20,000 nt of DNA, from the IMG/VR virus record IMGVR_UViG_3300020325_000015; one strand, 5' to 3'. A model generated the notes under the pieces. The model saw nothing but the letters and a program-made list of their open reading frames with translations. It made no database searches and was not told where the DNA came from. Every line of letters starts with the position of its first letter. Position 1 is the first letter of the stretch. Positions 1-20,000 of the stretch are shown here, piece by piece. The translations under genes were made by a program, and so were the position numbers. This DNA is from an uncultured virus (IMG/VR IMGVR_UViG_3300020325_000015). Taxonomy: Duplodnaviria; Heunggongvirae; Uroviricota; Caudoviricetes.

Positions 1-1
1 A

Positions 2-574
2 AAATGGAATATAGTCAACGACATCAAGGATAAACTTGAAAAGCAAAAGACTATTTCTAAATATCTTAAAAAAAGTATTACTGGTATTCTTAAAGATAGA
101 ATAAAGGTTAATGCTGATGGCACTAAAAGACCTATTAAAGGTATATGGAGTAATGAGGAACAAAAGAAAATAACGGGTGGTTTTGGATATATAACAAAAC
201 TATTTCCACATTGGTTTGATACATCTATTATCAATATGGTCGATGAAGAGGTTTATGAATATAGTTATGATAAATTAGGTGAGTATTTAGATAGCTGGTC
301 TAAAAAGTATTTACCTAAACATCATTTAATGTTAAAAATGTTTTTTGGTTTAGATGATGTTTATTCTAAGCCTAAAAAAATGATTGATATTGCTAATTAT
401 TTTGGTATAAAAGTTGAGAATGTTAGAAAACAAAAGCAGCGTATATTAGCTAAGTTAAAATCTAATGAGCTGGCTTTAAAAGAGTTAGCACACTTCGTTG
501 CTATACACGGAATAAAAAGCTCTTCACAAGTTCATTTATATGCTGAAAAACATTTAAAGATTTATCAAAATTAA
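2..574 (+). CDS. Phage-encoded sigma-70-like RNA polymerase sigma factor (5'-truncated by window edge)
   Basis: Frame is open from position 2 (KWNIVNDIK...) through the listed 236..574 ORF. ISKYLKKSITGILKDRIKVNADGTKRP resembles sigma region 2.3-2.4. LKMFFGLDDVYSKPKKMIDIANYFGIKVENVRKQKQRILAKLK matches the region 4 HTH pattern (LRFGLDD..TL.EIG..FGVTRERVRQI..KAL.KLR). Confidence 0.75.
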   Translation, partial: KWNIVNDIKDKLEKQKTISKYLKKSITGILKDRIKVNADGTKRPIKGIWSNEEQKKITGGFGYITKLFPHWFDTSIINMVDEEVYEYSYDKLGEYLDSWSKKYLPKHHLMLKMFFGLDDVYSKPKKMIDIANYFGIKVENVRKQKQRILAKLKSNELALKELAHFVAIHGIKSSSQVHLYAEKHLKIYQN

Positions 575-618
575 CGTCTCATAATACAAATTTTGTACTA
601 TATTAATTATGTACTCTT

Positions 619-954
619 ATGAATAAATTTAAAACTAAATACCAATTTTTACCGTCTACAATAGACGAGATGCAATATATAAAACGAGATAACTCTGAGT
701 CTATGCACAACGACCAGAACTTACATTTTAAAAATCCTAATTATACAGTTAGCCATGTAAAAGCTATCTCAGGGTCTAAATATTTAAATATTAAATCTAA
801 CCGTTTATCGGGCAAGGGAGTTAATAAAGAAAAAAATATATACAAAGACATTGAAGTTGATAAAAGTTCATTTTGTGTTTTTGGTAAATTACATGATATA
901 CAACATAAAAGATTATTTAAAAAGAATAATATTATTTATGATTTAATTTCATAA
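619..954 (+). CDS. Hypothetical protein (111 aa, basic)
   Basis: ORF with ATG start, co-oriented with neighbours and filling the gap; no recognisable motif. Confidence 0.65.
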   Translation: MNKFKTKYQFLPSTIDEMQYIKRDNSESMHNDQNLHFKNPNYTVSHVKAISGSKYLNIKSNRLSGKGVNKEKNIYKDIEVDKSSFCVFGKLHDIQHKRLFKKNNIIYDLIS

Positions 955-969
955 AATACGTTACAAACT

Positions 970-1104
970 ATGAAAGCTCTCGATAATATAAATAGCGAAA
1001 CTAATTATGTAATAGGTGATGGTATTATAACTTATTACAAAAATGGATTATATACCGGTTATAAAATAATTGAATCAAATGAATATAAGAGAAAAATTAA
1101 GTAA
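970..1104 (+). CDS. Small hypothetical protein (44 aa, MKALDNINSETNYVIGDGIITYYKNGLYTGYKIIESNEYKRKIK)
   Basis: Translated by hand and absent from the ORF track. It fills the gap between 954 and the ERF gene and overlaps the ERF start, like other gene pairs here. Confidence 0.5.
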   Translation: MKALDNINSETNYVIGDGIITYYKNGLYTGYKIIESNEYKRKIK

Positions 1105-1645
1105 AATACAATTTGAATTTAAAGCCAAAAAATCAAGATATAATTCTTTTGGCAAATACAACTTCAGGTCAGCTGAAGATATACTTGAAGCATTAAAACC
1201 ATTTAATGATAAGTATGACGTACATTTTACAGTTGAAGAAAATTTAACCACTGGTGAATTTCCTATAATACATTCAGCTGCTAGAATTATAGATAATAAA
1301 TCTGGTGATAAGATTTTAGCTACAGCAATAGTAGGTGTTGATTTACAAGCAAAAGGCCAACAAATGCCACAAAGATTTGGAAGTGCATCATCGTATGGTA
1401 AAAAATATGCACTTGGTAATCTGCTGTTAATTGATGATACAGCTGATTCTGACGCTACTAATCAACATAATTATTCTAATAAGGTACAAACATTAAAGAA
1501 TAAAATTAAAGCTTCTGAAAAGCCTTCTATTGATTCCAATAATTTAGCTCAAGCTAAAAAGTTTTTAGCAAATGGCGGATTAATGAAAACTCTTGAAGAC
1601 AAATATACAATTTCTGAAGATGTCAGAACACAATTGAGTGAATAA
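1079..1645 (+). CDS. erf: ERF-family single-strand annealing protein (recombinase)
   Basis: N-terminal KLSKIQFEFKAKKSRYNSFGKYNFRSAEDILEALKP and the Q..GSASSYGKKYALGNLLLIDDTADSD motif are typical of the ERF family. ATG at 1079 is preferred over TTG at 1070. Confidence 0.88.
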   Translation: MNIREKLSKIQFEFKAKKSRYNSFGKYNFRSAEDILEALKPFNDKYDVHFTVEENLTTGEFPIIHSAARIIDNKSGDKILATAIVGVDLQAKGQQMPQRFGSASSYGKKYALGNLLLIDDTADSDATNQHNYSNKVQTLKNKIKASEKPSIDSNNLAQAKKFLANGGLMKTLEDKYTISEDVRTQLSE

Positions 1646-2369
1646 AAAAGAAATACTTGAAAGGTTAAAAGATGATGAACATTATTATGGCGATTTTGGT
1701 AAAAAGTTTTTATCAAATAGTGATATTAATGCTTTAATTAACAATCCTATTAACTTTAAAAAAGAAACAAAACCCAGTACAGCATTAGTTATTGGAGGAT
1801 ATTTTCACACATGTATATTAGAACCTAATAAATTAGATAAGTATAAAATTATACCAACAACCAGCAGAAATACAAAACTATATAAAGAATTATCTGATGG
1901 TGATATTTGTTTATTAGAAAAAGAAGCAGATGAAATTGCGTTAATGCGTGATAAAGTTTTAAGTATTGATTTATTTAAAGAATTAATACAAGAAGGAAAG
2001 GTTGAATATGAACAACCCGGAATAGTTGAATTAGAATCTTTACTATGGAAAGGTAAAGCGGATATTGTAAATCATAGTCAACAATTATTAGTTGATTTAA
2101 AAACTACAAGTAATATCTCTTCTTTTCATAGTTCAGCTTACAAGTTTAACTATGACAGCCAAGCATATATTTATAGTAAAATGTTTGGATATGAGTTAGT
2201 ATTTATTGTAATAGATAAATCAACTCATCAATTAGGTCTGTTTGATTGTAGCGAGGATTTTTTACAATCAGGACAGAATAAAGTGGCTAAGGCAGTACAA
2301 GCTTATAACGAATTTTTTGTTGATAGTGGTGTTGACCTTAACCAATATTTTTTAACTAAAACACTTTAA
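1638..2369 (+). CDS. PD-(D/E)XK exonuclease, RecE/exonuclease VIII-like (DUF3799-type)
   Basis: Motifs YY...LSNS, G..FH..ILEP, KGKADIV, VDLKTT and YDSQAYIY. Adjacent to erf, giving the usual exonuclease-annealase pair. Confidence 0.85.
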   Translation: MNKKEILERLKDDEHYYGDFGKKFLSNSDINALINNPINFKKETKPSTALVIGGYFHTCILEPNKLDKYKIIPTTSRNTKLYKELSDGDICLLEKEADEIALMRDKVLSIDLFKELIQEGKVEYEQPGIVELESLLWKGKADIVNHSQQLLVDLKTTSNISSFHSSAYKFNYDSQAYIYSKMFGYELVFIVIDKSTHQLGLFDCSEDFLQSGQNKVAKAVQAYNEFFVDSGVDLNQYFLTKTL

Positions 2370-2378
2370 TTTAATTTT

Positions 2379-2546
2379 ATGGCAAGAACTAGAAAAAGAA
2401 CTTGTGATGTAACAGGAGTCACGACGAGTATGAATAATTTTTATACTAATCAATCTCATGTAAAAGCTGTAGATAATATAAGAAGAACTACTGGAGCTAG
2501 TAAAACGCAGCTTAGAAGAATGTTTAATCAAATATCTACATATTAA
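2379..2546 (+). CDS. Small basic hypothetical protein (55 aa, MARTRKRTCDVTGVTTSMNNFYTNQSHVKAVDNIRRTTGASKTQLRRMFNQISTY)
   Basis: Translated by hand. It fills the gap between the nuclease stop (2369) and the SSB start (2548) almost exactly. Confidence 0.7.
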   Translation: MARTRKRTCDVTGVTTSMNNFYTNQSHVKAVDNIRRTTGASKTQLRRMFNQISTY

Positions 2547-2547
2547 T

Positions 2548-2868
2548 ATGGCAAGTATTATATCTGGTAATATAAATTTATCTAAAATAAATAAAGATAA
2601 AATTTATGAAGGCAAAAAGGGTAAATACTATCCAGTTACCGTCGTTATAAATAACGAGGTTGGTGAATATGGTGATTCAGGCTATATAATGACTGAACAA
2701 ACTAAAGATGAAAGAGATGCAAGTATACCTAAGGAATATTTAGGTAACGTTAAAGTCATATGGACAGACGGCCAAAATGTTGATACAACTAATAAAAATG
2801 TTGCATCACCGGCACCTGCTGCAAATACTTTTGAGTCTAAGTCTAACGAACCAGATTTACCATTCTAA
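2548..2868 (+). CDS. ssb: Single-stranded DNA-binding protein (phage/Bacteroidetes type)
   Basis: Small beta-rich domain, a Pro/Ala linker and an acidic C-terminal EPDLPF tail. Lies between recombination genes and the primase-helicase. Confidence 0.75.
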   Translation: MASIISGNINLSKINKDKIYEGKKGKYYPVTVVINNEVGEYGDSGYIMTEQTKDERDASIPKEYLGNVKVIWTDGQNVDTTNKNVASPAPAANTFESKSNEPDLPF

Positions 2869-4577
2869 TGAACAAAACCGAGATTAATGGTTTTCAGATT
2901 GATACATTCAATCAATATAAATTAGAGGTTGGCAAGCGAGAGGGTATATGCCCTCTTTGCTCTGCTAATCGTAAACCACAAAATCGTAAAGCTAAATGTG
3001 CTATGTACGATTGGGATAGAGGTCTTGGTACATGTATGAATTGTAATGAAGTATTTCAATTACATACGTTCAAAAGAAAAGGTGGTAACGATAAAGTTTA
3101 TACTAAGCCTAAAACAATAGCCAATCCACTTTTAAGTAATAAAGTAATTAAGTGGTTTGAGAGTAGAGGTATATCAAATAATACTTTAGTAAAGATGAAA
3201 ATTACTGAAGGTAAAGAATGGATGCCTCAAACTGGAAAAGAAGAGAATACAATACAATTCAATTACTTTATTAACAATGAATTAATTAACATAAAGTATA
3301 GAGATGGTAAGAAAAATTTTAAACTGGTTAAAGGAGCCGAAAAGATCTTCTACAATATTGATTCTACTATTGGTCACGAGTATGTGGTTATTGTGGAAGG
3401 AGAGATTGATGCTTTATCTCTTGTTGAGGTGGGCGTCAAATCTGTCATTAGTGTACCAAACGGAGCTACAGTTAGCAACAATAACCTTGACTACTTGGAC
3501 AGCTGCATCGATTATCTCGATGGAAAAGAAAAAATCATTATCGCAGTTGATCAAGATGAGGCAGGAGAAAATCTTAAGCAAGAACTTATTCGGAGACTCG
3601 GAGCTGAGGCGTGTTATACGGTGGACTTCGGAATTCACAAAGACGCTAATGATTTTCTGTTACACAACAGCAGCGCTAAGCTCAATGATGTTATTAAAAA
3701 CGCTAGCCCTGTTCCTATTGAAAACGTAGTAACGTTAAATGATATTGATGATGAGCTGCAGGAATTTATTCATGAAGGATTCAAACCTGGTTATCAAATT
3801 GGTCTTGATAATTTTGATAATATATTTTCAACTTATACAGGTCAGTTTATTACAGTAACAGGTGTACCAAGTTCAGGTAAATCTGATTTTGTAGATAGAA
3901 TGATTGTTGGTTATCAACAAAAGTATGGCTGGAAAACAGCATTTGCATCTCCAGAAAATAAACCTACATTCTTACATGCACATAAGCTAATGCGTAAGAT
4001 TGGTAATTGGATGCCAAATAAAACTGATATAGGTTCAGATAAATGGAATGAAGTTGCAAATATTGTAAATGATAATTTCTTTTTCATTGAAAATGAAAGA
4101 TATGATTTAGATTCTGTATTGAATAAAGGAGCGCAGCTCGTTAAAAGAAAAGGTATTAAATGTTTAGTTATAGATCCATATAATAAAATTAAAATGAATG
4201 GAGCTGCTAGCATGAGTATACCTGATGCAACTATGGAATATTTAACTCGTATAGAAGCATTTGCTAAAAAGTTTGATGTACTTGTTATTGTAGTTGCACA
4301 CCCAACTAAAATGTATAAAAAAGAAGATGGTACAATTGATGAACCAAATATGTACAACATTAAAGGTGGCGGTGAATGGTATGATGCTTCATATCATGGC
4401 TTACTTGTTCATCGCGATTATAATAAAAAAACCGTCAAAGTTAAGGTGCTTAAAGTAAAGTTTCAAAACTTAGGTGAAAACCAAGCTGAAGCTCATTTTA
4501 AATGGGATCATATTAGTGGAAACTATATACCTGTATTTGATGTATCAAATGATATTATGCCATGGGAAGCGGATTAA
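2868..4577 (+). CDS. Bifunctional primase-helicase (T7 gp4/Twinkle-like, SF4 helicase)
   Basis: Zn finger CPLC...CMNC; TOPRIM VIVEGEIDALS and DQDEAG, KDAND; Walker A TGVPSSGKS; Walker B LVIDPYN; VAHPTK; NIKGGG. Confidence 0.93.
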   Translation: MNKTEINGFQIDTFNQYKLEVGKREGICPLCSANRKPQNRKAKCAMYDWDRGLGTCMNCNEVFQLHTFKRKGGNDKVYTKPKTIANPLLSNKVIKWFESRGISNNTLVKMKITEGKEWMPQTGKEENTIQFNYFINNELINIKYRDGKKNFKLVKGAEKIFYNIDSTIGHEYVVIVEGEIDALSLVEVGVKSVISVPNGATVSNNNLDYLDSCIDYLDGKEKIIIAVDQDEAGENLKQELIRRLGAEACYTVDFGIHKDANDFLLHNSSAKLNDVIKNASPVPIENVVTLNDIDDELQEFIHEGFKPGYQIGLDNFDNIFSTYTGQFITVTGVPSSGKSDFVDRMIVGYQQKYGWKTAFASPENKPTFLHAHKLMRKIGNWMPNKTDIGSDKWNEVANIVNDNFFFIENERYDLDSVLNKGAQLVKRKGIKCLVIDPYNKIKMNGAASMSIPDATMEYLTRIEAFAKKFDVLVIVVAHPTKMYKKEDGTIDEPNMYNIKGGGEWYDASYHGLLVHRDYNKKTVKVKVLKVKFQNLGENQAEAHFKWDHISGNYIPVFDVSNDIMPWEAD

Positions 4578-4855
4578 CAGGTTCTAAAAAGAAAGATGCA
4601 TATAAAATGCCACCGCATAATGCATCTAATGAACAAATGAAATGGCAAAAATATTGTATAGATAATAATATAAGAATATCACCTTATGGTATTAATAATG
4701 AACCGGGTAAATGGAAAATAGCAATTGCATTAGGCTCATATAAAAAAGGTGAAAAAATATATTATGCGCCAAATGTATATGATAAATATTCTATTTGGTC
4801 TGAATATTATGAAATGTGTAAATACTATTATGATAAACATACAAGACGAATATAG
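4562..4855 (+). CDS. Hypothetical protein (97 aa)
   Basis: ORF overlaps both neighbours in typical phage packing; aromatic-rich C-terminus; no motif recognised. Confidence 0.7.
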   Translation: MGSGLTGSKKKDAYKMPPHNASNEQMKWQKYCIDNNIRISPYGINNEPGKWKIAIALGSYKKGEKIYYAPNVYDKYSIWSEYYEMCKYYYDKHTRRI

Positions 4856-5645
4856 AAGCTTATTAGCTGGTGTATTATATAACGGTAAAGATAAGGAAGA
4901 TCGAACAGGTACTGGTACTAGATCAGTATTTGGTAGAATGATAAAACACGATATGGCCTTAGGCTTTCCACTATTAACAACTAAAAAAATATATTTTAAA
5001 CATGCAGTTACGGAATTATTATGGATTCTTCAAGGCCGTACTGATATGCATTACTTGCAGTCAAACGGTGTTAATTACTGGAATCCTGATTATGAAAGAT
5101 CAGGTAGATCTGATGGTACGCTTGGTCCTGTTTACGGCAAGCAGCTTAGGGACTTCAATGGCGTTGATCAGCTTAAAAGAATACTCATCCAAATTAAAAA
5201 CAACCCAAGCTCGCGGCGCATTATGGCAAGCTTATGGAATCCCAACGATTTGGCTGATATGGTGTTGCCACCTTGCCACTATGGCTTTCAAGTATATATA
5301 AATGATGGCAAACTTAATCTTATGTGGCAGCAACGATCAGTTGATGTATTTCTTGGTTTACCTTATGATATTGCAATGTACGGTTTATTACTTCAGTTGT
5401 TGGCTGAAGGATCTGAATATGCTAAAGGCCAACTTATCGGTTGCTTTGGTGATTGTCATTTGTATAATAACCATATTGATCAAGCCAAACAACAATTGGA
5501 TAATGATTTTAGGGAATTGGCTAGGGTTGATTCTTCTTGTGGAATTAGTATTATTAATGAAGAAGTAATATTACCTGAAGCAAATATGATTAAATTAATA
5601 AACTATAATCCTCATCCACCAATTAAAGCAAAATTAAATACTTAA
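4830..5645 (+). CDS. thyA: Thymidylate synthase (ThyA) family protein with Asn->Asp at the specificity site; possible dCMP methylase or hydroxymethylase
   Basis: DRTGTGT, FPLLTTKK, ELLW, GPVYG.Q, SRR, catalytic LPPCH, QRSVDVFLGLPYDIAMY and HLY. ATG at 4830 (MINIQDEY) gives a normal ThyA length of 271 aa. Confidence 0.92.
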   Translation: MINIQDEYRSLLAGVLYNGKDKEDRTGTGTRSVFGRMIKHDMALGFPLLTTKKIYFKHAVTELLWILQGRTDMHYLQSNGVNYWNPDYERSGRSDGTLGPVYGKQLRDFNGVDQLKRILIQIKNNPSSRRIMASLWNPNDLADMVLPPCHYGFQVYINDGKLNLMWQQRSVDVFLGLPYDIAMYGLLLQLLAEGSEYAKGQLIGCFGDCHLYNNHIDQAKQQLDNDFRELARVDSSCGISIINEEVILPEANMIKLINYNPHPPIKAKLNT

Positions 5646-5647
5646 AT

Positions 5648-5977
5648 ATGAAAAAACTATTATTACTATTACTATTACCAATATTTGCATATTCGCAAAT
5701 GGAACAAATATTATCAAGGCCTATATTTTTACATGATGGCACTGAAGCTACACTAATAAGTTCTGATTTACCTTATGGTACTATAATACAAACAGGAGTT
5801 ATTATAGATAGAATAAATGCACCTGATGATATAAGTGCTATAAATGATTATAACTTTTATAGAGATGAATCTTATTTTAATTGGAATTCATTATTCAGTA
5901 ATGAAATTGGTAAAGGTGTAATAAAAACTAGAAGTGGACAATATTATTTAATTAACTTATATGGAGACAATTATTAA
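5648..5977 (+). CDS. Secreted/periplasmic hypothetical protein with Sec signal peptide
   Basis: MKKLLLLLLLPIFAYS|Q: basic N-region, Leu-rich H-region, A-x-S cleavage site and Gln at +1. Confidence 0.75.
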   Translation: MKKLLLLLLLPIFAYSQMEQILSRPIFLHDGTEATLISSDLPYGTIIQTGVIIDRINAPDDISAINDYNFYRDESYFNWNSLFSNEIGKGVIKTRSGQYYLINLYGDNY

Positions 5978-6725
5978 AAGCGGTAAATATAAAATATATC
6001 ATATACCAGGAGTTAAGATTGGTTGTACAACTAATGTTAAAAAACGTGTTGAAGAAGAGCAAGGTTATAAACCTGGTGAATACGATATACTGTATGAAAC
6101 AGATGATATAGTAGAAGCTTCTGAAGCTGAAAGAAATTTGCAAAAAGAACTTAAATATAAACCAGATATTAAATTATATAAAGATTTATTCCGTAAAAAA
6201 ATGAATAAGCATAGCTCATCACAAGCAACAACAACATTTAAAATATCACCTAATGATATTAATGCTGAATACTTAAGAGGTATTACACTAGAATTACCTG
6301 AAGGTACATTTGAATTAAATAATGAAGATTATATTGATTGGATATTAACTAATGTACATGCAAGCCAGTTTGGGCCCGGTACGTGTTATATTTACAATAA
6401 AGCTTTTACTAAAGCATTTAAACCTAATGGCACATCAGCATTTAATAAAATAAGAGATTGGGCTAAAGATCGTAACCTTTATCAAAAAGGTGATAGCAAG
6501 ACTCAATATGTTAAATTAATGGAAGAAGCAGGAGAACTTGCACAAGCATTATTAAAACAAGATAAAGCTGAAATAAAAGATGCTATTGGCGATATGGTAA
6601 TAGTACTTGCTAATCTTTCAGAGCTTGAAGGATTTAAGATTGAGGATTGCATTAACGATTCATTCAATGTAATATCAAATAGAACAGGTAAAATGGTTAA
6701 CGGAACATTCGTAAAAGATGAGTAA
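5961..6725 (+). CDS. Fusion of N-terminal GIY-YIG-like nuclease domain and C-terminal MazG-like NTP pyrophosphohydrolase
   Basis: N-terminus: KIYHIPGVKIGCTTNVKKR...EAE, matching GIY/YIG/R/E spacing. C-terminus: IRDWAKDRNL...KLMEEAGELAQALLK..KAEIKDAIGDMVIVL, matching the MazG EExxE...DxxxD pattern. Confidence 0.82.
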   Translation: METIIKSGKYKIYHIPGVKIGCTTNVKKRVEEEQGYKPGEYDILYETDDIVEASEAERNLQKELKYKPDIKLYKDLFRKKMNKHSSSQATTTFKISPNDINAEYLRGITLELPEGTFELNNEDYIDWILTNVHASQFGPGTCYIYNKAFTKAFKPNGTSAFNKIRDWAKDRNLYQKGDSKTQYVKLMEEAGELAQALLKQDKAEIKDAIGDMVIVLANLSELEGFKIEDCINDSFNVISNRTGKMVNGTFVKDE

Positions 6726-6969
6726 AATAAACGATAAAATAATTAATCGCGTAATTGATAAGATTCAAAAGCGTGCTGAAGCAGGTTATAAAAAGTATGG
6801 TGTTGGTTTAGATAAAGACGAACAATCACTTGATACTTGGCTTAATCATTTACAAGAAGAACTTATGGATGCTGCTAACTATATTGAAAAAATTAGAGCT
6901 GTATTAATTGAAGAAGATAAAAAGATAAGTAAATATCCTGAGTCTAGCTGGACACAGAGCACTACATGA
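6718..6969 (+). CDS. Small all-alpha NTP pyrophosphohydrolase (MazG-like) protein
   Basis: R...G.KKYG..LD......WL.HLQEELMDAANY motif, a helical EExxD pattern of phage MazG-like proteins. Confidence 0.6.
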   Translation: MSKINDKIINRVIDKIQKRAEAGYKKYGVGLDKDEQSLDTWLNHLQEELMDAANYIEKIRAVLIEEDKKISKYPESSWTQSTT

Positions 6970-7418
6970 GAAGAAGTAAAAAGAGAGGCCCTGTACAAGC
7001 TAAAAAAATATCTTATGATGGGATTAAGTTTGCATCGGGCCTTGAAAGATATACTTACATAGCTTTAAAAAAAAATAAATTGTTTGAAGGATATGAAAGC
7101 GAAACATTTGAATTAATAAATTCATTTCAATTTCCTAATACAAGTTATGAAAAGCAAGCTAATGGTAAAGGAGAATATATAAATAGAGGTACTAAAAAAA
7201 TATTAGGTATAAAATATACACCTGATTTTATTGGTAAAGATTATATAATAGAATGTAAAGGAAGACCAAACGAATCTTTTCCTTTGCGCTGGAAATTATT
7301 TAAATTATGGCTCACGAAAAACAATATTGGAAAGATACTTTACAAGCCGCAAAATCAGAAGGAAGTGGATTTGACGATAACATTGATCAAAGAATCGAGA
7401 AAAAGAAAGCGCGGTTAA
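6966..7418 (+). CDS. T7 endonuclease I-like Holliday junction resolvase (PD-(D/E)XK)
   Basis: FASGLE, KYTPDF and IIECKG match T7 gp3-like endonucleases. Confidence 0.8.
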   Translation: MRRSKKRGPVQAKKISYDGIKFASGLERYTYIALKKNKLFEGYESETFELINSFQFPNTSYEKQANGKGEYINRGTKKILGIKYTPDFIGKDYIIECKGRPNESFPLRWKLFKLWLTKNNIGKILYKPQNQKEVDLTITLIKESRKRKRG

Positions 7419-7540
7419 TGTACACTAAAAGATTATTAGAAAAAGAAATTAAAAAATTACTTAAAAATAAAATTATTAAATATGGAGAAATTGTTAGATT
7501 GCACAGAAAATACGGCGTTCAGTCTACAGGAACACTATAG
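7418..7540 (+). CDS. Small basic hypothetical protein (40 aa)
   Basis: ATG overlaps the resolvase stop (TAATG). This is the 3' part of listed ORF 7307..7540. Confidence 0.4.
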   Translation: MYTKRLLEKEIKKLLKNKIIKYGEIVRLHRKYGVQSTGTL

Positions 7541-7610
7541 CGAAAGAATATCTTTCCATATGAAAATGTTAAATTATTATTTAAATGAAAATAGCAGGGT
7601 GGGAAGTTAG
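7482..7610 (+). CDS. Possible small hypothetical protein (42 aa, MEKLLDCTENTAFSLQEHYSERISFHMKMLNYYLNENSRVGS)
   Basis: Translated by hand; A-rich leader (attaaatATG); overlaps both neighbours, so uncertain. Confidence 0.35.
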   Translation: MEKLLDCTENTAFSLQEHYSERISFHMKMLNYYLNENSRVGS

Positions 7611-7728
7611 TTTAGGTTTATATCCAGGTATTGTTATAGGTGTAAGAAGCTATCCGGAAAAAGATTTTATAGAGCATGTATTTTATTTACCACTTATAGA
7701 ACTATGTATAACAGTGCATTATGAATGA
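7585..7728 (+). CDS. Small hypothetical protein (47 aa, MKIAGWEVSLGLYPGIVIGVRSYPEKDFIEHVFYLPLIELCITVHYE)
   Basis: Translated by hand; protein-like beta/hydrophobic pattern; stop overlaps the next ATG (ATGAATGA). Confidence 0.65.
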   Translation: MKIAGWEVSLGLYPGIVIGVRSYPEKDFIEHVFYLPLIELCITVHYE

Positions 7729-7882
7729 AGAAGCTTTAGAAGCATACGCTAGGAAACGGTATCCTAGAATATTTAAAAATAAACCTGTTATTATAACAGA
7801 GGAAGAAAATTTTATTACAATTAAATATAACAAGGACTCAAGTCCTATAATACTTAGTAAAGATGTACAAACAATTATATGA
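7721..7882 (+). CDS. Small hypothetical protein (53 aa, MNEEALEAYARKRYPRIFKNKPVIITEEENFITIKYNKDSSPIILSKDVQTII)
   Basis: Translated by hand; coupled to the previous and next ORFs by short overlaps. Confidence 0.6.
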   Translation: MNEEALEAYARKRYPRIFKNKPVIITEEENFITIKYNKDSSPIILSKDVQTII

Positions 7883-8078
7883 AATGTTATTAAAGTCTGC
7901 TGAAGCAGATAAAACAAAAGCATTGCTTAGTTTAGATTTATTAAGCAATAAAGCTGCAGGTATTGGTGATCATTCAACTGATGATTATTATAAAAACGCA
8001 GAGCAAGCATTACAAATGTTAGTTGATGCCGACGATAGAATTAAAACACTAAATAAATATTTTAATGAAGGAAGCTAA
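7863..8078 (+). CDS. Hypothetical helical protein (71 aa) with GIGDH motif
   Basis: Helix-GIGDHS-helix pattern; co-oriented and overlapping its neighbours. Confidence 0.75.
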   Translation: MYKQLYEMLLKSAEADKTKALLSLDLLSNKAAGIGDHSTDDYYKNAEQALQMLVDADDRIKTLNKYFNEGS

Positions 8079-8271
8079 GCTAATAGAAATGCGCAATAGA
8101 ATTGAAACCATAGGAGCTGCAATGAATAGAGTTGTACAAGAACTTACTCATTTAAAAGATTTAAGTATTGGTACAATGGAATTAGTTAAGAAGCTACCTG
8201 GTTATGATAAAGCATTAGATGAATTAAAAGAACAATATAAGAAAAAGAAAACAGATGAGTCTATTCAATGA
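8065..8271 (+). CDS. Hypothetical coiled-coil protein (68 aa)
   Basis: Heptad-like helical sequence; overlaps the nrdB start. Confidence 0.7.
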   Translation: MKEAKLIEMRNRIETIGAAMNRVVQELTHLKDLSIGTMELVKKLPGYDKALDELKEQYKKKKTDESIQ

Positions 8272-9223
8272 AAGAATACCTTATAAACCTTTTGAATATC
8301 CGGAATATTATACAGAAGGTTGGCTTAAACAAGCACAAGCTTTTTGGCTTCACACAGAGATACCAATGTCAGGTGACGTCAAAGATTGGAATGAAAAACT
8401 TACCAAGGCAGAGAAGAACTTGGTTGGAAATATACTTTTGGGATTTGCACAAACGGAGTGTGCGGTTTCTGATTATTGGACCCAAAAAGTTGTATCGTGG
8501 TTTCCTAAACATGAAATCCAACAAATGGCCATGATGTTTGGCTCACAAGAAACAATTCACGCAGTAGCATATTCTTATTTAAATGAAACACTCGGACTCG
8601 AAAATTTCGAAGCATTCTTACACGAACCCGCCACGGCCCAGCGCTTCGATAATCTTGTTAGTTACTCTGGTAACGACCCTATTGGGATTGGCAGGTCTCT
8701 CGCTGTATTTTCTGCATTTGCAGAAGGCGTTAGTCTCTATTCCGCTTTTGCTGTGCTATATAGTTTTCAGTTGCGTAATTTGCTCAAAGGCATTGGCCAA
8801 CAGATGAAATGGAGTGTAAGGGATGAGTCATTACATTCTAAAATGGGATGTCAACTATTTAGGCATATGTGCCAAGAAATTAAAGGATTACAAAATGATT
8901 GCTATACACACGTTATTAAAGCAGCAAAAACAATGCTTAAAGCAGAGGAAAGATACATTGATAAAATGTTTGAACAAGGAGACATTGAAAACCTCAGTGC
9001 ATACGACCTTAAACAATTTATCAGAAAACGTCTCAACGAAAAAATTGTTGAACTCGGTTACTCAAACAGTGGGGCCTACTTTGAATACGACAAAGTTGCA
9101 GCGAGCAATCTTGACTGGTTCTACCATCTTACCGGGGGGCACACTCATACTGATTTCTTTGCTGTTCGTCCGACTGATTACTCAAAAGCTAACGAAGGAG
9201 AAGATTTTGAAGATATTTGGTAG
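8255..9223 (+). CDS. nrdB: Class I ribonucleotide reductase beta subunit
   Basis: KPFEYP and FW...E motifs; ligands E68 (FAQTE), E99/H102 (ETIH), EG (AEGVSLYSAF) and RDESLH; Tyr106; C-terminal HTDFFAVRPTDY. Confidence 0.95.
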   Translation: MSLFNERIPYKPFEYPEYYTEGWLKQAQAFWLHTEIPMSGDVKDWNEKLTKAEKNLVGNILLGFAQTECAVSDYWTQKVVSWFPKHEIQQMAMMFGSQETIHAVAYSYLNETLGLENFEAFLHEPATAQRFDNLVSYSGNDPIGIGRSLAVFSAFAEGVSLYSAFAVLYSFQLRNLLKGIGQQMKWSVRDESLHSKMGCQLFRHMCQEIKGLQNDCYTHVIKAAKTMLKAEERYIDKMFEQGDIENLSAYDLKQFIRKRLNEKIVELGYSNSGAYFEYDKVAASNLDWFYHLTGGHTHTDFFAVRPTDYSKANEGEDFEDIW

Positions 9224-9580
9224 ATGAGAGTTTGTAATGTTTGTAAGAAAAAGAAAAAAGATCATAAATTTAAACACGCAGGTAAGAAAACTTGTATACG
9301 ATGTGAGTTTAGGTGGAAACGATCTTTTATGCGTTTATTAGTTCAAGATAGAAGGCTTACAGCAAAAGAAAGAATTGCAAATAGATTAGGTTATATGGGT
9401 ACGGCATTTATTATGATGTCACCATATTTACTAGCATACGAAGGTATAGGTGTTATAACTTATATTATAGGTGGAATATTATCTATACCTCAAGTATGGG
9501 TTGCGAAACAATGGAACTTAGTATTAGTTAATTTAAATGTATCAATAGGATATTTAATATATTATTTAAATGTGGAATAA
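9224..9580 (+). CDS. Zn-ribbon (CxxC...CxxC) plus ~3-TM membrane protein
   Basis: CNVC...CIRC in a Lys-rich N-terminus, followed by three hydrophobic segments (LGYMGTAFIMMSPYLL; IGVITYIIGGILSIPQVWV; WNLVLVNLNVSIGYLIYYL). Confidence 0.75.
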   Translation: MRVCNVCKKKKKDHKFKHAGKKTCIRCEFRWKRSFMRLLVQDRRLTAKERIANRLGYMGTAFIMMSPYLLAYEGIGVITYIIGGILSIPQVWVAKQWNLVLVNLNVSIGYLIYYLNVE

Positions 9581-11315
9581 CAATTGGGTTAAAGGTAAAG
9601 ATTATCCTTCATGGGGTGATAATGATGTTTACAAAAAAACTATATCAGGTGGTTACCTTATAAATGGCGAATCACCTCGTGATGCTTACACACGTGTTGC
9701 TAAAACTGTAGCAAAACGTTTATATAAACCAGAACTTGCAGATAAATTTTTTGATTATATATGGAAAGGATGGTTATGTTTAGCTTCTCCTGTACTTTCT
9801 AATACAGGTGCAGACAGAGGTTTACCTATAAGTTGTTTTGGAATAGATGTTGCAGATAGTATACAGGATATAGGTAATAAAAATTTAGAAATGATGTTAC
9901 TTGCAAAACACGGTGGGGGTGTAGGTATCGGAGTTAATATGATTCGTCCTGCCGGTGCTAAAATTACAGGTAATGGAACTTCAGACGGCGTTGTCCCTTT
10001 TTGCAAAATATATGATTCCACTATACTCGCGACCAATCAAGGTTCCGTTAGAAGAGGAGCTGCAAGTGTTAATATCAATATTGAACACGACGATTTTGAA
10101 GAGTGGCTTGAAATTAGAGAACCTAAAGGAGATGTCAATAGACAATCACTTAACTTGCACCAGTGTGCTGTCGTTGGCGATAAGTTTATGCGAAAGCTTG
10201 AACTCGGAGATCCCGAAGCAAGAAAAAGATGGTCAAAGCTTATACAAAAACGTAAAGCAACTGGAGAACCTTATATCTTATTTAAAGGAAATACAAACAA
10301 AGCTAATCCAGAAGCATATAAGAAAAACAGTTTAAAAGTTCATATGACTAATATATGCAGTGAAATAGTATTGCATACAGATGAATCACATAGTTTTGTA
10401 TGTTGCTTATCTTCTGTTAACTTAGATAAATATGATGAATGGAAAAATACAAACCTTATATATGATTCTACATGGTTTTTAGATGGAGTTCTTGAGGAGT
10501 TTATTCAGAAAGCTAAAAACATGAAGGGATTTGAAAATGCAGTAAGATCTGCTGAGAAAGGAAGAGCTTTAGGTTTAGGTGTACTTGGATGGCATAGCTT
10601 ATTGCAAAAAAGAGGTATTGCTTATGAAAGTTTATTAGCACAGTTTAAAACACGTGAAATATTTTCAAAAATAAAAATTGAAACTGAACGTGCATCAAGA
10701 GCACTTGCTGAAATATATGGTGAGCCGCTTTGGTGTGTTGGCACAGGATTTAGAAATACACATCTTCGCGCTATAGCACCAACTGTAAGTAATTCTAAAT
10801 TAGCAGGTAATGTGTCACCGGGTATTGAACCTTGGGCTGCAAATGTATTTACAGAACAATCTGCTAAAGGCACATTTATTAGAAAAAATAACGAACTTAA
10901 AAAAGTATTAAGAAAAATTGGGATTGATAACAAAGATACATGGGATAAGATACTTGCCGATGGTGGATCTGTTCAAGCAATCGATGCACTTAACGGATGG
11001 TTTTTTGACGAAAGATCAAGGCTTACTGAATTACCAGGAGGAGAGCCGGTTAAAAACGTGTTCAAAACATTTAAAGAAATAAATCAACTAGAGTTAGTTA
11101 GACAAGCAGGTATAAGACAAGATTATATTGATCAATCAGTATCACTTAATCTTGCCTTTCCTTCTGAAGCTACCCCTCGTTGGATAAATCAAGTACATAT
11201 GGAGGCGTGGAAGCACGGTATAAAAACCTTGTATTATATGCGTACTGAGTCTGTACTGAGAGGTGACATAGCCGCAGCAGCTATGGATCCTAATTGTTTA
11301 AGCTGCGATGGTTAA
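9570..11315 (+). CDS. nrdA: Class I ribonucleotide reductase alpha subunit (compact, no ATP cone)
   Basis: SPVLSN, PISCF, GGGVG, QGSVRRGA, TNICSE (thiyl-radical Cys), CCLSS, APTVSNS, KTLYY and C-terminal CLSCDG; 581 aa. Confidence 0.96.
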   Translation: MWNNNWVKGKDYPSWGDNDVYKKTISGGYLINGESPRDAYTRVAKTVAKRLYKPELADKFFDYIWKGWLCLASPVLSNTGADRGLPISCFGIDVADSIQDIGNKNLEMMLLAKHGGGVGIGVNMIRPAGAKITGNGTSDGVVPFCKIYDSTILATNQGSVRRGAASVNINIEHDDFEEWLEIREPKGDVNRQSLNLHQCAVVGDKFMRKLELGDPEARKRWSKLIQKRKATGEPYILFKGNTNKANPEAYKKNSLKVHMTNICSEIVLHTDESHSFVCCLSSVNLDKYDEWKNTNLIYDSTWFLDGVLEEFIQKAKNMKGFENAVRSAEKGRALGLGVLGWHSLLQKRGIAYESLLAQFKTREIFSKIKIETERASRALAEIYGEPLWCVGTGFRNTHLRAIAPTVSNSKLAGNVSPGIEPWAANVFTEQSAKGTFIRKNNELKKVLRKIGIDNKDTWDKILADGGSVQAIDALNGWFFDERSRLTELPGGEPVKNVFKTFKEINQLELVRQAGIRQDYIDQSVSLNLAFPSEATPRWINQVHMEAWKHGIKTLYYMRTESVLRGDIAAAAMDPNCLSCDG

Positions 11316-11329
11316 TATAAATTAATAAT

Positions 11330-11521
11330 ATGGGAAAAAGATTCACATTTGCGGATGCAAAAGCAAAAATAAAAGAATTAGAAGATAAAATTGAATCCTT
11401 AAATTTAGATACAGGAGACAATATTTATTCTTCTTCAGAAAATAAAATAATAAAACTATACAAAGTATGGGCATTACTTGGCCCGGTGTTTGGTTTTATT
11501 GTTGGACTGTTATTCTTTTAA
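11330..11521 (+). CDS. Small protein with N-terminal coiled coil and C-terminal transmembrane helix
   Basis: AKAKIKELEDKIESL coiled coil; VWALLGPVFGFIVGLLFF hydrophobic tail. Confidence 0.7.
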   Translation: MGKRFTFADAKAKIKELEDKIESLNLDTGDNIYSSSENKIIKLYKVWALLGPVFGFIVGLLFF

Positions 11522-11553
11522 AAATAAAGGGGCTGTTAAAGGCCCCTTTTTTT
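11521..11553. terminator. Bidirectional rho-independent terminator between convergent arms
   Basis: AAAATAAA-GGGGCT-GTTAAA-GGCCCC-TTTTTTT: GC stem with a T-tract on + and an A-tract (T-tract on -), located where the + and - gene blocks meet. Confidence 0.85.
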
Positions 11554-12591
11554 ATTATATAGCTTACGCATTGCACTTTGAGGTGTAGAATCTTCAGTAT
11601 CAAGTTTAGGAATTCCTGTATATTTTTTTTGAAATTGACCTAAAGAAAGATTTTGCTGAGGCTCAAAGTTTAAAGAATCACCTAATGAATAATTATTACC
11701 TAAATCACCTGCCACACTGCTAGTGTTTAAAAAATCACCAAAATAACTATTATCTTGTTGTTTAGTTCGATCTAGCCTTGTTTCTATATTATCTTTTTCA
11801 ATTTTTTGATTTTGTTCTGTAGCTGCTTGTCCGTCAGTTTTAGCAGTATTAGTTTTTTCTTTATTACTATCGAAAAAATTTTCAGTTGTCATACCTTCAG
11901 GAGTTTCAGTTGGTTTAGGACTCGCTTGTTCTCCTCTTGCTAATTGAGATGCAAAGTTTCTAAGATACTCATTTCTAGCCTTTCTTCTTTTTTTAATAAG
12001 AGCTTTTTCAGCTTTAACATTTGCATCAAATTCAGGAGTGCCATATTCAAGACCACTTTTTCTAGCTCTTCTAAGAGCTTTTCTATTGTCTCTATTTTCT
12101 CTACGCCTTCCAGCTTTTGTTGTTCCAACAATAGGTTTATCTGAATCACTTGTAGCAGCTTTTTGTTCTTGCAATTTTTTATCCATTCTATTTCTAAAAT
12201 CTAGAGCTGCTTTTTTATTCATTAATTTTTTATATTCAGAATCGCCAGCTTGTTTAGCTATATCACCAAATATTTTTGTATATTTGCTATTTGATTTTTT
12301 AACGCCACCACTAGATGTTTTTGCATTACCACTAGATTTTTTATTAGTATCAGTAGCTTTACCACCTAAACCACCTTCTTTTCTAACATAATAATCACCC
12401 ATACCCTCTAAAGGGTTCTTTTTTATATCTGTTGGGTAACTAGTATTAGATGTATTTTGCGTTGCATTTTGTTTAGCCTCATAGGCAGCTCTTAATTTTC
12501 TTTTTGTTTCAACGGTGGGAGCACCATATTTATCATAGCCTTTTTTACCGGCCATAGCTGGATTTGTTCTAAGAATTGCTTCTAAACTCAT
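11536..12591 (-). CDS. Lys/Arg-rich low-complexity protein (351 aa), probable internal virion protein
   Basis: Long ORF immediately downstream of the giant gene. Basic blocks (GRRRENRDNRKALRRARK, KKRRKAR) and a hydrophilic, disorder-like composition. Function is inferred from context only. Confidence 0.75.
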   Translation of the reverse strand: MSLEAILRTNPAMAGKKGYDKYGAPTVETKRKLRAAYEAKQNATQNTSNTSYPTDIKKNPLEGMGDYYVRKEGGLGGKATDTNKKSSGNAKTSSGGVKKSNSKYTKIFGDIAKQAGDSEYKKLMNKKAALDFRNRMDKKLQEQKAATSDSDKPIVGTTKAGRRRENRDNRKALRRARKSGLEYGTPEFDANVKAEKALIKKRRKARNEYLRNFASQLARGEQASPKPTETPEGMTTENFFDSNKEKTNTAKTDGQAATEQNQKIEKDNIETRLDRTKQQDNSYFGDFLNTSSVAGDLGNNYSLGDSLNFEPQQNLSLGQFQKKYTGIPKLDTEDSTPQSAMRKLYNKKRGL

Positions 12592-12607
12592 AATTATTTA
12601 TTTTATA

Positions 12608-15600
12608 TTAACTTACTTTTTGTTCTGCTTTATTAGCTTTTGCTTCCCATGGAAGCTTTGGATGGCCATCTTCATACTTTTTCCCATTATATATCACATG
12701 ACCGTTTGTTCTTTTATATTTATTGTTTTTCCAATAAACATAGTCAGCATCATAATTTAACTGACCTGATTTCATATCTTTAATATGTTGCTTCTCATGA
12801 GCTATTACCTTTTTTCTTTTTTCTTTTGGTAAGCCAGGTTTTATATCAATAGTACCATCATTATTGGCTCTACCTAATACACCTTCGGGTAAATTTTTTT
12901 GTAAATTAGATCTACCTATTCTTCCTCTTTTTGTTCTTGTAGATATTTTTTTACCTGTTTGTCTAATATTTCTATTTGATTTTGTTTTATATTTAGGTGT
13001 TCTTAACTTAGAAGATTTTAAAAGATATTTTTGTAAAGCTTTTCTTTCTCTTTCTTGTTCTATTTCTTTATCTTTTAATCCTAAATCCCATTTATTATAT
13101 CCTAACATTAAGGATATTCTTTGCCATACTTCAGTATCACTATCAACAGATGCTTTTAAGTTTTCCATTTTTCTTAATGCTCTATCTAAAGGTATATTAG
13201 CAACAGCAGATAATGTTTGTGCAGCTGCCATATATGCAGGATTATCTATTGATAATGGACCTTCTTCACGCATTTTTTCAAGACTTTGTTTATACGTAAA
13301 TGCTCTACCAGCAGATTGTAATTTTCTAAGTTTTGAATTAATAGGTGGTGACAATGTTGTTATCTCATTTGCAACTTTTTCATAGTTAGGTCTGCCACTT
13401 TGATATTCATCAATAGCTTTTACAACCATATTTTTAGCAGTAGCTACAGCGGCACCAGCAACACCAGCACCTCTAAGCAATGTATCTGCAATACCATTAG
13501 CAACTCGGCCATATTTTTCTTTTTCTTTTTCATCATCTTCTTCATCATCGAAGAGCATTGAAAACATAGCTCCTTGTAATGCTGTAAATATTATATTTTG
13601 TACAGCTCCATAATATGCAAGTTTTGACAAATTAGTTTTCCAATCACCTCTGTTATTTATTAAGTCTAAGGCTGCTTTTTTAGTCAATCTAGCATATTGC
13701 ATAGGGGTGTTGGCAAAAGCCAATATAACGCGCCCTAAAGGGCTCGCTTGCTGCATTGAAACTCTATCTGGCCGTGAAGATTGTTGAGACTCTTCTGTTA
13801 TTTCTTTAAAATCAAGAAAAGCTTTTTCTTTTGCTTCAGTTTCAGATAATCCGTCTTGCTTATATTTATTAATTCTATTTCTATAAAAAGCTGCACCACC
13901 TATTGAAATAGCAAAACTATCTGCCATTTGTGTTGGTAAAAATCCTTTTTTAAGAATATAAGAAAGAGCGGCACGTACTTTATTTTGTGATGTTTCAGCT
14001 GTTCTTGCAATTTCATCTGCATTTACATCTGTTTTTAATCCGGATCTTCTTGATTTTAAAAAGTCTGAATTAAAAATTTCTGCAAAATCTGACCAATATT
14101 GTTTTTGATTAGCAAAAGCTTGTGCTGCTTTTATAGGATTATTATCCGACCAATTTAAATAATTTACAGATGAAATAGTTTGCAATAATGCAGATCTTGT
14201 ATTAAAGAACATTATAGTACCAACAGAATCATTAACCCAGTTCATAAATTGATTAGTTAATTTATTTGCACCTGTCGGTCTATTTCTTCCTGTTTTCATT
14301 CTATGTAGCATATCTTGCAAAGCTTCAACATAATTATCCCCGTATAAAGCTCGAAGTTTATTCATATTTTCTTTGCTATACACAATATCTACATTTTCTT
14401 GCCATTTTTCTAAAAACTTTTTTCTAGAAACTGTATTTGTATAATTAACTAAATCAGTTGTTATAGTTCCAGCAAGCCAATCACCTGTTGGTTCTGGATA
14501 ACCATCAATAGTTAAACCTTGTATTTGATTTGCAAAAGCAAGTAATTCAGGGTTTGATTCAACATGTTTTTTAAGAGCTTTAATGTCTTTTTTAGAAACA
14601 CCTTCTGGTAATACTTTTTGTTTATCCCAAAGATATAATCTTATAGCATCTTCATTAGTAAAATCTCTTACAGCTTCTTTATTTAATTTAGCAGGAGTAT
14701 TTTTAATTTTAGATTTTAAATCTTCCCATGCTTTTAACGCTACAATTTTAGCACTTTCATAGTTTTTAATACCTTCTGCATATGGATTTATAATGTTTTC
14801 TTTATACCATTCTAAATTTTTATCACCTGTTTTACCTTTACCAAGTGTTGGATATATAAGGCCCATATAATCTTCAGCTGAATATGGTACAAAGAATTTA
14901 AAAGGATTATTCTTTTTACCTAGCTTAGCAGCTCTAGCGTCAGAATATCTAGCTTTAGAATCAACACCTTTAACTTCTTGAAGTATATCGTTAAAATCAT
15001 CACTTAAACTTTGAGAGGCTTTTACTGACGATTCTGAAAGCTGGCCTGATTCATTTACACTATAAGTTTCAGCAATAGTTTTACCATTTAATAATTTAAT
15101 TTTTGTAGGATCTATACCATCGTCAAATAAAGCAACAGTGGGATTAAGGTATCTTTCAAGCCAACTGTTTTGAAATACTTTCCAGCCCTCGGGCATAGTT
15201 CTTTGATAACCAGCATTTGTAAGTTTTACGTCATCTGCTTTATCTAAAGCTAATAATTTAAAATTATTTACAACAGCTGCATAATCTAAATTAAAATTTC
15301 TACTAGTATCTAAAATACTATCTAATAAATACATATAAGCACCCGTTTGAGGCATAGCATGCTCCCATTCAATTAATTTAAATTTACCTTTATCAGTTGT
15401 AAATCCAACTGGCTTAGTGCTATATCCTACAAATTGTGCACCTAATCTATTAGGGTGATTATCATTACTAGCAGATAATTTCATATATTGCGCAACTGTT
15501 ATTGCGGCATTTGTTTTTTTATCTCCTTCAAGACTATTAATATATTTATCTAGTCTATTCCACATTTCTTTATGAATAGTACCCCATTTTCTATTAAACG

Positions 15601-18600
15601 CTTGTATTTTACCTGATTTTATATTTTTTTCAATTGCAGGTACATTTTCACCTATTTCAGTATTATACTTTGCTGTATATTTAGTTATAGGTTTACCATC
15701 AAGCATAATTGGTTTACCAAAGTTTTTAAACTTTCTTAGCTTTTGTATTTCTTGAATATAATATTTATTAATTTCTTTTCTTTCTTTCTCAGGAAGTCCT
15801 CTTTTAAAATTTAACTCTCTAGCACTAGCCCCAGATTTAGTAAATATAGTCATAGTATCAGCGCCACTATGAAAGAAAAAATTATAATCAAATAAAGGTA
15901 ATAAATTAGTTTTATAATTTGTTATTAACTTATCTATATCTTTTTTACTTTCTATGGGAGGAATATTTTTGTTTACATGTTTTTCTAATACCTTATTTAC
16001 ATCTCCCTTATATAACCTAAATTGTCTATCTAAATTAGTTGCAGGTTTTTCAAACTCAGCGGCATACATACTTTTACTAGCTAATACTATACCTGTTTTT
16101 TTCTTAAATTCACCTGCTGTAACAGGATCTTGTTTAGCAAATTCTATTCTTTCGGTATCAGCTATATCTCGTGCTACTGCATTAATTAAAGATTTTTTTC
16201 TATCACTTTTAACACTAGCAGGTTTACCCGGCGCAATATCTTTTCCTTCATAATAATCTATAAACTCTTGTCTAGTTGGAGGATTTTCTATACTCCAATT
16301 AGCTGCAGGACCTCCACCCATTTGGAAATCTATATAATTTAAAGCACTCGATGAAAGAACGTCGTAGTTTTTATTTAAAAAATTAGTAAAATCTTTAGAT
16401 GTTTTAGTATTTTTACCAAACGTATCTCTAATAGTATTAAAAAGTTGCTTACCAAAAAGATCATTAAATGCTTTAGTTCTTTTCTTAATAAGCTGTTTAT
16501 CAGTTCCTTTTTTGCCTTCTAAATCTTTCTGTGCTTTAATAGTGCCTAATTGAGCTAATTTTCTTTTAAACTCTTTAGTTAAATTTGGTATTATATCTCC
16601 TACAGATTTACCAATATCTATTTTAGCATCTGTTGTTTCTTTTTCTTTTACTTGCTTAGCTTCAGGTTTATCAATTTTATCTTCAACTTTTCTTTTTTCT
16701 CCTTCTTTAAATAAATCTTTTCTAGCATCTAATTTACCAAATCTTGTATTAGCAAATATAAACTCTCCAAAACCTTCAGTACCAACTTTTGTACCATCCG
16801 CTCTTGTTTGTTCAGGATCAAATTTAACTAACCTTTCTGTAACATTGTCAATTATTCTATCTGCTTCTTCTTGGCTTTCAGCTCTACTTCTGATATAGTT
16901 ATTTATAACATTATCTCTTTGAGTTAAAGATTCATATATACGATTAAATATTCTAGGGTTTTGAAAATCTTGTTTAGTTTTAACTGTTTTTGGAACTAAA
17001 TTATTTATATCTTCTAAAACACTTTTAGATGCTTTTATAGTAGACTGTGTATCGCCTCTTAGCAGGCGTTGTAATTCTTCTCTTCTAGCTCTACTTTTAG
17101 GAGTAATATTAAATTCAGACTCAAATTCCTCTATTAAACGTAATTCATCATATAAAGGTTTTTGTTTTTCATCTTTTAATTGTTTTTGTAGCTCTTCTCT
17201 TCGAGCTTTGCTTTTAGGAGTAATTTTAAAATTAGCTTCTAATTCATCTATTGCTTGAAGTTCATCAAAAATACTTTTAGATTCTGTTGTTTTTGTTTTT
17301 TTAGTTTTTTTCTTTTTAGGTTTTTGTACAATTAAATCTCCTTCAAAACCCTCTATAGCACCTCTTATTATAGATTGTCTAATACCACCTTTAGCAATAT
17401 CAGCATTATAATCTTTTATAAAATTAAATACATCTTTACCGGTATTAAATTTTTTTCTAACTCCAAATGATTCTAATATTTGTCTTATAGTATTACCTAT
17501 TTTTTGAAATACATTTTCATTATATTTAATATCTCCAGTAGCAACAGCATCAGCAAATAAAGCTATAACTTCTTCAGCTTGTGTTTCTTGAGGCTTTTCT
17601 TTATATAATTCTAATCTTTTTCTAAACGTAGAATTTTCAACTTGGTTTATATCAATTTTTCCTATTTCTTCACCTAAAGCTAAAGCTAAATTTATAGCAG
17701 TATCAGGATTATCATTTAAAGTTTTGTACAAAATTCCATGTAAAAATTCATGTGCAGCTACATTAACTGCACCTGTTTTTCTAGCAATTTCTTTGTTTAG
17801 TATTATTTCTTGTGTTCCATCTGAATTTTGCAAAATAACACCATCATTGGTATTAGCTAAAACTTTGTATTGCTTTTCGCCTTTTTCTTTTAAATATTTT
17901 CCAACTTCTTTAGAAGATTCAAATGTTTGAAGTGTAATATCTTTGCCAGCTCGCTCTCTTAATTGTTTTCTTAATTGTCTTTTTCTTGATTTAGTTTCTT
18001 CTGTAATTCCAGAAGTATTTTCTTCATCTCTAACTTGATTTAATTCATTTCGAAGTCTTTCTGTTTCTTCTTTACGAGCTTGTTTTAATTTATCAATATT
18101 AGTTCTAACTGTTTCTGTTTGGGTATCAATTTTTTCATCTGCTCTTGTTATAGCACTTTGCTTTATATCAGAAAGTTTAGTTTGTTGTTCTTCAAAATCT
18201 AATTTTAAACCATCTACTATAGTATTTCTTTCTTCTTTAGTAATTGTACCATTATTATATTTAGAATCAGCCTCCTTAATACCTTTTTCTATTTTTTCTA
18301 TTTTATCAGAAATTTTAGAAGCCTCATATATTTCAGTTTCAGACATGTTAGAAAGAATTTTATTATTCTCTAATACAGCATCTGAAACCCGTTGTTTAAT
18401 TTTATTTTTTTGCCTAGTAATGCTTGATTTAACCTGCCTATCTTTTGTACGCTTATATTTGTTTTCTAATTTTTCAATTTCACTAAGCCCATCATCAATT
18501 ATTTTTTGATTTTCTAAAGATTTTATAGCGCCGCTTGCTTTTAATTTATCTTGTTTATCATAAAAAGTTTGGCCCTTTCCTCTTAATACGCCACCACCTA

Positions 18601-19642
18601 CAAATCCTTGTAAATAAGATTCTAAACCTTGTTGAGAAAACATAGTATTCGTCATCTCTCCTAAAGCTTCTTCATTTGTTTTACCTTCGGCTCTAGCTAC
18701 ATTATAACCTTCTAAACCTGTTTGTACAAATTCAGTTAATCCTTCTTTATTACCAGAAAGCAATGTTTTGGTTATACCTTTACCTAATCCTTGTTTTACT
18801 AAAGCATTAGATAAAGACTTACCTGCTCCTTTTAATCCAAAACGTTCTAAAGCACCACTTAATACACCTACGCCAATAGGAGTATCAATTTCATCTTCAC
18901 CATCCTCAATAAGCTCTTCTAAACTTTTTCCTTTTTCTTTAGCAAGTGTTTCGTTATAATCCATATAACCTCTTCCAATAAACTCTGGTATTAAACCTCC
19001 TCCTAATGTTAGCATATTTACAGCAGCACTACTACCAATTGAAGTAATACCATTAACAACACCGGCAGCAATTTCTCCTATATCACCTTCTTTAAAGCCT
19101 TTTACTATTTCTCCTGTTGCACCCCTTGCTTGCATTTCTTCATTTAATTCCTGTATTCTTTTTCTATCTGCAGCAAGAGTTTTATCTGTAATTCTAAAAA
19201 TTTCAGGTATATCTGGATTATTATTAAATTCATCCATTGCTTCTCTACCAAATATAGCTGCCATTAATGAATCTGTACCTAATGTAATATAAGGAGCTGC
19301 TTGCTTAAGCATTGTAGGAACATTTCTTAATGAATTCATCATTTTTTCACCCGCAGATAATTCTTCTGTAGCAGCTTTATTTGCTAGTAAATTTAAAGAT
19401 TCATCTGTAGTTCTAGGTCTTTGTAATTCCAAAGAACCAACTGCCTGCTGTGATACCCCAACGTTTGGTTGAGTCATTCTTCTGCTCCCCACTGCAGGCG
19501 CAGTTGTCTCCACAGTGGGCTCTGTCTTTTCCACGCTTTCTTCTTCTAATAATTGAGCGGTTGGAAAATCTTTTAAAAATTGTTCTTCTCTATCAGGTGA
19601 AACATTGTATTCCACACCATTAACAACATATACTTTAATCAT
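12608..19642 (-). CDS. Giant multidomain protein (2344 aa), probable virion-ejected/polyvalent protein with two HExxH metallopeptidase-like motifs
   Basis: Uninterrupted 7-kb ORF. Gly/Ala-rich amphipathic N-region, coiled coils, HEFLH (aa 631-635), HEKQH (aa 2282-2286) and a helical C-terminal region. Confidence 0.85.
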   Translation of the reverse strand: MIKVYVVNGVEYNVSPDREEQFLKDFPTAQLLEEESVEKTEPTVETTAPAVGSRRMTQPNVGVSQQAVGSLELQRPRTTDESLNLLANKAATEELSAGEKMMNSLRNVPTMLKQAAPYITLGTDSLMAAIFGREAMDEFNNNPDIPEIFRITDKTLAADRKRIQELNEEMQARGATGEIVKGFKEGDIGEIAAGVVNGITSIGSSAAVNMLTLGGGLIPEFIGRGYMDYNETLAKEKGKSLEELIEDGEDEIDTPIGVGVLSGALERFGLKGAGKSLSNALVKQGLGKGITKTLLSGNKEGLTEFVQTGLEGYNVARAEGKTNEEALGEMTNTMFSQQGLESYLQGFVGGGVLRGKGQTFYDKQDKLKASGAIKSLENQKIIDDGLSEIEKLENKYKRTKDRQVKSSITRQKNKIKQRVSDAVLENNKILSNMSETEIYEASKISDKIEKIEKGIKEADSKYNNGTITKEERNTIVDGLKLDFEEQQTKLSDIKQSAITRADEKIDTQTETVRTNIDKLKQARKEETERLRNELNQVRDEENTSGITEETKSRKRQLRKQLRERAGKDITLQTFESSKEVGKYLKEKGEKQYKVLANTNDGVILQNSDGTQEIILNKEIARKTGAVNVAAHEFLHGILYKTLNDNPDTAINLALALGEEIGKIDINQVENSTFRKRLELYKEKPQETQAEEVIALFADAVATGDIKYNENVFQKIGNTIRQILESFGVRKKFNTGKDVFNFIKDYNADIAKGGIRQSIIRGAIEGFEGDLIVQKPKKKKTKKTKTTESKSIFDELQAIDELEANFKITPKSKARREELQKQLKDEKQKPLYDELRLIEEFESEFNITPKSRARREELQRLLRGDTQSTIKASKSVLEDINNLVPKTVKTKQDFQNPRIFNRIYESLTQRDNVINNYIRSRAESQEEADRIIDNVTERLVKFDPEQTRADGTKVGTEGFGEFIFANTRFGKLDARKDLFKEGEKRKVEDKIDKPEAKQVKEKETTDAKIDIGKSVGDIIPNLTKEFKRKLAQLGTIKAQKDLEGKKGTDKQLIKKRTKAFNDLFGKQLFNTIRDTFGKNTKTSKDFTNFLNKNYDVLSSSALNYIDFQMGGGPAANWSIENPPTRQEFIDYYEGKDIAPGKPASVKSDRKKSLINAVARDIADTERIEFAKQDPVTAGEFKKKTGIVLASKSMYAAEFEKPATNLDRQFRLYKGDVNKVLEKHVNKNIPPIESKKDIDKLITNYKTNLLPLFDYNFFFHSGADTMTIFTKSGASARELNFKRGLPEKERKEINKYYIQEIQKLRKFKNFGKPIMLDGKPITKYTAKYNTEIGENVPAIEKNIKSGKIQAFNRKWGTIHKEMWNRLDKYINSLEGDKKTNAAITVAQYMKLSASNDNHPNRLGAQFVGYSTKPVGFTTDKGKFKLIEWEHAMPQTGAYMYLLDSILDTSRNFNLDYAAVVNNFKLLALDKADDVKLTNAGYQRTMPEGWKVFQNSWLERYLNPTVALFDDGIDPTKIKLLNGKTIAETYSVNESGQLSESSVKASQSLSDDFNDILQEVKGVDSKARYSDARAAKLGKKNNPFKFFVPYSAEDYMGLIYPTLGKGKTGDKNLEWYKENIINPYAEGIKNYESAKIVALKAWEDLKSKIKNTPAKLNKEAVRDFTNEDAIRLYLWDKQKVLPEGVSKKDIKALKKHVESNPELLAFANQIQGLTIDGYPEPTGDWLAGTITTDLVNYTNTVSRKKFLEKWQENVDIVYSKENMNKLRALYGDNYVEALQDMLHRMKTGRNRPTGANKLTNQFMNWVNDSVGTIMFFNTRSALLQTISSVNYLNWSDNNPIKAAQAFANQKQYWSDFAEIFNSDFLKSRRSGLKTDVNADEIARTAETSQNKVRAALSYILKKGFLPTQMADSFAISIGGAAFYRNRINKYKQDGLSETEAKEKAFLDFKEITEESQQSSRPDRVSMQQASPLGRVILAFANTPMQYARLTKKAALDLINNRGDWKTNLSKLAYYGAVQNIIFTALQGAMFSMLFDDEEDDEKEKEKYGRVANGIADTLLRGAGVAGAAVATAKNMVVKAIDEYQSGRPNYEKVANEITTLSPPINSKLRKLQSAGRAFTYKQSLEKMREEGPLSIDNPAYMAAAQTLSAVANIPLDRALRKMENLKASVDSDTEVWQRISLMLGYNKWDLGLKDKEIEQERERKALQKYLLKSSKLRTPKYKTKSNRNIRQTGKKISTRTKRGRIGRSNLQKNLPEGVLGRANNDGTIDIKPGLPKEKRKKVIAHEKQHIKDMKSGQLNYDADYVYWKNNKYKRTNGHVIYNGKKYEDGHPKLPWEAKANKAEQKVS
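17060..17275 (-). repeat. Intragenic tandem duplication, 117-bp (39-aa) period
   Basis: IFDELQAIDELEANFKITPKSKARREELQKQL versus LYDELRLIEEFESEFNITPKSRARREELQRLL; the DEL Asp codons at 17264 and 17147 are 117 bp apart. Confidence 0.85.
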
Positions 19643-19648
19643 ATTATT

Positions 19649-19999
19649 TTATTGAGAATTATATTGGTTATTTCTGGTTTTAGCTGCTCTTTGTGATCCT
19701 AAAATGTTATCCGTTTTAGGCCCACTTAAATACCCTGCATTATCCATACTTGATGCAGTATATCCCATTAAAGGCATTCCATTGGCTTGTCGTATTAACT
19801 CCTGTATTTCCATAGGATTTGCATTAAATGGAATAAATATTGAGGAACCAGCAGGATTTAAAGGATTTTGTACAAACATACCCTTAGGTTGGCCATGTTC
19901 AGTTATTATAGATTCTAATTTTTTATTTTTATAATTAGGAACTACTGTATCATCTTCAAATTCTATACTTTGAGCAGTTAATCCTAACCTTGATAAATC
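19649..19999 (-). CDS. Hypothetical, likely virion protein (C-terminal part; gene starts beyond the window)
   Basis: Frame is open from 19999 (DLSRLGLTAQSIEFEDD...) into listed ORF 19649..19879 and ends 6 bp before the giant gene ATG. Confidence 0.75.
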   Translation of the reverse strand, partial: DLSRLGLTAQSIEFEDDTVVPNYKNKKLESIITEHGQPKGMFVQNPLNPAGSSIFIPFNANPMEIQELIRQANGMPLMGYTASSMDNAGYLSGPKTDNILGSQRAAKTRNNQYNSQ

Positions 20000-20000
20000 A

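Follow-up and report, generated by a model that had tools for sequence, protein, structure and literature searches.

The residue at the position of Asn177 in E. coli ThyA governs the choice between dUMP and dCMP, a role treated as established for T4 gp42 and for two engineered enzymes, N177D of E. coli ThyA and N229D of L. casei TS, which PMC8670742 and PMC13326640 cite as dCMP methylases. In a set of 433 thymidylate synthases from viromes, the two positions that best discriminate cytosine-modified from unmodified contigs are 177 and 147; the modified set carries Asp177, and in modified contigs PRA-PH is found together with thymidylate synthase (PMC8670742). In a 2024 preprint (10.1101/2024.12.05.627091), five of seven Asp177 enzymes as well as the Xp12 enzyme yielded 5mdC in E. 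coli, while the remaining two predicted enzymes gave none. The in vivo assays included a co-expressed T4 dNMP kinase, and the E. coli polymerase itself incorporated 5mdC. The same text places Asp177 genes near dCMP-family deaminase and PRA-PH genes, with 104 of 149 being deaminase-adjacent, and proposes that 5mC phages obtain dTTP through the deamination of 5mdCTP. With respect to product, an acidic residue at the position of L143 is associated with hydroxymethyl products, and D169N marks 5-hydroxy-dCMP synthases (PMC13326640).

The concept is therefore already in print (eLife 2021; 2024 preprint): natural phage enzymes with Asp177 have been linked to cytosine modification, and their activity has been assayed in vivo. 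Because this was done on other lineages, the gain offered by the present locus is one of breadth rather than principle. The clade described here is a new lineage, unusually near true ThyA. A literature search returned no paper on this phage group, and the 2024 preprint may already include the clade.

The gene under study lies on the plus strand at positions 4830–5645 of a window of phage DNA, the whole 20,000-nucleotide stretch that was analyzed (uncultured virus IMGVR_UViG_3300020325_000015, 31% G+C). It belongs to the ThyA family and is predicted to encode a dCMP C5-methyltransferase (5-methyl-dCMP synthase). Translation of the window gives a frame of 271 amino acids that begins with the ATG at 4830, in agreement with the N-termini of homologues (MIN.Q.EY), and ends at 5645. 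The protein contains the motifs DRTGTGT, ELLW, YWNPDY, SRR, PPCH, QRSVDVFLGLPYDIAMY, and CHLY, and matches the Pfam profile PF00303 from end to end (profile positions 2–264 of 266, E 7e-85). In the PDB, HMMER matched 124 distinct thymidylate-synthase sequences, the top one being 6auj (E 1.5e-71), and identity to E. coli ThyA is 43% by MAFFT.

The references for alignment were E. coli ThyA (NC_000913), the Xp12 enzyme (MT664984), and T4 gp42 (NC_000866). Residues kept with respect to E. coli ThyA are R21, E58, W80, Y94, R126, R127, and L143, as well as C146, H147, R166, S167, D169, H207, and Y209, and the ThyA-like C-terminal tail PIKAKLNT is present. The changes are N177 to Asp, F176 to Tyr, S180 to Met, and the replacement of W83 by a residue other than Trp. 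The original prediction, made from the DNA letters, had described the enzyme as ThyA-like outside the specificity residue, and the alignment with E. coli ThyA bears this out, with every other catalytic residue checked being retained. It had also pointed to the absence of the second Trp of the IWDEW segment. That absence is real, as W83 is not conserved, but it does not belong to the specificity switch, because 38 of the 77 Asn-type relatives lack the second Trp too.

Standard annotation calls this gene thyA, as had been anticipated. With the NCBI thymidylate-synthase equivalog model TIGR03284, whose cut-off is 108.35 bits, the protein scores 264.2, and both JGI and PHROGs label it thymidylate synthase. 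The same model gives the Xp12 enzyme 99.6 bits and T4 gp42 30.6 bits, so that both fail; residue 177 carries no weight in it. The outcome is an annotation trap, in which a curated equivalog threshold is passed while the specificity residue disagrees. The score can also be taken at face value: the protein may still be a dUMP thymidylate synthase that tolerates the Asp and boosts dTMP for an AT-rich genome. This explanation, which is unlikely yet the strongest of the alternatives, draws on the 43% identity to E. coli ThyA, on a TIGR03284 score unlike those of the Xp12 enzyme and T4 gp42, and on the retention of H147, L143, and the C-terminal tail. It is further consistent with a genome of 31% G+C that has no other thymidylate synthase or ThyX, and with scans of near-complete relatives that found no modified-base-specific kinase, deaminase, or polymerase. 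The behavior of the specificity column itself argues against it.

The codon GAT at 5367–5369 encodes Asp180, which aligns with E. coli Asn177, the pyrimidine-specificity residue, confirming the substitution on which the original prediction was built. HMMER alignments with three solved thymidylate synthases set “glpydiamy” opposite “gvpfniasy”, and the MAFFT alignment with ThyA, T4 gp42, and the Xp12 enzyme finds the Asp common to the query, gp42, and Xp12. Conservation across the clade is complete: all 121 sequences compared, the query and the best 120 of 8000 clusters scored (63–93% identity), have Asp in the column, and an Asp codon stands there in 81 of 81 loci, namely the 80 viral contigs with relatives plus the window (78 GAT and 3 GAC codons). 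The pattern L..C-H is matched in 77 of these 81 loci. None of the 40 listed out of 144 differences (contigs, four runs, four studies) falls at 5367–5369. All ten close copies in MAGs also carry Asp, while the other 70 cellular matches comprise 68 with Asn and two stray regex matches. The Asp is thus neither a sequencing error nor a singleton. Three observations count against dUMP as the substrate: Asn is the standard residue, present in 76 of the 90 nearest representatives that were aligned; the substitution of Asn by Asp is cited as shifting preference to dCMP (PMC8670742, 10.1101/2024.12.05.627091, and PMC13326640); and Asp is fixed in all 81 loci even though Asn is a single transition away.

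A wider sample places the clade among ordinary enzymes. A library of 1.84 billion proteins yields 16,122 proteins matching at E ≤ 0.001. When column 177 of the best 150 of them is read by regex, it holds Asn in 130, Asp in 16, Ser in one, and Gln in one, with two unmatched and two of the matches visibly spurious. The tree comprises 114 rows: the query, 20 close sequences (every sixth of the 120), 90 of the 150 representatives, E. coli ThyA, the Xp12 enzyme, and T4 gp42. The 90 representatives are those of at most 345 aa, longer and mostly fused proteins being excluded. The query clade (23 rows, 23 of 23 with Asp, SH-aLRT 100) is nested among Asn-type enzymes; the larger group of 48 rows that encloses it has a support of 96 and includes 24 rows with Asn. 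Parsimony requires at least 14 Asn/Asp changes, of which at least three are forced by well-supported branches, and Asp177 has therefore evolved repeatedly. The Xp12 enzyme is placed elsewhere on the tree, on a very long branch (3.12). The topology suggests that the query clade may have an origin separate from those of the Xp12 and T4 enzymes, with long branches making the exact placement unsure.

Residues around the specificity column differ in how they accompany it. Among the 77 Asn-type rows, H147 is kept in all 77 and S180 in 71; among the 17 Asp-type rows, the figures are 11 for H147 and 7 for S180, the query having Met at the latter position. Loss of S180 hints at an altered constraint around the base pocket. 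These figures for change correlated with column 177 are raw counts, as the independent-pairs test had three supported pairs and hence no power.

Taken together, residues, conservation, and neighborhood make it moderately probable that the enzyme is a dCMP C5-methyltransferase that puts 5-methylcytosine into the phage DNA, with an adjacent MazG fusion acting as a dCTPase. What is observed is the pattern of residues, the extent to which it is conserved, and the linkage of the genes; the substrate and product, the part played by MazG, and the presence of modified DNA are what these would imply. The Cys equivalent to C146 would attack C6 of the pyrimidine, methylene-tetrahydrofolate would donate a carbon to C5, and a hydride from the folate would complete 5-methyl-dCMP and leave dihydrofolate. 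Asp180 would form hydrogen bonds with N3/N4 of cytosine, where Asn177 reads uracil. One residue sits awkwardly with the assignment, namely the retained H147, since position 147 is the second discriminating site in MetaGPA (PMC8670742). The 43% identity to ThyA and the passing TIGR03284 score also mean that the enzyme may have residual or even main dUMP activity.

The original prediction had named either 5-methyl-dCMP or hm-dCMP as the product, and the evidence favors the methyl half. Position 143 is the non-acidic Leu and position 169 is Asp (RSVD), so that the hydroxymethyl and hydroxy marks are both absent; these two residues and the ThyA-like C-terminal tail make methyl a more likely product than hydroxymethyl or hydroxy. 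A different C5 product made from dCMP, either 5-hydroxymethyl-dCMP as by T4 gp42 or 5-hydroxy-dCMP as by RB69 gp48, is very improbable. It would account for the Asp shared with T4 gp42 at the 177 column, and the L143 rule is a correlation (PMC13326640) and a loose one, because in the present alignment the Xp12 methylase breaks it with Asn at 143. The enzyme, however, has Leu rather than Asp/Glu at 143, Asp rather than Asn at 169, and an intact C-terminal tail, and the Pfam and PHROG scans of one near-complete relative (G001) found no glycosyltransferase, carbamoyltransferase, or dNMP kinase.

The neighbor of the ThyA-like gene supplies the second element of the dCMP methylase reading. The plus-strand gene at 5961–6725 encodes a fusion protein, a putative dCTP pyrophosphatase. 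It begins with a GIY-YIG-like T5orf172 domain and ends with an NTP pyrophosphohydrolase of the MazG/PRA-PH type, and the domain between the two is also conserved. Pfam detects MazG (6e-07), T5orf172 (1.2e-06), and PRA-PH (2.6e-05), PHROG matches are to MazG-like families (best 8.8e-32), and an EExGE...D..GD motif lies in the C-terminal 100 residues. The AF2 model has a pLDDT of 84.7; fold matches of the whole model are confined to residues 145–254, and residues 155–254 give VIA Z scores of 9.2–9.8 to MazG/PRA-PH chains, including the MazZ of cyanophage S-2L. Mammalian dCTPase is among the Foldseek matches. The pyrophosphatase would convert dCTP to dCMP, thereby both feeding the methylase and draining dCTP.

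The fusion adjoins the ThyA-like gene in 81 of 81 loci by ORF clustering, within a fixed order of primase-helicase, small ORF, TS, optional insert, fusion, 83-aa protein, and DUF1064 protein. As the 81 loci are kin, this linkage partly reflects shared ancestry. The 83-aa protein (6718–6969, plus strand), encoded 3′ of the fusion gene, occurs in 78 of 81 loci and has an invariant W..H.QEEL.DA..Y motif. Its AF2 model is a two-helix hairpin (pLDDT 71.8), with no Pfam match and no Foldseek match with E ≤ 0.001. On the basis of the QEEL.DA motif, this protein was considered as a second MazG-like pyrophosphatase and rejected, hhalign giving a probability of 0.1 against the fusion. The last gene of the conserved run (6966–7418, plus strand; 80 of 81 loci) encodes a DUF1064 protein (PF06356, 1.9e-08) that falls in a PHROG of Holliday junction resolvases (phrog_190).

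These genes belong to a plus-strand replication and nucleotide block that comprises a sigma-like protein, an ERF recombinase, a PDDEXK protein, the primase-helicase, and the genes from the ThyA-like gene onward. A class I ribonucleotide reductase, with both subunits in the window, would supply dNDPs: the small subunit is encoded at 8255–9223 (plus strand; PF00268, 3.6e-56) and the large subunit at 9570–11315 (plus strand; PF02867, 8.5e-91). The minus strand of the window bears an ORF of 2344 aa.

The phage group is marine and distant from the phages in the records searched. A tblastn search of 50,697 phage records, a set from which close records may be missing, returned 4159 matching records, all below 60% identity and the best at 45%, and megablast with the whole window gave no match. 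The DNA of the window is found in marine metagenomes from 11 studies, and relatives occur in 80 viral contigs. The closest counterparts of the primase-helicase come from phages of Cellulophaga, Tenacibaculum, and Flavobacterium (31–41% identity), and the close copies in prokaryote bins are MAG contigs, six of ten of which are labelled Flavobacteriaceae, Flavobacteriales, or Bacteroidetes. These neighbors and labels make a marine member of the Flavobacteriia the likely host.

Five relatives form a near-complete set (94–100% complete, one with terminal repeats), among them G001, which is 98% complete. Each of the five carries exactly one TS-family gene, and all five lack ThyX. A dCMP deaminase is absent from all five as well as from the window, and the five contain no thymidylate kinase, no C5 DNA methylase, and no DNA polymerase of family A or B. 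In G001, 85 ORFs were called; Pfam covered 68 that are 60 aa or longer, and PHROGs covered 38 of these 68, the scans omitting 14 ORFs below 60 aa and three that span junctions between stored stretches. Within this scope, structural genes, terminase, portal, GroEL/GroES, and ligase were identified, and no kinase (including dNMP kinase), polymerase, glycosyltransferase, or carbamoyltransferase was found. A Walker-A scan found no kinase-sized frame besides the primase-helicase and one frame of 85 aa (26817–27074, minus strand).

As no phage kinase or polymerase was found, host kinases and the host replisome would have to serve in making modified DNA. Host kinases would bring 5-methyl-dCMP to the triphosphate, and the host replisome would incorporate 5-methyl-dCTP, such that 5-methylcytosine replaces cytosine and protects the DNA from many restriction enzymes. 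This pathway has a gap at the kinase step, since the assays described in the preprint used T4 dNMP kinase (10.1101/2024.12.05.627091).

The missing kinase has a second possible meaning. The enzyme may methylate dCMP and a host dCMP deaminase may then mainly convert 5-methyl-dCMP to dTMP, bypassing dUMP and leaving ordinary cytosine in the virion. This route would suit the AT-rich genome and the failure of the thymidylate kinase and Walker-A scans to find a phage kinase for 5-methyl-dCMP, and it resembles the formation of dTTP via 5mdCTP deamination in 5mC phages proposed in the preprint (10.1101/2024.12.05.627091). Because none of the five genomes encodes a deaminase, a host enzyme able to act on 5-methyl-dCMP would be required, and the detour offers no evident advantage over an ordinary thymidylate synthase. 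Continued avoidance of C-containing palindromes in G001 speaks for it, and all in all it is distinctly unlikely.

That avoidance is also relevant to full replacement of cytosine under the dCMP methylase reading, which the original prediction had raised as a possibility. G001 strongly avoids CATG (observed/expected 0.54, z −7.1), and GATATC (0.18), GGTACC (0.36), and TGTACA are depleted too. CCGG, GCGC, and CGCG show no bias, and GGCC is enriched. In the digestion table for Xp12 5mC DNA, KpnI cuts, and NlaIII (CATG), BsrGI, and BamHI do not. Since NlaIII leaves Xp12 5mC DNA uncut, avoidance of CATG is unexpected if 5mC protected the phage fully. The pattern is mixed and no decisive proxy for modification: protection may be incomplete, or the selection may come from enzymes that are insensitive to 5mC.

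A broader and rather doubtful proposal is that a large family of marine phages of about 60 kb swaps C for 5mC with two genes, ThyA-Asp177 and T5orf172-MazG, host kinases and replisome doing the rest, and that the T5orf172 half might cut unmodified host DNA like T4 endonuclease II, thus coupling DNA breakdown to the removal of dCTP. If the two-gene arrangement were true, a single transition could turn any ThyA into a DNA-modification gene, and virome calls of “thymidylate synthase” would hide many such cases. If the prediction of a dCMP methylase were true, an abundant marine phage group would have fully or largely 5mC DNA, with consequences for restriction, for defence systems that depend on methylation, and for the calling of methylation in ocean viromes.

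Among described systems, the engineered ThyA N177D and TS N229D (Hardy & Nalivaika 1992; Liu & Santi 1992) are the closest counterparts of the natural protein, each being a canonical scaffold with a single Asn-to-Asp substitution (as cited in PMC8670742 and PMC13326640). In contrast to these engineered enzymes, the fixed natural variant adds F176Y and S180M in the same helix.

T4 gp42, a dCMP hydroxymethylase, shares the Asp at the specificity column and, by annotation, works with the dCTPase gp56. However, it has 21% identity to E. coli ThyA, carries Asp at the L143 column and Thr at 147, and ends early without the C-terminal tail. In addition, T4 has genes for a glucosyltransferase and for a polymerase of its own.

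The homologues in MetaGPA and the preprint (PMC8670742; 10.1101/2024.12.05.627091) resemble the present clade in Asp177, in linkage to PRA-PH, and in the predicted product 5mdCMP, and one of the samples is coastal sea water. They are mostly adjacent to a deaminase (104/149), whereas the clade described here has none.

The Xp12 enzyme (MT664984, CDS 45326–46195), a ThyA homologue with relatives in Pamexvirus and Bosavirus, has the same fold and Asp at the N177 column, and is likewise recorded in GenBank as “thymidylate synthase”. Papers describe Xp12 DNA as fully 5mC and report that the enzyme forms 5mdC in vivo (the latter in 10.1101/2024.12.05.627091). Next to the methylase gene lies one that carries the annotation HAD hydrolase but encodes a PRA-PH protein (6.6e-15) and parallels the MazG fusion, so that the pairing of an Asp-type TS with an NTP pyrophosphatase is shared with a fully 5mC phage. 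BLASTP of the fusion against the Xp12 PRA-PH protein gives E 0.31, which indicates a shared superfamily and no close family tie, and the fusion of the pyrophosphatase to a T5orf172 domain is a further difference from Xp12. The Xp12 enzyme is 28% identical to E. coli ThyA, as opposed to 43% here, and has N143 and P147 in place of L143 and H147. It lies next to a dCMP-family deaminase and DHFR, both of which genome scans failed to find in the phage group, and the Xp12 relative AXL1 has the same block plus a DNA polymerase I, which the group also lacks. Similar to the phages described here, Xp12 encodes a ribonucleotide reductase and a ligase.

A slot for variable insertions seems to lie between the ThyA-family gene (TS) and the MazG fusion, since the 109-aa ORF that occupies this position in the window (5648-5977, + strand) is missing in the near relative G001, one contig of sequencing run X6 skips window positions 5641-5982, and a CAP-domain protein (PF00188) takes this place in 13 other loci. 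The 109-aa product has a signal-peptide-like start (MKKLLLLLLLPIFAYSQ) and returned no match in Pfam and PHROG searches. The TS gene itself contains two same-strand, out-of-frame ORFs, at 5002-5301 (99 aa) and 5302-5568 (88 aa), both on the + strand.

The MazG fusion (5961-6725, + strand) begins with a T5orf172 (GIY-YIG-like) domain followed by a strongly conserved middle domain, which together span residues 1-155. The middle domain carries the invariant motifs TTF, W..N..S, and YNK, and each of the 27 homologues aligned has both N-terminal parts fused to its MazG domain. Upstream of TS, within the same gene block, lies a phage-encoded sigma-70-like protein (2-574, + strand; Sigma70_r2/r4, phrog_351), which is also found at 3984-4727 of another stretch, L080.

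The module with the Asp-type TS is present as three different copies on three contigs of a single Flavobacteriaceae metagenome-assembled genome (MAG), one of them the 117-kb contig L093. These copies could represent a prophage, mis-binned phage, or a concatemer.

The five near-complete relatives (G001-G005; about 60-66 kb, completeness 94-100%) encode a primase-helicase, ERF, ligase, and RNR, and a family A or B DNA polymerase was detectable in none of the five. G001 additionally harbors GroEL and GroES homologues (positions 4072-5652 and 5649-5903, respectively, of its stretch L002). Across the whole G001 record, the tetranucleotide CATG is strongly depleted (94 observed vs 173 expected, z -7.1), and GGCC is commoner than expected (57 vs 40).

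On the minus strand, a giant ORF of 2344 aa (12608-19642; 2526 aa in its G001 counterpart) returned no match in a Pfam search, and against PHROGs only its C-terminal part matched, weakly. Two HExxH motifs, AHEFLHG and AHEKQH, occur in this ORF, and the gene adjoining it in G001 carries the muzzle-protein domain of crAss viruses (PF25729).
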